DNA of 64,000 nt from an uncultured virus (IMG/VR IMGVR_UViG_3300034062_000507) (Duplodnaviria > Heunggongvirae > Uroviricota > Caudoviricetes), in IMG/VR virus record IMGVR_UViG_3300034062_000507, one strand, 5' to 3'. The notes under the pieces were generated by a model. That model was given only the letters and a program-made list of their open reading frames with translations, searched no databases and was not told where the DNA came from. This document shows, one piece after another, positions 1 to 64,000 of this stretch. A program made the translations under genes and the position numbers. Numbering within the stretch: the first letter of the stretch is position 1; each line of letters begins with the position of its first letter.

Positions 1-206
1 TTGGCCGTCTTCTCGCTTGTCAGCTTCGATTTCATCCCCTTCATGCGGGCGCAAAAAGAGTCGCGCCTGCTGCCGCCCTCGGGCTGTGGAGCCTTGAGGC
101 CCGGCTTGCCGGGGTTCGCTTTGTTGTAAGAGGCGCGTCCTTTGGCGTTCAAACCGCCCTTCTCGGATTTGCCCTCTTTGCGTTGCCATGCTGGTGACTT
201 TGCCAT
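1..206 (-). CDS. Small Lys-rich hypothetical protein, truncated by the left edge (DUF6321-like)
   Basis: Read by hand from ATG at 206: MAKSPAWQRKEGKSEKGGLNAKGRASYNKANPGKPGLKAPQPEGGSRRDSFCARMKG...; starts just after the stop of the upstream gene. Family name recalled from the SFCARM motif. Confidence 0.75.
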   Translation of the reverse strand, partial: MAKSPAWQRKEGKSEKGGLNAKGRASYNKANPGKPGLKAPQPEGGSRRDSFCARMKGMKSKLTSEKTA

Positions 207-207
207 T

Positions 208-1002
208 TTAAGAACCCTGCATGTAGTTCTGGATTAAGATGATGTTGAAGTACGAACTCACTGCGTTGTTTGCGGCGGCTCCAATTGCGCTTGCGCCCAC
301 ACAGTTCTTTTCTGGAATCATATAAGGCTGTTCAAAATCAAACACAGCGGCGTTGTTGTTTACTGCGGCAACCGCACCAACACGCAGGATGTTGTCTGTG
401 CCGTGTTGCTTTAAAAAGGTAGTGACAGAAGTCGAGCCGGTAGCTTGACCAGCAGAAATTGAACCCGTTGTCATGTAACCTGTGAAGCCTGCTGGAACAC
501 AGTAATGACCAGTCGTGCGCTGGTTGTAACCGATTGCAATGATGTCGTACAAAACTGCTGGGACGCCCGATGTCACCGTGCCAGTGCCAGCATTGATGTT
601 GCCTGCGTTTGCACCACCAGAGCCAACTGTAGCGACATAAAAACTGTTCACATACAGGTACGAGTTTGTTGTGTTGACTGCTGTTTGACCGTTCAATATT
701 ACGGTCTCGCTCACCACAGCAAAATTGCCGTCAACGCCTTCAATAAAGACGGTTCGCGCACCAGTGCCAGCAGAGGCATCGTCGGTGCTAGATGAACTGA
801 TTTTCAAAACGGATGCAACGGTTGGGTGCGGAATAAGACCGCCATCGGGCCACACGGTCTCTTCAGATGTGTCTACATCTGGGTTGTAGCCAAACACGAT
901 AACCGTGCTGTGGCCTTGAATTTGACCGCGAGATACCTGCAAGCCAAACGGCTCATACGTACCCACTTGGGTTATAGAACGCCAGATTCCAAGATTAGCC
1001 AT
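208..1002 (-). CDS. Putative virion structural protein (beta-rich, Gly/Thr/Ala-rich)
   Basis: 264-aa ORF with AAAGGAG RBS upstream of ATG 1002; lies downstream of the capsid genes. Confidence 0.6.
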   Translation of the reverse strand: MANLGIWRSITQVGTYEPFGLQVSRGQIQGHSTVIVFGYNPDVDTSEETVWPDGGLIPHPTVASVLKISSSSTDDASAGTGARTVFIEGVDGNFAVVSETVILNGQTAVNTTNSYLYVNSFYVATVGSGGANAGNINAGTGTVTSGVPAVLYDIIAIGYNQRTTGHYCVPAGFTGYMTTGSISAGQATGSTSVTTFLKQHGTDNILRVGAVAAVNNNAAVFDFEQPYMIPEKNCVGASAIGAAANNAVSSYFNIILIQNYMQGS

Positions 1003-1016
1003 AATCAATCTCCTTT

Positions 1017-1038
1017 AAAAAAGGGGCCAAAGCCCCTT
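1017..1038 (-). terminator. Intrinsic terminator
   Basis: AAGGGGC-TTTG-GCCCCTT followed by a T run on the minus strand, just after the 1046..1567 gene. Confidence 0.75.
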
Positions 1039-1045
1039 GGGTTGA

Positions 1046-1567
1046 TTAAGCGATACGAGAGAACACGTATGCAGTGGCGCTAGAGAACATGATGCGGAAG
1101 CAGCCAATGCCGGTCACGCCAGAGGGCACGGTTAACAGACCAGCACCAGCGCCAGAGCCAGCAGCCGCTGCGGCAGACAAGATGCCATTAACTGCCACGG
1201 CAACAGTCACTGTGTTTGCGCCAGCAGTGTTGTCAACAAACAAGTCCAGCGTAGTGCCAGCAGTAGCGCCCAAGGCCGCGCCCAACAAAGTACCTGTAGG
1301 CAAAGTGATGGTGGTTGCAGCGGCGGAAGTGGATGTGATGTAGCCTGTAGCAACTTGTGCTGCGGTGGCTGTAGCCGTTGCAGCAATAGCAGCGGTTGTG
1401 GGGTGATTTTGCTCTGTGAAGACCAGATTTGTTGTGGTCAGATCGGTCACGCTAGTAGCGGTACCAAGAGTAGAAGTAACGGTTACTGCGCCAGTAGCCG
1501 CGTTGACGGAGACGGTTTGGAAGCCGTTCTGCGAGCGAACTGGGCCATTGAACGTGGTATTAGCCAT
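1046..1567 (-). CDS. Putative capsid decoration / head fibre protein
   Basis: 173 aa, MANTTFNGPVRS N-terminus, Thr/Ala-rich; first gene after the major capsid protein; TAAGGA RBS. Confidence 0.55.
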   Translation of the reverse strand: MANTTFNGPVRSQNGFQTVSVNAATGAVTVTSTLGTATSVTDLTTTNLVFTEQNHPTTAAIAATATATAAQVATGYITSTSAAATTITLPTGTLLGAALGATAGTTLDLFVDNTAGANTVTVAVAVNGILSAAAAAGSGAGAGLLTVPSGVTGIGCFRIMFSSATAYVFSRIA

Positions 1568-1579
1568 GATATGTCCTTA

Positions 1580-1648
1580 CATACAAGTTAAGTGCATCAG
1601 TCTGTATGTCGTCAGCCGGGGACTGTCTAATGCACCGGAAAGCCCGGA
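1580..1648 (-). ncRNA. Candidate pseudoknotted 5' leader RNA
   Basis: P1 GGUGCAUUAG/CUGAUGCACU, inner hairpin CAGUC/GGCUG, pseudoknot CAUACAG/UUGUAUG abutting the SD; G-U pairs favour the minus strand. Confidence 0.6.
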
Positions 1649-1656
1649 TTGAAAGC

Positions 1657-1685
1657 AATATACAACAAAAGAAAGGGGGGCACAA
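1657..1685 (-). promoter_or_regulatory. Putative sigma70 promoter overlapping the capsid terminator
   Basis: TTGTGC-N17-TATATT on the minus strand. Confidence 0.4.
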
Positions 1686-1693
1686 GGCCCCCC
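1667..1693 (-). terminator. Intrinsic terminator after the major capsid gene
   Basis: GGGGGGC-CTTGT-GCCCCCC-TTTCTTTT on the minus strand. Confidence 0.8.
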
Positions 1694-1699
1694 GATCAA

Positions 1700-2608
1700 T
1701 TAAGCACCGGCAGAGCCGTACATGCCCAATGGGTCAGACCAGCCGAAGCTGTAACGCTCACGAGACTTGTAACGGACGTTACCTGTATCGAAGTCGCCGT
1801 CCATGCTGTTAGCCAGCGGAGTACGGACAAAGTGCTTCATGCCGTTAGGCACGTCTGTGGTCAAGAACCAAGCGTTGGTGTCGGTCAAGAAGTGGTTAAT
1901 TGTGTAACCTTCTGGGATCGAACCGTTGTTCTTCAACGCGTTGATGTCGTTGTCAGCGGTGCTGACGCGGAGTTCAGTTTCCAGCAAACGAGTTGCCGTG
2001 AACTGCAAAGCGGAAGGAACAACCAACTTCTTGGGCTTAGCAGCGATCAACAGGCCACGTTCATCAGTCCATGCAGCGATCTGAATAACAGCGTTTTCCA
2101 ACGATGTTTCGTTCAAGTCAGCAGGGGTAGATGGGATGTTGCTGTTGGTGCTACCAGAGATCAAGGGGTGTGCGCTAGAGAACAAAGCGACGCCGTCACC
2201 ACCAGTGTAGGCAGCGGAGAAGCCGTTGTTCAACACCGCAGCAGCTTTAACCTGCTTGGTGTAAGCCATAGCGCGAGCCAGACCTTTGGTGTAACGAGCG
2301 GACAACGAGTCATACAAGTTGTCTTCGATAGCTTCTTCAGTCAAGCTGAAGCCCAAGGCGATGGTTTCGTGGTTGTAACGAGCAGTCCATGCTTCTTGTG
2401 CGTTGTCATAAGCGATGGCGGAGCCTTCGTTCTTAACAGGTGCAGCGGAGAAGCCAGACAGCTTTGTTTCTTCCTCGAATGAACGCTCAGAAGTCTCGGT
2501 TTCGTAGATTTCTTTGTGCTCTTCGCCATAACGTGCATACTCCAGACCGAACAAAGCGTTCAGACCGGGGAGCAGCTCTTTCAATAGTTGTGCGCGTGAA
2601 ATAGCCAT
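1700..2608 (-). CDS. Major capsid protein (probable HK97 fold)
   Basis: 302 aa, MAISRAQLLKELLPGLNALFGLEY...RERYSFGWSDP pattern typical of phage capsids; downstream of portal/scaffold; strong RBS and terminator. Confidence 0.85.
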   Translation of the reverse strand: MAISRAQLLKELLPGLNALFGLEYARYGEEHKEIYETETSERSFEEETKLSGFSAAPVKNEGSAIAYDNAQEAWTARYNHETIALGFSLTEEAIEDNLYDSLSARYTKGLARAMAYTKQVKAAAVLNNGFSAAYTGGDGVALFSSAHPLISGSTNSNIPSTPADLNETSLENAVIQIAAWTDERGLLIAAKPKKLVVPSALQFTATRLLETELRVSTADNDINALKNNGSIPEGYTINHFLTDTNAWFLTTDVPNGMKHFVRTPLANSMDGDFDTGNVRYKSRERYSFGWSDPLGMYGSAGA

Positions 2609-2620
2609 GATTTAAGCTCC

Positions 2621-3445
2621 TTATGCTACGTAGTAGCGGTGTGCGCCGAAGTTGAACTTAACCAACACTTCGGGGGTTTCGACCAGTGCAACAGAACCGA
2701 CGACTTGAGTTGTTACAGAAGTCACGGTAAGAGTTGTACTACCAGTGGTTGTCACGGTAGAAGCAGCGCTCAAGGTAGCACCTGTGAACTGCAACTGACC
2801 ATTTACCACGTTGAACACGTCAGTGCCAATTGGCAAGAAAGTGCCTACGGGCAAACCAGACACAACAACCGAAGTCGCTGAAGGAGCGCCACCAGACACG
2901 TATGTGCCCGAAACGGTGATCTGTGTGTCAGGAACCAAGTTCAACACACGGAAGCCGCCACCAGAAGCGTTAGCAGACGCGCCAACCACAGACATGCCAC
3001 TGTTGCCAGTAGACGCAGAGCCAGTTTGTGTGCCGCCAGCCATGTTAGCGCCAACCAAGATCGAAGAAGCCGAGCCGATAACTGCACCGCCAGCGGTGGT
3101 AGAAACAGCGACCTTCATCACTTGATCAGGATCGTCACCGATGATGGCAGTGATGTCACCAGCGGTGACGTTGCCAGGGTAGTACTGCGAGAACAGACGT
3201 TGCTTGGTCGTGGGGTTTGTGTAATAGCAACCCAAGAAAACACCGACCGTTGTATTGGTGGTGCTAACGGGATAAGTTGCGATCACAACATAGCCGGCAG
3301 ACAAAGTAACCAGATCGCCGTTGTACAGCGGGGTACCGTAGTTGTACTGGATAGGTAGATTACGAGTGGAACCCGCAAACACCTGTCCACCGATCAAATT
3401 GACCGGTTTGACGCCGTAAGGGGCGTCGACAGTGGGATAAGCCAT
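2621..3445 (-). CDS. Putative minor capsid / cement protein
   Basis: 274 aa directly upstream of the capsid gene; AGGAG RBS. Confidence 0.55.
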   Translation of the reverse strand: MAYPTVDAPYGVKPVNLIGGQVFAGSTRNLPIQYNYGTPLYNGDLVTLSAGYVVIATYPVSTTNTTVGVFLGCYYTNPTTKQRLFSQYYPGNVTAGDITAIIGDDPDQVMKVAVSTTAGGAVIGSASSILVGANMAGGTQTGSASTGNSGMSVVGASANASGGGFRVLNLVPDTQITVSGTYVSGGAPSATSVVVSGLPVGTFLPIGTDVFNVVNGQLQFTGATLSAASTVTTTGSTTLTVTSVTTQVVGSVALVETPEVLVKFNFGAHRYYVA

Positions 3446-3465
3446 GAAAGACTCCTATAAAGATT

Positions 3466-3915
3466 TTAAGTGCCTTTGCCAAAGCTTGTCGAAGATTTCC
3501 GCTCATTGAAGATCGGCATCCGCGCATCGCTTTGACGCATCAAATTGTTATCTACAGCCTCTTCCTGTGCTCGAGTCATATCATTGAAGTATTTCTTTCG
3601 CTGATCGATGAACTCAGAAGGAGTCTTGCAGAGCAACAACCCGCCAATCTCAATGCTGTCCTTAAAACGGCTATTGGGATCGACTAGCAGTTTAAATTTA
3701 GGCTGTTCTTCGACACTAACCACCTCCCAACCTTCGCGCAATTTAGCGGAGAGGTTACGAGGATCAGCCTTGTCCAAAGTAGAAACCCGAATCCATCTGT
3801 ACGCAAAACCCGGAGCCCTATCAGGTTCCGGTAGAAGCTCCGCCTGCTGCCACTGCTTAGGGCGCTCTTGAGAGGTTCTGCTTGTAATTTCGCGTTGTAA
3901 TCTGTTATCAGCCAT
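3466..3915 (-). CDS. Conserved head-module protein of unknown function
   Basis: 149 aa with YRWIR and REGWE motifs; between scaffold and capsid genes. Confidence 0.6.
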   Translation of the reverse strand: MADNRLQREITSRTSQERPKQWQQAELLPEPDRAPGFAYRWIRVSTLDKADPRNLSAKLREGWEVVSVEEQPKFKLLVDPNSRFKDSIEIGGLLLCKTPSEFIDQRKKYFNDMTRAQEEAVDNNLMRQSDARMPIFNERKSSTSFGKGT

Positions 3916-4893
3916 TTAGGCCTCCAATTTCATGAGTTCACGAGCATATTGCTCGTTGGTTAATCCAAATTTCTTTGCCAAGCCCACCTGCGTCTTAGAA
4001 AGAACCACTTTTTTAGGAGCGGTGCTCCGTTTCGCTGGTGCGACCACCGTGCTTGGTTTTGTACGTTGAGGTTTTTCGTCCTCATCGTTAGTTGAAGCTC
4101 CACCAAATTCTTCTGGGAATCGGCGTTGAACTTCTCTGTCTATCGCTGCATAGTACTCATCTGTACCGATGTAGCCTCGACCATATTTGGATTCCAAATC
4201 CTCGTGAACACCTTCAGCATATCTGCGCATAGATCGTTTATTTTGATCAACGAACCACGGGTTTTTTGACACCCATGACGCAGCTTTAGGGTCCATTTGA
4301 GGGTTTTGAGACCTCTGTGGGATAGTTTGTACATCATTTTCTTCATTTTGTACAGTAGGCCTGAAATTTTTTGCTTTATCAAGCTTAAGCTGAGCACGGA
4401 TCATCTCCTGCTGAGCTTCAAGTAGCTTATCGGAATCGCCCGAATCGTAGGCTTCTTTGTAATTGCGGCTGGCTTTATCGACTTCCATTTCAGCGCTAGA
4501 CTGATATGTAGAGATAAGCTCTTTCTCGCCTGATTGCAGGACGCTTTTGAGCTTGCGGTTCTCGTCGAGAATACGCTGGGCAACGGACAAAGCTTCTTGT
4601 TGCTCGCGCAGTGCCGCCTCTTTCTCCCTACGTTCGTCGTGCCAAGCCTTCTTGTACTGCTTGAATTTGAGCTTCACGTTGTGGGAGTAATCTTCAGAGT
4701 CGTCGGCTTTCTCCAAGTCCTCTTTGATACTGTTTGGAAGGGGCTCTACGTACCGGTCTTCGGCAGGGGTATCGTCTTTGATGTCAACTTTAATATCTAC
4801 GTCGTCGCCTTCAATGGAGATATCAAGAGTATCTTCGGATTTATCCTCGCCTCCCTCATCTGGGAATTTATAGCTGTCGCTGAATTTAGGCAT
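3916..4893 (-). CDS. Putative capsid scaffolding protein
   Basis: 325 aa, acidic N-terminus, long coiled coil, short helical C-terminal domain; position between portal and capsid. Confidence 0.65.
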   Translation of the reverse strand: MPKFSDSYKFPDEGGEDKSEDTLDISIEGDDVDIKVDIKDDTPAEDRYVEPLPNSIKEDLEKADDSEDYSHNVKLKFKQYKKAWHDERREKEAALREQQEALSVAQRILDENRKLKSVLQSGEKELISTYQSSAEMEVDKASRNYKEAYDSGDSDKLLEAQQEMIRAQLKLDKAKNFRPTVQNEENDVQTIPQRSQNPQMDPKAASWVSKNPWFVDQNKRSMRRYAEGVHEDLESKYGRGYIGTDEYYAAIDREVQRRFPEEFGGASTNDEDEKPQRTKPSTVVAPAKRSTAPKKVVLSKTQVGLAKKFGLTNEQYARELMKLEA

Positions 4894-4902
4894 GTGCGCT
4901 CC

Positions 4903-5322
4903 TTATTTGCGTTTGATGCCGCGAGGATCGTCAACAATACCTTCTACGGTATCGTCGTTGATGATGCGGAACTCTCTACCGTGGATGACCAGTCGTGAAC
5001 CAGCATAGGGCCGGACCAAGATAAAGTCGCCTTGTTTGCACCAAGGTCCTGTTGGGAACTTTGCTGCATCTTTGTAGCAGTCTGGGCCAAGGGCAACAAC
5101 AAACAGGACGGTTGTGAGCGTCTCTTCGTTGCGCATGGTTTCGTCTGCTTTGATCAAACCAGCTTCGCTGTCTTCATACTTTGCTTCCGCCTCTGGGATG
5201 GCGCAAAGAATGCGATATCCCGCTGGCTTTGGCAACTGCTTAGCCTTCTCCTCTGCTTTCTTGTGCATCAAGGACGACAAGTCGACTGCTTGATTTAAGT
5301 TCAACGTAGGCGTTTCACTCAT
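4903..5322 (-). CDS. groES: Co-chaperonin GroES (Cpn10)-like protein
   Basis: PAGYRIL...AGLI...VVALGPD...KQGDFILV..YAG......GREFRIINDDTVEGIV follows the Cpn10 pattern. Confidence 0.85.
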   Translation of the reverse strand: MSETPTLNLNQAVDLSSLMHKKAEEKAKQLPKPAGYRILCAIPEAEAKYEDSEAGLIKADETMRNEETLTTVLFVVALGPDCYKDAAKFPTGPWCKQGDFILVRPYAGSRLVIHGREFRIINDDTVEGIVDDPRGIKRK

Positions 5323-5515
5323 CCAAATTCTCCAAGTTTTTTGTCAGGTCTGTGATGTTTCTACGTGCTGTGAGTAGACCTGTAATAACCCCACATTGCG
5401 CGCAGTACTCAGAGTAGTCCTTGGCAGTTTTGGCCCCCAAGTCCTCCTCAATTTGTTTGACCTTCTGGTCAATTTGCTGGACTATTAACTCCAGCGCTTG
5501 TTTAGTTTGGTACAT
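5315..5515 (-). CDS. Small helical hypothetical protein
   Basis: ~66 aa, coupled to the portal stop and overlapping the groES start. Confidence 0.6.
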   Translation of the reverse strand: MYQTKQALELIVQQIDQKVKQIEEDLGAKTAKDYSEYCAQCGVITGLLTARRNITDLTKNLENLDE

Positions 5516-8040
5516 CAATCACCCCTATTAGGTTTTTGCTGTTTAGACCTGTTCTCAGCCTGCATCCGAGCAATCTCTTTCTGATTGGCCAGCATCATCT
5601 GGTGCTTTTGCAAGTCCATGCCGGTCGTAAAGCCAGCTTGCTCATGCGTGTGGTCACGCTGCTGTTTGTCAGCCTGCGCCTTCATCGCAATCCTCACGCC
5701 CTCAGTCTCCTGCTGTGCGTTGATGCGCTCACGCTCAATCTGCAACTGAGCTTGCTTGAGCATGACATCTGCCTGATCTTTAGCCGCCTTGCGCTGCTGC
5801 TCTTGAGCTTTAAGCTCGAGTTCTTTCTGCTGCAACTGGATGAGCGGGTCTTGCTGCATCTGCTGGTTCTTCTGCTGCTGAGCTTGTTGCTGGCTCTGCT
5901 GCAAGAGCTGCTGAGCTGCTTGCGCAGCCATCTGAGACACCTGAACCTCCATCTCTGGAGGCATATCAACCTCATCCGCATCTTCGTTGTACGGAGGCAG
6001 TGTCTGGCCCATCGCCTGCTCGATCTGCTTGCGCATCTCCATACCCAAGTGCTCGGCAATGTGGGCGGAGCCAGCTGCCATAAGCTGCTGCATCAACTGA
6101 GGGTTCTGGCCAATCAGCTGCTGGATGCGAGGGTCTTGCGCCATCGCCATGTGAACAGTGATGTGCGCTTGGTGATCTTGGTACAGGAACGCTTTAACAG
6201 GCTTGTTGTTGAGCATGTTCTGATTCTCTGTGACAGGATCACGAGGCTTCATATCGTCCTGCATCGGCACAAGCTTCTGGTAGTTCTTGATGCCCAGCAC
6301 GTCGAGCATCTGACGGTGCAAGAGAGGCAGGTCGTACAACTGCGGAGCAGTCTGCGCCAACTGGAGAGCCGCCTGATACTGGACAACTTTCTGAGCCATC
6401 GTCGCAGCGTTGGGGTCACTCACTGGGATGATGTCGACCATGTCGTAGTCAGACTGCTTCGCACGACGCCCGCCCTCGATAGGCTCGTAACTGTATGTAG
6501 GAGGGGTGTAGTCGCGGATGATTGTTTTCAAGAGCCTGAACTCTTGCTTCATCGAGTAGTGGATGCGAGACTGAACAGCCGACATTGTCTTGAGCTGACG
6601 CTCAAGGATGGCCAGTGTTGTGCCCACGGGAGCCTGCGCTGACATGTCCGATGTCTGCAACTCCACAGCGCCCGCAAACTTGCGGCCTTCATCAATGATC
6701 TGGTTGAGCAGCGCCGCCAAGACCTGTGATGGCTCCTTGTACGGCAGGGGCATGATGTTGTCACGCATCGTGCCGCTAGGAACGTCTACATCACGGAATT
6801 CGCCGGGGGAGATTGGAGTGTCATCACCTTTGGTGCGAAGTCCTCGAGTCTTAAACCCGCCGGGGAGGTTAGATAGAGTTCCAGCGTCAACAAGCTGACG
6901 AAGAATAGAAGTACCAGATTTAGCAAAAGCACCAATGAGGTGAACAAGGCCAAAATTGTAAAAGCCAAAGCCGGGAATGTAGCCGTAATGGACAAAGTGC
7001 GTGCGCTTTTGGCAGAGTTTGTCGTCTGGCTCCCAGTTGCGGCGGATTGCAAGAACGTTCGTTGTGCCCTTCTCAATCGTGACGATGTACGGGAGCGCGA
7101 TCCCCGTCTCCTCGCCGCTGTCTTCGTCCTTGTGCTCATAACCTTTGAGGTCTAGGTCGACCTGCATCTCCAAGAGTTTGAATCGGTCATCTTGTGTCGC
7201 ACGAAAGCCCATCTTCTCCGCGATGCGCTTCTCGACTTCGTCCATCGTCTGAGTGGGTTCGCCCAAGTCAATATCACGGTAAAAACCCTCATGCTGCAAA
7301 CGCTTAAGGTCGTTCTTGTTCTTGCGCATGACGTGCGTGATACGTTCCGCATCAGCAAGGCTTGAAGCGCCGTAAGGCACGACTACATCTTCCGCTGGCG
7401 CGTACATAGACACCTGACGATCAAGCGCCGGGTCGAAATACACCTTCTTGAACGCGTTACCAGCAAGGCCCAAGCCCCACAGCATGCGCTCGTGCTCTGG
7501 CCTGTATTCTTTCATCACGTCAGTGAGCTGGTAGTTCATGTCTTCCTGAACCCGCTCCGCCGCGTCTTTCTTCTCGGGAGTTTCTTTGCCGATGATCTTT
7601 GTCTTGACAGGCCCCGCCGCAGGGAACGTCTCCATCATCGTCTCAGCTTGAAACTTCACAACAGCTTCTGTGAGCAGTGGGTGGTACACGCCGCAAGCAC
7701 CGGGCCACGGCTCCGTACGCTCCTCCATCTTCAGGCCCAACAGTTCTAGGCCATCGACGTAGGTCTGTATCCAATCTTTGCGCGCGGACACGTCAGCGTC
7801 GTAGTCGCCAATCAACTCACTAGCAAGTGCGGCAAGAACATCATCAGGGATGTCTTCAGCCAAGTTTTTATTGAACTCGTCATCGTCCTCTTCTGGCTCA
7901 ATCTCGATCTCTACGTCACCAGCTTGGATGCGCACAGACTCGGGGTCTTCAATCTCGATCTCGATTGGCTCTTCCATACCTCCCAACTGATCCAGTCCTT
8001 GAGGAGCTCCGTACAAAGCCTTGTCCATATTCGTCGCCAT
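5515..8040 (-). CDS. Portal protein (P22-like, Gln-rich C-terminal coiled coil)
   Basis: 841 aa directly after terL; HPLLTEAVVKFQA and GFYNFGLVHLIG segments; long Q-rich helical tail. Confidence 0.85.
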   Translation of the reverse strand: MATNMDKALYGAPQGLDQLGGMEEPIEIEIEDPESVRIQAGDVEIEIEPEEDDDEFNKNLAEDIPDDVLAALASELIGDYDADVSARKDWIQTYVDGLELLGLKMEERTEPWPGACGVYHPLLTEAVVKFQAETMMETFPAAGPVKTKIIGKETPEKKDAAERVQEDMNYQLTDVMKEYRPEHERMLWGLGLAGNAFKKVYFDPALDRQVSMYAPAEDVVVPYGASSLADAERITHVMRKNKNDLKRLQHEGFYRDIDLGEPTQTMDEVEKRIAEKMGFRATQDDRFKLLEMQVDLDLKGYEHKDEDSGEETGIALPYIVTIEKGTTNVLAIRRNWEPDDKLCQKRTHFVHYGYIPGFGFYNFGLVHLIGAFAKSGTSILRQLVDAGTLSNLPGGFKTRGLRTKGDDTPISPGEFRDVDVPSGTMRDNIMPLPYKEPSQVLAALLNQIIDEGRKFAGAVELQTSDMSAQAPVGTTLAILERQLKTMSAVQSRIHYSMKQEFRLLKTIIRDYTPPTYSYEPIEGGRRAKQSDYDMVDIIPVSDPNAATMAQKVVQYQAALQLAQTAPQLYDLPLLHRQMLDVLGIKNYQKLVPMQDDMKPRDPVTENQNMLNNKPVKAFLYQDHQAHITVHMAMAQDPRIQQLIGQNPQLMQQLMAAGSAHIAEHLGMEMRKQIEQAMGQTLPPYNEDADEVDMPPEMEVQVSQMAAQAAQQLLQQSQQQAQQQKNQQMQQDPLIQLQQKELELKAQEQQRKAAKDQADVMLKQAQLQIERERINAQQETEGVRIAMKAQADKQQRDHTHEQAGFTTGMDLQKHQMMLANQKEIARMQAENRSKQQKPNRGD

Positions 8041-8083
8041 GATTCGTCCTTAGTAGTGCGCGGCCCAACAAGTTGTTCCGCTT

Positions 8084-9601
8084 TCAATAATACGCAGTTT
8101 TTTTGCGGTACTGTTTTAAAAAATTATCTTCCGGCTCGTCCGTCGGAAGACGCAGAAACCCGCCCTGCCGGAATCTTAACAGTGCAAGTGTTGTGGAGTC
8201 CACCAAGTCGTCGTTAGTGCCAGCTGGGAAGTCATTGCACTCTTCTATGACTTCCTTAGCCCATCTACGGTCAGGCGCAAACACGATGCCTGAGGCAAAC
8301 AAGTCAGACACCGCGTTCACCCGCGCTATCTTGTCCTGTCCTTTACCCGGCGTGAACTCCCCTACGGGGATGCCCATTCTCCTGAACTCCTGATACAGCG
8401 CCGATCCGTTGGATTTCTTCTCCACCATGAACGCATCTGGCTGCCATTCTCTGTATTCTTCGAGCACCAGCTTCTTAAGTTCTGGATACTCCATGCGTTT
8501 TTTGATCGCGTTCAAGAGAATGATGGCAAAGTTCTGAGTCTCCTCGTTATAGAAGACCCCCCACGTTGTTAGAGCGTTATAGTCAGCTCTATTAGAGGCT
8601 TCTTGCGCGGCGTCGAGCGACATAATGGTGAATTCGCACTGGGGAGGGTCGTCTTTCTCCCAAATCTGCCACCACTCACGCTTAATTAACGCCCCTTCCT
8701 CTGAAGTGGGCTTTTGCATGTACTGCGCGTTCCAATACCGGATGTCCAGAGCCGCTTTCTTAGACAAAAGCTCCTCAACATCCCAGAATTCTGGCCAAAG
8801 TGCCTGTCCGTCGTCTTTAATGGCAGGAAACTCAACCACTTCCCACGCATCTACGTCTTCATTGCGTTCAGTTTGCTGAACAATCATGCCCGTCAGGTCC
8901 AATTTGGACCAACGGGTCATCACAATAATAATAGCGCCACCCGGCATAAGCCGCTGGAGAGGACCAGACTGAAACCATTCCCAAGCAGGAAGAAATACAT
9001 CGGGTCTTCCAGTTTTAGCTTCTTGCTCAGAATGAGGATCATCAATAATAAATAGATCAGCACCCCGCCCAGCAAGAGCGCCTCCCACACCGATAGCGAA
9101 ATATTCACCATTGAAGTTTGTTCCCCATCTTGAAGCAGATTTAGAGTCAGATTGCAGCTCTACTTGCGGAAATATGCCCTTATACGCATCCGATCCAACG
9201 AGGTTACGCACACGACGGCCAAAGTTAACAGCCAAATCCGCCGTGTGAGACCCCATGATAATCTTTTTCTGAGGGTACTTACCCAAGAACCACGCTGGCG
9301 CAAGATAGGATATGAGCTCAGACTTACCATGTCGTGGAGCAATATTAACAATGACTCGTTTTTTCTTGCCAGCAGCAATATCCTCAAAGATTTGAATAAG
9401 CTTGAGATGATGAGGACCAACTTTGTATCCGGGATATACGTGATTAATGAAGTCAAGGAAGCTCTCCTTACCCAAACTTTGAGTCATCTGGGCGTCGTAC
9501 TGTTTCAGCAGCTCGAGAGTGCGCCTTTTCTGCTTGTCAGGCATAGCTGGCAAGGCTTGTCGCAGTCTAAAAATTGCTTCAGGCGTCAGTGTTTGGCTCA
9601 T
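8084..9601 (-). CDS. terL: Terminase large subunit
   Basis: Walker A APRHGKS, Walker B IIDDPH, MTRW coupling motif, nuclease residues SLDAA, VEKKSNG and DDLVDS. Confidence 0.95.
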   Translation of the reverse strand: MSQTLTPEAIFRLRQALPAMPDKQKRRTLELLKQYDAQMTQSLGKESFLDFINHVYPGYKVGPHHLKLIQIFEDIAAGKKKRVIVNIAPRHGKSELISYLAPAWFLGKYPQKKIIMGSHTADLAVNFGRRVRNLVGSDAYKGIFPQVELQSDSKSASRWGTNFNGEYFAIGVGGALAGRGADLFIIDDPHSEQEAKTGRPDVFLPAWEWFQSGPLQRLMPGGAIIIVMTRWSKLDLTGMIVQQTERNEDVDAWEVVEFPAIKDDGQALWPEFWDVEELLSKKAALDIRYWNAQYMQKPTSEEGALIKREWWQIWEKDDPPQCEFTIMSLDAAQEASNRADYNALTTWGVFYNEETQNFAIILLNAIKKRMEYPELKKLVLEEYREWQPDAFMVEKKSNGSALYQEFRRMGIPVGEFTPGKGQDKIARVNAVSDLFASGIVFAPDRRWAKEVIEECNDFPAGTNDDLVDSTTLALLRFRQGGFLRLPTDEPEDNFLKQYRKKTAYY

Positions 9602-10151
9602 TCTTTACCACTTCACGAGCTTCAACATCAATGACCTTACCTTCGAGGCTTTGTAAGGTCTCCAGAAGTTCTTTTTCTACCTCTTCGGCAGTCAAAATCT
9701 TGTGCGTAACTTCCGTGCGCTTCTTGAATGCGTCCACACCATCAATCTCGCCCAAGTTTCTTAGGGCAGTAAGCCGTGCTTTGGGGTCGCGCGCATTCTC
9801 AATCTCATACACAAGCTTGTTGACCACGTACATCTTGAAGTCAGACAGCTCTTCTACGATAGACACGTTCATCTGAGCAACCATGCCGGCAAGAAACGCC
9901 AATGTTTCGTTGGGGTAGCTCGCAAACTCGGGCCTGTGTTTGGGGTCCTGCGCCATCTGACGGGCTAGGACTGTGGCCTGATCTGCGTTTTCTTGGGTGG
10001 GGGTAAGCGCCTGACCCGTGAGGTCTGACATTAGCTTGATGACGTTGGCCCGCATCTGCAATTCTTCAGCAGGCGACAAGTCTGGGAACGCTTCTTTTGC
10101 GTTCTGTGGCAGAGGAATATTTTCCTCGATGTTCGGCATTATCTGGTCCAT
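9579..10151 (-). CDS. Putative terminase small subunit
   Basis: 190-aa helical protein overlapping the terL start; ARLTALRNLGEIDGVDAF resembles TerS C-termini. Confidence 0.65.
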   Translation of the reverse strand: MDQIMPNIEENIPLPQNAKEAFPDLSPAEELQMRANVIKLMSDLTGQALTPTQENADQATVLARQMAQDPKHRPEFASYPNETLAFLAGMVAQMNVSIVEELSDFKMYVVNKLVYEIENARDPKARLTALRNLGEIDGVDAFKKRTEVTHKILTAEEVEKELLETLQSLEGKVIDVEAREVVKNEPNTDA

Positions 10152-10181
10152 GTCAGCGAAGGCTCCTTCGGCAGTTACCCT

Positions 10182-10211
10182 AATGTAACAGAAAAATATA
10201 TCTTTGTGCAA
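10182..10211 (-). promoter_or_regulatory. Putative leftward (packaging/late) promoter
   Basis: TTGCAC-N18-TACATT with TGn extension, upstream of terS. Confidence 0.45.
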
Positions 10212-10408
10212 GGGGAGGTTAGGAATCCTACCGGGGGGGTATTTCTAGGTGGATTTGGATTGACCGGCGTGTGTAATTCGTGAAGGGGGTGGGGGGTGTT
10301 TGGAAAAAATGTGGAGTTATTTGTGCGTGTTAGGGGGTATGGGGTATGCGGGGGGACCCATTGACAGCCTTGGGGGGTGGGGGGATGGGGGGCGTCCCCC
10401 TGCCAAAC

Positions 10409-10438
10409 TTTACTTATGCCCCCCATTCATGGCACATT
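10409..10438 (+). promoter_or_regulatory. Early promoter, class A, copy 1
   Basis: TTTACT-N18-CACATT with TGn; similar to copies at 11258 and 12152. Confidence 0.55.
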
Positions 10439-10488
10439 TACATCACTGACTCAGCACATCGCAAAGGGTCAGTAACCGGGAGACCTAC

Positions 10489-10701
10489 ATGGTCATGCAC
10501 GCAGTACGTAAGTGGATTCGTACCCACGGTTTGTTCACCGCGTCAGTGACGCTCGACGATAGCACAACGTCTTACAAGACGTGGACGAAGTCCAGTGCGC
10601 TGGAATGGATGTGGTTGCACAGCCGCAAGCAGTCAGCGCAACAGTTCAGCACGGTTACCAACGTGCTTGGCCAACGTGTCGCGGTACGTTACTACCGCTA
10701 A
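10489..10701 (+). CDS. Small early hypothetical protein
   Basis: 70 aa, GGAG RBS, followed by a UUCG hairpin. Confidence 0.55.
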   Translation: MVMHAVRKWIRTHGLFTASVTLDDSTTSYKTWTKSSALEWMWLHSRKQSAQQFSTVTNVLGQRVAVRYYR

Positions 10702-10706
10702 CCAAC

Positions 10707-10730
10707 GAGGGGACTTCGGTCCCCTCTCTT
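10707..10730 (+). terminator. Hairpin / weak terminator
   Basis: GAGGGGAC-TTCG-GTCCCCTC-TCTT. Confidence 0.65.
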
Positions 10731-10741
10731 CTGGAGAAACC

Positions 10742-10954
10742 ATGAAAGCAAAGCAGCCATCCATCCAGCAGACGATCAACTCGTTCGTCCACGCTGATCC
10801 CTTCAACGCACTGTTTGTGTATGAAGCCATCAATCGCCATGTGCAGTATGTCATGCGCCTTGACCCCAAGGATCATGAACGCTCGCTGGTCAGTCTCAAC
10901 CTGATGCAAGAGATTGCACAGGATTGGCACAACACAACACATCCGAGTAAGTGA
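10742..10954 (+). CDS. Small early hypothetical protein
   Basis: 70 aa MKAKQPSIQQ..., GGAG RBS. Confidence 0.6.
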   Translation: MKAKQPSIQQTINSFVHADPFNALFVYEAINRHVQYVMRLDPKDHERSLVSLNLMQEIAQDWHNTTHPSK

Positions 10955-11148
10955 TGACCACAGGCCAGACCAACATCTGGCGTGCTCATGTGCGGCAGGC
11001 AACGCTTGCCGCACTGCGCGAACGCCGTCCACTCAGTGCAATCAACCCTCGCGCTGTGTTCTTCCACACAATACGACAGGGAGTGACACGCGCAACATTC
11101 ATCGCCAAGGTAGAGGGCGATGAGTTCAGTAGGTATCCACGCCGCTGA
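10954..11148 (+). CDS. Small basic early hypothetical protein
   Basis: TGATG coupling with the previous gene; followed by a hairpin. Confidence 0.5.
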   Translation: MTTGQTNIWRAHVRQATLAALRERRPLSAINPRAVFFHTIRQGVTRATFIAKVEGDEFSRYPRR

Positions 11149-11152
11149 CCAC

Positions 11153-11176
11153 AGACCATCCTTTCGGGGATGGTTT
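11153..11176 (+). terminator. Intrinsic terminator-like hairpin
   Basis: GACCATCC...GGATGGTTT inverted repeat after the stop codon. Confidence 0.55.
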
Positions 11177-11214
11177 GATACCAGTTATTTTCCGTCGCGC
11201 GAATGAGTGCGTGC
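11174..11214 (+). repeat. Conserved intergenic box, copy 1
   Basis: TTTGAtACCAGTTATTTT....CGCGCG...GAGTGCGTGCG, also at 12067 and 12894 and partly at 23373. Confidence 0.85.
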
Positions 11215-11257
11215 GTGCCACAAGGCCGCTAAATAGGACTCCATCCCCGCGTGAAAC

Positions 11258-11287
11258 TTTACTTAAGACCCTTCATTGTGTCACTAT
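11258..11287 (+). promoter_or_regulatory. Early promoter, class A, copy 2
   Basis: TTTACT-N18-CACTAT with TGn; degenerate palindrome at 11240-11255 just upstream. Confidence 0.6.
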
Positions 11288-11354
11288 TCAATCACTGAGA
11301 CGCAATTCAGCACTCAGTGTTTTATCAATCGTTCATATTCATGGAGATTTGAAC

Positions 11355-12002
11355 ATGGCAACTAAAGCCGCAAAAGTCGTGGAATCCGCCACGCAAGTAT
11401 CCTTCACTTCACTGAAGGACTCAGCATTCCAACAAGCCGGTGCGCACCAGACCTTAGAGTCAGTCGCGCATTATGTTCTGGCGAATGTTAAAGACTTCCC
11501 CAAAGAAATCCCCACCGAAGCTAAAGACTCTCTTTATGAGGGTTACCGCATGAAGTTTGATGCGCTCAAACCCGCCACTATGTATGCCGTTATCAACGGC
11601 CACTATGTTCTGGCGACTGAAGAGCACAAGGCCGCAAAGAACGTGGAAAAAGTGGAGATCGGTATCCCGTATGCTTACTCTTACTCAGCGCAGGAATTCG
11701 GCAAACTGGCGAATACCAACCCTGCGCTCCACGCCCTTGTGAAGGAAATCAGGGAAAAGACTTCTACTTATTGCTCAAATCGATTGGGTGATTTGAAGAG
11801 GGCCGCGACTCGCATCCTGAACGATGGTCAAGATCGCAAGCGTACCGCGAATAAAGACTTCGCTGAGTTTGTTGACGAATGGTTTAAAGAAACCGCACCA
11901 ACCCGACTGAAGTCGGCAACAAGCCGCAGGGATGCTACTGCGGATGACAAGCGTTTCAATGAAGCAAAAGTCGCATTCATGGTGATATGGAAGCGCACCT
12001 AA
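11355..12002 (+). CDS. Early protein of unknown function, paralog 1
   Basis: 215 aa from ATG 11355 (GGAG RBS); clearly similar to 12237..12836 (EAKD.LY.GYRM, YAVIN.HYVLA, QEFGKL.NTNPALHA, YCSNRLGDLKRAA). Confidence 0.85.
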   Translation: MATKAAKVVESATQVSFTSLKDSAFQQAGAHQTLESVAHYVLANVKDFPKEIPTEAKDSLYEGYRMKFDALKPATMYAVINGHYVLATEEHKAAKNVEKVEIGIPYAYSYSAQEFGKLANTNPALHALVKEIREKTSTYCSNRLGDLKRAATRILNDGQDRKRTANKDFAEFVDEWFKETAPTRLKSATSRRDATADDKRFNEAKVAFMVIWKRT

Positions 12003-12024
12003 GCTAAGTGATTAGCTGACCAAC

Positions 12025-12056
12025 CCCGCAGGCCGCAAGGTCTGCGGGTTTTTTTT
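12025..12056 (+). terminator. Intrinsic terminator
   Basis: CCCGCAGGCC-GCAA-GGTCTGCGGG followed by T8. Confidence 0.9.
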
Positions 12057-12066
12057 CGCCTGCTAT

Positions 12067-12108
12067 TTTGAAACCAGTTATTTTCTGTCGCGCGCGGGAG
12101 TGCGTGCG
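12067..12108 (+). repeat. Conserved intergenic box, copy 2
   Basis: TTTGAAACCAGTTATTTTCTGTCGCGCGCGGGAGTGCGTGCG. Confidence 0.85.
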
Positions 12109-12151
12109 TGGCCTTGAAATCCTTAAATAGCATCCCATCCCCCCGTGGAAC

Positions 12152-12180
12152 TGTACTTATAGACCTTGTTATGCCACTAT
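12152..12180 (+). promoter_or_regulatory. Early promoter, class A, copy 3
   Basis: TGTACT-N17-CACTAT with TGn; palindrome at 12134-12149 just upstream. Confidence 0.6.
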
Positions 12181-12236
12181 TACTCATCGGTTAGCACAGT
12201 GCTAGCCGATATTCTGTAACTTAAACGGAGGACACC

Positions 12237-12836
12237 ATGTCTACCATTTCATCTTTGAAAGACCTTGGCTACCAGCAAGCCAAGACAGGCGATAGTCTTG
12301 AATCACAGGCACAGTATGCCTTGGGCCACATCACAGGCTTTCCAGAGGATGTGCCTAGCGAAGCAAAGGATGCCCTGTACGATGGGTATCGTATGCGATA
12401 CAGCGAGAGAAAACCCGCTGTGACCTATGCTGTGATAAATGACCATTATGTGTTGGCATCGGTTGAACAGATGCAAAACAAGAAAATCGAGAAAATCGAT
12501 GTGGGTGTGGCCTATGCGTTTTCCTACTCATCACAGGAATTCGGAAAGCTCAAGAACACCAACCCAGCATTACACGCCATCATCAAGGTAGTTCGTGATG
12601 ATGTGGCCGATTACTGTTCTAACCGATTAGGTGACCTGAAACGGGCGGCTAAAAAGCTCATCGCCAAAAAGGATGGTGCAACACGGACAACGCTAGATTT
12701 CGCACAGTCAATGCTCAAGGCATTTGAAGCACAGGAAAAATCTGTGAAAGTGAAACAGGCCAAGGGTGATACCACAGCGAACAGCGCCAAGTTTGCCCTT
12801 GCAACAAAGGCATTCTGGACAACCTACAACAAATGA
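12237..12836 (+). CDS. Early protein of unknown function, paralog 2
   Basis: 199 aa, GGAGG RBS, paralog of 11355..12002. Confidence 0.85.
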   Translation: MSTISSLKDLGYQQAKTGDSLESQAQYALGHITGFPEDVPSEAKDALYDGYRMRYSERKPAVTYAVINDHYVLASVEQMQNKKIEKIDVGVAYAFSYSSQEFGKLKNTNPALHAIIKVVRDDVADYCSNRLGDLKRAAKKLIAKKDGATRTTLDFAQSMLKAFEAQEKSVKVKQAKGDTTANSAKFALATKAFWTTYNK

Positions 12837-12847
12837 TGTCCTAACCC

Positions 12848-12882
12848 AAGCCCACATGGTTCTTGCCATGTGGGCTTTTTTT
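12848..12882 (+). terminator. Intrinsic terminator
   Basis: AAGCCCACATGG-TTCTTG-CCATGTGGGCTT followed by a T run. Confidence 0.9.
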
Positions 12883-12893
12883 CGTCCGTGCTT

Positions 12894-12935
12894 TTTGAGA
12901 CCAGTTATTTTTCGACGCGCGCGAGAGTGCGTGCG
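12894..12935 (+). repeat. Conserved intergenic box, copy 3
   Basis: TTTGAGACCAGTTATTTTTCGACGCGCGCGAGAGTGCGTGCG. Confidence 0.85.
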
Positions 12936-12991
12936 AGGCTTGGGCATGGACAAGAGGCTTAATTAGCGTCCCACGCATACGTGGAATTCGT

Positions 12992-13109
12992 TGTATCGCC
13001 TACCGTTCTCAGAAATGATAGGCTAGAAATTCAGTGTATCGCCTACCGTTCTCAGAAATGATAGGCTAGAAATTCAGTGTATCGCCTACCGTTCTCAGAA
13101 ATCATAGGC
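12992..13109. repeat. 43-bp tandem repeat (~2.7 copies, plus a degenerate copy near 13130-13152)
   Basis: TGTATCGCCTACCGTTCTCAGAAATGATAGGCTAGAAATTCAG starts at 12992, 13035 and 13078. Confidence 0.95.
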
Positions 13110-13119
13110 CAAAAAGGGG

Positions 13120-13555
13120 GTTCTGTCATTTACCGTTTTCTTAAATGATAGGATTCGGGTTTTGTTCTATTTTTTTCTAGAACAAAGTTCTGTTTAGTGT
13201 ACTGGAATAGAACAGAAAAAGTGAGGATTCATGCGGGTTCCCGAGGTTCTGTTCTATTTGTTCTGCGATTTTGCAGGGTATGTCCCTTTTTTGCAGAAAA
13301 GTTGAGAAAGCAAGGGCGGCCCAGCCACTGCAAAAAAACATCAAAAAATAGAGGCATATCCTCTTTTTTCGTAGAACACGACACGGTATTGTTCTATCTA
13401 TATTTTTTATTAAAGAATAATAGTAGAGAGGTATTCAAAAAAATCAGAAGTCCCGCGCAAAACACCAATTTCTCGTTCTATATGTAACTTAACGAAATTA
13501 GAACAAAAAGAACGAAAAAAGAACAAGGAAACATAGTACAATGCTTGTTCTATAA
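13120..13555. other. AT-rich non-coding region with many GTTCT/AGAAC motifs; candidate replication origin
   Basis: About 15 GTTCT(A)/(T)AGAAC motifs in both orientations around A/T tracts; no convincing ORF. Confidence 0.55.
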
Positions 13556-13570
13556 CCTAAGGAGTTCCCC

Positions 13571-13966
13571 ATGACTGCAAGAAAACGTGCCCCCAAGACC
13601 AGCTACGCCAACGAACTGATAACCCACAACGGCAAGACCATGACCCTGAGGGCGTGGGCAGATGAACTAAACCTCGACTACCGCACCTTCTCTATCCGCT
13701 ACGCAAGAGGCCTGCGAGACACCGAGTTGTTCCAGCCACTGAACCCATACAACATGACGCTGACCGTGGGCGGAGAGACCCATAACCTAACCGAGTGGGC
13801 AGAGATCACAGGGCTGCCGCGAGATGTCATAAGGATGAGGGCAATCAGGGGTTGGACTGACGAGAAGATACTACAGCCCAAACAGCAACGCGCACCCAGA
13901 ACCCGCAAGCACACCCCCGAGCCAGTGGATTTACGCCAGAAGCTTAGAGACCTACTCGCTAAGTAA
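13571..13966 (+). CDS. Putative DNA-binding protein with two HTH-like repeats
   Basis: ITHNGKTMTLRAWADELNL and LTVGGETHNLTEWAEITGL...RGW resemble DNA-binding modules found on HNH homing endonucleases; TAAGGAG RBS. Confidence 0.7.
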   Translation: MTARKRAPKTSYANELITHNGKTMTLRAWADELNLDYRTFSIRYARGLRDTELFQPLNPYNMTLTVGGETHNLTEWAEITGLPRDVIRMRAIRGWTDEKILQPKQQRAPRTRKHTPEPVDLRQKLRDLLAK

Positions 13967-13983
13967 TTATTTTTATTAACCTC

Positions 13984-14012
13984 TTGACTCAAAGGTAAAG
14001 TTATGTTATACT
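13984..14012 (+). promoter_or_regulatory. Strong sigma70 promoter, class B, copy 1
   Basis: TTGACT-N17-TATACT with TGn and an AT-rich upstream segment. Confidence 0.85.
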
Positions 14013-14123
14013 GGAGTCTGGGTCGGGGGGTAATCACTCAGCGACCCTAAGTAGCATCCCACGCTGCCGTGGGATTTGTTTCAACCAATCGGTGTCCTTT
14101 GCAGGAACCACAAGGAGATGGAA

Positions 14124-14456
14124 ATGATAGTATCGTTTATGACAGCATTACCTGACAAGCAGGTAAACCGAGACGCAACTGCATGGATGCAAGCCATGCC
14201 CCGTTCAGTTCGCAAGACTCTGCGGCTGACCAAACCCCGTCAACGCAATGTCAACACCCACGATGGCGTGGATGACTATTTGGCAGTTGACTGCCGCACT
14301 GACACATACCACACACAGAACCTTGAGTTCCTTGACCGTGGCTATGACTTCGATGAGTTCAACGACATCGACGACGAGCATGAGGGCTTGACCATCACCT
14401 CTGCCATGACGGAGGTTGAGATGTTTGAGTTCTGCACAGGCTACGACATCATCTAA
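14124..14456 (+). CDS. Early hypothetical protein with acidic C-terminus
   Basis: AAGGAG RBS; 110 aa. Confidence 0.65.
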   Translation: MIVSFMTALPDKQVNRDATAWMQAMPRSVRKTLRLTKPRQRNVNTHDGVDDYLAVDCRTDTYHTQNLEFLDRGYDFDEFNDIDDEHEGLTITSAMTEVEMFEFCTGYDII

Positions 14457-14511
14457 TCACACATTCAACTAAGCACCCACGCACCCGTGGGTGTCCATTC
14501 AGGAGATTATT

Positions 14512-14772
14512 ATGGGACGAGTAAAAGCCTTTTACGCAGAGCTGTCAGGTCAACACGACCGAGGCGCAGACGAGCCACAACCCGAGGTTGTTCGCAAGAT
14601 GTTCTTGCTGTTGTGCAACGGCCAGCCCTTGGCGTTGTATGACCATCGGGACACTGCCGAGTACGAGATGCACATCTGCATCCAAGGTGACAGGTACGAG
14701 GGCATCGAGAGCAAGTACCGCATCAAGACTATGGGTGTTGTCACCCACGCATACGAGGAGGAGACGGAATGA
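14512..14772 (+). CDS. Hypothetical protein
   Basis: AGGAG RBS; 86 aa. Confidence 0.6.
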   Translation: MGRVKAFYAELSGQHDRGADEPQPEVVRKMFLLLCNGQPLALYDHRDTAEYEMHICIQGDRYEGIESKYRIKTMGVVTHAYEEETE

Positions 14773-14981
14773 AAAGCTACAAGCCACACTGCGCCCACTG
14801 CGGCAAAGAGTACTCCACTGAACGGTGGAAGCTTGGCTACAAACTCTGTATGCCGTGCGGTGAGAAACTTTCACAGCAGAGGGTACGCACCATCGTACCC
14901 ATGCACAAGAGCAACTACATGATGATCACCGACATGGATGACTTGAAGGGCATCAACAACAAGGGAGGGCTACACCGATGA
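14769..14981 (+). CDS. Small C4 zinc-finger protein
   Basis: CAHCG-x14-CMPC; ATGA overlap with the previous gene. Confidence 0.7.
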   Translation: MKSYKPHCAHCGKEYSTERWKLGYKLCMPCGEKLSQQRVRTIVPMHKSNYMMITDMDDLKGINNKGGLHR

Positions 14982-15325
14982 TGAATCACGACAGTGAGTT
15001 CGCCCATATGCGGGGCGTGTTCATGCCCATAGACAGTGACAAGCCCGATCTACCGTTCAGTGAATTCATAACTGACAGTGGGCTACACAGGGTAGCGGGG
15101 TCTGGGAAGTATGAAAACAACTTCTTTGCCCAATACACCATCCCACGGGACGGTGGGACGATAGGTGTGTCTGTCATCAGCGGCAATATGTTCTATTGCT
15201 CACCCGATGCGCCATACGAGGTGATGGTCAACGGCAATGGCGACCCGCAAGGGTTCATGACAGACGAACAGCTAATGATCTTGTTAGCGAAACTAATTGC
15301 AGGAGAAGACCTCTATGACCGATGA
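14978..15325 (+). CDS. Hypothetical protein
   Basis: 115 aa, translationally coupled. Confidence 0.6.
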   Translation: MMNHDSEFAHMRGVFMPIDSDKPDLPFSEFITDSGLHRVAGSGKYENNFFAQYTIPRDGGTIGVSVISGNMFYCSPDAPYEVMVNGNGDPQGFMTDEQLMILLAKLIAGEDLYDR

Positions 15326-15503
15326 CCCGAGAGCTACCGCACTGCGGATGCACAGTATGTACAAGCACAGCAAGTACTCACCCGAGAGCCGCGCGACAGA
15401 CCATGCGTTCGCGTATGAGAGTCACGAGGAAGGGCGCAAGTTCTGGATTGCAGTCTTGCAAGAGATTTACCGTATCAAAGATGGAGGAAGCAATGGGATA
15501 TAG
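15315..15503 (+). CDS. Hypothetical protein
   Basis: 62 aa, AGGAG RBS. Confidence 0.5.
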   Translation: MTDDPRATALRMHSMYKHSKYSPESRATDHAFAYESHEEGRKFWIAVLQEIYRIKDGGSNGI

Positions 15504-15894
15504 ATCAGATGTGGCGTACACGATCAGGTTCACTGATGACCACGATACCAACAATGTGCAGTCGTTCTATACATTCCTATTGGAAGCGAAGGCCAACCCC
15601 AAGTGCCAGATAGCCCTTGCCGAAGTGACGATAGACGAGAAGCGTCAGCGGTTCACATTCACTGCCGAAGATGTGAAGTGGTACGACAGTTACCCCGATG
15701 TGATGAGTCACCATGCGTTGATTGAACTAGCGAAAGATTGGGCAGACCAAGTGTTTGAGGGGAAACTTCATTGCCGCATAGGTGCGGTGTTTGTACGCAT
15801 GGGCGAGAACTTAGATGATATCGAAGAAGTCCACGCTGGAGACTACAACTACGACTGGATAAACGTGGAGAGGAAGATCAACACAGACTGGTAG
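15493..15894 (+). CDS. Hypothetical protein (MGYRSDV-type phage early protein)
   Basis: GGAGG RBS; MGYRSDVAY...VKWY...FVRMGE pattern. Confidence 0.7.
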   Translation: MGYRSDVAYTIRFTDDHDTNNVQSFYTFLLEAKANPKCQIALAEVTIDEKRQRFTFTAEDVKWYDSYPDVMSHHALIELAKDWADQVFEGKLHCRIGAVFVRMGENLDDIEEVHAGDYNYDWINVERKINTDW

Positions 15895-15916
15895 TTAAAA
15901 AACTTGAGCAAACCCC

Positions 15917-15945
15917 TTGACTCAAAGGTCAAGTTGTGTTATACT
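15917..15945 (+). promoter_or_regulatory. Strong sigma70 promoter, class B, copy 2
   Basis: TTGACT-N17-TATACT; spacer differs from the 13984 copy at only 2 positions. Confidence 0.85.
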
Positions 15946-16033
15946 TATAGCTAGTGGGGAGAGCAGATTGGCTACCCCACTACTTAGCGACCCACGCAAT
16001 CGTGGGATTTGATTTCAACCAACGGAGAGAGTA

Positions 16034-16948
16034 ATGGAATTACAGAAACCGAATCACCTCATCAGCCTTGCTTCATCAGCAGTCCTCGTGAGCGTGGATG
16101 TCAACGTATGGTCAGCGACCAAGCAAGACCGTGTCATTAGCAATGAGGTTACTGCATCAAAGAATGCAGACAAGAGCGCAGGGCGCTATGTGAAGAACCT
16201 CTTGGCAGACCATCCTCGCCACAAGGCCATCGTCAACTATCGCCAGACAATCTACAACTGGGTCAAGCGGCGCACCTATCGCTGGAACAACTCACAGGAC
16301 TTGTTGCCTAGCGTGGATATGCCCAAGTTCAAGCAGGAGTACCACGAACATCAGGCGTCATTCAACAAACTCTTGACTGAGTTCATTGCTACTTACGACG
16401 GCATTGTGTCGGATATGGCGTTCAAGCAAGGCGATATGTTCGACCGTTCGGACTACCCCGCTAAAGAGCAACTGGTGTCAAAGTTCGGCGTTCAGCTTTT
16501 CGTGTCAGAAGTCCCAATGTCGGATTTCCGATGCGGCATTGCGTCTGACATCGCAGAGGATTTGTTTGCTACCTACAGCCAACAGGCTCAGGAGATAGTG
16601 TCCCACGTCATGGTGGAACAGCAATCAAGGTTCATCGAAGTTATGAAGTCCATCAGCCACTGCTGTGGCGTGGACGAGATTGGCGTCAACGACAACACTG
16701 GAGAGACCAAGACCAAGAAGCGCAAAATCTACGACACAACCATCCAGAAAGCCAAAGAGATGTGCGACACATTCAAAGGCTTCAACCTTAGTGGTGATCC
16801 AGAGCTGGAACAGGCTCGGGCATCACTGGAGAAAGCATTGAATGGCGTAACCGCAGAGGACATCCGTGAGTCCGATGCTGTGCGTCATGCAGTGAAGGAG
16901 GATATTGACGATATCCTCGGCAAGTTCAGCGCATTCAAGTGCGTCTAA
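16034..16948 (+). CDS. Helical protein accompanying the AAA/VWA module (DUF3150-like)
   Basis: 304 aa; SSAVLVSV...WSATK.D...GDMFDRSDYP pattern; family recalled, not searched. Confidence 0.6.
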   Translation: MELQKPNHLISLASSAVLVSVDVNVWSATKQDRVISNEVTASKNADKSAGRYVKNLLADHPRHKAIVNYRQTIYNWVKRRTYRWNNSQDLLPSVDMPKFKQEYHEHQASFNKLLTEFIATYDGIVSDMAFKQGDMFDRSDYPAKEQLVSKFGVQLFVSEVPMSDFRCGIASDIAEDLFATYSQQAQEIVSHVMVEQQSRFIEVMKSISHCCGVDEIGVNDNTGETKTKKRKIYDTTIQKAKEMCDTFKGFNLSGDPELEQARASLEKALNGVTAEDIRESDAVRHAVKEDIDDILGKFSAFKCV

Positions 16949-16994
16949 AGCTAAAAAAGTCTAAGTTCAACCTCAGTAAAGAAAGCATTTAATC

Positions 16995-18110
16995 ATGTCT
17001 AAAGTTCAAACAGTCGAAACAGTCTCTATCAAAGAACTCCGCAACATCATCCCACTCATCGGTGGGGAACTAACTCCGATCATTCAGTCCGAACCTGGCT
17101 GTGGCAAGACCTCGCTGTTGTCTATGATTGCAATGGACAACGGTGACGCATGGCGCAGTCCTGCCGATGGCACAAGCATCGAAGGCGATAAGTACGACTA
17201 CATCTACGTTGACTGCCCCGTTAAGGATATGTCGGACATCGGTATGACTATTCCCAACCACGCCACTCAGCAGTTGGAATACTATGTCTCATCGCTGTTC
17301 AACCTGAACGACTCCAAGCCTAAGGTCATCTTGCTCGACGAGTTCATGAAGTCCCCCAAGCTGTTGCAGACTATCTTCACCCGCTTGATGCTTGAGCGTA
17401 TGGTAGGTGATCGTCCACTGACACGTGGGTCGGTAGTTTTCGGTACATCCAACAATGCAGGTGACGGTGTCGGTGACTCGATGCTTGCTCACGCAGGTAA
17501 CCGTGTGTGCATCATGCGCATGGCAAAGCCCGATGTGAACGAGTGGTTGCAGTGGTCATCAGAGAATGGTATCTCCCGTGTCATTCGTGCGGCTGTTGCC
17601 ATGTTCCCACGTTGCTTGGCGTCATACACCACAGGCGACCAGAACGACAACCCGTACATCTTCAAACCATCTATGAGTTCCTTATCGTTCGTGTCCCCTC
17701 GCTCATTGGCGAAGGCCGATGTCATCGTGCGCAATCGTGATGCCATCGGTGAGAACGGTACGAAGGTGGCGTTGGCGGGTACGGTCGGCGCATCCTTTGC
17801 GGCGGACATGGCGGCGTTCATCTCGCTTGAGAAATCATTGATCGATGTGAAGGACATCATCAAATCGCCGGAGGGTGTTGATATGCCCCGTGACATCAGC
17901 GCCCAGTTGATGATCATGTTTCAGGCAGTAGATGTATTGGAGACGCAAGATCAACTGACCAAGTTCATGGCGTTCGTTGAGCGTATCCCATCGTCCGAGG
18001 TGCAAGGCGTGTTCTTCACCATGATGATGCGTAACACCAAGTCCATCCGCTTGGCGCGTAACAACACCAAGATTGCTGAGTGGGCCAAGAACAACCACGA
18101 GTTGTTCTAA
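16995..18110 (+). CDS. MoxR-like AAA+ ATPase
   Basis: Walker A EPGCGKT, Walker B ILLDE, sensor TSN, arginine finger GNR, SPRS motif. Confidence 0.85.
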   Translation: MSKVQTVETVSIKELRNIIPLIGGELTPIIQSEPGCGKTSLLSMIAMDNGDAWRSPADGTSIEGDKYDYIYVDCPVKDMSDIGMTIPNHATQQLEYYVSSLFNLNDSKPKVILLDEFMKSPKLLQTIFTRLMLERMVGDRPLTRGSVVFGTSNNAGDGVGDSMLAHAGNRVCIMRMAKPDVNEWLQWSSENGISRVIRAAVAMFPRCLASYTTGDQNDNPYIFKPSMSSLSFVSPRSLAKADVIVRNRDAIGENGTKVALAGTVGASFAADMAAFISLEKSLIDVKDIIKSPEGVDMPRDISAQLMIMFQAVDVLETQDQLTKFMAFVERIPSSEVQGVFFTMMMRNTKSIRLARNNTKIAEWAKNNHELF

Positions 18111-18157
18111 AACTATGCCCCACGACACCGTGGGTTTCTATTTACATGGAGATTGAT

Positions 18158-18343
18158 ATGACATTCAGTATTGCTGAGATGTTTCTATTGGTGTGGGCGA
18201 TTCTTGCAACCGTTGCTTACGGCAACGTGAGCAGTAGGTATCGTATGCATCGCGCTATCACTAGCGAGTTGCTGGTCAAGATTGCCGAGGGCAAGATCAA
18301 AGTGACTACGTCCGGTGACAGCATTGACTTTGTGGAGGTGTGA
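18158..18343 (+). CDS. Small single-pass membrane protein
   Basis: 61 aa with hydrophobic N-terminal helix; GGAG RBS. Confidence 0.6.
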   Translation: MTFSIAEMFLLVWAILATVAYGNVSSRYRMHRAITSELLVKIAEGKIKVTTSGDSIDFVEV

Positions 18344-18432
18344 TGCATACCGCATACGAGAAGCTGGAGAGAGTGTTGTTCCTGTTGGGAATAATCGTTG
18401 TTCTGTTAGATGTTTATTACTGGAGACCATGA
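18343..18432 (+). CDS. 29-aa membrane microprotein (not in ORF track)
   Basis: MHTAYEKLERVLFLLGIIVVLLDVYYWRP; GGAGG RBS; overlaps both neighbours (TGATG, ATGA). Confidence 0.65.
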   Translation: MHTAYEKLERVLFLLGIIVVLLDVYYWRP

Positions 18433-19712
18433 TGAGCAAGCAAGAAACCCGAATCAAGCGTGGACACATCGCGCTTATGAAGCACCCACAGACAGCCCTG
18501 TACTCAGGCGTGATGCTGATGGGAACCTCTGCTGTTGAGGACGATGTACCGACTGCCTACACCGATGGTGTGAACAAGAAGTATGGCCGCAAGTTCTTGG
18601 AGAGTATCGTCAGCGAACCCAAGGTGCGTGGTCTCATCCTCCATGAGAATCTTCACGTTGCCTTGAAGCAAGTCGTGTTTGGCCGAGCCATGTTTGAAGA
18701 GAACCGCAAGCTGGCCAACCTAGCGGCAGACTTTGTCGTCAATGACATCATCACCTGTATTGATGGGACAGTAGCGGGTACGAGTGAGCGTCTGGTCGAG
18801 TTGCCTGACGGTGCGGTGTATGACGCAATGTTCCACGACTGGTCGATGCGTGAGGTATACAACTACCTCAAGAAGAACTGCAAGAACGGTAGCAAGTCAG
18901 GTAAGGGTAAGGGTCAGGGCGGTCAAGGTAGCAACCCACCATCGGGTGGGAACCAACCTAACGATGATGACGAAGACGGTGATACGGTCACAGTCAACGG
19001 TAAGACCTATGACATTTCTCAGTCAGACGAACACGACTTTGTCGGAGAGGCGACAGCAGAGCAAGCCAAGGAAATCTTAGATCAGATCGACAGGGCGTTG
19101 CGTGAAGGCGGGATGCTTGCGGGTCGTATGGGCGCAAAGATTCCTAGAGTTATCTCTGACTTGTTGGAACCCAAGATCGACTGGCGTGAAGCGTTGCGTG
19201 AGTTCGTGTCGGCAACAACCAAAGGCAACGATGAGTTCACATGGCGGCGCATGAACAAGCGTCACATGGCCAATGACATCTACTTGCCAAGCGTGGAGAA
19301 CGAGAGCATCGGCGAGGTTGTTGTGGCTATCGACACCTCAGGCTCGATTGGCGGGGAACAGATAACCGAGTTCGCTACCGAACTGGTATCAATTTGCGAC
19401 CTCTGTCAGCCCGAAGTCGTGCGTGTTCTTTGGTGGGATACCGAAGTGCATGGTGAACAAGTATTTAAGGGCAACTACACCGACATTGCGAAGTTGCTCA
19501 AACCTATGGGCGGCGGGGGAACTCATGTCTCATGTGTCAGTGAGTACGTAAACAAGAACAAGGTCAAGGCCGAGTGTGTCTTGGTGTTCACTGACGGATA
19601 TGTAGAGCATGACATCAAGTGGAACATTACTAGCCCAACCCTGTGGATGGTTACTCAGCGCAAGGACTTTGTACCGCCTGTGGGCAAGAAGGTGATGTTT
19701 GGGGATGACTGA
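18429..19712 (+). CDS. Metallopeptidase-like plus VWA domain protein (DUF2201-like)
   Basis: TAYTDG, HENLH zincin motif, Gly-rich linker, MIDAS-like AIDTSGS, GGGGT and FTDGY. Confidence 0.85.
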   Translation: MMSKQETRIKRGHIALMKHPQTALYSGVMLMGTSAVEDDVPTAYTDGVNKKYGRKFLESIVSEPKVRGLILHENLHVALKQVVFGRAMFEENRKLANLAADFVVNDIITCIDGTVAGTSERLVELPDGAVYDAMFHDWSMREVYNYLKKNCKNGSKSGKGKGQGGQGSNPPSGGNQPNDDDEDGDTVTVNGKTYDISQSDEHDFVGEATAEQAKEILDQIDRALREGGMLAGRMGAKIPRVISDLLEPKIDWREALREFVSATTKGNDEFTWRRMNKRHMANDIYLPSVENESIGEVVVAIDTSGSIGGEQITEFATELVSICDLCQPEVVRVLWWDTEVHGEQVFKGNYTDIAKLLKPMGGGGTHVSCVSEYVNKNKVKAECVLVFTDGYVEHDIKWNITSPTLWMVTQRKDFVPPVGKKVMFGDD

Positions 19713-19714
19713 CC

Positions 19715-19912
19715 ATGAAGTACCGCATGGCTGATGAGATTGCTTATGTTCTCATGGGACAGCAACCTGAATATGCGCATATGTATGCGCTGGAACAAAT
19801 CGCCAACGGTCGGAACCCTGACCTGTGGCGAAGTGTATTAATTGAATTAGACAAACTGGAGGAAAAAAATGCGCGCATTAAATTACAAGAGACTCAACAG
19901 CATTACGAATAG
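19715..19912 (+). CDS. Hypothetical protein
   Basis: 65 aa within the operon. Confidence 0.5.
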   Translation: MKYRMADEIAYVLMGQQPEYAHMYALEQIANGRNPDLWRSVLIELDKLEEKNARIKLQETQQHYE

Positions 19913-20894
19913 CGTCTCACCCTACCGTGGGTCTGTAAATAGATTCCCCATCGGTAACCGCAAGCACAACACCAAATACTTTCTTGTGCGAGAGGAGGAC
20001 GGACAGCGCGTATTCGACATCGTGTACAGGCAGACTTGGACAAGCGAGAACATATCCAAGGAAGAGTATGAAGGGCTTGAGAAGGTAGGCTTCCCTCGAC
20101 TGAACAAGTACAAGGACTTGAATGATGATTATGTGTACCGAAGGTACGAAACACTGCCCAACATCCTTGGCGTTGTGCGACCTGACAATACGTTTGAGTT
20201 CACCGGCAAGCGGTATGGGCAGGGCGAACGAGGCATCATGTCTGACTATTCTGACGGGTACTTTTGTACCGACTCACGCAGGGGTGGGATGATATGGTGG
20301 GGCCGCAAGGTGGCTGATGGTAGCCGCAAGGTCATCCCGACATACAAAGGCTTACGCATCGACTGCGAAACTATGCAACCAACCAAACCGATCACGGTCA
20401 TCGGCAAGAAGGTTGACCGCAAGGTGGGTAAGACTTTGCTTGCTGGCTACGCAGACTTCTACACCACGACTGAGGTGATGACCAAGGCGATGGACTACGA
20501 GGTGTTCGTGAAGACAATGGCTGAGGTGTTGGCAGAACACAGCTTTGATGCGGATACGCATTCTCATTGGAGAGAGTTTAAGAGCAAGGCTGAAACTTTG
20601 ATTGGCAATGCACCACTTGATGCGGCGATGCTCTATATGTATGCGTGGGACATTGGCAGTATGCGTTGGAACATTAGAAGGTTTCTTGACTCAAACATGG
20701 CGAGGTACAGCGCACATGAGGACACGCCTCATGCGATGTTCTTGAATCTCAAGCGCAAGCTGAACAAGGAGATATACAAGACACACGAGCAAGTGTTCAA
20801 GAAGGTTGAGTACAACAACTCCGAGATGTTCCCGCCTAGCGAGTGGGGCTACACAGTCATGGTTGATGGAGTGGAGGTAGAGCAGTATGACTAA
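19869..20894 (+). CDS. Hypothetical protein
   Basis: 341-aa ORF, GGAGG RBS. Confidence 0.75.
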   Translation: MRALNYKRLNSITNSVSPYRGSVNRFPIGNRKHNTKYFLVREEDGQRVFDIVYRQTWTSENISKEEYEGLEKVGFPRLNKYKDLNDDYVYRRYETLPNILGVVRPDNTFEFTGKRYGQGERGIMSDYSDGYFCTDSRRGGMIWWGRKVADGSRKVIPTYKGLRIDCETMQPTKPITVIGKKVDRKVGKTLLAGYADFYTTTEVMTKAMDYEVFVKTMAEVLAEHSFDADTHSHWREFKSKAETLIGNAPLDAAMLYMYAWDIGSMRWNIRRFLDSNMARYSAHEDTPHAMFLNLKRKLNKEIYKTHEQVFKKVEYNNSEMFPPSEWGYTVMVDGVEVEQYD

Positions 20895-21069
20895 CATCAT
20901 TGAAGTGGAAGTCAAGGACGTATACGGGGCGGTGAAGTACTACCCCATATGCGAGAAGGCGCAACTGTTTGCTGACATTGCAGGGACTAAGACTCTTACA
21001 GTAGAAGTAATCAAGAAGATCGAAGCGTTGGGCTACTCGATCAAAGCATCCCGAACTGTAACTTTTTAA
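20887..21069 (+). CDS. Small conserved phage protein
   Basis: 60 aa, VYG...YPICEKAQLFA.IAGTKTLT pattern; GGAGG RBS. Confidence 0.65.
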   Translation: MTNIIEVEVKDVYGAVKYYPICEKAQLFADIAGTKTLTVEVIKKIEALGYSIKASRTVTF

Positions 21070-21079
21070 GGAGAGAGAA

Positions 21080-22045
21080 ATGATGAGCAAATATTTTCTA
21101 GACGGGTTTGGCTCTGAGGAAGAACTCAATGAGTTGCTTGCCTCAGATACGCTCCCACTGGTGCGTGAGTTGCAATTTAAGTTTGGTCTGAAAGTCCTGT
21201 CGAAGACGATCCTTACCAGCTATCGGGAGCCTGACAAAGACAGTTACATGATGTGCCACCCCAACGGCGTGGCTGTTGGCAAGGTGTGGACGAAGAAGGA
21301 TGGCGGGGACAACAACGATCAGCTAGAGTATTGTTTCCGCACACCTTACTACCGGAAGGCCCGTGGGCAAGATAGCAACGACAAAGAGACTATCCGTAGC
21401 ATAAAACTTTCGTCACTCATGGCAACGCTAAAACGGCAGGGCGCAGTGAAGGACATGAAAGAACTTACAGATAACAAGGTCAGGCAAGCTAGGTCTGGCG
21501 TGACTTACTTGCAGTCGGCTATGGGCGAGAGCAACAAACAAAACACTCTTACAGCAACTGAGGTTCAGGTGATTCTAGCCACCTTACTAGGGGAAAGTAC
21601 TGATGGAATTCCTGTTGCGCTCGACCTAAATAAATGTAAAAATATACTTGACATGTACAAAGAAGCTGATAGGATAAGAGATGTGAAGATAGAAGAATCC
21701 ACGCGGTTCTTCAAGAATCCTTTTTATCTTGTCGGCATAGATGCCCACAAACACTTACTCATAGGCAAATTCAAGATGACCAAGATTGGTAGTAGTGCAA
21801 GCGAGTGCGAGATCGAGACCATCGAAGGCTTCAAGCGATACAAGACAGTAGAGGATTACCCTGAGTTGGTTCCCTTGATGACGATGATGAAAGTCTCATA
21901 CGAGAACAAGAGCGAGAACAAGCTAGGCCCTATGAACTTTCCGATTATGGACAAGTATGACGAGGGGCTTGACGCAGTGTTCTTCTATAACACCCAACCC
22001 TCGCAATGGGACTGCGCGTGGATGGTTACCCCATGCCCCATCTGA
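21080..22045 (+). CDS. Hypothetical protein
   Basis: 321-aa ORF, AAGGAG RBS. Confidence 0.75.
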   Translation: MMSKYFLDGFGSEEELNELLASDTLPLVRELQFKFGLKVLSKTILTSYREPDKDSYMMCHPNGVAVGKVWTKKDGGDNNDQLEYCFRTPYYRKARGQDSNDKETIRSIKLSSLMATLKRQGAVKDMKELTDNKVRQARSGVTYLQSAMGESNKQNTLTATEVQVILATLLGESTDGIPVALDLNKCKNILDMYKEADRIRDVKIEESTRFFKNPFYLVGIDAHKHLLIGKFKMTKIGSSASECEIETIEGFKRYKTVEDYPELVPLMTMMKVSYENKSENKLGPMNFPIMDKYDEGLDAVFFYNTQPSQWDCAWMVTPCPI

Positions 22046-22392
22046 TAGGGGAACTGAGTCCTGTGGTCCATCCCAAGCGGTGGGATTTGATTCGGCTGCC
22101 TGTGCGCAAGGTGAACGACAACTACATTGTGTATGTGGCTGATGGGTATCACCGCATATACACGGACGATACCTTGCCTGATGTGTTGAAGTCTAAGTTT
22201 GCAATGATTCTTGCCAATGGAGGTAGTGCGTTTGTGTCTGACTCAAAGATACTTAGATTGACACTCTACACAAACACGGATTCGCCCGAACTCGATGAGG
22301 TTGGGTGGAGAGCGAGCGACACATACTTTTGTTTGGTCGTGGACAGACTAACTTTAGAGTCACTGAAAGGTGGGAAACAAAATGACGCCTGA
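22033..22392 (+). CDS. Hypothetical protein
   Basis: 119 aa overlapping both neighbours. Confidence 0.6.
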   Translation: MPHLIGELSPVVHPKRWDLIRLPVRKVNDNYIVYVADGYHRIYTDDTLPDVLKSKFAMILANGGSAFVSDSKILRLTLYTNTDSPELDEVGWRASDTYFCLVVDRLTLESLKGGKQNDA

Positions 22393-22672
22393 GGGTGCAG
22401 TTAAGAAGAAGATCAAAGATGTTCTTTATGCAAAGGGAGCCTACTACATCATGCCCATTGGCACTGGATACGGTGCGGCGGGTGTCCCTGACCTTGTGAT
22501 TTGTTACAAGGGGAGGTTCATAGGGGTGGAAGCGAAAGCGAACGGCAACAAGCCAACTGCCCTACAAGAGAAACATATGTCAGCCATTCGTGGGCAGGGT
22601 GGGTACACCCTTGTCATTGATGAAACAAACATCGGTGACCTGACACAGCTATTGGAGAGTCTAGATGACTGA
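22382..22672 (+). CDS. VRR-NUC domain nuclease (candidate junction resolvase)
   Basis: TPEGAVK...GVPD.....GRFIGVEAK....PTALQ, a PD-(D/E)xK pattern. Confidence 0.85.
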   Translation: MTPEGAVKKKIKDVLYAKGAYYIMPIGTGYGAAGVPDLVICYKGRFIGVEAKANGNKPTALQEKHMSAIRGQGGYTLVIDETNIGDLTQLLESLDD

Positions 22673-22871
22673 TGAAGATCGTAGCAATCTGCGTGACCTA
22701 CACGCAGGCTTTGCGATGATTGGGTTGATTATGAAAGGCGAAGAGCCGCACAACATCCCAATGAAAGCGTACTTGTACGCCGATGAAATGCAGGAAGCAC
22801 GAAACCAGCATGGGGCTGGAATCGTGTCAATTAAACGCCAAACCAAGAAGGAGAAGGCACATGAGAGTTAA
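22665..22871 (+). CDS. Hypothetical protein
   Basis: 68 aa, LRDLHAGFAM...AYLYADEM pattern common in phages. Confidence 0.6.
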   Translation: MTDEDRSNLRDLHAGFAMIGLIMKGEEPHNIPMKAYLYADEMQEARNQHGAGIVSIKRQTKKEKAHES

Positions 22872-23295
22872 TAAAACTGAGTTGGTTCGCAAGATGTTGG
22901 AGCACAACCCTAAGACCAAAGCCGAAGAGGTGATGAAGAAGATTGGCGTAGCCAAGGCATACACCTATGTGCTGATGAGCAAGGCGCGCAAGATGAACAA
23001 CAAGCCCGAGAACATCTTGGCTTCTCTCCCGTCAGTCGATGAACTCAAGAAACAAATTGCGGAACGCGCATGGCAACCACCAGCAATGGTTCCCGTACCT
23101 GACCCTGTAAATCAACCCGCGCATTACAAGGTGGGCGGCATTGAGACGATTGATTTCATCGAGGCGAAGCAGTTGAACTACAACTTGGGCAACGTGGTGA
23201 AGTACATCACTAGGGCAGAGCACAAGGGCAACAAGCTGGAAGACTTGCGCAAGGCTCAGTGGTATCTCTCACGAGAGATTCTCGCCGCTAAGTAA
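22861..23295 (+). CDS. DUF3310-like protein (T7 gp1.7 nucleotide kinase family) with N-terminal helical domain
   Basis: DPVNQPAHY..GGIETIDFI....GNVVKYITRA.HKG..EDLRKAQWYL. Confidence 0.85.
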   Translation: MRVNKTELVRKMLEHNPKTKAEEVMKKIGVAKAYTYVLMSKARKMNNKPENILASLPSVDELKKQIAERAWQPPAMVPVPDPVNQPAHYKVGGIETIDFIEAKQLNYNLGNVVKYITRAEHKGNKLEDLRKAQWYLSREILAAK

Positions 23296-23302
23296 ACCCT
23301 CA

Positions 23303-23328
23303 GGGCATGGTTCGCCATGCCCTTTTTT
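23303..23328 (+). terminator. Intrinsic terminator
   Basis: GGGCATGG-TTCG-CCATGCCC-T6. Confidence 0.9.
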
Positions 23329-23408
23329 GTAATCGTACCTTTTCTTAGATAGCCTCCCATGCCTCAGTGGGATGCTATTTTGAAACCAGTTATTAAGGAG
23401 ATTAAGTC

Positions 23409-23876
23409 GTGGAAATGGGAACAGAAATTCTATTGGCTCGGATGAAAGAATATCCAGAGGAGTTCATCAATCAAGAAAATAAGGCGCTTGGGTACGATGG
23501 ACTACGTTGGGACAGAGTTCTGCGTGACGCGAGAGATCATCTGCCCAAGGAAGATATCGATGCGCTTGATGCTGGAATGAAGCAACTCTACATCGACAGA
23601 TTCAACGAGCGCGTGTTGAAGACGCTGGCGGGAGAGAGCGAACCAGAACATACGGAAGAGCCTCTGATATACAAGGCGCAAGGTAGATACGGTCAGGTCA
23701 CGGCCATACCTGACCCGCGCGCTTTGTATGGCAATCCGGGCGGCGATGCCCACGAAGAATACATAAAACAGAAGCAGTATGAGATGGAGCAACAGCGCCG
23801 AATGATGAACAGTGCCCAAAACACGGCAGGGATGGGTATATCGTCGTTTAAAAATTTCTTTAGCGGGGGTACTTGA
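23409..23876 (+). CDS. Hypothetical protein
   Basis: 155 aa, TAAGGAG RBS. Confidence 0.65.
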   Translation: MEMGTEILLARMKEYPEEFINQENKALGYDGLRWDRVLRDARDHLPKEDIDALDAGMKQLYIDRFNERVLKTLAGESEPEHTEEPLIYKAQGRYGQVTAIPDPRALYGNPGGDAHEEYIKQKQYEMEQQRRMMNSAQNTAGMGISSFKNFFSGGT

Positions 23877-24064
23877 TGCCAAGACCGAAACCCCCTGCGC
23901 CTCTTACGGCTAGGTACATAAGGCTATCCGACAAGCAGTGGCTGATACTCAACCAGCTTGGCGGTGCGGAGTGGCTACGCGCTCTCTTAGAAAAGAAAGC
24001 GCCCATGCCCAAGCAGTACTACGAAAAACTTTCAGAGAATAAAAATGTCGCTGATAACGATTGA
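23876..24064 (+). CDS. Small putative ribbon-helix-helix DNA-binding protein
   Basis: MPRPKP...RYIRLSDKQW....LGGAEWLR; strand-helix-helix pattern. Confidence 0.55.
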   Translation: MPRPKPPAPLTARYIRLSDKQWLILNQLGGAEWLRALLEKKAPMPKQYYEKLSENKNVADND

Positions 24065-25913
24065 CTTTGAGACCTACTACGACAGCAAGCTCAAACTCGG
24101 CTTCAAGCATCAGACCACTGAGGAATACATACGTGACAAGCGCTTTGAAGTTGTCGGTGTGGGCGTGAAGGTTGACGATGGTGAGACTGTCTGGGTGTCG
24201 GGTGGCAAGGACAAGATCAAAGAGTTCCTAACGTCATTCGACTGGGACACTAGCGCGCTTCTGTGCCACAACACGCTCTTCGATGGAGCAATTCTTAGCT
24301 GGCTCTACGGCGTCACGCCCGCGTTCATGTTCGACACTCTGTGCATGGCGAGAGCTATTCATGGCGTTGAGGCAGGTGGCTCACTCAAGGCGCTGGCTGA
24401 ACGGTACGAGATCGGCGTCAAGGGCGAGGAAGTGATCGCCGCTGAAGGCAAGGCCCGGCTCGACTTCACCAAAGAAGAGTTGGCACGATACGGCGAGTAC
24501 TGCAAGAACGATGTAGACCTCACCCTCAGGCTCTTCAAGATATTGTCGAGCGCGTTCCCTGAGAACGAGATGAAGCTGATCGACATGACCCTGCGGATGT
24601 TCACGCACCCCGTGTTCCTTGTGGACGATGCGCTACTGCAAGAGCGCTACGACGAACTCAAGGAGGAAAAGGAGCAACTTCTTGAGGGCTTGATGGAGAA
24701 ACTAAAATGCGAGACCACTGAGGCTGTGCGTAAACGCCTAGCCAGTAATAAACAGTTTGCTGAAGTTTTAGTCGAGCGCGGGGTTGAGGCCCCGATGAAA
24801 AAGAGCAAGACAACAGGCAAGCAGACCTATGCCTTGGCGAAGAACGACGAAGGCTTTTTGAAACTACTTGAACATGATGACCCAACCATCCAGCAACTAT
24901 GCGCTGTGCGACTCGGCACAAAGTCCACCATCGAAGAATCACGAATTGAGAGATTCATTGACGTTGGTAAGCGCAACAAAGGCCGCCTACCTATCCCACT
25001 CAAATACTACGGAGCGCATACGGGGCGTTGGGCGGGAAGTGATAAGGTTAACTTCCAGAATCTACCAAGTAGAGACAAGAAAAAGAAAGCCCTCAAGAAC
25101 GCAGTCGTAGCGCCCGACGACCACATCGTCATCAACTGTGACTCATCTCAGATCGAGGCTCGTGTGCTCGTCTGGCTCGCTGGACAGGATGACGTGGTTG
25201 AGCAGTTTCGCAACGGAGAGGATGTCTACTCGCTGTTCGCATCCAAGATATACGACCGCCCCATCAGCAAGGCCAACCCCGTTGAACGCTTCGTGGGCAA
25301 GACCTGCATCTTGGGTCTGGGCTACGGGACTGGGGCGTTAAAGCTCCAGCACACGCTCAAGACTCAACCTCCGGGCGCAGTCGTCACTGAGGAGGAGGCC
25401 AAGAGTTATGTTGACACATACCGCACCGCCAACGACAAGGTGATTCAGCTTTGGCGTGACGGTGACAAGGTGATCAAGGACTTAGCCAACTGGGAGGGCA
25501 AGCCTTATTACTACGGCAAACACAAGTGCTTGAAGATCACTAAGGACGGGGTTGGCCTGCCTAATGGTCTTTCTATCCGATACCCAGACCTAAAGTTAGA
25601 CACGTCTGAGTCTAAGAGCCAGTACGTCTACAAGTCTCGCAAAGGCCCAGTGTCACTGTGGGGTGGGTCGCTAGTTGAGAACGTGGTTCAGGCCTTGGCG
25701 CGAATCATCGTGGGGGAGCAGATGATCGAGATCAACAAGCGGTATCGCGTTGCGCTGACGGTGCATGACGCCGCAGTGATCGTGGTTCCTGAGGCGGAGA
25801 AGGATGCGGCTATGGCGTACATCATTGAGTGCATGTCTACGCCACCCGAATGGGCTAGGGGTTTACCCGTGACTTGCGAAGCCAAGTACGCACAGACCTA
25901 CGGCGAATGCTAG
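24045..25913 (+). CDS. DNA polymerase family A with 3'-5' exonuclease domain
   Basis: ExoI IDFETY, ExoII HNTLFD, ExoIII YCKND, HTGRW, motif A DSSQIEAR, motif B R..GKTCILGLGYG, motif C VHD. Confidence 0.95.
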   Translation: MSLITIDFETYYDSKLKLGFKHQTTEEYIRDKRFEVVGVGVKVDDGETVWVSGGKDKIKEFLTSFDWDTSALLCHNTLFDGAILSWLYGVTPAFMFDTLCMARAIHGVEAGGSLKALAERYEIGVKGEEVIAAEGKARLDFTKEELARYGEYCKNDVDLTLRLFKILSSAFPENEMKLIDMTLRMFTHPVFLVDDALLQERYDELKEEKEQLLEGLMEKLKCETTEAVRKRLASNKQFAEVLVERGVEAPMKKSKTTGKQTYALAKNDEGFLKLLEHDDPTIQQLCAVRLGTKSTIEESRIERFIDVGKRNKGRLPIPLKYYGAHTGRWAGSDKVNFQNLPSRDKKKKALKNAVVAPDDHIVINCDSSQIEARVLVWLAGQDDVVEQFRNGEDVYSLFASKIYDRPISKANPVERFVGKTCILGLGYGTGALKLQHTLKTQPPGAVVTEEEAKSYVDTYRTANDKVIQLWRDGDKVIKDLANWEGKPYYYGKHKCLKITKDGVGLPNGLSIRYPDLKLDTSESKSQYVYKSRKGPVSLWGGSLVENVVQALARIIVGEQMIEINKRYRVALTVHDAAVIVVPEAEKDAAMAYIIECMSTPPEWARGLPVTCEAKYAQTYGEC

Positions 25914-25954
25914 AATAAGTCAAATTAAAAAATACTTAACTTTGTGAGGATCAA

Positions 25955-26065
25955 ATGAAACTAAAAACAATCCTGATCGGCGGGGTTGTGGCCTCCGCTA
26001 TGGTGTCCATCGCCATCCTGTGGGGTGTGTGGACGGGTATCTTTTATTTGATGGGGAACACATGA
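25955..26065 (+). CDS. 36-aa membrane microprotein (not in ORF track)
   Basis: MKLKTILIGGVVASAMVSIAILWGVWTGIFYLMGNT; GAGG RBS; ATGA overlap with the next gene. Confidence 0.55.
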   Translation: MKLKTILIGGVVASAMVSIAILWGVWTGIFYLMGNT

Positions 26066-26574
26066 AAGCACAGCCAACAACCAAAGAACTGATCGCAATG
26101 CTGTACGAGCGATTGCCTGAATTGTTTGACCGAGCCGAAGCACAGCCAGCGCCTGTGCAGCCTGTGGCGTGGGTCCCCGTAACTGAGACATTGCTGCACG
26201 AACAGCACGCTTGGCTTTACGAGACAATGTGGATTGCCATGAAAGATGGCCGAGTGTTGAAGGGCCGCTATGAGTGGAGGCAGGGCCGCAAACCTGATCG
26301 TTTTTATTCCGATGGTGCTGGCGATGAATGGGCTTATGCCGCATCTCATGTCATGCCGCTGCAAGCACCCGCGCACCCAAGCACCACCCCACCCGCAGCA
26401 CAACCAGCACCTGCGCCAATGGCGCACATCGTGGGTGAGATTGACCACAATGGCAAAGTGTGGACACCCGCAGCAGTCCCTGATGCGTTTGGAACGCGAG
26501 AGGGTGAGCATCCCCAATACATCCAAGGCTGGAACGACTGCCGCGCAGAAACTTTAAAGATGAGGAAGCCATGA
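26062..26574 (+). CDS. Mosaic hypothetical protein (Ea/DUF551-like segments)
   Basis: AQPAPVQPVAW, YSTTPP-like linker and GWNDCRA segments typical of modular phage accessory proteins. Confidence 0.6.
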   Translation: MKAQPTTKELIAMLYERLPELFDRAEAQPAPVQPVAWVPVTETLLHEQHAWLYETMWIAMKDGRVLKGRYEWRQGRKPDRFYSDGAGDEWAYAASHVMPLQAPAHPSTTPPAAQPAPAPMAHIVGEIDHNGKVWTPAAVPDAFGTREGEHPQYIQGWNDCRAETLKMRKP

Positions 26575-26828
26575 CCGAACGACTGATTGAAAAACTTGAC
26601 CGACTTGGTGTCGAGGCTGGGATCAAAGAAATGACGCCTGAGATACGGCGCTTTGCTTTGCTTGTACGGCAGGATGTGGTGGCCGGGTGGCCTAAACGTG
26701 AGTGGGTTGGGCTTACGGATGAGGAGGTTAAACACATTGAGGAAACAACCACATGTCTAAAAGACGAATCATGGTTACGCAACCTTACCCGCAACCTTGA
26801 AGCCAAACTGAAAGAGAAAAACACATGA
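26571..26828 (+). CDS. Hypothetical protein
   Basis: WVGLTDEE...EAKLKEKN pattern; ATGA overlaps. Confidence 0.65.
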   Translation: MTERLIEKLDRLGVEAGIKEMTPEIRRFALLVRQDVVAGWPKREWVGLTDEEVKHIEETTTCLKDESWLRNLTRNLEAKLKEKNT

Positions 26829-26977
26829 CAAAAGAAGAAGCCATTGCAGCCATCAAGCTGCTGTCCGCAATGGAGTCGTGGAGCTTCAGCCTAAAACAAA
26901 CCATACCCGACTACCTGCACGAAGACCTGCAAAGGTCAATGGAAGTGCTGGAGCGCATCATTTTGGAGAAGCAGTGA
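26825..26977 (+). CDS. 50-aa hypothetical protein (not in ORF track)
   Basis: MTKEEAIAAIKLLSAMESW...; ATGA and GTGA overlaps. Confidence 0.55.
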   Translation: MTKEEAIAAIKLLSAMESWSFSLKQTIPDYLHEDLQRSMEVLERIILEKQ

Positions 26978-27363
26978 CCACCACCAACACAGGGCCGCAT
27001 GTCATCAAGGCGCTGGAGGCGCTCAATGAGTTTAAACGCCTAACTGCACAAGAGTTTGCCGACTACGCAGACATTCAGCGGTATAACGCCCATGCGGTTT
27101 TGAACCGAATGAACAGGCGCACGGTGGCCGGAGACAAGCGCATCCATATTGCTGACTGGGTGTACTCACACGACGATGCAAGGCGCTACCCAAGACCAGT
27201 GTTCATGCTTGGTGACTCCCCCGATAAACCAAAGCCTAAGCCCAATCTGCGCGAGAACCGAAGGCGCAGTGAGACTAACCGCAACACCCAATTTAGGATG
27301 AACAGTGTGTTCAACATGGCGATGCCACGCGATAAGATTAGAGAAATAAGGAGATCACTATGA
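26974..27363 (+). CDS. Putative winged-HTH protein
   Basis: GTG start with GGAG RBS; LTAQEFADYA...AHAVLNRM helix-turn-helix-like segment. Confidence 0.55.
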   Translation: MTTTNTGPHVIKALEALNEFKRLTAQEFADYADIQRYNAHAVLNRMNRRTVAGDKRIHIADWVYSHDDARRYPRPVFMLGDSPDKPKPKPNLRENRRRSETNRNTQFRMNSVFNMAMPRDKIREIRRSL

Positions 27364-27548
27364 GAGAAGCCGACGACGACATTCAGGACTACGTTGATAC
27401 CGCGAAGGAACGGATGTTCGCCGCTACGTTCCAGCAGGTTGTTCGCAACAATACGCTAGAGGAAGTTGCCCGAGAGTTCGATAAGATGAAGTCGCTTGGC
27501 GACACCGCCGCATCCTTTGCGGTATACGTTAGGAATATGAAAAAATGA
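27360..27548 (+). CDS. Hypothetical protein
   Basis: 62 aa, TAAGGAG RBS. Confidence 0.6.
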   Translation: MREADDDIQDYVDTAKERMFAATFQQVVRNNTLEEVAREFDKMKSLGDTAASFAVYVRNMKK

Positions 27549-28198
27549 ACTTCACTTGGTCTTTCTCGTCCCTCAAGGACTACATTAATTGCCCAAAGCA
27601 GTATCAAGAAATCAAGGTGTTGAAGCGCTTCCACAAGAAGCCAACGCCGCAGATGACATACGGCAATGAGGTACACAAAGCCTGCGAGGATTACGTCGGG
27701 GAAGGCAAGCCTCTCGCTAAGAACTATCAACAGTTCAAGCCTGTGCTTGATACGCTCATGGAGATTGAGGGAACTCGACACCCCGAGCAGAAGATGGCGC
27801 TTGATGCTGACGGTAACGCATGTGAGTACGGCAAAGGCTACTGGGTGCGGGGCATCGTAGACTTGATGATCATTGACGGAGACACAGCGTATATCGTTGA
27901 CTACAAAACTGGGAGCAACAAGTACCCTGAGCCAAAACAGTTAAAGCTGATGGCGCTCATGGCGTTTGCCCACTACCCGCAGATCAACCGAATCAAAGCG
28001 GGGCTGCTCTTCGTGGTACACAACAGTTTCATGGACGAAGAGTATTCTAGGGAAGACGTGCCAAAACTTTGGGATGCATTCTGCCCTGACTTGAACCGCC
28101 TTGACGCATCGTATATAAACGATGTTTGGAACCCCAATCCAACCCCCCTTTGCGGCTGGTGTCCTGTGACCACCTGCCCACATCACAAGGAAAGATAA
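27545..28198 (+). CDS. PD-(D/E)XK exonuclease (RecB/Cas4-like)
   Basis: WSFSS...CPKQY, GNEVH, RGIVD, IVDYKTG, QL, and C-terminal CGWC....C. Confidence 0.9.
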   Translation: MNFTWSFSSLKDYINCPKQYQEIKVLKRFHKKPTPQMTYGNEVHKACEDYVGEGKPLAKNYQQFKPVLDTLMEIEGTRHPEQKMALDADGNACEYGKGYWVRGIVDLMIIDGDTAYIVDYKTGSNKYPEPKQLKLMALMAFAHYPQINRIKAGLLFVVHNSFMDEEYSREDVPKLWDAFCPDLNRLDASYINDVWNPNPTPLCGWCPVTTCPHHKER

Positions 28199-28509
28199 TG
28201 GCCTATGTCAACAAACCCCGCCCATACGATAAAGAGTATGAGCAGCAGAAAGCTCGTGGTGAACATGAGCGCCGCATGGAGCGCCAGCGTGGACGCCGCG
28301 CCATCGACAAGACAGGCACTGATACCAACGGTAACGGCAAAGCTGACAAGCGTGAAGGCAAAGACGTGTCGCACGTTAAAGCCCTAGACAAGGGTGGCCT
28401 AAACAAAGACGGCCTGCGCATTCAAAGCGCGGCAAAGAATCGTTCGTTCAAGCGTGACTCCAAAGGAAACTTGGTGTCAGAGACTAGCAAGAAAGAACGC
28501 AAGAAGTAA
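28198..28509 (+). CDS. HNH-like nuclease domain protein
   Basis: KDVSH.KAL.KGG.N........NRS; TAATG coupling. Confidence 0.65.
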   Translation: MAYVNKPRPYDKEYEQQKARGEHERRMERQRGRRAIDKTGTDTNGNGKADKREGKDVSHVKALDKGGLNKDGLRIQSAAKNRSFKRDSKGNLVSETSKKERKK

Positions 28510-28513
28510 TCTC

Positions 28514-28667
28514 TACTGTTAGGCATGAGTGAGTAGGTCGGGGGGTGGTTTTTCTTGCAGTTGCCTGCCCCTTTTTAACCGTGTCAGCTTAGCGGCGTTT
28601 CCTCTCCCTTTCAACGCGACAGGCTGAGCCGACTGGCCCCCGTAAGGGGCCATGTTTTAACATAGTA
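28514..28667 (+). ncRNA. Candidate multi-stem structured RNA in the helicase leader
   Basis: Nested stems visible: GTCGG/CCGAC, GGGGTGG/CTGCCCC, TCAGCTT/AGGCTGA, GGCCCC/GGGGCC around GTAA. Confidence 0.45.
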
Positions 28668-28676
28668 AGGAACAGT

Positions 28677-30233
28677 ATGAATGTAGTACAGGACACAGTT
28701 GTCCACATGACGATTCCGTCCAGCGATTTGCAATTTCTCGTTGGGCACATAGACCGATGCGAGGTGCTCAAGGACGATGGCACAAACGCAGAGGTAGCGG
28801 TGTACTGGGGCGTGCCCGAGATGCAACGCCTTGTACGCATCTATGGAGATGCTCCTAGCCCAATGCTCAAAGAGTACGACTGGCCCGGCATGTACGATCC
28901 GTTCGCTCACCAAAAAGTTACAGCATCGTTCCTCGCCCTGCGAGACCGCTGTTTCTGTTTCAACGAAGCTGGCACAGGCAAAACCTCCTCGGTCATCTGG
29001 GCGGCAGACTACCTTATGCGGCTGAAGATGGTCAAACGGGTGCTGGTCATCTGCCCCTTGTCCATTATGTACTCAGCATGGCAAGCGGACATCTTCAAAA
29101 CCGCCATGCACAGGACGGTTGGCGTGGCCTACGGGGACGCATCCAAGCGCAAGAAGATCATCAACGCAGAGTACGAGTTCGTCATCGTTAACTTTGATGG
29201 CGTGGGTATTATCCAAGACGAGATCAGCAAAGCAGGATTTGATTTGATCGTGGTCGACGAGGCCAACGCATACAAGACAGTGTCGACGAAGCGCTGGAAG
29301 ACCTTGGCTAAACTGATCACCCCCTCGACCCGTCTCTGGATGATGACAGGCACTCCCGCCTCACAGTCCCCACTCGATGCGTTCGGCCTCGCAAAGCTGG
29401 TCAACCCCGCTGGTGTGCCCAAGTACTTCACGGCTTGGCGTGATCGCGTGATGCAGCCTATTACCCAATTCAAGTGGGTCCCCCGCGCTATTGCGCAGCA
29501 AGAAGTGTTTAACGCTTTGCAGCCAGCGATTCGTTTTGAGAAGGCCGACTGCCTTGACCTGCCTGAGTTGATGTACCAGACCCGCGAGGTGCCACTGACT
29601 CCCCAGGTAAATAGGTACTACCGTGAATTAAAAAGCCAACTGCTGATAGAGGCAGCTGGCGAACAGATCAGCGCTGTCAATGCGGCGGCAAAGCTGAGCA
29701 AGTTGTTGCAGTTGTCGGGTGGAGCAGTCTACACCGATGACAAGGAGGTGGTGGAGTTTGACGTGTCACCACGCCTGAATGCGCTGATGGAGGTACTGGA
29801 CGAGACACAGCACAAGGTAGTCGTGTTTGTTCCGTTCAGGCACACCATCGAGCTGGTAGCACGTCACTTAAATGCACAAGGAGTAGCCAATGAAATAATT
29901 AATGGAGACGTACCCGCTAGGGAGCGGTCTGAAATCATCAATCGTTTTCAAACACAAACCGATCCACGAGTTCTAGTCATTCAACCGCAAGCCGCATCGC
30001 ATGGCGTTACGCTGACCGCCGCAGACACGGTTGTGTTCTGGTCTCCCGTTATGAGCGTCGAGACATACCTGCAATGCGTGGCGCGTATTGACCGAGTCGG
30101 GCAGAAGAACAGCATGACAGTTGTTCACCTGCAAGGCTCAGAGGTTGAGCGCAAGGTCTATCAGATGTTGCAAGGCAAGGTTGATACCCACGAAAGACTG
30201 GTCGATCTGTACAAAGAGGAGTTAGGGATATGA
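28677..30233 (+). CDS. SNF2-family (SF2) DNA helicase
   Basis: AGTGKT, VVDEA, TGTP, HGVTL and Q..ARIDRVGQ motifs. Confidence 0.9.
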   Translation: MNVVQDTVVHMTIPSSDLQFLVGHIDRCEVLKDDGTNAEVAVYWGVPEMQRLVRIYGDAPSPMLKEYDWPGMYDPFAHQKVTASFLALRDRCFCFNEAGTGKTSSVIWAADYLMRLKMVKRVLVICPLSIMYSAWQADIFKTAMHRTVGVAYGDASKRKKIINAEYEFVIVNFDGVGIIQDEISKAGFDLIVVDEANAYKTVSTKRWKTLAKLITPSTRLWMMTGTPASQSPLDAFGLAKLVNPAGVPKYFTAWRDRVMQPITQFKWVPRAIAQQEVFNALQPAIRFEKADCLDLPELMYQTREVPLTPQVNRYYRELKSQLLIEAAGEQISAVNAAAKLSKLLQLSGGAVYTDDKEVVEFDVSPRLNALMEVLDETQHKVVVFVPFRHTIELVARHLNAQGVANEIINGDVPARERSEIINRFQTQTDPRVLVIQPQAASHGVTLTAADTVVFWSPVMSVETYLQCVARIDRVGQKNSMTVVHLQGSEVERKVYQMLQGKVDTHERLVDLYKEELGI

Positions 30234-30640
30234 GTGAAACTACTGAGTTGAATCTCGAAGAATTGGTCAAGATTTACTTGACAATACGAACTGAGCGTGA
30301 GAAACTCAAGGCTAGTTGGGAAGTGAAAGACGGTGAGCTAGAGCAGGAGATGAGACTGCTTGAGCAATCCATGCTGACAGTCTGCAACGATACCAACGCA
30401 AGCAGTATTCGTACCGAGAGCGGTACGGTGATTCGGTCTCTCAAGGAGCGATTCACTACGAATGACTGGGACAACTTCAAGAAGTTTGTTCTGGACCACG
30501 AGGCGATTGACTTGCTGGAGCGTCGTATCCATCAGGGCAATTTCAAGGAGTTCATGGCTGAGCACAAAGACGAAGGTCTGCCGCCCGGCGTGAATGTGAT
30601 GAGGGAGTTCACGATTGTCGTGCGCAAACCCTCCAATTAA
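30230..30640 (+). CDS. Conserved phage replication-module protein
   Basis: 136 aa, coiled-coil N-terminus, DW..F..F...LLERRI...LPPGVN pattern. Confidence 0.7.
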   Translation: MSETTELNLEELVKIYLTIRTEREKLKASWEVKDGELEQEMRLLEQSMLTVCNDTNASSIRTESGTVIRSLKERFTTNDWDNFKKFVLDHEAIDLLERRIHQGNFKEFMAEHKDEGLPPGVNVMREFTIVVRKPSN

Positions 30641-30666
30641 GTTCAATCTAGTAACAGGAAAATATC

Positions 30667-31521
30667 ATGAGTAACGATCTCGCAACAATGTTCAGCGGCG
30701 CAGTAACCCCTATCGAGGGCTTGGATGACGACACCCTTGCCGTAGCAGGCGGTGCGCGTTCCAACAAACGCATCTCTATCAAAGGCGGCGTGTTCCGCAA
30801 GTATTCTGGCGGCAAAGAAATCGGCGCAATCGAAGACCGTCACATGAACGTGATCTTCGTCAAGATGGCCCACAAAGCCTCGCGTATGTTCTACGACGCA
30901 ACGTACCAAGAAGGCCAGAAGGTCAGCCCAGTGTGCTGGTCTACTGACTCTGAGAAGCCTGACGCAGATGTCAAGACTCCCTGCGCTTCCACCTGCCTCG
31001 ACTGCCCCAAGTCCGTCAAGGGTTCGGGTCAAGGCGGTACAGGTACAGCTTGCCGCTTGTCGTGGCGCACAGCCGTGGTGTTGCCTAACGATCCATCGGG
31101 CGATGTGATGCAGTTGGTGCTCCCTGCAACCTCTGCGTTTGGCAAGGAAGACAATGGTCGGTATCCGTTCCGCCCGTACATCCAGCACTTGGCGTCGCAC
31201 AACGTGAGCGCTGGCCGCGTCATCACACGCATGGCCTTCGACACAAAATCTCCTACGCCAAAGGTTGTATTCTCTCCAGCCGGCAAGGTTCCTGATGAGG
31301 ATTTGCAGATCATTGCAAACCAAGCCAAGAGTCCCGCCGCTGAAGCCGCCATCAAGATGAACGTGTATCAAGGCGATACCGCAGGTGAAGTTGAAGTGCC
31401 TAGCCACCGCAACGAAGTAGCCGAAGACGAAGCTCCACCCGTCAAGGTTGAGTCCAAGAAAGCCGCCACAACCGAAGAGAAAGACATCTCGGACGTGGTA
31501 AAAAAGTGGTCTAAGAAATAA
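30667..31521 (+). CDS. Putative single-stranded DNA-binding / annealing protein
   Basis: 284 aa, beta-rich with Cys cluster and acidic flexible tail; located between helicase and primase. Confidence 0.5.
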   Translation: MSNDLATMFSGAVTPIEGLDDDTLAVAGGARSNKRISIKGGVFRKYSGGKEIGAIEDRHMNVIFVKMAHKASRMFYDATYQEGQKVSPVCWSTDSEKPDADVKTPCASTCLDCPKSVKGSGQGGTGTACRLSWRTAVVLPNDPSGDVMQLVLPATSAFGKEDNGRYPFRPYIQHLASHNVSAGRVITRMAFDTKSPTPKVVFSPAGKVPDEDLQIIANQAKSPAAEAAIKMNVYQGDTAGEVEVPSHRNEVAEDEAPPVKVESKKAATTEEKDISDVVKKWSKK

Positions 31522-31530
31522 GGAACAGGA

Positions 31531-31845
31531 ATGTCACGGACATACAGCGAAGCTTTTTTGATTGAGTTGCACAAGGCCAACCCCCACAGGGCTGGCATTG
31601 CGTTGGCGCTCGCTTGCGTGAAGGCAAACCTCCCTGCAAAGTATGTAGCCAATGCGCTGGAAGTAACTCGCATGACGGTCTTTAGTTGGTTCCGTGGCAA
31701 ACCTCTGCGCCACAACAATCTGATTAAGGTTGAGACACTGACTGACCTGATTGAGAGCGATACCGCCAAGGGCATCCTTCCAGCGAAGGGCAATGCGGCG
31801 GCTAAAGCGTACCTTGAAGAAATGGTCGGGAGGAAATTTGACTGA
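31531..31845 (+). CDS. Cro/XRE-like HTH protein
   Basis: AKYVANALEVTRMTVFSWFRG helix-turn-helix. Confidence 0.75.
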   Translation: MSRTYSEAFLIELHKANPHRAGIALALACVKANLPAKYVANALEVTRMTVFSWFRGKPLRHNNLIKVETLTDLIESDTAKGILPAKGNAAAKAYLEEMVGRKFD

Positions 31846-31854
31846 ATAAAGTTC

Positions 31855-31926
31855 GGGGGAAAGCGGATGCTGTGCCCTGCCTAGTTTCGCTAGGAATGCA
31901 GCAAGCACAGACGCAGCGAGTACCCC
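31855..31926 (+). ncRNA. Candidate structured RNA hairpin with loop-E-like motif
   Basis: GGGG/CCCC, GAAA/GAGUA internal loop, CUGUGC/GCACAG, CCUAG-UUUCG-CUAGG. Confidence 0.55.
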
Positions 31927-31937
31927 ACCCATTCACC

Positions 31938-31960
31938 GAGCGGCCTTGCGCCGCTCTTTT
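31938..31960 (+). terminator. Terminator-like hairpin upstream of the primase gene
   Basis: GAGCGGC-CTTGC-GCCGCTC-TTTT. Confidence 0.65.
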
Positions 31961-31975
31961 CAACTCTGGCGAGAC

Positions 31976-34831
31976 ATGTTAAAACAATTCTACGAGAAAG
32001 CATTGCCTACGCAGGGTGTCTATTGCATTACCAGCATTGGGACCGACAAGAAGGTCTCAAACAAATTTGCCGAGACACTTGATGGCGTATTTGAACAGAT
32101 CGAGAAGTTCAAATCAAAACAGCTGAACACATTCGTCGCACTGGGGACGTTCGACGGATACAGCAGAAAAGCAGACGACTGCCTCTTCGTGCGGTCATTC
32201 TTTATTGACTTAGATGTTGGTACAGGCAAAGACTATCAATCCAAGGGCGACGCACACACGGCGCTCTACAAACTAGTCGGGGAGACTGGGCTACCTGACC
32301 CAGTAGTGATTGACTCAGGTGGCGGGGTCCACGCCTACTGGATCATGGATGAAGACATCCCGCGAGATGAGTGGAAGCCTATCGCTGAGAAATTCAAAGC
32401 GTTGTGTCTCCAGCACATATCTATTGACCCAGTGGTTACAGCAGATGCCGCGCGTATCATGCGCGCACCTGAAACGCTCAATTACAAGACCGATCCGCCA
32501 GAGCCAACGTCAGTCGTCAGCGATGAGATTCACGTCTATAGCTGGGGCGAGTTTAGAGAGTTTTTTGGCGTAGAGGCGGCAACACCCGCAGTGCCGCAAA
32601 CGCAGGAGGAGCTTGACGCTGAAGACATCCTTGCAAGCATACCCAAGGGCGTTGATGAGGACACCAAAGCAATCCTGAAGTTGGACAACTTTGCAAAAAC
32701 ATTTGAGGTACTGGCACAAAAGAGTGTCGATGATGAAGGTGGCTGCGCACAGATTAAATACATCTGCGAGAACGCCGCCGCATTAGAAGAGCCGTTGTGG
32801 TTCGCAGGGTTATCCATCGCCAAGTTCTGCGATGACGGTGCGACTGCTATCCATGAGTTATCTAACCCAGACCCAAGATACAACTATGAAGATACAGAAG
32901 ACAAGGCAAGTCGCTTTCCTGCTCCGAGAACCTGCGAGTGGTTCATTGATAACTACTCCAGCCGATGCGATGGATGTAGGCACAGAGGAAAGATCACAAG
33001 CCCAATCGTACTGGGCAGACAGTTCAAGCCAGCCCCCGCGACAAATAAAGAGGACGCAGTTCGGGAAGTCACGGATACCCAAAAAATTCCTGATTTCCCA
33101 GACTACCTGTACCCCTTCGTCCGTGGAGTAAACGGCGGCATCTACTTTGTCCCCCCTCCCAAAATTGACAAGAAGGGTGCTAAGCATCAAGATGACCCAA
33201 TTCTGATTCTCTCTAGCGACCTCTACCCACTGACGCGCATGATCAGCCCACACGATGGCGAGTGCTTGCAGATGCGGTATGAGTTGCCACACGACGGGTT
33301 CCGTGACTTCTTGCTTCCAATGAAAAGCGTCTACGCGAAGGAAGCGTTCAAAGCGATCACGACCAGCAATGGCGTATTGTTCTCATCAATACACGACCAA
33401 CACCTTATGAACTACATCATCAAATGGGGGCAGTACCTCCAGACGACTGACAAGGCGCTACAGATGCGCATGCAGATGGGATGGACGGAAGAGCGCACTG
33501 CTGACAACGCCAACTGGGACAAGCGCAGCTTTGTTATTGGCAAGAAAGAGTACACGATATCAGGAGAAGTCATTGACGCGCCGTCATCGCCGTTTGTTCG
33601 CGGGCTGTCTAAGCACCTGACGCAAGCTGGTACGTTTGCGCGTTGGCGTGAGTCGATGGACTATCTGAACAAGCCAGAGTTTGAGCTACATGCCTTCGCA
33701 TCCATGTGCGGGTTCGGCTCTCCACTGATGCCGTACACGTCAACCTCTGGTGTGACTGTGAGTCTTACTGGGCGCTCTGGCAACGCCAAGACGGGCGCTA
33801 TGTACGCAGGCTTGAGCATCTTTGGACACCCCAAAGACTTGAGCATCGTGAAAGCCACCGACAACGGCTTGACTGGTCGATACCTTGGCCTGCACAGCTT
33901 GATGTTTGGGCTTGATGAGGTGGGCGACAAGAAACCTGAGGAGTTGGGGCAGTTGATTCACAACGTGTCTCACGGCAAGGCCAAGGTTCGTATGCAGGGT
34001 TCAGTCAACGCCGAGCGTGAGTACGAGATGTCTGCGTCACTGATTGCTATGCTGACTAACAATCACTCTGTGTACGGCAAGCTCGATGCGTTGAAGGCCA
34101 ACCCCGATGGCGAAGCTGCTCGTGTGATTGAGTTCTTAATCCACAGACCTAGCCTGCTCAACGAAGATGGCAAGATGGGCAAGTACATCTTTGACGCATT
34201 CCGCTTCAACTACGGCCATGCAGGCCCGATGTACATCAGGGAGATTCTGCTTGGCGGCGACAACTACGTGCTGGACAACATCGCTAAGTGGGACGAGAAG
34301 TTTCAGAAAGACTTTGGTTCGTATGCTGAGTACCGCTTCTATCAGAACTTGATTGGGGCATCGTTTGGCGGCGCGTCTATTGCCAACGAACACGGCATCA
34401 CAGGCTACAACCTTGATCGCATCTACCACCAGACTGTGTTGGCAATGATTGAGATCAGGGACAAGGTCGTGAAGGTTAACCGCACAGACTACCCGTCCCT
34501 CCTTGGCGACTTCATCAACAAGAACATGGGCAACATACTTGTGCTTAAAGACGGCAAGGTCACGATGGAGCCGCGCGGCCAGCTTGTAGGACGCATCGTC
34601 AGTGAAGAAGGTCTCTTGCAAGTATCGAAGACTGAGTTCAAGAAGTTTTTGGCGGAGCGCCAAGTGAGCTTACGTGAGTTCGAGTTTGATATGCGGGATA
34701 AGAAGATTCTTGTAGACGACAAGAAGGGACGCCTCACTACTGGGTGGAAGTCAGCAATCAGCGTCGACCCTGCATATCTCTATTGGTTCAAGACTGAGAT
34801 TCCCGGCGAGTGGTTCGATGAATCCCAGTGA
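31976..34831 (+). CDS. Primase-helicase (RepB/AEP-like primase plus DUF927-type NTPase)
   Basis: FIDLD and SGGGVHAYW primase motifs, Cys cluster (TC...CDGC), MGW DUF927-like segment, GRSGNAKT Walker A, LDE Walker B. Confidence 0.85.
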   Translation: MLKQFYEKALPTQGVYCITSIGTDKKVSNKFAETLDGVFEQIEKFKSKQLNTFVALGTFDGYSRKADDCLFVRSFFIDLDVGTGKDYQSKGDAHTALYKLVGETGLPDPVVIDSGGGVHAYWIMDEDIPRDEWKPIAEKFKALCLQHISIDPVVTADAARIMRAPETLNYKTDPPEPTSVVSDEIHVYSWGEFREFFGVEAATPAVPQTQEELDAEDILASIPKGVDEDTKAILKLDNFAKTFEVLAQKSVDDEGGCAQIKYICENAAALEEPLWFAGLSIAKFCDDGATAIHELSNPDPRYNYEDTEDKASRFPAPRTCEWFIDNYSSRCDGCRHRGKITSPIVLGRQFKPAPATNKEDAVREVTDTQKIPDFPDYLYPFVRGVNGGIYFVPPPKIDKKGAKHQDDPILILSSDLYPLTRMISPHDGECLQMRYELPHDGFRDFLLPMKSVYAKEAFKAITTSNGVLFSSIHDQHLMNYIIKWGQYLQTTDKALQMRMQMGWTEERTADNANWDKRSFVIGKKEYTISGEVIDAPSSPFVRGLSKHLTQAGTFARWRESMDYLNKPEFELHAFASMCGFGSPLMPYTSTSGVTVSLTGRSGNAKTGAMYAGLSIFGHPKDLSIVKATDNGLTGRYLGLHSLMFGLDEVGDKKPEELGQLIHNVSHGKAKVRMQGSVNAEREYEMSASLIAMLTNNHSVYGKLDALKANPDGEAARVIEFLIHRPSLLNEDGKMGKYIFDAFRFNYGHAGPMYIREILLGGDNYVLDNIAKWDEKFQKDFGSYAEYRFYQNLIGASFGGASIANEHGITGYNLDRIYHQTVLAMIEIRDKVVKVNRTDYPSLLGDFINKNMGNILVLKDGKVTMEPRGQLVGRIVSEEGLLQVSKTEFKKFLAERQVSLREFEFDMRDKKILVDDKKGRLTTGWKSAISVDPAYLYWFKTEIPGEWFDESQ

Positions 34832-35024
34832 CATCAAAGAGCCAGAGTGGATATTTCCATTTGATGCGATGGAGGTGGGGGAGAGTTTCTTCATCCCCAC
34901 CTTGCGTCCTGCCGAGATAATCTACGCCCTAGAAAGTGGGGCCAAGCGCGCCGAGGTGAGAGTCAAGTGCTATGTCACGCACAAAGACAACCACCTTGGA
35001 GTCCGCGCTTGGCGCATCCGTTAA
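34818..35024 (+). CDS. Small putative DNA-binding protein
   Basis: FPFDAMEVGESFFIP...GVRAWR pattern. Confidence 0.7.
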   Translation: MNPSDIKEPEWIFPFDAMEVGESFFIPTLRPAEIIYALESGAKRAEVRVKCYVTHKDNHLGVRAWRIR

Positions 35025-38000
35025 GGTTCCACACCCAGCGCTTTGAACTGCTCAACCATTTGGTACTTGAGCATGTTCTGCTCAAGCGTGATTGTTCTTA
35101 ATATCTGATCACGGTCTTTTGGACTCAGATACTTCATGGTACGAATCTCAGTAGCTTTTTGGCGAAGCTTGTCTAGCTCACCCTGCTTAGACTGGTACGC
35201 ATCAACAACACTTGGATACAAAGGATTCTTAGCAACATATAGCGCATGCTGAACAGGATCATCTTTTTTCATAGAGAAGAGGCGTTTGTCAATCTCTAAA
35301 ATCTTCTTCTCCACCTTGCCGTACTGACGTGAATCAACGTTGGTTTTAGCGCCAAAGAATGAGCCAAACAGTGGGATGTCATTCTTGGGGTTGAACTCTT
35401 TTTCACCTTTATCAAGATTGGCCCAGTTGTATGTAATCTCGCCAATTTTAGAGAGACCATCCAAGTAGCTATTAGCCAAGAAGTAGATAGTGTTTGGGCT
35501 GATGTTGCCGGGAACCCCAGCAAAGCCTTCACCATCTGTTGTTCTAAACCACCACTTTGCCGCGTCCTTGTAGATTTCAGGTATGCGGTCACTACCAGTA
35601 AACGCTTCGCCCATACGGCGTTGAGACGCGCTATTGATGGTTTGCCCGATACCGTTCATGTTTGAAATAAACTCAGTTAACGGCCTCATAACGCTAGGCA
35701 CGGTTGAGTCTATGAACCAATTTAGAGGCGACTCTGTAATTGGGATTTTAGATATCGGCAAAGGCAAGAACGAATCCAACATGATTGTCCCCATGATGTT
35801 TCCGAGACCTTCTTTGATGGGCACGTTGCCGGTGACCATACCGGCGATCTGCGCACCCGTTGCAGCAAACGCGCCCAAGCCAAAGCCCCAAGGAATTTGG
35901 AACACAACGTTTTTGCCTAGCCCAAGCTGCTGTGACACTTCGTCTGGAATATGGAAACGCGCAAAGCGAGTCCACTGCTCCATGTTGTCAGTCTTGGTAT
36001 TGTTGCGGCCCCACTCATCGTCTGGCGCTCCCAACATAGACAGCAAGTAAAGGCCTATGCCAGCGCTTGTTAGCGCGCCGACCATGATCTGCGCATACAT
36101 GCGTTCTTTTTTAAAGTTCTCGATGTACTTAGCTTTAGCCGCCGCATCGTTTGCGATCTGCGGGGGCAGGTCAGCTTCTTCAATTTTTTCACTAGTGAAA
36201 GCAGGCATCACCGCTTCGATTGCACGGACAGCGCCCGTGGCAGCAGGGCGAATAAACATGTACGCCGCGCCTAACTCACGACCCTTCTCGCCAACCTTCT
36301 CAAAGTTAGCGAGGTTCTTAACGAACGCAGCGGCTTCTGTTGCAGCGGCGCGCTCCGCCGGAGACATCTGGCCTTGCGGCCCTTTGGCGTTGGACATACC
36401 TTCTTTGATGTTCTTCGCCAAAGCTCTATCTTTGTAGATGGTGTATGCGGCAGTGCGGCCTGTGAACTCGAACATGTTGTTCCAAGTGTCAATCAACCTA
36501 CCCGCATCTTCTAGGTTAGTGATGATCTTAGAACGACCAATAGTATTCTTGCTGAGCTGCTCAAGGTTCGATTTCAACGAGAAGCCTTGCAGATACGTTG
36601 TCTTGCCGCCAAAGCGCAGGTACTCAAGCATGTCTCTTACGAATGGGTCACGAGCAGCATCGAGCAGCATCTTCTTGCTGGCTGCATCGCCCTTCTCCTC
36701 CAGCAGCGCAACCTGCATCGCCTTGCCTAAACCGTTCTTGACGATCTGGGCGCTGACAGAACCCAAATACTGCGCGGCAGCTACTGGACCCATCTGGCGG
36801 CTAGCGCCAATAGTCCATGCGTTGGTCAACGTATCGCGCACAAAGTTAAGCGGCGCAAAGTTGTAGTTGTAGCGCGTGTGCATCGCGCCAAAGAAACCAG
36901 TTATGGAGTTTGCAAGGTCTAGCAACGGGGATGCGTCACGGAAAGTGTAGCGCAGCGCGTTCAGAATCTTTGGGTCTCTGATACGAATGATGTCTACAGA
37001 ACCATCGGCGTTGTAATGGAAGATGTTTGCGCCACCTTTGTACTTCGACATGTCGGTGGTGTTGCGCTCTTCAAATTTAATTGTGTTGATGACTTCGCCG
37101 GGGAGCACGTCCGTGCCCGTAGGGTTGTATTTGTTTGGCTTAAGAGCATTCTTGATCGCCTGCGTGTAGTTACGGCGGCCCGCGCGGCCCGCTGATCTGT
37201 ATGCGTCGTTAATCAACTGCAAGATAGGATTGTCAGAGGTCTTGAACCGGCCATCCGCTGCATGCTCTTGTTCTTGCAGTTCTTTACCGTGACTGTCAGG
37301 GTCGACTAGCTCGTCGCTCTTGCTGTGCTTAGACAGACCTTTGAACGGCATGTAGTATTGGTAGTTGTACATGCCTACCAGATTGGACACAGGCGACGAC
37401 CAGTAGTTACCGATCTGGTTAAGCTCCGCTGTGGCGTCGCTCAGCGTTTTAGATTCGGCAAGAATCTTCTCAATGGCCGCGCGCTCTTCTGGACTCTTAG
37501 CCTTATATTCCGCCATGCGTTTATTTACCGTGGCCTGCTCAATACCAAGCACGTTGTAAATCGGCGCGTCCATGTTGATGTCGATACCTTTGTGCTTCGA
37601 CCCCGGCTTTGCAAAACGCTTGCGCATTTCTTCAGTGATGCGTGGGCTATCGCCCATTGGGTCAGCGTGACCGCCATCTTTTGGCGCTTTAGCAAGGGTT
37701 GATAGTTCTTGCCACAGCGCCTGCCTCTGCTGTTGGGTCAATTCGACTTTGTGAATCAAACCGGGAGTGCCGTTGCGTTGGTCACCAAGAATGGCGATGC
37801 GTCGTTCAGCCGCGCTAATAGGCTTGCCGTTTTGCATCAGGTTTTGTGTCTTGCTGAGAGGCACGGAAGTAACCCACTTAGCCATGCGGCGCTCTGGCTC
37901 GTGGAACATCTCCACAATTTTATGGAACTCGGTCAGCGCCTCGTCGGTTTTCTTGTCAGTCAACTTAATCCACTCTTGGAAAGATTGACGCACGTTATCC

Positions 38001-41000
38001 AACGGCTCTTGCAAGTAGTCGGTCAAGAACTGACGTGCTTCGCCTGTAGACAGATCGCCTTGTTCTTCCCAGTTGTTGAACGTGCCGGACATGTCACGGT
38101 TGATCTTGCCTGCTCTATCAAGCTTGGTGAACAGGCTACGTGACGCATAGCTCTTGTCCTGCACTACACGAGTGATGTTTCTCCAACCTTCACGGGTAGT
38201 GAACATCTTGTAGAACGCGGAGGTTTGCTTAGTCGGATTCTCACGCTCACTCAACTTGTATGAATCATCTTTGTCATACAGCCCAGACTCGCGGAACTCT
38301 TCCGCCTGTTTAGGCGCTGCGGCAGGAGCCGCACCCTTCTTGCCTTTAGGCGTTACTGCCGGTAGTAATGGGAGGTAGATCGGCTCAGTTGGCTTGACGA
38401 GGATGTCTTCAAACGCCGCTGCAATCTCCATCACGTAGTTAATGTCCGCAGCTTTGTCTAATTTTCCGCTTCTTGTCAAATAGGTATTACGTACTTTAAG
38501 GATGCCCGCAATTGCCATTTTAAATTTAGACCATTTTGATCTAGACTCAGGCAAATTTTTGCGAATTTCTTCTGGGCTATAAGTCCATGCATACGGCACT
38601 TTGGGAGGTACTTTATCCACAGAGCGCTGCAAACGACTTACATCAGCTTCGTCCTGTAAATCTTTTTGGAACTGATCGCTGGTCAATGCATAGGACACAA
38701 ACTCAAACAAGTCTTTATACGCATCAGGATGGTCCGCTTCAAGTGAACCCCGAGTCTCTTCCATGATCCGCTCTAACTGGCGGATACTGTTCAACTGCAA
38801 CTGAGACAAGGAGCCTCTGTTACCGTACAAATACTCGTTGATGACTTTGACCGTGCCAGCGTGGACGATCTCGTGCAGGATTGTGTTGACGCTCAAACCT
38901 TCTCGGGACACATAAATAATGTCTTTGGCCGGATCGTACTGCGCCAGGTCGCCGTCAATATCTTTAGACTCAACAATTACAATCTTGGTGTTGAGCTTCA
39001 TGGCGTAGAGAGATTCCGCCACTGCCTTCATGATCCGTTTAGTAGGCGATGCATTAATGCCCAACTTAACTTCGCTCATGTACTTCAAAACGCCCTGCAA
39101 GTCATTGTTCATGACCATCTGGATGACGTTACTAGGCAAGGTACTACCAGACCCTTTGGTGCGGTCAATATCTTCACGAGCTTTACGGTCTCGTTCCTGT
39201 TGCGCTTCCGATTCTTTGCGCACCTGCTCTTGGCGGTCAATGATGTTCTGCTTCTCGCGCTTCTCGCCCTCAGTCAACTGACTGTTGTCTTGAGCAAGCT
39301 GATTAGCGAGTTTTCTAAAAGCAATAGTCTGCTGCGCGCCTGCCAGCGTAGGCGCAGTTTTAGACTTTTTTGTCAGCCCCAATGTTTCCAAGAAGATGTT
39401 TTTTTGCTCTTTGGTCAATTTGGGCCAGCTTGGAAGCTCTATGCCAAACATCTTGCTGTAATCGCTGCGGCCTTCTTCGTATTGGTTGACGGCGCGACGC
39501 TGCTCAGCAGTAAGCTGCTCCTTGTTACTGCCGCCTGTTTTCTGTAGATACGCTTGTAAAGCTGCGGCGGCTTTTTGGTGTTCACGCCTGCTACTACCAA
39601 ACGTTCTCTTGCCGTTGACCAACGGACCAGCCGAGATGTTGCCAAAGTAAACGTCTTTATAGTCGGCAGCAAATTTCTTTGAGTACTCAGGCAGCTCACG
39701 CTGGACAGGACCGTGTTCTTCCAGCGCATCTTCTGCGGCATTTACCGCTTTAAACGCCGCATCTTCTTCCGTGCCCGCTTTTGCTTGATCATATGCGTCA
39801 ATAGCAGCCTCATATGCAGCAACAAGCTCGTTACGTTTCTCATTCGCGGCTTTAACCTGTGGGTTAATTTCTTCCCGCATCTCGTTGTACAACTGCTGAT
39901 CGCCTTCGCTGATATCGTAATCAGGAATAGTTCTAGCCTTGCCCTTTTCGTCAGTCAAAGACTCTTTGTACGCTTGCACGCGCTCTCGATCTAGCGCTAC
40001 GCCGGTTGCTTCTTCGCCTTCCACCGCATACGGCAGGTCGCCTTCTTCCAAGAAATCTTTTTCAACGCTTTTAGTCTCGCGGCGCGCAGACAATGTACCT
40101 GTGACGCCCTGCTTAGCCAGAAAACTATTGAGAAAACGTTTTTCCTTGGAGGCGTCCCTATTGTCCATTTCAATCTCTGCAATAAGAGCTTGACGACGCG
40201 CGACTTCTGCCTGCACTTCAGGAGACAGGTCCTCAATCTTCTTAGGCGTTACTGCTGTTCCGGCAGCTGGTCCGGCAGCTGGTGCTTCTTGTTTTTTCGT
40301 TTCTGTTTGCTGGGTTTCAGAGGTCGCAGGGCCACTTGGAGTTCCTTGAGGTGGTAGAGATTTAATAAAGGTGTCGACGCTGGTAGCAAGCTCTGGCGTA
40401 CTACCGTATTTAGTGACCAGCTCCGCAGGGGTAACGCCATCTTGCAGCTCGTCAGTGATAAGGCGTTGCGTGCCAGCGTTCAGTGCAGCGGGCTGTGCGC
40501 CTGCTCCACCCAGATTTGGTTGAGCAACTGCTCCAGTAGATACCATTCCACCGGGTTGAGGTCCTCCAGCCCCTGCGGCGGGCTGAGCTGGAGCGGCGAG
40601 TGTATCCACTCCAGCGCCTGTTCCACCTGCGTCGATGTTAGTTCCTGTAGCATCGGGTGCTCCTTGTTGTGCAAGATGCGCTTTAACCGCCGCAACTGAG
40701 CGGCCTAAATAACCTTCTCCTTTTTCGGGAGGAGTAATGCCTAAATTCTTCATCAATGCATTTACCTGCATTGTGTTTGGCTTTTTAGTGCCAGCATCCA
40801 GCGCCTGCACATAGTCAGCGGCGGCTTCAACAGTGTCTAGCGCGACGCCTGTTGTCTTAGGTTTCTTAGCCTTAGTCTCGGCGGGCGGCGCAGCGGTTTC
40901 AGTAACGTCTGGTTTAGTAACGCCAGCAACAAGAGGAGCACCTGCCGCGTCGGAAGCAGGCATCAGTAGGTCAGCATTCTCTTGGCTGAAGCCAACGCCA

Positions 41001-42118
41001 GCGCGTTGTTGTTCTTCTTTGGCAGTGGTGAATTGGCCAGAGATATTGCCACCCTTAGTAGCATCTTCAGCCAACTCGCGTCTAGCTTTAGCCGCTTCGC
41101 GCCCACCTGTCACAGCCCCCATACCAAGACCAGCAAGACCTTCCAACGTGCCTTGACCAACTACGCCACGCATCGTAGGGACATCAAGACCTTCGCGCTG
41201 CAATGCGATGTTCTGCGCCAACTGTTCTTGCGCGCCTTGGGGGAATTCAGTGGCAAGCTCTTTACCGGCTGTAATAGCGCCTTGCTTGACCACACCACGC
41301 TCAGCGGCAAGGGCGGTTTCTTTTATGGCGTTCTGTTTAACGGCCTCTTTAGTGGCTTCCTTAGTCGCAATCCCTTTGGCAAGCTGCCGCGCAAGGGCCG
41401 GTTCAACACCTGTCCGAGCACCAATCGTACCTATCGCAGCCCCCATCAAAATCTGATCCAAGTTTTGGCCGCCGTACTCTTGCGCAAGAACCGCGCGGGC
41501 TTCAATCTCCTTGGGAGACATTTTGGTGTTCTCGGCAAGCGCTTGTTTAGTGGCTTCGTAGATAGAGCCTTTGACCGTACCCGCACCCATCAATGCGCCT
41601 ACAGCGCTAGTAACACCCAAACCAACTAAAGCAGGAGCACTAGCAAGCGTAGTCATCAATCCAGCAGCAATAGCAGGGGCGCTAGTACCAAGCGCACTGG
41701 CAAGCATATCCACAGGCGCAACGGAGAACGCTTTGGCTCCAGCTACGACCTGTTCGAGAACGCCCTTATCTTCCGCTTCCTTCATGATGCGGCTGATCTC
41801 TTTGCTGTCCTTCTTGGACTGCGCGCTATACAGACCGGCGATGTAGTCTTCTACGCCCCGCAAGTTCTGGCCCACGCCACTGTCCGCACCAAAGGCGTCA
41901 GCGATCATGCGGACACCAGTTACTACGCCGGAACCGACCTTGAGCGGTACGTCAGCAGCTTGCCGCAGGAGCGGGATCATCTCCTTGTCTTCTGTAGGAG
42001 CAGGAGCCGCAGCTTTAGGCGCTTCTTTGGGCTTTACGTCAAACTGATCAAAGAAGTTTCCAGATGGCTCTTTTTCTTTTTCACTAACAGTATCAAACTG
42101 GTCGAAAAAATTAGCCAT
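35021..42118 (-). CDS. Giant internal virion / ejection protein with zincin motif and LPD38-like C-terminus
   Basis: 2365 aa; NFFDQFD twice at the N-terminus, Gly/Ala hydrophobic helices, TILHEIVH...EF zincin motif; last gene of the tail operon. Confidence 0.75.
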   Translation of the reverse strand: MANFFDQFDTVSEKEKEPSGNFFDQFDVKPKEAPKAAAPAPTEDKEMIPLLRQAADVPLKVGSGVVTGVRMIADAFGADSGVGQNLRGVEDYIAGLYSAQSKKDSKEISRIMKEAEDKGVLEQVVAGAKAFSVAPVDMLASALGTSAPAIAAGLMTTLASAPALVGLGVTSAVGALMGAGTVKGSIYEATKQALAENTKMSPKEIEARAVLAQEYGGQNLDQILMGAAIGTIGARTGVEPALARQLAKGIATKEATKEAVKQNAIKETALAAERGVVKQGAITAGKELATEFPQGAQEQLAQNIALQREGLDVPTMRGVVGQGTLEGLAGLGMGAVTGGREAAKARRELAEDATKGGNISGQFTTAKEEQQRAGVGFSQENADLLMPASDAAGAPLVAGVTKPDVTETAAPPAETKAKKPKTTGVALDTVEAAADYVQALDAGTKKPNTMQVNALMKNLGITPPEKGEGYLGRSVAAVKAHLAQQGAPDATGTNIDAGGTGAGVDTLAAPAQPAAGAGGPQPGGMVSTGAVAQPNLGGAGAQPAALNAGTQRLITDELQDGVTPAELVTKYGSTPELATSVDTFIKSLPPQGTPSGPATSETQQTETKKQEAPAAGPAAGTAVTPKKIEDLSPEVQAEVARRQALIAEIEMDNRDASKEKRFLNSFLAKQGVTGTLSARRETKSVEKDFLEEGDLPYAVEGEEATGVALDRERVQAYKESLTDEKGKARTIPDYDISEGDQQLYNEMREEINPQVKAANEKRNELVAAYEAAIDAYDQAKAGTEEDAAFKAVNAAEDALEEHGPVQRELPEYSKKFAADYKDVYFGNISAGPLVNGKRTFGSSRREHQKAAAALQAYLQKTGGSNKEQLTAEQRRAVNQYEEGRSDYSKMFGIELPSWPKLTKEQKNIFLETLGLTKKSKTAPTLAGAQQTIAFRKLANQLAQDNSQLTEGEKREKQNIIDRQEQVRKESEAQQERDRKAREDIDRTKGSGSTLPSNVIQMVMNNDLQGVLKYMSEVKLGINASPTKRIMKAVAESLYAMKLNTKIVIVESKDIDGDLAQYDPAKDIIYVSREGLSVNTILHEIVHAGTVKVINEYLYGNRGSLSQLQLNSIRQLERIMEETRGSLEADHPDAYKDLFEFVSYALTSDQFQKDLQDEADVSRLQRSVDKVPPKVPYAWTYSPEEIRKNLPESRSKWSKFKMAIAGILKVRNTYLTRSGKLDKAADINYVMEIAAAFEDILVKPTEPIYLPLLPAVTPKGKKGAAPAAAPKQAEEFRESGLYDKDDSYKLSERENPTKQTSAFYKMFTTREGWRNITRVVQDKSYASRSLFTKLDRAGKINRDMSGTFNNWEEQGDLSTGEARQFLTDYLQEPLDNVRQSFQEWIKLTDKKTDEALTEFHKIVEMFHEPERRMAKWVTSVPLSKTQNLMQNGKPISAAERRIAILGDQRNGTPGLIHKVELTQQQRQALWQELSTLAKAPKDGGHADPMGDSPRITEEMRKRFAKPGSKHKGIDINMDAPIYNVLGIEQATVNKRMAEYKAKSPEERAAIEKILAESKTLSDATAELNQIGNYWSSPVSNLVGMYNYQYYMPFKGLSKHSKSDELVDPDSHGKELQEQEHAADGRFKTSDNPILQLINDAYRSAGRAGRRNYTQAIKNALKPNKYNPTGTDVLPGEVINTIKFEERNTTDMSKYKGGANIFHYNADGSVDIIRIRDPKILNALRYTFRDASPLLDLANSITGFFGAMHTRYNYNFAPLNFVRDTLTNAWTIGASRQMGPVAAAQYLGSVSAQIVKNGLGKAMQVALLEEKGDAASKKMLLDAARDPFVRDMLEYLRFGGKTTYLQGFSLKSNLEQLSKNTIGRSKIITNLEDAGRLIDTWNNMFEFTGRTAAYTIYKDRALAKNIKEGMSNAKGPQGQMSPAERAAATEAAAFVKNLANFEKVGEKGRELGAAYMFIRPAATGAVRAIEAVMPAFTSEKIEEADLPPQIANDAAAKAKYIENFKKERMYAQIMVGALTSAGIGLYLLSMLGAPDDEWGRNNTKTDNMEQWTRFARFHIPDEVSQQLGLGKNVVFQIPWGFGLGAFAATGAQIAGMVTGNVPIKEGLGNIMGTIMLDSFLPLPISKIPITESPLNWFIDSTVPSVMRPLTEFISNMNGIGQTINSASQRRMGEAFTGSDRIPEIYKDAAKWWFRTTDGEGFAGVPGNISPNTIYFLANSYLDGLSKIGEITYNWANLDKGEKEFNPKNDIPLFGSFFGAKTNVDSRQYGKVEKKILEIDKRLFSMKKDDPVQHALYVAKNPLYPSVVDAYQSKQGELDKLRQKATEIRTMKYLSPKDRDQILRTITLEQNMLKYQMVEQFKALGVEP

Positions 42119-42120
42119 TT

Positions 42121-45063
42121 TTATTTTCCTGAATATTCATTCGCCGCGCCGGGCCCAAATTTTTTATCAAACGCTTCTCGCTGCGAGGGATTAGCCTTCA
42201 ACGCGGCGATATGCGCTGCTGTAGGAGCGGGGAAATCCCCTGTCTCTAAACCACCAGCCGGAGCCGGAGTCGGTGACCCAGCCGCCGCAGGGGCAGCTTC
42301 TGGCTTGATACGGACTCGACTATATGCCAACTCAGTATCTCTCGCGGCAGCCTCTTTTTGCTTGTTCCAGACGGCTTCTTGATCAGCAATTTTCTTTTTA
42401 GCCGCTTCATAGCCGGGGACAAGCCTTGGGTCCATCGCGCCATCTTTAGCGGCAGCTTGCGTTTCAGCTGTTTTGATTGTTTCGTAATCTTTCTCAAGCA
42501 GCTTCGCCTGATCGATAATCTTAGCAATCACGCGCTGTTCTTGGTTTACCGCAGTCTGGTACTGCCCAAAAGCTTTGTTGTCGTCCGCAGTTGCACGGGA
42601 GGCCAACCGATCAAGGCGCGAAGTGTTAGCCCGCAGCTGCTCACTACGGAACTGCGTGTCAGCAACATACCTAGATGTCCCAGCCTGTGTATCAACGCTG
42701 TATTTAGATGTCTTGGCTTGCGCTTCATCCCGCGCGCGTTGTGATTGATATTCAATGAACTTCTCGTTCAGCTTCTTCATGTCTTCAGCGGCCTTCAGTT
42801 TGAGCTGCATAGCCGCATCGACTTCGCCGCGCTTCTCAAGGCGTGTAGCGTTATCCAAATCAGCGATGGATTTGTTAATCTCGCGTTGCGCCTTCTTCTG
42901 TTCTTTCTCGTCAGAAATAATGTTGGGTACGGTCTTTTGCAAGGCGTTCAAACCGGCGACAAGTGTTGGGCCGGGGGTTGACCCCCAAGCTGCAAAAAAC
43001 TCGGCCAAGCGCATGTATTTCTGGCGGTCTTTCTCCTCCTTCATACCAGCTTTTTCAGCCATCAACTCAGCACGTTGTTTTTGCTGGCCTTCAGCCATAT
43101 CCGCTACGCCAGCCTCTTGCATCGCTGTTCTACGCTCAGCCATAAAATCAGATAGCGGCGCAGCAGCGCGCTTTTCCGCCGCTTCGTAATCAGCTCTCAT
43201 AAACTCGGGAAGAGCAGCGTTCCGCTGCACTGCCTGCCCAGCCGTAGGGGGAGGAGGCGCAGCTGGCGCAACTGGAGCCGCGCCCATGATACCGCCCATA
43301 GTAGGAGGCGTAGCAAGCCGCTCTTCCATGCCGATTCTGGCTTCTTCCTCGCCGCCTTCTTCATTAGCGCCGCCGCCTGTCTTAAAGGCGATGATGCCGC
43401 CAGCACGCATAGCAGGCATCGGAGCTTGATACTGCACGCCCATAGGGCCTGTGCCTTGTGGCTGCTTGCTCATCTGACGCTCACGGAGCAGGCGTTGCGC
43501 CATCTTGCGGATAGACGGGCTAGAAGATTCTTTGGCTTGAGCCGCCAAACCTTTTTCGTCCATGCTTTCAAGCTGTTCCTCAACTTCACCACCCATGTCG
43601 TAAGACATGATGCCGCCGCCCTTCGCGTATTTAAACTCGCTAGGCAAGCCGCCCGCAGCCCCGCCGGGTTTCATGGCGTTGAAGATAGAAGTACCCGCGC
43701 CAATCGTGCCGATAGCCTGTGAAAGCTGGTTAGGCGCAGCCTGATATTGGTTAGTCGTAGCCGCCTGCATTGGCAACCCGCGCAGCATGTTAGACATAGT
43801 GCCCAACTGCATGAGGGGGTACTGCTGCGCGTTGGCGTAGTCCTGCATGGCCTGATTGATTTTCTGCTGTTCCAGACCTTGTTGTTGTGCGCCCACTTGG
43901 TTCTGCAAGCCGTAGATGCCCTGCTGCGCAGTAAGCCCCTGTTGGCCGATGCCCGCAAGTTGGTTGGCCGCAGCAAGCGCTTGAGCGTTTGCGTTCTGTC
44001 CGTATGTAGCGCCGAACTGTTGTTGCTGAGCATTCAGTTGGTTAGCCGCCAAGCCGTATTGCGCGCGTTGTTGCGCAGCGGTCATACCTTGAGCTGCACC
44101 AAACTGACGAGACTGTTCCCCAAGCTGTTGAATGCCGAGCTGCGCGGCAAGATTTTGCTGGCCCACGGTCAAGCCCGCGCCTTGGTTGGCCATCTGCCCC
44201 TGCAAGCCAATACCTTGCTCCGCGTTGAACTGCTGCTGGGCCTGCTGGAACGCTGCCTGTGAGCCAGTTGCCTGAATGTCGCCAAGCTGCGTACCCAGAT
44301 TGCGCTGCCGCTCAGCCTCAATGATGGCTTGGCGAGACCCGCCAAATGCGCCTTGGCCCACCGCCTGTGCTTGGTTCTGGTTACGCTGAATTTCGGATGC
44401 GCGAGTAGCCTCGCGTTGCTGCATGCCTACAACCTTTTGCATGTACGGCGACATGTACGCATCGGCAGTCCCCGCGTCCGTAAATGACTTTGTGTTTACC
44501 CGCTCAGCCGGACCCATCTGGTACTGGTTAAGCTGCGGCGCATTAAACTGCCCCGGCGCTTGAAATTGATTACCCGCGTATTCGCCCCGGTAGCCCATAT
44601 TCTGAGCGTTCTGCGCAGCGGCTTGTGTGATGCCACTAGCTTGCCCAAACTCGCCCGGCATCTGAAGCCCAGCAATACCTTTTTGAGCTGTTTCTTGCAT
44701 GGGCTGGAACCCAGCGATGGCTTTACCAGCGTCATATATAGGTTTACCGTCAGGACCTAATACAGGATTACCTTGAGCGTCGTATTGACCACCATAGGCT
44801 TGATACGGCTTAAACCCGGTAATATTAAAATCGCCGCCCGTGGTCTCGCCTGTGTTCGGGTCCGTAGTAACAGGAGTTCTATTGCCCTGAAACAGCTGTT
44901 CTTGGGTCGCCCCCAGCATGGTCTCAACATACGGCCTTGCGTACTCAGGGATGTTTGTGTTCTGAACAGTCGATGTTGTCTGTCCGCCACCGCCACCGCC
45001 ACCCATGTAAAGACGACGAATACCGTCTCTGGTGTAGCCATCAAATTTGCTTACGATGATCAT
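42121..45063 (-). CDS. Internal virion (DNA ejection) protein
   Basis: 980 aa, poly-Gly near the N-terminus, YMSPY...GAFGGSR motif, Gln-rich coiled coils. Confidence 0.75.
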   Translation of the reverse strand: MIIVSKFDGYTRDGIRRLYMGGGGGGGQTTSTVQNTNIPEYARPYVETMLGATQEQLFQGNRTPVTTDPNTGETTGGDFNITGFKPYQAYGGQYDAQGNPVLGPDGKPIYDAGKAIAGFQPMQETAQKGIAGLQMPGEFGQASGITQAAAQNAQNMGYRGEYAGNQFQAPGQFNAPQLNQYQMGPAERVNTKSFTDAGTADAYMSPYMQKVVGMQQREATRASEIQRNQNQAQAVGQGAFGGSRQAIIEAERQRNLGTQLGDIQATGSQAAFQQAQQQFNAEQGIGLQGQMANQGAGLTVGQQNLAAQLGIQQLGEQSRQFGAAQGMTAAQQRAQYGLAANQLNAQQQQFGATYGQNANAQALAAANQLAGIGQQGLTAQQGIYGLQNQVGAQQQGLEQQKINQAMQDYANAQQYPLMQLGTMSNMLRGLPMQAATTNQYQAAPNQLSQAIGTIGAGTSIFNAMKPGGAAGGLPSEFKYAKGGGIMSYDMGGEVEEQLESMDEKGLAAQAKESSSPSIRKMAQRLLRERQMSKQPQGTGPMGVQYQAPMPAMRAGGIIAFKTGGGANEEGGEEEARIGMEERLATPPTMGGIMGAAPVAPAAPPPPTAGQAVQRNAALPEFMRADYEAAEKRAAAPLSDFMAERRTAMQEAGVADMAEGQQKQRAELMAEKAGMKEEKDRQKYMRLAEFFAAWGSTPGPTLVAGLNALQKTVPNIISDEKEQKKAQREINKSIADLDNATRLEKRGEVDAAMQLKLKAAEDMKKLNEKFIEYQSQRARDEAQAKTSKYSVDTQAGTSRYVADTQFRSEQLRANTSRLDRLASRATADDNKAFGQYQTAVNQEQRVIAKIIDQAKLLEKDYETIKTAETQAAAKDGAMDPRLVPGYEAAKKKIADQEAVWNKQKEAAARDTELAYSRVRIKPEAAPAAAGSPTPAPAGGLETGDFPAPTAAHIAALKANPSQREAFDKKFGPGAANEYSGK

Positions 45064-45467
45064 AATTTAATCCTCATTACTTGATGGGTAACTTCCAGCC
45101 CAAACTTCTCGTACATGTTAACCAAGGAACCTCTAGCCCACACTTGCGCTTTAGTAGCCCCGTGCAGCTTCATCCATTTGTACATCTCTTCAATAACGTG
45201 TGGGCGCATAATTCCTTTGCCGCCCATCAAATTGCCGTGACCAATTCTCTCGCGTGGGTAGTCAATAAAGTCCACCGCCGCTGCGCCTGTTATACCCTCG
45301 CCCGGCTCTTCCCACACCACCAAGTAAGTGCGCCCTGTACGCACTGCGTACTCAACCTGTTCAATAGTTATCTCATTTGGGTCAAGGTCAATTGCTTTTT
45401 GCAAAAGAGGAGCGGCGACGGGCCATACTTCTGGCATCTGATTGGGGCTAATTTGGTAGAAAGGCAT
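45060..45467 (-). CDS. GNAT-fold-like virion assembly protein (positional analogue of T7 gp13 / P22 gp14)
   Basis: 135 aa ending MYEKFGL; directly precedes the ejection protein. Confidence 0.55.
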   Translation of the reverse strand: MPFYQISPNQMPEVWPVAAPLLQKAIDLDPNEITIEQVEYAVRTGRTYLVVWEEPGEGITGAAAVDFIDYPRERIGHGNLMGGKGIMRPHVIEEMYKWMKLHGATKAQVWARGSLVNMYEKFGLEVTHQVMRIKL

Positions 45468-45469
45468 GT

Positions 45470-47383
45470 TTATTTAGGCAGGTATTTTCTGGGGTTGATC
45501 TGCCTGCCTTGCTTTGAGTTACCAGTACGCGCTTTGCGTATCTTGTTCATCATTGCATGAAGTTGTTTAGCGCCAGCTTCCGTGGAGCCGTTACCCAGAT
45601 GTGACACCACATCAGCAGGGATAACAAACTCACCGTCAGCAAGCCGAGCAGGTTGGCGTCCATTAATAGTTGCAGGGATGTTGTCCGACATGCCGTCGCC
45701 GGGGCCTTTCAGCAGTCGTGGGTTTCCGCCAGCAGCGTAACCGCCCAAACTAGAGTGCATGATACCGCCTTGCGCCGCTTCAACGTCATCATCGTTTCGT
45801 TTTCTAGGCTTAACTGAAGCCATTTGCAACTGACCCATAGGCGTTGGGCGTTTAGCTGCGGGAGGGGTGACGTAGGCGCGTTGATTGATCTTGGACTGAC
45901 GAATTTGCGCAGCGGTCAGCGCATCTTGATAACGAGTATCTGGGTCTTCGTCGCGGTAGATGCCCACATCACGAGACACTGCGGGAGCTTTCATAGGATC
46001 GCCCGCCAACATTTTTTGATACTGTTCGATAGAGTCGGTCAGACTACCGCCTTTAGCATAGCTAGCTACTTGCCCGCCTTTGTCAAACCCCAGGCCCCTC
46101 ATGTTCATTATCCCCATCTCCTCCGTAGCCATGTTTGGCCTACTCGGCAAACCCATGCCTTGTAATTGGCCCATTCGAGCATACGGATTTTGCATCTGCT
46201 GCATTTCTTGATGCTGCCGCACCTGTTGCAAATGCTGCAAAAAACCTTGAGGGTTTGCCGCAACAGACTGAGGGTCGTAACCGCCCATGCTGCCAAGACT
46301 GCCGCCCCCGCCTATACCGCCCATGTTGCCGCCGCCAAAGCCACTACCTACGGCCTGATACCCGTTGGCACCTGCCTGACCGAATTGCCCGCCACTACTC
46401 CCTCCGCCATCACCTACGTCGAAAGTGCCTTGCAGATTAATCTGCCCGCCGCTAGCATACATCTGGCCGTTGTTGGGCGTTAAAGCCTGAGCTTCGTTGT
46501 AGCCTACTTGAACGTCGTTGGACTGCTGCGGCATAGCGCCCATGCCCATAACGCCGCCTTCCGCGTAGCGGGGCGTGTATTGAAAATCTGCGGGGTTAGC
46601 ACGGCCCGGCTGAAAATCAGGTGACAACCTATATTTAGATAGTGGGCCGCTGTATTTACTATCGTTGAACGTAGCGGCGGAGGGGTTCAAAAGCCCTAGA
46701 GCGCTAGCGCCCATGTACGCGCCCGACATTGCCATAAGCGGGTTCTTCTCCGCGAACTTCATAGCCTTGTCCATGCCGACTTCAAGTGCGGAAGGGGGCG
46801 GGACATTAGCGGTTAGATTAGCGTTGGCCATTTCATTCGCCATACTGTTTATGCCGCCTGAACCGGGCTCGATAAATTGATTGGCTGGAATTTGACCGTC
46901 TATGCCCATAGGCGATGGAGCGGAGGGTGGCGGCGCAGGAGGCGCAATAGGCGCAAGAGGCGCAGAAGGCGCAGGAGGTGGAGCTAGTGCAGCCGCTTGT
47001 TGTTGCGCTGCAAGGTTAAGAGATTCAGCTGAAGTCCCTTGAAGGCCCTGAATACCCTGAATACCCGCGCTTGGCGCTGCCGAGGTAGCCTGAACCGTAG
47101 GGAAACCAGAATTCATAGCAGCGGCTTGAGTTGCCTCTGCTGTAAGAGGCGCAGCGTTTGCGGTAGCCCCTTCGATTCCCATAATGCCAGCTTGTGTACC
47201 GGCCTGTTGGGCGGCTGCTTGGGCGGCGGTTTGCGCGGCAGCAGTACTAGCGGCTTCGGCGGCGGCGACGGAAGCGGCTTCGGCAGCGGCAATTTCGGCA
47301 GCGGTGACTGCTGCGGCTTCGGCGGCGGCAGCGGCTGCAATTTCAGCGGCGGCGGCTTCAGCAAATATAAGAGCCATTGGCAT
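45470..47383 (-). CDS. Low-complexity internal virion protein
   Basis: 637 aa; Ala-rich N-terminus, repeated YAxGG, C-terminal GPGDGMSDNIPA...LADGEFVIPADVV. Confidence 0.7.
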   Translation of the reverse strand: MPMALIFAEAAAAEIAAAAAAEAAAVTAAEIAAAEAASVAAAEAASTAAAQTAAQAAAQQAGTQAGIMGIEGATANAAPLTAEATQAAAMNSGFPTVQATSAAPSAGIQGIQGLQGTSAESLNLAAQQQAAALAPPPAPSAPLAPIAPPAPPPSAPSPMGIDGQIPANQFIEPGSGGINSMANEMANANLTANVPPPSALEVGMDKAMKFAEKNPLMAMSGAYMGASALGLLNPSAATFNDSKYSGPLSKYRLSPDFQPGRANPADFQYTPRYAEGGVMGMGAMPQQSNDVQVGYNEAQALTPNNGQMYASGGQINLQGTFDVGDGGGSSGGQFGQAGANGYQAVGSGFGGGNMGGIGGGGSLGSMGGYDPQSVAANPQGFLQHLQQVRQHQEMQQMQNPYARMGQLQGMGLPSRPNMATEEMGIMNMRGLGFDKGGQVASYAKGGSLTDSIEQYQKMLAGDPMKAPAVSRDVGIYRDEDPDTRYQDALTAAQIRQSKINQRAYVTPPAAKRPTPMGQLQMASVKPRKRNDDDVEAAQGGIMHSSLGGYAAGGNPRLLKGPGDGMSDNIPATINGRQPARLADGEFVIPADVVSHLGNGSTEAGAKQLHAMMNKIRKARTGNSKQGRQINPRKYLPK

Positions 47384-47384
47384 G

Positions 47385-47735
47385 TCAGAACTCCTTGATT
47401 TCTGGCGACTCTAGTCCCGTGCCGCGAAGATTATGTAAACAGCACAGCACCACATTGTCAGTCAGCGCCATGAATGCGTGCTTCTTGCCCGCAGGAATTG
47501 TAATAACCGCAGGGGCATCAAAGCGCCCCATAGACTCGCCATCTTGCCAAGCTTCTACTGCGCCGTGCGATACCAACGTAATATGTGGGTGGGTATGGAC
47601 ATGTTGAGATAGAACAGACTTAGCTTTTGGAATTGTATAAGAACGAACCCAAATGCCGTCTACTTCGACTAGCTCAACATAGTCAAGATCAATTTTTTTG
47701 TACTTAGGGTCCGCACTAATTTCGTCTATGTTCAT
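47385..47735 (-). CDS. Cupin (RmlC-like) domain protein
   Basis: HVHTHPHITLVSHG...IPAGKKH metal-binding cupin motifs. Confidence 0.75.
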   Translation of the reverse strand: MNIDEISADPKYKKIDLDYVELVEVDGIWVRSYTIPKAKSVLSQHVHTHPHITLVSHGAVEAWQDGESMGRFDAPAVITIPAGKKHAFMALTDNVVLCCLHNLRGTGLESPEIKEF

Positions 47736-48043
47736 ACTTTTACTTTCAGTACGTTGCCAGCGGCGGTATCGTAGTAGACATCGCCCACTCGGAGATTACT
47801 CAAATCAGCCTGCGTTGGCAAGCTAATTGTGAACGTGTTCGGCACTGCGGGGTTTGGTTGGATAAAACTCAGAGCCGCCACAATTTCTCCGTCCACACGC
47901 TGGGTGGAAGCGGCCATTGGCCCCGCGTTGTCCAATTGGTTAAAATACAGTCGCAAAATACCCAGTAGCTGATTTATGAACTGCGCGTCGTATTGTACCG
48001 GGGCAATCGGTAGGAGAGGCGCTCTGACGTTTTTCTGTCCCAT
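47732..48043 (-). CDS. Small tail-associated protein
   Basis: 103 aa directly after the nozzle gene. Confidence 0.55.
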   Translation of the reverse strand: MGQKNVRAPLLPIAPVQYDAQFINQLLGILRLYFNQLDNAGPMAASTQRVDGEIVAALSFIQPNPAVPNTFTISLPTQADLSNLRVGDVYYDTAAGNVLKVKV

Positions 48044-48046
48044 GTG

Positions 48047-49906
48047 TCACCTACGTCCATCAGGACGAACATCTATTCGGGGTGCCCCGAGCTGCCATGT
48101 CGTTCCAAGTTGGTTAGAGTCAATTTTGAAGATCATCTGCCGCCCGCGCACGCGAGTGTAAATCTGGCCAGTAAATTCTTCCGTGACCACGTACGTGCTG
48201 CCCTTAATGACCGCTTGCCCAGCCGATGTCTGCACACCCGAACCCGAGTTTGATAACCCCTGCAACGTCATAGTGACTTGCGGAACAGGGCTTTCTGATG
48301 AACCGTCAAAGGTAATATCCGGCAAAATGCGCCACACAAAACCAAAGTTGTGGCCGTCGCCAATATCAAACTCAGAAGACGAAATGTTAGCTGCAATCGG
48401 AGCAGGTGCTGCCGCAATGTTGTCATCTACTCCATCTTCATGGTTGACCAGATTATTCACATAGGTCGCCGCCAAGGGGAACGACAGCAGCCCTGAGTCC
48501 AGCCAAGCAGTGCGGCTCATATTGCCGTAATACCAAATCTTTTCAAGGTAGTTGTACACAATGTACCGGTCAACTTGCGTTGAGTTTGCGGAGCAGTAAA
48601 ACCACCAGACCTCGTTGAAGCCTTCATTTGTCCCTGCAAAAACCTGCGCAGCTTGATCTTGGTTGAAGTCGTTGAACACGTAACGGCGCAGGTCGCAGTT
48701 GAGCGTCTGAACTCGGCCTTCGTACACGTAGAACTTGTCCACACCCATCCAGTAGACCACGCCTGACGCCAGCGCAACCGCATTTGGCCCAGCAATCGAG
48801 ACGTTATCCCCGAGCAACTGAGAACCCCAGACGTAAGGCGGTCCGAGGTACTGCAAGGAGTACAGCGCCTGATCCGTGAATACCACAATTTCTTGTCGGG
48901 TCTGGATGGCCGTGATAATTTCAGAGCCGTGCGACACTCGCAGGCTACCTGCTTGGTTGGTGATCTGTGGGGTCCACACGTTGAAGTTTTCTTGGTCAGA
49001 CCAGCGAATCAGCATAGGGTCCAGTGTCGCGCTGCCGTAGTCGTTGGTGCCCATGCACAAGGTAAACCGGGAAGCGTCCGACACGATCAAAACGTTTTGA
49101 AAAAGCGGTGTATCGGTGTCACCAGTAACGGTCAGGTTAACGCCTCTTGTACCCACGCCTGTCCCTGCGTCCCAGTAATAAATACCCCCGCCCCGAGGGC
49201 CGTACAGAAGACTTTCTCCGTAGTTGTACTGGTTCCAAAGACGCAGTGGAGACACCGATGGCACACCTGTACCCCACGGGCCAAGCCCCCAACCTCCAGC
49301 GCCCCAGCCAACAAGCGGGCCTTCAAACTCGGGACCAACAGAAACTTGATAATTCGCAACAACTGAAGCGCCGCCGCCCGGCGAACCTGAAACGTCCGCA
49401 GCAATTGCAGAGACTCCGGTGTTCACTGTGTACGTGTTGGCGTCCACCACCGTCATGACGTACTCAGCGTTAAGAACAGCCGCTGTGATGTTTCCGCCAA
49501 GACCTGTGGCCCCGCTGAAAGTCACGTAGTCGCCGGTAATGCCCCCGTGCGCAGTGTCTGTTACGGTGATGACGCTGGAGCCAAGTGTGGCCACAAACGG
49601 GTTGTTGTTGATGGTAGGGCTGCTGCGCAGGGGGGTGACATCGTAATACTGCCCGCCTTGGTTAATGTAGAACTTGATGTTCGTGCCAACGCCTATCAGA
49701 TTATTCCCGCCCAGCGTAACCCAGTTCCACAAGGAGCGGCACACGCCAAGATACGTGTCCGGGCTGAACCGGGTCCAACCGCCGATCTTCTCGGGATTAC
49801 CTTGACGGAAGCGGATTTTGTCGCACTCGTACCAGCCGCCTTCGGTGGTGTAACGGGTGTTTTCCCGGTTGACTCCCGGTTTGAACAGTATCTTGGAAAG
49901 TGGCAT
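48047..49906 (-). CDS. Tail nozzle / stabilisation protein (P22 gp10 or T7 gp12-like)
   Basis: 619 aa, beta-propeller-like, LIRWSDQE and VYWMG..FYVYEG segments; upstream of internal proteins. Confidence 0.7.
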   Translation of the reverse strand: MPLSKILFKPGVNRENTRYTTEGGWYECDKIRFRQGNPEKIGGWTRFSPDTYLGVCRSLWNWVTLGGNNLIGVGTNIKFYINQGGQYYDVTPLRSSPTINNNPFVATLGSSVITVTDTAHGGITGDYVTFSGATGLGGNITAAVLNAEYVMTVVDANTYTVNTGVSAIAADVSGSPGGGASVVANYQVSVGPEFEGPLVGWGAGGWGLGPWGTGVPSVSPLRLWNQYNYGESLLYGPRGGGIYYWDAGTGVGTRGVNLTVTGDTDTPLFQNVLIVSDASRFTLCMGTNDYGSATLDPMLIRWSDQENFNVWTPQITNQAGSLRVSHGSEIITAIQTRQEIVVFTDQALYSLQYLGPPYVWGSQLLGDNVSIAGPNAVALASGVVYWMGVDKFYVYEGRVQTLNCDLRRYVFNDFNQDQAAQVFAGTNEGFNEVWWFYCSANSTQVDRYIVYNYLEKIWYYGNMSRTAWLDSGLLSFPLAATYVNNLVNHEDGVDDNIAAAPAPIAANISSSEFDIGDGHNFGFVWRILPDITFDGSSESPVPQVTMTLQGLSNSGSGVQTSAGQAVIKGSTYVVTEEFTGQIYTRVRGRQMIFKIDSNQLGTTWQLGAPRIDVRPDGRR

Positions 49907-49914
49907 GAATTACC

Positions 49915-50505
49915 TCAAGCTGTTAAGACGTTGAGGGCGCTGTTGATATGCGCAACCCTGTCTGCAAGCCCGATTGTCCCACCGTTGATCTTCTTTGTCA
50001 TCCCTGTGAAGTCCTTGGCATCGGCCTCCTTGTTCAGGCCGCGCTTGTTCCAGTACCAAGCAGCGGTCAGGGCAGCGTATTCCTTGGACAGCACCAGCTC
50101 AGGTTCGGCCACAAAGTCCACCCCCAAGGCGTCAGAGGCAAGGCGGTAGTTGTCCTTGCCGGTCAACTGGATCAGGCCCCGGCCACGGTACTTCCAGCCA
50201 TCGCCCTCGTCGGTGTTGCCCATCCGGCCAGAGTAGACCTTGTTGGCAATCTTCTCGGGGTTGCGATGGAATGGCTGCGCAGCTTCTTCTGATGCAAAGC
50301 GGCTTGGCCAAGTAGCGTGCAGCCCTTTGGCGCTGTAGTTCAAGTTCTCTTGCAAAGTTTTGAAGTTGCCAGACTCGTGGGCGCACTGGCCGATGAACGC
50401 TGCTTGGCGCTCGGGAGTGCTGATGTCGAAACGCTGAAACGCTGCCGTCAATGGCTCCAGCCAAGACGGGTCGATGTGCATCTCTTTGAGTTGGTCTTCG
50501 GTCAT
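49915..50505 (-). CDS. Endolysin, glycoside hydrolase family 19
   Basis: FIGQCAHES, ENLNYS, GDGWKYRGRGLIQLTGKDNY, TKKINGG. Confidence 0.92.
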   Translation of the reverse strand: MTEDQLKEMHIDPSWLEPLTAAFQRFDISTPERQAAFIGQCAHESGNFKTLQENLNYSAKGLHATWPSRFASEEAAQPFHRNPEKIANKVYSGRMGNTDEGDGWKYRGRGLIQLTGKDNYRLASDALGVDFVAEPELVLSKEYAALTAAWYWNKRGLNKEADAKDFTGMTKKINGGTIGLADRVAHINSALNVLTA

Positions 50506-50999
50506 TTAGCGGCTCCAGCTTTTGAAAGAAGGTCGGTCTTGGCCTGCGATCCAGCAGAGGAGCCGAAGTAGTAGGCAATGATGCCCGTCCACGCCGTCCC
50601 CAAGCTGCCCAGCATCATCAAGATTGCGGGGTTACCGCTGTCGATCTGGTTGAAAAACATCATCACCATGATGCCAAAGAACCCAATGGTCACAGCGCCA
50701 GCAAGCAGGGGCGGCATCAGGCTGCGGGTGGTGGCCTGCATCTCCCGTGCTGACTTGCGGTCTTCAACTTCCAGCTTCTCAAAGTTTAAGCCCAACTCTT
50801 GCGCCTGCTTCTGAAGCTCAATCTCGGCAATCTTGACCTGTGCGATCTGCTCGGCAGACAGCTTGTTGTTGCTGATCATGTCTCCCACTTTGTCAGGGTC
50901 AACGCCGATGGCTTTAGAGATGGCCGATACAGCCATACCCGCCAGTGGACCACCCATCGCTGTGGCAATGGTAGGTGCGATTTGTTTGAGCCAATCCAT
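50502..50999 (-). CDS. Putative holin
   Basis: 165 aa, two C-terminal TM helices ending YYFGSS; overlaps the endolysin start. Confidence 0.7.
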   Translation of the reverse strand: MDWLKQIAPTIATAMGGPLAGMAVSAISKAIGVDPDKVGDMISNNKLSAEQIAQVKIAEIELQKQAQELGLNFEKLEVEDRKSAREMQATTRSLMPPLLAGAVTIGFFGIMVMMFFNQIDSGNPAILMMLGSLGTAWTGIIAYYFGSSAGSQAKTDLLSKAGAAK

Positions 51000-51004
51000 A
51001 TCAA

Positions 51005-51460
51005 TTACCCCTTTAAGTCAAAACTCAGGTTGGTGTGGCGGGGATACTGCACAACGCGCTCCCCTTCAGGACACTTGTACTTGATGGTCGCCAGCAGAGT
51101 TGCTTTACCACTGGCAACTTTCTCTTTCCCCACCATTGTGAGTTCGTATGTAAACGTGTCAATTTCAGGCCCCGCCGGACCACTGAACTTGCTTGCGGTG
51201 GTGGTTGCCTCATGCACCATACCTGCTGCATCACGAATGCTTGGCGTAAAACTCTCAACAGAGCAGTCGTCACGTTTTTTAATCCGCGCAACCGTGACGT
51301 TGATGGGCTTGCCAGCCTCGGCCACAATTTTGAAATGCTCAGGAGTCCACTCAATGATGGCCCTGTCAAGCAAACCAAACTTGTCGGCAAGGGTGTAGCT
51401 GCCACCTAACGCAGCAACACTGGCGGCAACAGCTCCAATGGCTTTGGTAAGGTCAACCAT
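51005..51460 (-). CDS. Membrane-anchored protein in the lysis cassette
   Basis: N-terminal hydrophobic helix and a beta-rich domain with two Cys. Confidence 0.55.
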   Translation of the reverse strand: MVDLTKAIGAVAASVAALGGSYTLADKFGLLDRAIIEWTPEHFKIVAEAGKPINVTVARIKKRDDCSVESFTPSIRDAAGMVHEATTTASKFSGPAGPEIDTFTYELTMVGKEKVASGKATLLATIKYKCPEGERVVQYPRHTNLSFDLKG

Positions 51461-51548
51461 ATATCACTCCAATAAAAATACGGGCGCACCAGACGATGAG
51501 CCCAACAAGAAGGACCGCAGCAATAAATGCAACAGCCCAGTCTTTCAT
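51453..51548 (-). CDS. 31-aa membrane microprotein (not in ORF track)
   Basis: MKDWAVAFIAAVLLVGLIVWCARIFIGVIYG; TGATG coupling to the lipoprotein gene. Confidence 0.55.
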   Translation of the reverse strand: MKDWAVAFIAAVLLVGLIVWCARIFIGVIYG

Positions 51549-52135
51549 CAGCAAGGTCCGGTTGTGCAGGTCAGGGTGGTCGTTGGCACAATCACTGGGG
51601 CTGGCTGCGTGATCGTGATCGGAGCAGGCTGAGTCACAACAATTGGCGCAGGCTGAGTAACAACAGTCGGAGCGTGCGTGCTGTCGGTGTTGGTTGTTGT
51701 GGTCGTGGTGTTCGTGGTGGTCACGTTGGCTGCGGGTGCTTGAATCTTGCCAGCTATCCCAACAAAGGCAGCGTTTGTGCTGACACCCAGATCACGGGCG
51801 TTGTTGCTCTGCGCAATGCCGACCTGAGCTTGTTTGCCCACGCTGTAAATCTGCGTTGCGGTTGGCAGCAACACGGCAGTCCACTGAAGCAGGTGGTCAC
51901 CAAAAGACTTGGGCGCTGCAACTTGGGTTTGGCTTTGAACCGCACCCATTTGCAAGGACATGACAGCAGCAACCTTGGCCGCAGTATCGCCTTGCGCCGC
52001 GATGTCAGAGAGCGCTTTGTAACGGGCAACTTGCGCTTGAGATTGCGCTTTGTGAATATCAGCGTAGGCTGCGTATTCGTTGGTTGCGCAGCCCGTCAGG
52101 GACAGCGCGGTGAGAATGAGGGCGATCAGTTTCAT
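51548..52135 (-). CDS. Lipoprotein with Thr/Pro-rich tail
   Basis: Signal peptide with LTG-C lipobox; TQPAP repeated three times. Confidence 0.75.
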   Translation of the reverse strand: MKLIALILTALSLTGCATNEYAAYADIHKAQSQAQVARYKALSDIAAQGDTAAKVAAVMSLQMGAVQSQTQVAAPKSFGDHLLQWTAVLLPTATQIYSVGKQAQVGIAQSNNARDLGVSTNAAFVGIAGKIQAPAANVTTTNTTTTTTNTDSTHAPTVVTQPAPIVVTQPAPITITQPAPVIVPTTTLTCTTGPC

Positions 52136-52156
52136 GGGAGCCTTTCAGTTGTTTGG

Positions 52157-52221
52157 GGCAGACGTTAACCGGATACGATGGTCTGCCAGCACCGCCTTTT
52201 CCCGCAGGTACGGTCCGGTTA
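52157..52221 (-). ncRNA. Candidate pseudoknotted 5' leader RNA of the lipoprotein gene
   Basis: P1 UAACCGGA/UCCGGUUA, inner hairpin GUACC-GC/GCGGUGC, pseudoknot GGCAGAC/GUCUGCC. Confidence 0.55.
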
Positions 52222-52230
52222 TTAGGGCGC

Positions 52231-52545
52231 TCATGTGGGCTGCACCCACAGACAGGAAAACTCGTCGAGCACCCAGCCATCACCTTTGGGTTTGGGTGGG
52301 ATAAACGCATCACGGGCAGCATCGTACGTAAAACCAATACCAGCGTAGTTTTTGCGAAGCGCTTTTGACTGGTCTGGGTCGGGTGTGCCTGTGTTGGGGG
52401 TGTAATAGACCCCGCCATGTGTGTTGTAGCTGGTCTGAACCCACGACTGAACAGGACCCCAAAGCCCCGTATCCAAAGTCGCTTGGTCAATCACCGCCAC
52501 TTGCGTGACAAGTCCGTCTTGGTCGATTTGCGCAAAATGTGCCAT
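52231..52545 (-). CDS. Tail-fibre-associated small protein
   Basis: MAHFAQI...WVQTSYN...RKNYAGIG..YD..RDAFIPPKP pattern; follows a Gly-rich fibre gene. Confidence 0.7.
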   Translation of the reverse strand: MAHFAQIDQDGLVTQVAVIDQATLDTGLWGPVQSWVQTSYNTHGGVYYTPNTGTPDPDQSKALRKNYAGIGFTYDAARDAFIPPKPKGDGWVLDEFSCLWVQPT

Positions 52546-52551
52546 GTTGCC

Positions 52552-53415
52552 TCAAGAAACAGTGAACGTGCCTGAAGAAGTGAACGTGTGGTAGTAGTAC
52601 CCGCCAGCCGTAGTGACGGTCCCTCCAGATGCTTTTTGCACTGCGCTCAGGTATCGAATAATGGCAATACCCGAACCGCCTTGGCCAGTAAAGGTGCCTG
52701 TAAATTCCGAGTTACCGCCACCCCCGCCGCCTGTGTTTATCGTACCGTTTGTCTGGGTATCTGCAAGCCCCACGCCTTTTGACCTACCGCCGTTACCGCC
52801 GCCGCCTGTACCGCCTACACCGATTTGAGGCGTATAAGAGCTTCCGGTTGCTGCATTTGCGCCACCACCGCCACCGCCACCGTACGTAGTGCCGTTGAGC
52901 CAAGCAAGGCCGTTAGCGCCATTTCCGCCGTTGACGTTTAACCCCGAGACATTACCCACTGCACCTACGGCACTTTTACCGCCACCACCACCACCGCCGT
53001 TGTGGTCTGAGCCGCCAGCAATGTACGCATTACCGCCGTTGTTACCTTGGCCTACCGTCCCCACTACGCCCGTTGGGTCGCTAAATGAACCGCCAGCTCC
53101 CGAACCGCCCGTATTAAAACTACCCCCACCATTTACGTTAAGGTTTATAGTTTTTCCAATTAACTGACCTTGACCCCCGTTAAAACCGTACTGTCCCCCA
53201 GCGCCAATAGTAATAGTGTTGGACCCAACTAAGGTAACTGTGCTTGCTACGTATCCACCTGCGCCGCCCCCACCACCGGCACCCGGCGTACCGAAAACAA
53301 ACCTGCCACCGGAACCACCTGCCACAAGCAGGTACTCGACATCCAGCAGGCGACCGCCTGACAAAAAGCCAAAGCCGCGAGAAGACGCAGAGCCAAACGT
53401 GGAAACTAAAGGCAT
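52552..53415 (-). CDS. Glycine-rich receptor-binding / fibre tip protein
   Basis: VEYLLVAGG...GGGGGG repeats...GGSGIAIIRY. Confidence 0.75.
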   Translation of the reverse strand: MPLVSTFGSASSRGFGFLSGGRLLDVEYLLVAGGSGGRFVFGTPGAGGGGGAGGYVASTVTLVGSNTITIGAGGQYGFNGGQGQLIGKTINLNVNGGGSFNTGGSGAGGSFSDPTGVVGTVGQGNNGGNAYIAGGSDHNGGGGGGGKSAVGAVGNVSGLNVNGGNGANGLAWLNGTTYGGGGGGGANAATGSSYTPQIGVGGTGGGGNGGRSKGVGLADTQTNGTINTGGGGGGNSEFTGTFTGQGGSGIAIIRYLSAVQKASGGTVTTAGGYYYHTFTSSGTFTVS

Positions 53416-53423
53416 GTCGGCTC

Positions 53424-54239
53424 CTACTTAAACTGCGTCAAGGAGGCCAGAACCGTGAAGGTGGCCGATGCGGTCTTGATGACTGTGTACGAGTACGTAT
53501 CCACGCTGGACACGTTGCCAGAAGATGGGGCCGATCCACCTTGCCATTTTGGCGTTACAGCAGAACCGTCCACTTGCACAGCGCTGTTGTAGTACGCTGT
53601 CGCGCCCTGCGTCACCAAGAACGCAATCGTTAGGGATTCCCCCACGTTCAACGTAGAGTCCAGCGTTGCCGAGCTTGAGGCCCGGATGTTCACCGTCCAG
53701 TTTGCCGACGCATTGGAGGTGTAGTACAGCACTGACTGGGTGGCTGCGTCATAGTTCACCGTGCCAGTTGCAACCGTGGCGGAGACGGTGACAATCTCTT
53801 TGGTGTTGTTCACTGTGGCCGAAGGCAACCACGTAAGCTGCGGAGCTGTATCTGTTCCGTTGTTGTACACCGTTACGCGTCTGCCAGCAGGAACTGCCAC
53901 GCCGGTCTGGCCTGAGACCTTCACGGTGACTGTGAAGCTGGAGCCGTTGATGACGATATAGGGCTTCTGGATGGCCGGGACGTTGATCGTGCCCGCAGCG
54001 GATACCGCGCCAGCAGCAATGTTCAAGCACAAAGCCCGAGCGTCCTGTGCAGCCGTGGTGTTGGCCAGCGTCAAAGTGCAGACGTTGGTGGAGAAGTCAC
54101 CGGAGTCCAGTGTGGCCATACCCACAATGGCTTGCTCGATGGCCGTGCCGATGTTGGAGTTGGTTGTGGTTCCCCAAGTGCCCGACTGCTCACCGTTGCC
54201 GATCAGCTCAAATTTGAGGTTGGAAAAGGTGCTTGACAT
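53424..54239 (-). CDS. Tail fibre / adaptor protein
   Basis: GEQSGTWGTTTN N-terminal anchor motif; C-terminal KWQGGSAP domain. Confidence 0.7.
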   Translation of the reverse strand: MSSTFSNLKFELIGNGEQSGTWGTTTNSNIGTAIEQAIVGMATLDSGDFSTNVCTLTLANTTAAQDARALCLNIAAGAVSAAGTINVPAIQKPYIVINGSSFTVTVKVSGQTGVAVPAGRRVTVYNNGTDTAPQLTWLPSATVNNTKEIVTVSATVATGTVNYDAATQSVLYYTSNASANWTVNIRASSSATLDSTLNVGESLTIAFLVTQGATAYYNSAVQVDGSAVTPKWQGGSAPSSGNVSSVDTYSYTVIKTASATFTVLASLTQFK

Positions 54240-54248
54240 GGGTAGTCC

Positions 54249-54647
54249 TTACGGGCGTTCTTCAGGTTGGATGGGTGCGGTGATTATCGCAGTGGGGTCG
54301 ATGTTGTGTCCAGCGCTCTGCACCATTTGTAAGCCCGTCAGCACTTGTGGATCGTCAAGGTTGATGTAGGAACGAACGCTGGCATCTTTGATGAGCGCCT
54401 GAACCGATGCGTTGGCATCAGCAAGGATGGGCCACTTCTGGTCGCCAAAGCGGTCAAAGAAAGAACCGACTGTGATGTGGCGAACTTCTGGTTCAGGCGC
54501 AGGAGAGTTAAACGTGCTGCCATCATAAGTCCAGCCGGGGCCAGCATTGCCGCAAGCAATCCAGTTGCCGTTGATACCGTCTGGGTCTGTCTCGGATTCG
54601 ATGACATTGACAATCGTGTTGCCTGAAAGTTGTGCGTATCGTTCCAT
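54249..54647 (-). CDS. Tail-fibre-associated small protein
   Basis: RYAQL...IVNVI...AGPGWTYDGSTF pattern. Confidence 0.65.
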   Translation of the reverse strand: MERYAQLSGNTIVNVIESETDPDGINGNWIACGNAGPGWTYDGSTFNSPAPEPEVRHITVGSFFDRFGDQKWPILADANASVQALIKDASVRSYINLDDPQVLTGLQMVQSAGHNIDPTAIITAPIQPEERP

Positions 54648-54649
54648 GT

Positions 54650-55405
54650 TTATGCTCCAAAGTCCCAGATTTCAATGTAGCCACTCCCGCCGTTGCCGCC
54701 GTTGCCTGACGTACCAAATGAAGCACCGCCTCCTCCGCCCCCGGAACCGTACCCAGCACCCGCTGCACCAGAACCTCCAGTGCTTCCTGCGCCCCCGTTG
54801 CCTCCTGCACCGCCCCTGCCAAAATACGAATCACCTCCACCTCCACCCCCGCCCGAAGATGAGTTAGGTGTGCCGCCTGAGGCAGTTCCAGTTTGACCGT
54901 CTGTCGGAGCAAAATTTAGTGCAGAACCAATAAATCCGCTTGATGCGGCGCCTCCCCCGCGTGCGCCTCCTCCCCCAGCATAACCAAGGCCGCCAGCGAA
55001 ATTAGGAGATGTGGTTAAGCCGATATAGGCCCCAATGCCCCCAGCAAAAACAGCGCCACCATTGCCTGCAAGTGCTGTGATTGTCGCAAACACTGTTTTT
55101 GAGCCAGCCGTACCTGCTGTATTTGAAGTAGTAGACCCCACTCCAGCGGCTCCAACTGAATAAGGAACGCCTGCTATGGGAATGCGTAATTCAGCCGTCG
55201 CCATCCCGCCAGCACCGCCTCCTCCCGCTCCCGCGTCTTGGGCGTTACTACAGCGTCCACCGCCACCACCAGCACCTTGAACAAACACAACACATCTAGC
55301 GTTATTTACAGAGGGCGTAAATGTACCCGTACCCGATGTGTAAGTTGTCACCGTAGGGGCACTGCCACCACCAGAAAAAGGCGAAAAAGAACTTAAAAGA
55401 CTCAT
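54650..55405 (-). CDS. Glycine-rich receptor-binding / fibre tip protein
   Basis: TSGTGTFTP...GAGGGG...GGSGYIEIW. Confidence 0.75.
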   Translation of the reverse strand: MSLLSSFSPFSGGGSAPTVTTYTSGTGTFTPSVNNARCVVFVQGAGGGGGRCSNAQDAGAGGGGAGGMATAELRIPIAGVPYSVGAAGVGSTTSNTAGTAGSKTVFATITALAGNGGAVFAGGIGAYIGLTTSPNFAGGLGYAGGGGARGGGAASSGFIGSALNFAPTDGQTGTASGGTPNSSSGGGGGGGDSYFGRGGAGGNGGAGSTGGSGAAGAGYGSGGGGGGASFGTSGNGGNGGSGYIEIWDFGA

Positions 55406-55416
55406 GTGTTTTCTCC

Positions 55417-55788
55417 TTAAAGATTGATGACCCAGCCGCGAGTTGCGTCTGCGTAGACTAAAGTAAAGCTGGCTCCAGCCGCCTTGTCCACTGTCATGTC
55501 TTCAGCCAAAGACATGATGTTGCTGCTGTTGCGCCCAATAACTGCTGTTGTTGTGCCAGAGGAGTTCACAATACTCACCGTGTCGCCAGCAGCGGGAGAC
55601 GATGGCAGCGTAAGCGTCAATGTGGCTGTGAACACATAGGTGCGCGACCGGACAGCCGTTGTGTTGCCGCTGATGACCTGAATGTTCTGCGTAATGACAG
55701 GGCTTGTCAGGGTTTTGTTCGTCACCGTCTGCGTGTTGGTCGCAGTCAGGACGTTGGATGGGGTGATGATGTTTGAGAGTATTGCCAT
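55417..55788 (-). CDS. Short fibre / adaptor protein
   Basis: QTVTNKTL motif and LTLPSSPAAGD domain. Confidence 0.65.
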   Translation of the reverse strand: MAILSNIITPSNVLTATNTQTVTNKTLTSPVITQNIQVISGNTTAVRSRTYVFTATLTLTLPSSPAAGDTVSIVNSSGTTTAVIGRNSSNIMSLAEDMTVDKAAGASFTLVYADATRGWVINL

Positions 55789-55791
55789 GTG

Positions 55792-56031
55792 TTACTCCGT
55801 GCCTTGCAAGATGGTTAGTAACGCGTTTGGGTCTTCGGCGCTATCAATGCTGGACTGAAGTGCCGCATACTTGTCACGGACCGCTTGACGCTGCGCCTCC
55901 ACGGCCTGCACATCTGTGCCGGGAATTTGCTTCATGATGACCTCATCAAGCGGCGCAAATTCCTCTGCGCGTCTTTGCCTGCGAAGATCATGACTGATTG
56001 TTTTTGCTTTGTTTAGGTTGACTGTGATCAT
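55792..56031 (-). CDS. Tail fibre assembly chaperone-like protein
   Basis: RRQRRAEEFAPLD...QRQAVRD helical pattern. Confidence 0.6.
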   Translation of the reverse strand: MITVNLNKAKTISHDLRRQRRAEEFAPLDEVIMKQIPGTDVQAVEAQRQAVRDKYAALQSSIDSAEDPNALLTILQGTE

Positions 56032-56032
56032 G

Positions 56033-56239
56033 TCATGTCTTCAAAGGTGCGTTTGTAAAATCAGCTTGCCAAGCATTGCGAAATGTCCGTTCTGCTGGGA
56101 TGTCGTCTACGTGTGCTATCAAATACGGCTTGCCAACAGGTACTGATTTCAAGGCCTCCGATTGTTCAATACCGGGAGCAGGAACAATTACAGAAACGCC
56201 GTCGGCGTCATTTGGGTAAATTATTCTGTAGTTTGACAT
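56033..56239 (-). CDS. Tail-fibre-associated small protein
   Basis: IIY...GVSVIVP...VPVGKPYLI...IP..RTFRNAW. Confidence 0.6.
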   Translation of the reverse strand: MSNYRIIYPNDADGVSVIVPAPGIEQSEALKSVPVGKPYLIAHVDDIPAERTFRNAWQADFTNAPLKT

Positions 56240-56248
56240 TGAGTCTCC

Positions 56249-57172
56249 TTATCTAAACAATGCAACTGCCACATAGTTAACGTCTGCTAGAGTGCTTGGA
56301 ATGCTGTAGGTGTTTATAAACGCAGTGCCTGCGGCCTGAGTTCCCGCAGAGCAATAAGACCCCGCAACTCCAAAATTTCGAGCCGCTCCCACAGCGCAAC
56401 CATTACCGTCTACCATAGGGTTAGTAAGGTTTACTGTGTAATTGCCAACACCAACGTCAGTGATGGTGCTCACGTTAAATGATGCCCTAATGGCGACTGT
56501 ACCCGTTCCGTTAAAGTTGACCCAAGCACTAGCGCCACCACCGCTAACAGCAGACCATGCCGGGGCTACCCCTGCACCTTGGGACACAAGCGCCTGACCT
56601 AATGTGCCGTTTGTCCCGCCGAGCAGCAACAAAGGGTCTGTAAGGGTCTTGTTGGTCAGTGTTTGAACGCCATTCAGCGTGACTGCATCACCGCCATTTG
56701 CACCAATCTGTGCATAAACCTCCCAAGTCGAGCCGTCATACACAAACTGAACGCTAACCCCGGAAATGTCGCAAACAAGGTCTTGAGCCAAACCACCGAT
56801 GGTTGAACCATTACGGCCCACGGTAAGGTTGTTTGTGCCCCATGAATTGCCAGCATCAGCGACAACCACTTGATTGCCGACAGAAGGCGAAGCAGGCAGC
56901 GTCACGGTGAATGCGCCGCCCGAAGTGTCAGCCAAGATACCCTGATTGTCTGTGGCGGTTACTGGCGTTGTTGTGTAAATGTAGGTCAGGCCCCCGGCAG
57001 CACCAGCGGTCGAAGCCAACAGCTTCACGGTGCCAGCGGCGTTCTTAAAGTACAGCTTTTCGTCAGTCGTATTGATGGCAAGTTCGCCGTCAGCAAGATT
57101 GGTGTTAACTGGAACCGCAGCCGCCGTGGTCGTGCGGTAGAGTTGAATTGGTGTGAAGCCTGATGCAGCCAT
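56249..57172 (-). CDS. Tail fibre protein
   Basis: LADGELAINTTDEKLYF N-terminal anchor, TLPASPSVG domain, AWVNFNG C-terminal domain. Confidence 0.75.
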   Translation of the reverse strand: MAASGFTPIQLYRTTTAAAVPVNTNLADGELAINTTDEKLYFKNAAGTVKLLASTAGAAGGLTYIYTTTPVTATDNQGILADTSGGAFTVTLPASPSVGNQVVVADAGNSWGTNNLTVGRNGSTIGGLAQDLVCDISGVSVQFVYDGSTWEVYAQIGANGGDAVTLNGVQTLTNKTLTDPLLLLGGTNGTLGQALVSQGAGVAPAWSAVSGGGASAWVNFNGTGTVAIRASFNVSTITDVGVGNYTVNLTNPMVDGNGCAVGAARNFGVAGSYCSAGTQAAGTAFINTYSIPSTLADVNYVAVALFR

Positions 57173-58587
57173 TAGAAGGTTCCTCCGTTGATTCCAGTAT
57201 ATGCGGTTGCTGTGATTTTATAAGCCTGAGTGTTGCCGTAGACAATCAAGTCTTGTTGTACGTCCAAAGCCGCAACAGAAGTTGGGCCAGTCAGTTGGAT
57301 GTCAATGCTTGGTACTGTGTATTGGAATACGGCATCGTTGGCCGAACCAACCATATACATCTTTGTGCCGTCAGGCTTAACGTATAAACCTACGGGACTT
57401 GTATCTTGACCAGAAACACTGAACACGCCTACAAATGCTGATGTGCTGATGTCCCAAGGCGTTGTCAGGTTGTAGACGTTAATGTCATCACCTGTTGTAC
57501 CCAAAACAAACATCCGAGAACCGTCACCAGTAAATGATAAGTCAGAGGGCGTAAGTTCTTGACCTGACACTAAAAACGATTGCAAAAGCGTGGCTGTTGA
57601 CACATTCCAAGCAGTTGACAATGTGTACTGATAAATAGTGTCATTTGTTTGCCCAACAATGTACATTGACAGACCGTTGGGCTTAAAGAAAATTCCAGTA
57701 GGGGTTGTTTCTTGTCCTGCAAAAGAAAAAGAAATGCTGTCGTAAGACGCTGTTGCAACCGACCAAGGCGTGCTGAGTGTGTACTGAAACACAGAATCAT
57801 TTGCAGCGCCAGCAACATACATTTTTGTGCCATCGGCACGGAAATACAAACCTTGCGGGGTTGTATCTTGCGATGAAACAGAAAAAACAGTGGAATACAC
57901 CGCAGATGAAACAACCCATGCCGTAGACAAACGATATTCGTTTACATCATCTCCAGTAGTTCCAGATATGTACATCCGAAATCCGTCAGGGCTAAAAAAT
58001 ATACCGTGAGCTGTGAGCTCTTCACCTGCAACAGAGAAAGACACACTGTCGTAGCTTGCACCAATCACGTTGACGTTGCTCAGGATGGTGTTGCCCGCTG
58101 CGGTCAAGGTTGTAAACTTGCCGGTGTTTGCTGTTGTAGCGCCCACAGTACCGTTAATGTTGATGGACGCTGTGCCTGTCAGGTTTGTCACCACACCCGA
58201 TGCAGGTGTACCCAAGGCTGGCGTTACCAGTGTGGGGCTGTTTAAAGTCTTATTGGTCAACGTCTGAGCGTCGTTAAGCGTAACCGCCTGTTCCGCTGGG
58301 TAAGTACAAAAAACGTCTTTTGTCCCCGCAGAAAAATTTACCAGCGCCCCGCTGTTGCTTGAGGACAGTACCGTAGTACGGGACAACGTGGTGCCCGATA
58401 AGGTGTACGTGCCAATACCTACTTCCCAGTCTCCCGTTGCCGCATCCACAATTGCGTAGTACGTGGTATTGCCATTCCCAATGACAACAAATGACTGAAA
58501 GCCTGCCGCCGCACCCCCGAGGGTTACTGTGCCCGTGCCAGTTGTGGTAGTGGTTTCTTTGACGCGATCTTTGAGGACTAAAGCCAT
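57172..58587 (-). CDS. Tail fibre / spike with beta-propeller repeats
   Basis: MALVLKDRVKETT N-terminus; about five ~49-aa repeats of P.G..F..DG..MY..G...D...QY.LST.W. Confidence 0.75.
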   Translation of the reverse strand: MALVLKDRVKETTTTTGTGTVTLGGAAAGFQSFVVIGNGNTTYYAIVDAATGDWEVGIGTYTLSGTTLSRTTVLSSSNSGALVNFSAGTKDVFCTYPAEQAVTLNDAQTLTNKTLNSPTLVTPALGTPASGVVTNLTGTASININGTVGATTANTGKFTTLTAAGNTILSNVNVIGASYDSVSFSVAGEELTAHGIFFSPDGFRMYISGTTGDDVNEYRLSTAWVVSSAVYSTVFSVSSQDTTPQGLYFRADGTKMYVAGAANDSVFQYTLSTPWSVATASYDSISFSFAGQETTPTGIFFKPNGLSMYIVGQTNDTIYQYTLSTAWNVSTATLLQSFLVSGQELTPSDLSFTGDGSRMFVLGTTGDDINVYNLTTPWDISTSAFVGVFSVSGQDTSPVGLYVKPDGTKMYMVGSANDAVFQYTVPSIDIQLTGPTSVAALDVQQDLIVYGNTQAYKITATAYTGINGGTF

Positions 58588-58596
58588 TTTGGTTCC

Positions 58597-59313
58597 TTAC
58601 GATGGCAGGTTGTTCCAGCCGGGGACTTGGCTGTCGTTGATGACGACCCAGCCGCTGCCTTGCGCATTCACGATATTTTGCCAGTTTGGGTTCTGATTGT
58701 CGTCAATTACCCCCCACACCAGCACCCCGCCGATGCTGATTGTGAGCTGCACCCCTGTTAGATACACGTTGGCGATTTTGAGGACACCCAATATATCTAG
58801 GGCACTGACCACCTCTGCAATTGACGCATTCACGCTGATCTGCGCTACTTGGATTGCTGTGCCGGTGGCGCTCTCTGCAATCGCCGCAAAAATCAACAAC
58901 CCCCCCGCAGCGCTGTCAGTGCCAGTAGCCGCCTCTGCTTGCGCAACAAAAAATGTAGCGCCTGCGGCCTGCGCTGCGGCGGCAAAAACAGATTCAACTT
59001 GAGCGGCCAACAAAGTGCCAATGGCTGTCTGGGCGTCAGTGGCTCCAGCCTGCTCCAAAACATTTGCCAACATGACGGCAATGGCCGATTGCACGCTTGT
59101 TGCCGTTGCGGATTCCGATTGATTGGCAACCGCGATCTTTGTCGCCGTCTGTGCGGCTTGGCCCGTTACGGCTTCATCAATTCGTGCGCCGCGTAATAAA
59201 CTTAAAACATCCACCAACGAAGTTGCAGTGGCCGTCTCATCCTGTGCGACGGCGAACGTGTTCCCGCCTAGCGCGGCGAAGGGTGTTTGGGCAAAAGTGA
59301 CATCACCAAACAC
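58597..59313 (-). CDS. Virion structural protein with Ala-rich repeats
   Basis: MFG..FAQTPFA N-terminus; periodic E.A repeats; Trp repeats at the C-terminus. Confidence 0.65.
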   Translation of the reverse strand: MFGDVTFAQTPFAALGGNTFAVAQDETATATSLVDVLSLLRGARIDEAVTGQAAQTATKIAVANQSESATATSVQSAIAVMLANVLEQAGATDAQTAIGTLLAAQVESVFAAAAQAAGATFFVAQAEAATGTDSAAGGLLIFAAIAESATGTAIQVAQISVNASIAEVVSALDILGVLKIANVYLTGVQLTISIGGVLVWGVIDDNQNPNWQNIVNAQGSGWVVINDSQVPGWNNLPS

Positions 59314-59324
59314 CGCACGTCCCG

Positions 59325-59903
59325 TTAGGCTGCGTCGAGCGAGAAGGAGTACGTGACGTTCAGTGTGTCGCCACTGTCCACGGTCTTGTCGCCGCCAGTA
59401 AAGTCGCCTGCCGAGAACAAGATGCCGGATGTGCCCGTTGCCACGCTGGAGAGCAGAGCACCAGCAACCACCGTACCGTTTACCAGCATGGCAAACGAAG
59501 CAGGAGAGGCGCTGTTGGAGATCACTGATGGATCAGCCGTGGTGGCTGTACCAAATGTCACTGCTTTGCGGTTACCTGTGTAGGCTGTGCCGGGGACCAA
59601 CTCTGTCCAGCCTGCGTGTGAGGCCAGTGTGTCAGCGGCGGCAAATGTTGTACCGGAGCCGGGGCCTTGCACCAAACCCAAGTACCAAGTAGCAGTGTAT
59701 GCGGAACCACTGAAGTACTTGCTGTTCATGTCTTGCAGACCTTGATTGACCACAAGGTTATGGAAGGTGTCAGACCACTTCTCTTGGCCATCTGCGCCCA
59801 CGCAAGTGACGGTGAATACGCCGCCAGCGCCCATGCGCTCGCTGCCGCTGCGCTGGGTAATCAGGCCTGCGGTAACGCTGTCTACGGCTTTGCTGTGTTC
59901 CAT
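59325..59903 (-). CDS. Virion structural protein
   Basis: 192 aa, NLVVNQG...V.SGDTLNVTY pattern. Confidence 0.65.
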   Translation of the reverse strand: MEHSKAVDSVTAGLITQRSGSERMGAGGVFTVTCVGADGQEKWSDTFHNLVVNQGLQDMNSKYFSGSAYTATWYLGLVQGPGSGTTFAAADTLASHAGWTELVPGTAYTGNRKAVTFGTATTADPSVISNSASPASFAMLVNGTVVAGALLSSVATGTSGILFSAGDFTGGDKTVDSGDTLNVTYSFSLDAA

Positions 59904-59912
59904 GATGTGTCC

Positions 59913-60359
59913 TTACGAGATGCGCACGATGGCGCTGTTGGCATCGGCAGTTGGGAAGATGATTTGAAAAGTGTCGTTGCTCACGGTCTTGTCCGCGCCA
60001 AAATCCAACACAGCCACAGACTTGTTGCCTTCTGTGCTGTTGTAGATCAATGCACCGCGAGCCGTGAAAGTTGAACTTGTCCAAGATGTATTGGCAAAGC
60101 TTATGTACGCAGTGGGCACGGAGCTAGAGTTGTTCGACGCTATCGGGCTGGTCGTAATGACCAGTGTGTTACCACCAGCCGTGTATCCAGCGCCAACAAC
60201 TTCGTTCGATGTGGTGTACACCGTTGTGGTGGGGCCAATATTAGAAGCGGCTGTGTACAGGGCCACTTTAAATGTGTCCGCAGACGTTGGCCCAAAGTTG
60301 TGGACCCCCTGAAGGAGCTCAACTTTAAACGACGTAGTTGCTGTTTGTTGTAGTGCCAT
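59913..60359 (-). CDS. Virion structural protein
   Basis: SFKVELL.G.H...FKVALYT...GYTAGG...ARGALIYN...VLDFG pattern. Confidence 0.7.
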   Translation of the reverse strand: MALQQTATTSFKVELLQGVHNFGPTSADTFKVALYTAASNIGPTTTVYTTSNEVVGAGYTAGGNTLVITTSPIASNNSSSVPTAYISFANTSWTSSTFTARGALIYNSTEGNKSVAVLDFGADKTVSNDTFQIIFPTADANSAIVRIS

Positions 60360-60360
60360 A

Positions 60361-61017
60361 TCAAGTTACCGCTTGTCTGTATTGACCAGAACGATAAGCG
60401 TCCTGACGTTCGAGGCCATCACCAAGGCGTTTGGCTAGTGCAAGGGCTTCTTGGTACTTGCCGTTATACAACGCCATCATGTCCTGCTCACCCTTCATGT
60501 AGGTGTAGGCCTCAACCAACGAACCGTAAAGCAATACGCTATCAAAATTGTCGCCCAGCCATGTTGTACTTGCGGTCACAATAGACTCGGGATAATAGAA
60601 ATAGTGCAGCTCAGCCACGTAAGTGGCATCCGGCGTTGGGCCTAAGATGAAGGTCAGCTCGTTTGCGTCGTTGGACTGCGAACCAAACAGGGCGTAGTAT
60701 TTGGGTATCGCCTTGTCGTTGGGGTTTGGATACGCCTGTCGGATGAAGTTCACATCCTTGTTTAACAAGTACTCGTAGTTCCCCAAAGCATCTACCAACG
60801 CCAGCGAATACACAGACAAAAAGTCCGAGGGGCAAGCCAAGTACTTGTTGTTGTTTGTGGTGGAACCCGTTACGTTCTTACGCAGTGAAGGGAACTGAAT
60901 GGTGTTGTATATACGCTGCTCAGCCTGTTGAACGAACACAGGTATCTCTGCAATAAAAGTTGCGTCCGTATTTTCTGTGTACGCTTGAATAGCGTCGCTG
61001 AGAGCAGCGTAATTCAT
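60361..61017 (-). CDS. Putative head-tail adaptor protein
   Basis: 218 aa, FVQQAEQRI...PKYYA...PTPD...LLYGSLVEA pattern. Confidence 0.65.
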   Translation of the reverse strand: MNYAALSDAIQAYTENTDATFIAEIPVFVQQAEQRIYNTIQFPSLRKNVTGSTTNNNKYLACPSDFLSVYSLALVDALGNYEYLLNKDVNFIRQAYPNPNDKAIPKYYALFGSQSNDANELTFILGPTPDATYVAELHYFYYPESIVTASTTWLGDNFDSVLLYGSLVEAYTYMKGEQDMMALYNGKYQEALALAKRLGDGLERQDAYRSGQYRQAVT

Positions 61018-61277
61018 GCCATTGGGCCCCGAGCCATCACGCCTTTAGTGGCGCAACCAGTACCGCGAATTTTGATGCCAGTTGTTTTTACGTCGGGGTT
61101 ATAGCCATCACGGTTAATGTTTCCGACAGACATCTTTACATCATCCGCGCGGGTAGGTTTAGCGCCGCTGTAGCCGTTACCAAGCTCAACTTTTCCGGCA
61201 GTCATGGTATGCGGTGGCGCATAGACTTCGGCAGCGCCGACTTCTTTACCCATCATCTTTTTGCTGAAGGTAGCCAT
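61014..61277 (-). CDS. Small Gly/Lys-rich protein
   Basis: 87 aa, AGGAGG RBS; ends RGTGCATKG..ARGPMA. Confidence 0.65.
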   Translation of the reverse strand: MATFSKKMMGKEVGAAEVYAPPHTMTAGKVELGNGYSGAKPTRADDVKMSVGNINRDGYNPDVKTTGIKIRGTGCATKGVMARGPMA

Positions 61278-61278
61278 A

Positions 61279-61482
61279 TTAAGCCTCCTTTTTGTAAGTG
61301 AACGAAGACTTTTTCTGGTTGGCAACCTTGGCCAAGCCACGACCCAGAGTTTTCATCTGAGAGTTAGTCTTACCGCCCTTAGCCAATTTCGTCATAGGCT
61401 GGCCTTTGTGCTTAGCCCTCTCGTGCGCATGCACTGCGCCTGCCGCTGTCTTCTTGTCTTGCGCCAAATCTTTCTTGTCCAT
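61279..61482 (-). CDS. Small Lys-rich protein
   Basis: 67 aa, AGGAG RBS, LAKGG motif. Confidence 0.65.
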   Translation of the reverse strand: MDKKDLAQDKKTAAGAVHAHERAKHKGQPMTKLAKGGKTNSQMKTLGRGLAKVANQKKSSFTYKKEA

Positions 61483-61483
61483 A

Positions 61484-61915
61484 TCAAGCTCCTATCTGTA
61501 TCGTTACTGTACCAATTTGTACGCCCAACAACAAGTAGTTTGGTGTTAGTACGCTATCAAAACCTTGTGCCCCGCCAACCGGGTTCCACCCCCACTGAAT
61601 ATCTCTACTACCTTGGTTTGGAAAGCCAAAACCATCTGGCGCGGTGCTGTTAGTCAATAGAATTTGCAGCCCGCTAGTTCCTGATTGCGTATAGCTTACA
61701 TCAGGGCGCGGCTCTCGTACAGCCTGTGGGTCATCCACTGGGTACATACCCAACTGCAACTGCGGCTGATCCGGGTCCCAGCACTCTGGACACACCTTCA
61801 AATTGAATAGGCGCGTCTTAATGATCTCTTTCTTCAGGTCTTTAAGCATGTACCGCTGATCACAGCGGTCACACTGGGCAATTGCATATTTACCTGAGGC
61901 GTATCTACTGGACAT
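61484..61915 (-). CDS. Zinc-finger-containing late protein
   Basis: CDRC...CPEC, then PQL..DPQAVREPRPD. Confidence 0.7.
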   Translation of the reverse strand: MSSRYASGKYAIAQCDRCDQRYMLKDLKKEIIKTRLFNLKVCPECWDPDQPQLQLGMYPVDDPQAVREPRPDVSYTQSGTSGLQILLTNSTAPDGFGFPNQGSRDIQWGWNPVGGAQGFDSVLTPNYLLLGVQIGTVTIQIGA

Positions 61916-61918
61916 ACA

Positions 61919-62857
61919 TCACCTGTAGAACATCTGTCGCGGGACAAAACGAGCAGGAGCCTTTTCACGATCTTCTTGTGAGGCTAACGTCCACTGTTCC
62001 TCGTACGCAGCTTTAAGCATCGCAATACGCTCCATAGGCACGTCGGAACGTTTTGAGCCAACATAATACGCTAGACCAGCCACTACGCACGGGATCAGCC
62101 GGAACGGGATATCCTGCACGTTAACGCCGTTGCCGGCATCTTGCATGCGGCGCATGCGCCAGTATACGAACACGTACTGATCGCCGGGGGCGTTAGGGGT
62201 CGGCCACACATTTACAGACGTGAGATTATTGATCGTTACAGCCGCGCCTATTGCATGGTTAGCAGCAGTTGTGTTGGCGACTCCGTTGTACTGACCACGA
62301 TAGCAGTTGAGCAGCTGATTGCCGCTGACGTTTGCGTAGTAGATGGTCTCTGAACCAATCGTGATAAACCCTGTAGCAGGCAGAGTTGTAGTGGAACTAA
62401 GAGTGATGGTTGTATCTGTTGATAGCACTGCCGTAGCCACAGTTGCGTCGGACAGATAGCTTTCGTTTGATTGGCGGTTGATCCACATCTGAATGGGGCG
62501 ACCCTGAGACAGCTTATTCGGCAGGGTGGAGTACGTGGACTCAGATATGCGGCTGATGTTGATGTCAATCTGGTTAGGCGTGGTCGCCTGCGTGCGGATA
62601 ACCTGATCCAACAAATCAATCGTAGTACTAGGCAAAGCATAGACGCCTTGCCCGGTATTCATTACGAATTGGCCTTGCTCAATAGTCCATAAATTGATAC
62701 CACGGTTGGCCCATTCAATCGTCAACATGTTGAAAGAGCGGCGTGCGGTACGAAACTCATAGCCAGTACGAACCTCAAGACCCGCCCGCTCATACGCCTC
62801 CTCAACAATATCGTTGAAGTCTAGGTTAAAGGTAGAGAGTCCTGAAGTGGAAGCCAT
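61919..62857 (-). CDS. Putative tail tubular / adaptor protein with inserted beta domain
   Basis: IVEEAYERAG...TARRS.N....WANRG.NLW...VWPTP...GLAYY pattern. Confidence 0.65.
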   Translation of the reverse strand: MASTSGLSTFNLDFNDIVEEAYERAGLEVRTGYEFRTARRSFNMLTIEWANRGINLWTIEQGQFVMNTGQGVYALPSTTIDLLDQVIRTQATTPNQIDINISRISESTYSTLPNKLSQGRPIQMWINRQSNESYLSDATVATAVLSTDTTITLSSTTTLPATGFITIGSETIYYANVSGNQLLNCYRGQYNGVANTTAANHAIGAAVTINNLTSVNVWPTPNAPGDQYVFVYWRMRRMQDAGNGVNVQDIPFRLIPCVVAGLAYYVGSKRSDVPMERIAMLKAAYEEQWTLASQEDREKAPARFVPRQMFYR

Positions 62858-63090
62858 TATCTAAATCCCGCTGTTTTCTTTGCGACCGTTTTAGGTTGGG
62901 CTACGAATTGCTTCCCGGCTTTTTTGCCAGCACGCTTTGCACGAGTTGTAGCAGCATACTCAGCCGGGCTGAGACTTTTGATCGCAGCTTCTGGAAGGTA
63001 TCGCTCACCTGTTTTACTAGACGGTTTTCCACTTTTGGTTCTCCATTTTTGGTCGCCCCAATCCTTTAGGGATTTCTGTGGTGCTTTCAT
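62857..63090 (-). CDS. Small Lys-rich protein
   Basis: 77 aa, QKSLKDW..QKWRT...GERYLP. Confidence 0.7.
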   Translation of the reverse strand: MKAPQKSLKDWGDQKWRTKSGKPSSKTGERYLPEAAIKSLSPAEYAATTRAKRAGKKAGKQFVAQPKTVAKKTAGFR

Positions 63091-63091
63091 C

Positions 63092-63367
63092 TCAGTCTCG
63101 ATACCCGCCGCCAGCAGCCTTGTACTTCTTGGCCACAAGCTGCGCTTTTCTCGCGCTCCATTGCCCTGCGCCAGTGCCCTGCGTTGCTGCGGCTTTTACC
63201 TGCGACACAATCCGCTTGCGCAGACTGGGCTTGGTGTAGTTGCCAGCCGCGTTTACCTTGCCACCCTCTTTGTACTGGGTGAAATCAGTGTCATCCCGTC
63301 GCGCCTTTTTCTTAGCGCCGGGCATTTTGGAAGGGCGGATATCGCCCATACCTCGGGATGCCAACAT
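63092..63367 (-). CDS. Small basic protein (DUF5872-like)
   Basis: NYTKP.LR...GQWSARKAQL..KKYK.AGGGY; family recalled, not searched. Confidence 0.65.
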   Translation of the reverse strand: MLASRGMGDIRPSKMPGAKKKARRDDTDFTQYKEGGKVNAAGNYTKPSLRKRIVSQVKAAATQGTGAGQWSARKAQLVAKKYKAAGGGYRD

Positions 63368-63377
63368 GATTTAATCC

Positions 63378-63599
63378 TTAACAAATAGTGCCGCGAGTTT
63401 TGCCTTTGGTAGCGATACCATCAGCGCGCTTAGAAGCTGAACCAGTAGAACCGCCTTTGGCGAACGCCTTTGGCTTGCTAGGCTTTGGTTTTGGCTTAGG
63501 AGCCGAACCACCATCAATATCCTGCGGGGGAGGAAGGCCGGAGTCTTCCGTATAAACGCCATCTTTGATGCCGCGTGATTTTTTCATCTCGTCGTTCAT
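63378..63599 (-). CDS. Small basic protein
   Basis: 73 aa, AAGGAG RBS; FAKGG and RADGIATKGKTRG. Confidence 0.65.
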   Translation of the reverse strand: MNDEMKKSRGIKDGVYTEDSGLPPPQDIDGGSAPKPKPKPSKPKAFAKGGSTGSASKRADGIATKGKTRGTIC

Positions 63600-63608
63600 A
63601 AGAACTCC

Positions 63609-64000
63609 TTAGCAGGTCTTGCCGCCACTCTTCATAGTGATCATTTTGCCTTTGGTTTTACCCTTGGCTTCGATGCCGCCACCTTTAGCCGCGAAGATAG
63701 GCACTTTTTTGCCATCTTTCATTTTCATAGGCATGCCACCTTTTTTCATGCCCATAGCTGTATCAGCCATAGGAGTAGGCTTCTTCATGCCGTCTTTGGC
63801 AGTGCTCATGCCGGGTTTCATTGTGGGCTTGCCCATTTTTGTAGTAGCCATAGTATCACCGCCTTTTGAAAATTTGCGGCCCTTGTCCGCGTTTGAGAAC
63901 TCTTTGCCCACGGATTGTGGGACGCCTGCTTTCTTAGCAAACGCTGGGTTGTTAGCCACCGCTGCCATTAAATTATGTTGTTTCTTACTCGTACTTGGCA
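63609..64000 (-). CDS. Small Lys/Met/Gly-rich protein; start lies at or just beyond the right edge
   Basis: Frame stays open upstream of 63968 and reads (M)PSTSKKQHNLMAAVANN; the window ends at TG-CCA, consistent with an ATG starting at 64001. Confidence 0.7.
   Translation of the reverse strand, partial: PSTSKKQHNLMAAVANNPAFAKKAGVPQSVGKEFSNADKGRKFSKGGDTMATTKMGKPTMKPGMSTAKDGMKKPTPMADTAMGMKKGGMPMKMKDGKKVPIFAAKGGGIEAKGKTKGKMITMKSGGKTC

What the first reader, a model, noticed from the sequence alone, without database searches (positions are those of the whole stretch)
1580..1648. Pseudoknotted leader RNA abutting the SD of the gene after the major capsid protein
Seen: on the sense (minus) strand, a 5' CCGG/CCGG hairpin, a 10-bp P1 with G-U pairs, an inner hairpin, and a 7-nt loop segment CAUACAG complementary to UUGUAUG, which ends directly at UAAGGA. 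A possible promoter sits inside the capsid terminator just upstream. Established: the T4 gene 32 leader uses a pseudoknot for translational autoregulation. Inference: a translational switch that sets the ratio of a decoration protein to capsid, or an unassigned riboswitch-like motif.
Basis: partly seen in the sequence, partly recalled or inferred. Interest (0 to 1): 0.7.

Follow-up and report, generated by a model that had tools for sequence, protein, structure and literature searches.

The report
Knotted leader RNA of capsid-spike gene
The first 70 letters of a phage message for a capsid-surface protein fold into a conserved double knot around three repeated GAC triplets, and relatives of this knot bury the ribosome landing site and start codon, so it is most likely an untested off-switch for making that protein.

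Summary
Real and conserved. Window 1647-1579 (minus) is the 5' leader, behind its own sigma-70-like promoter, of the capsid cement/spike gene of an HTVC023P-type phage. It misses Rfam yet shares site and core with orphan Mu-gpT-DE (RF03012). The scan found this long form before on other DNA. Added here: in Mu-gpT-DE the same knot pairs with the start codon and codon 2 (69 G-C with Ala, 39 C-G with Gly, 1 other of 109) while P2 holds the SD; intermediate and circularly permuted forms exist; all keep three GAC strands closing a pseudo-threefold junction. Folding therefore touches the initiation region in four topologies. Best reading: a translational operator bound by a late phage protein, probably the gene's own product through its only shared part, the N-terminal arm. 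No ligand or function is shown.

The parts
1700..2608 (-). Major capsid protein gene (upstream), HTVC023P-type
   Evidence: PF25209 E 3e-14, phrog_371; 64-65% identical to HTVC023P/HTVC027P capsid proteins
1665..1693 (-). Intrinsic terminator of the capsid operon (G-C stem 1693-1675, U tract)
   Evidence: sequence
1680..1685 (-). Putative -35 box TTGTGC in the terminator loop
   Evidence: TTG 16-18 nt before the -10 box in 78 of 111 homologues that have one; inferred
1657..1662 (-). Putative -10 box TATATT; start of transcription inferred at about 1650-1649
   Evidence: TAnnnT 5-9 nt before the motif in 111 of 170 homologues against 34 of 499 shifted windows; A at -3 in 116 of 170; start not measured
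1643..1647 (-). PK1 5' strand (CCGGG), first bases of the message
   Evidence: covaries with 1620-1616
1635..1639 (-).
   Evidence: 136 of 170 can form 4 bp, 118 of 122 in the CCGGG clade, 10 of 35 in CTRGG
1627..1636 (-).
   Evidence: 94.7% paired, 9 of 9 pairs change on both sides
1625..1627 (-). Junction strand 1, GAC (A1626 unpaired)
   Evidence: A invariant in A1/A2; closing pair G-C 38, A-U 18, G-U 4, other 3
1613..1625 (-). P3 hairpin (1625-1623 with 1615-1613); its loop carries the PK1 3' strand CCCGG 1620-1616
   Evidence: P3 100% paired, 2 of 3 pairs change on both sides
1611..1613 (-). Junction strand 2, GAC; C1611 pairs with G1602
   Evidence: C-G 68, U-A 4, U-G 1, no mismatch among 73 capsid-selected long leaders
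1603..1609 (-). PK2 5' strand ACAUACA
   Evidence: 175 of 178 long leaders form 5 or more Watson-Crick pairs with their own 3' region against 28% of crossed pairs
1600..1602 (-). Junction strand 3, GAC
1591..1600 (-). P2 3' strand
   Evidence: sequence
1579..1585 (-). PK2 3' strand UGUAUGU, ending on the first base of the SD
   Evidence: SD starts within one base of the end of PK2 in 137 of 178
1574..1579 (-). Shine-Dalgarno UAAGGA
   Evidence: sequence
1046..1567 (-). 173-aa capsid cement/spike-slot gene: shared N-terminal arm (about 1567-1520) and a variable C-terminal domain
   Evidence: model pLDDT 62; best fold Pa223 capsid-spike knob, Z 8.2, rmsd 3.2 over 99 residues, a middling match; largest cluster at this slot matches Pam1 cement E 5e-6 and cement folds E<=6e-4

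Best explanation
It is the 5' untranslated leader of a late gene for a capsid cement/spike protein and works as a translational operator. SHOWN (comparative): it folds into P2 and P3 joined by three GAC strands, each with one unpaired A, locked by two pseudoknots, and the fold ends on the SD; relatives put the SD and the start codon inside the same fold. INFERRED: the folded, ligand-bound state blocks or slows 30S initiation. INFERRED, weaker: the ligand is the gene's own free product, probably a trimer, binding through the N-terminal arm that also anchors it to the capsid; assembling heads would titrate the protein off the RNA, so that supply follows capsid number.
For: Covariation of all four helices. 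Leader stays with the arm-bearing gene: 95 of 95 capsid-selected loci with such a gene carry the core (92 parsed, 2 by model R1, 1 by eye); in 20 of 70 hits it lies 334-1293 nt past the capsid stop; one copy in the window, 1 of 114 SD-led starts. Short form = RF03012 (20 of 20): SD in P2, and the loop pairs with AUG and codon 2 (69 G-C, 39 C-G, 1 other of 109; at least 14 changes on a capsid tree; 64/29/6 of 99). Intermediate form: 60 of 102 leaders pair with the start (57 G-C, 2 C-G, 1 other). Permuted form: third GAC and SD-enclosing helix predicted and found in 19 of 19; some have almost no helix left, which suggests a ligand is needed. Three-strand junction in 374 of 451 leaders against 95 of 2255 shuffles; 93 of 143 against 37 of 715 in sets not chosen by RNA pattern. 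Only the N-terminal arm is common to the downstream proteins; the nearest solved fold is a homotrimer anchored at 3-fold axes by its N-terminus (10.1101/2025.06.11.659172, passages). Precedent: uS15 operators of unlike topology, and P22 scaffolding autoregulation.
Against: No binding, probing or reporter data. In the window's form the SD lies outside the helices (overlap one base), so blocking must be steric. The body of the downstream protein does not track the RNA: 26 clusters of 55-295 aa, and 139 of 203 near-identical RNA pairs precede different clusters, which leaves only a 14-residue arm that is poor in Arg/Lys and unlike known RNA-binding peptides (recalled). The oligomeric state of the window's protein is not determined and its fold match is middling. 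The third junction pair changes in only about two independent lineages. 77 of 451 leaders fail the strict junction test, among them HTVC027P. Conserved A's could be purely structural.
Confidence: 0.42

Rival explanations
1. Same operator, but the ligand is another protein: a conserved phage head protein (capsid, scaffold, or the 149-aa or 274-aa head-module proteins) or a host factor such as bS1.
For: The RNA is kept while the downstream protein's body is swapped; the head module is conserved in all cultured relatives fetched; long and short forms follow the capsid tree more than chance (11 changes against a mean of 49); bS1 binds pseudoknots (PMC10931766, passage).
Against: Only one gene in the window has the element, which fits self-control better than a general late regulator; no RNA-binding fold was found for the 149-aa protein (blank); hosts span several proteobacterial classes.
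Confidence: 0.23
2. A ligand-free structural device: the knot protects the 5' end of the message and sets a fixed translation rate.
For: The fold starts within about 3 nt of the inferred 5' end; the long form is stable and has no selected alternative structure; HTVC027P gp62 RNA is 3.0-5.4 times gp63.
Against: A plain hairpin would do; the three GAC strands survive circular permutation and loss of nearly all helices; short forms lack the 5' knot.
Confidence: 0.14
3. A small-molecule or ion riboswitch whose pocket is the three-A junction.
For: Compact, multi-knotted fold with a few invariant junction bases, and SD/AUG capture in the short forms, as in translational riboswitches.
Against: No Rfam riboswitch match; always one structural gene, never a metabolic gene, among pattern hits with context; not found outside phage DNA in 151 genomes searched (a weak search); no alternative fold in the long form.
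Confidence: 0.13
4. A trans-acting or oligomer-forming small RNA (pRNA-like, arms pairing between molecules) or a ribozyme, merely co-transcribed with the gene.
For: Own promoter; Rfam files the relative as sRNA; both knots could in principle pair between molecules.
Against: Pairing with the gene's own start codon and covariation with codon 2 tie it to translation in cis; no terminator follows; linkers of 7-8 and 6-7 nt allow intramolecular folding; no ribozyme family matches.
Confidence: 0.06

Closest known systems
Mu-gpT-DE RNA motif (Rfam RF03012, filed as sRNA, 53 positions; origin in Weinberg et al. 2017 recalled, main text has no 'gpt', supplement unreadable)
   Same: Same site (after capsid terminator and promoter, before the arm-bearing gene, e.g. 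Roseobacter phage CRP-902), same P2-A-P3-AC-loop-GA core, same three GAC strands, and the same loop-to-3' pseudoknot.
   Different: Window form has a 9-10 bp P2, a 3-bp P3 whose loop pairs with the 5' end, and dedicated 3' strands, leaving SD and AUG just outside; it does not score with RF03012. The Rfam model ends at AUG and shows no pseudoknot.
rpsO/uS15 translational operators (PMC10931766 passages; PMC3985624 start of abstract)
   Same: Autogenous operators whose topology varies (pseudoknot embracing SD and start, pseudoknot upstream of the initiation site, three-way junction) around a small recognised core; a hairpin form competes with the knot.
   Different: No sequence or Rfam relation; repressor there is a ribosomal protein mimicking rRNA binding; here the ligand is unknown and the core is three GAC strands.
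E. coli alpha-operon leader bound by uS4 (PMC10931766 passage)
   Same: Complex pseudoknot that includes the ribosome binding site.
   Different: Unrelated sequence; larger; ligand known. 'Nested double pseudoknot' is recalled.
T4 gene 32 leader pseudoknot (PMC10690425 passage)
   Same: Phage leader pseudoknot used for translational self-control.
   Different: Single knot bound by an ssDNA-binding protein; distance from the start and cooperative filling are recalled; here two knots end on the SD of a structural gene.
P22 scaffolding protein translational autoregulation (10.1101/2022.12.13.520362, one passage)
   Same: A head-assembly protein limiting its own translation through its N-terminus.
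   Different: No comparable RNA structure was seen in what I read; different protein class.

Membership tests
Mu-gpT-DE (RF03012) | Reaches the Rfam gathering score (49 bits) | tested here: not met
   No hit in the window, in 20 long-form loci or at E<=10 in 5 records
Mu-gpT-DE (RF03012) | Lies directly downstream of a Mu-like gpT capsid gene | tested here: met
   PF10124 hit E 1.6e-8 on the capsid protein; 53 nt after its stop
Mu-gpT-DE (RF03012) | Core P2 - A - CAG...CUG - AC - loop - GA - P2' | tested here: met
Mu-gpT-DE (RF03012) | P2 is CCUG/CAGG with the SD as its 3' strand; P3 a closed 7-bp hairpin | tested here: not met
   Window P2 is 9-10 bp and ends 12 nt before the SD; P3 is 3 bp with a knotted loop
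Mu-gpT-DE (RF03012) | Loop between AC and GA pairs with a 3' strand (feature found here, not in the Rfam structure line) | tested here: met
   long form; short form
Known riboswitch and ribozyme families in Rfam 15 | Match to a family covariance model | tested here: not met
   (only terminator-driven chance hits)
Riboswitch (class) | Selective binding of a small ligand | not testable with these tools
   needs probing
Riboswitch (class) | Selected alternative structure or SD inside the ligand-stabilised helix | tested here: inconclusive
   absent in the long form, present in short, intermediate and permuted forms
Autogenous translational operator (uS15, uS4, gp32 type) | Conserved leader structure at or over the initiation region of one gene | tested here: met
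Autogenous translational operator (uS15, uS4, gp32 type) | The gene's product binds the RNA and represses translation | not testable with these tools
   no RNA-protein test available
Capsid cement/spike gene (downstream protein) | Fold of a solved cement or spike protein | tested here: inconclusive
   window protein Z 8.2 to Pa223 spike knob, Foldseek E 1.7e-3; another cluster at the same slot clearly cement-like

The most novel reading that the evidence does not exclude
The three GAC strands form a pseudo-threefold RNA junction that is read by the three N-terminal arms of the trimeric cement/spike protein, standing in for the capsid's threefold site; one operator, rebuilt in at least four topologies (double knot, knot onto the start codon, Mu-gpT-DE, circular permutation), matches spike supply to head assembly in one of the most abundant phage groups of oceans and lakes.
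Probability: 0.25. Interest if true: 0.85.

Novelty: new variant of a known kind. Interest (0 to 1): 0.62.

Why it matters
[quoted passage not shown] An orphan Rfam motif filed as sRNA turns out, by covariation with its gene's second codon, to be a cis element on the initiation site, with a much wider family than the model covers. That gives direct tests in cultured phages (HTVC023P, HTVC027P, CRP-902, DSL-LC04) and in E. coli reporters. If the ligand is the spike trimer it would be a new kind of RNA-protein recognition and a rare case of feedback control of a dsDNA-phage decoration protein; if it is a small molecule, a phage riboswitch. The permuted and minimal forms are natural scaffolds for structure work.

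Tried and rejected
Own assembly not held. Rfam at E<=10 gave only terminator-driven chance hits. Loop-to-loop knot inside Mu-gpT-DE: own pairing equals crossed, rejected; that call also missed the start-codon knot because its 3' region stopped before AUG. Conserved anti-RBS hairpin in the long form: own -3.52, crossed -3.53 kcal/mol, rejected; the hairpin around the SD in the window (-4.2) is local. Pairing of leader strands with the first 60 coding bases in the long form: no excess. PK2 counted on alignment A4 is only 65.8% paired because clades are out of register; the register-free test replaced it. A first, loose junction test hit 120 of 451 shuffles and was tightened. P2 coordinates printed were two bases off; those reported are read. 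RNA runs: only assembled contigs of relatives, shares <=0.13, no ends or strand: uninformative. 151-genome search scored only 32 candidates per genome: weak. No solved-structure sequence hit for the window's protein or capsid protein; Atlas gave only unnamed viral clusters. Trimer prediction was never run, so it is no evidence either way. 36 of 55 distinct matches of the permuted pattern were not in front of an arm gene by my pattern (2 of them are arm genes the pattern missed). One paper search was swamped by building and dental cement. Hammerhead, HDV, twister, pistol, SAM, preQ1 and guanidine-II resemblances were considered from memory and dropped on topology and on the Rfam result.

Full report
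Setting. The finding lies on the minus strand between a 302-aa major capsid protein gene (1700-2608) and a 173-aa gene (1046-1567). The capsid protein is 64-65% identical to those of Pelagibacter phages HTVC023P and HTVC027P and 56% to Roseobacter phages CRP-901/902, so the window is an HTVC023P-type phage; its host is unknown. After the stop come a terminator, a promoter-like pair TTGTGC-17-TATATT whose first box lies in the terminator loop, the motif, UAAGGA and AUG.

Observation. From 80 loci chosen by capsid protein alone, model R1 (built on the window and 56 of these loci, nested helices only) hit 70 (14 were not in training, some of them close to training rows). Of the 10 misses, 3 end within 81 bases of the stop and 7 have other DNA filling the fetched flank. 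On the 69 distinct hits, the 5' strand pairs with the inner loop in 98.8% of cells (4 of 5 pairs change on both sides), P2 in 94.7% (9 of 9), P3 in 100% (2 of 3). A register-free test on 178 long leaders gave PK1 of 5 pairs in 163 (6% of crossed pairs) and PK2 of 5 or more in 175 (28%); about 105 of these leaders came from a pattern that fixed PK1, so the cleaner figure is a set chosen by the downstream protein: PK1 in 23 of 24 parsed long leaders, PK2 of 6 or more in 16 of 24, with 28 of 74 distinct leaders not parsed by that script. Nested energy alone is ordinary; 0 of 3000 shuffles carry the full arrangement.

What it belongs to. It heads the downstream gene, not the capsid gene: 20 of the 70 hits lie 334-1293 nt after the capsid stop, each with its own promoter-like box (111 of 170 against 34 of 499). 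All 95 capsid-selected loci with a gene that starts with the arm MAxTTFxGP carry the core (92 parsed, L066 and L240 by R1, L256 by eye). A scan by RNA pattern alone returned 120 loci, 103 with the capsid gene in the flank; most of the rest had short flanks and three seen were chance (output partly cut). R1 also hits HTVC023P (41 bits) and DSL-LC04, whose downstream gene is annotated 'cement protein'. There is one copy in the window. Beyond the arm the downstream proteins fall into 26 clusters of 55-295 aa (205 complete ORFs, a few counted twice by alternative starts). The largest cluster is cement-like (Pam1 7eel E 5e-6; Foldseek E<=6e-4 to Pam1, KHP30 and GP4 capsid entries). The window's own protein gives a middling model (pLDDT 62) whose best match is the knob of the Pa223 capsid spike (Z 8.2, rmsd 3.2, 99 residues), a homotrimer fixed at threefold axes by its N-terminus (10.1101/2025.06.11.659172, passages). 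In HTVC027P the gene behind the motif (gp62) is classed late; its RNA is 2.4-6.6 times gp60 and passes the capsid gene at 9 h (ratio 1.23) before falling to 0.38 (PMC12753301 Table S3 rows and sections 4 and 12). That fits a separate promoter, but gp61 is about as high, so it is not proof.

Relation to Mu-gpT-DE. RF03012 does not hit the long form but hits the same site in CRP-902 and L226. A pattern scan gave 120 such short leaders, 106 with the capsid gene; 20 of 20 tested are RF03012. In them the 3' strand of P2 is the SD (fixed by my pattern), and the loop between AC and GA is complementary to the start codon and codon 2: 69 G-C where codon 2 is Ala-type, 39 C-G where it is Gly, 1 other of 109, with at least 14 changes among 58 leaders on a capsid tree; on a plain MAFFT alignment 64, 29 and 6 of 99. 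The Rfam model stops at AUG and shows no such knot. So both forms have the same 3' pseudoknot. An intermediate form has PK1, a long P2 and the knot onto the start (60 of 102 leaders; 57 G-C, 2 C-G, 1 other). A circularly permuted form encloses the SD in one helix and the start in another; a pattern that stopped at the SD predicted the rest, and 19 of 19 arm-gene leaders had the third GAC before AUG with the helix intact (AAC/GTT 15, TAC/GTA 4). Long and short forms change 11 times on a tree of 176 labelled capsid proteins against a mean of 49 for shuffled labels.

The core. What all forms keep is three GAC strands, each G pairing with the C of another, leaving one A per strand: in the window 1627-1625, 1613-1611 and 1602-1600. 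The third pair is C-G in 68, U-A in 4 (about two lineages) and U-G in 1 of 73 capsid-selected long leaders, with no mismatch although the parser allowed one. A strict test passes 374 of 451 leaders against 95 of 2255 shuffles, and 93 of 143 against 37 of 715 in sets not chosen by RNA pattern; 77 fail, mostly through a bulge or a 2-bp helix. That the junction is threefold in space is inference.

Mechanism. Shown: structure by covariation, linkage to one gene, contact with the initiation region in four topologies. Inferred: folded means off or down. In the short and permuted forms the helices are too weak to hold alone, so a ligand is likely; in the long form the SD starts within one base of the knot's end in 137 of 178 and no alternative fold is selected, which suits a bulky ligand blocking the ribosome better than a small one. 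uS15 operators show the same spread, from knots that embrace the start to knots upstream of it to three-way junctions (PMC10931766, passages). The gene's own product is my first candidate because only this gene has the element and its only shared part is the capsid-anchoring arm; against this, the arm is short and not basic, and 139 of 203 near-identical RNA pairs precede different protein clusters. I put cis control of translation at about 0.8 in all, self-control at 0.42.

Novelty. Ten searches of the paper library found no description of the long, intermediate or permuted forms; the name Mu-gpT-DE appears in the CaCoFold paper (PMC7657543, passage and supplement rows: a helix extended). The library lacks most subscription journals; the Weinberg 2017 supplement could not be read (main text passages only) and the alignment files of Fremin 2023 (PMC10690425, passages; three of six held files not searched, three more too large) may hold these forms as anonymous candidates. 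PMC9599517 and PMC12002296 were seen as passages and add only context. The scan itself noted the long form at least nine times on other DNA and named Mu-gpT-DE; two word searches of its notes for the start-codon knot and the GAC junction returned nothing. Verdict: a real, uncatalogued variant of an orphan motif, with enough new anatomy to make its function testable.

Noticed in passing
L034 about 2540-2612 and L060 about 1705-1780: A 23-codon ORF inserted between the capsid terminator and the leader looks like a PqqA precursor peptide (seen; label recalled, not tested).
   Followed up: no
L006, L009, L012, L014, L021, L032, L036, L053, L058, L063, L066, L077, just after the capsid stop: Inserted ORFs that look like HNH or GIY-YIG endonucleases (labels recalled) recur between the capsid gene and the leader: an insertion hot spot.
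   Followed up: partly
L094, second arm gene: Two arm-bearing genes in tandem; only the first has the leader.
   Followed up: no
L213:3945-4021 and L217:3956-4043: Forms with PK2 but no 5' knot and G in place of the first junction A.
   Followed up: partly
L480 and L495: Nearly identical intermediate leaders differing by one compensatory pair between the loop and codon 2 (Gly against Ala): a natural mutant pair for reporters.
   Followed up: partly
L256:3466-3550 (HTVC027P, before gp62) and L536, L541, L577, L580: Long form whose 3' knot strand runs into the SD itself and whose P3 is only 2-3 bp; not an R1 hit for L256.
   Followed up: partly
L509 and L574 leaders: Variants with an altered third junction strand that my parser could not place.
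   Followed up: no
window 4903-5322 (-): GroES-like co-chaperonin gene in the head module (phrog_3188), also in CRP-902 and vB_Af_QDWS535.
   Followed up: no
window 3466-3915 (-) and 2621-3445 (-): Conserved head-module proteins of unknown function (phrog_36003, phrog_37556); candidates for the ligand; Atlas search unnamed.
   Followed up: partly
L201-L254: Capsid-bearing contigs sit in MAGs labelled with many unrelated phyla, most likely phage contigs binned by accident; they do not name a host.
   Followed up: no
window 10211 (-): The only other TTG-N-TAnnnT promoter-like site found in 1-12000 on the minus strand lies at the head of the terminase-portal region.
   Followed up: no
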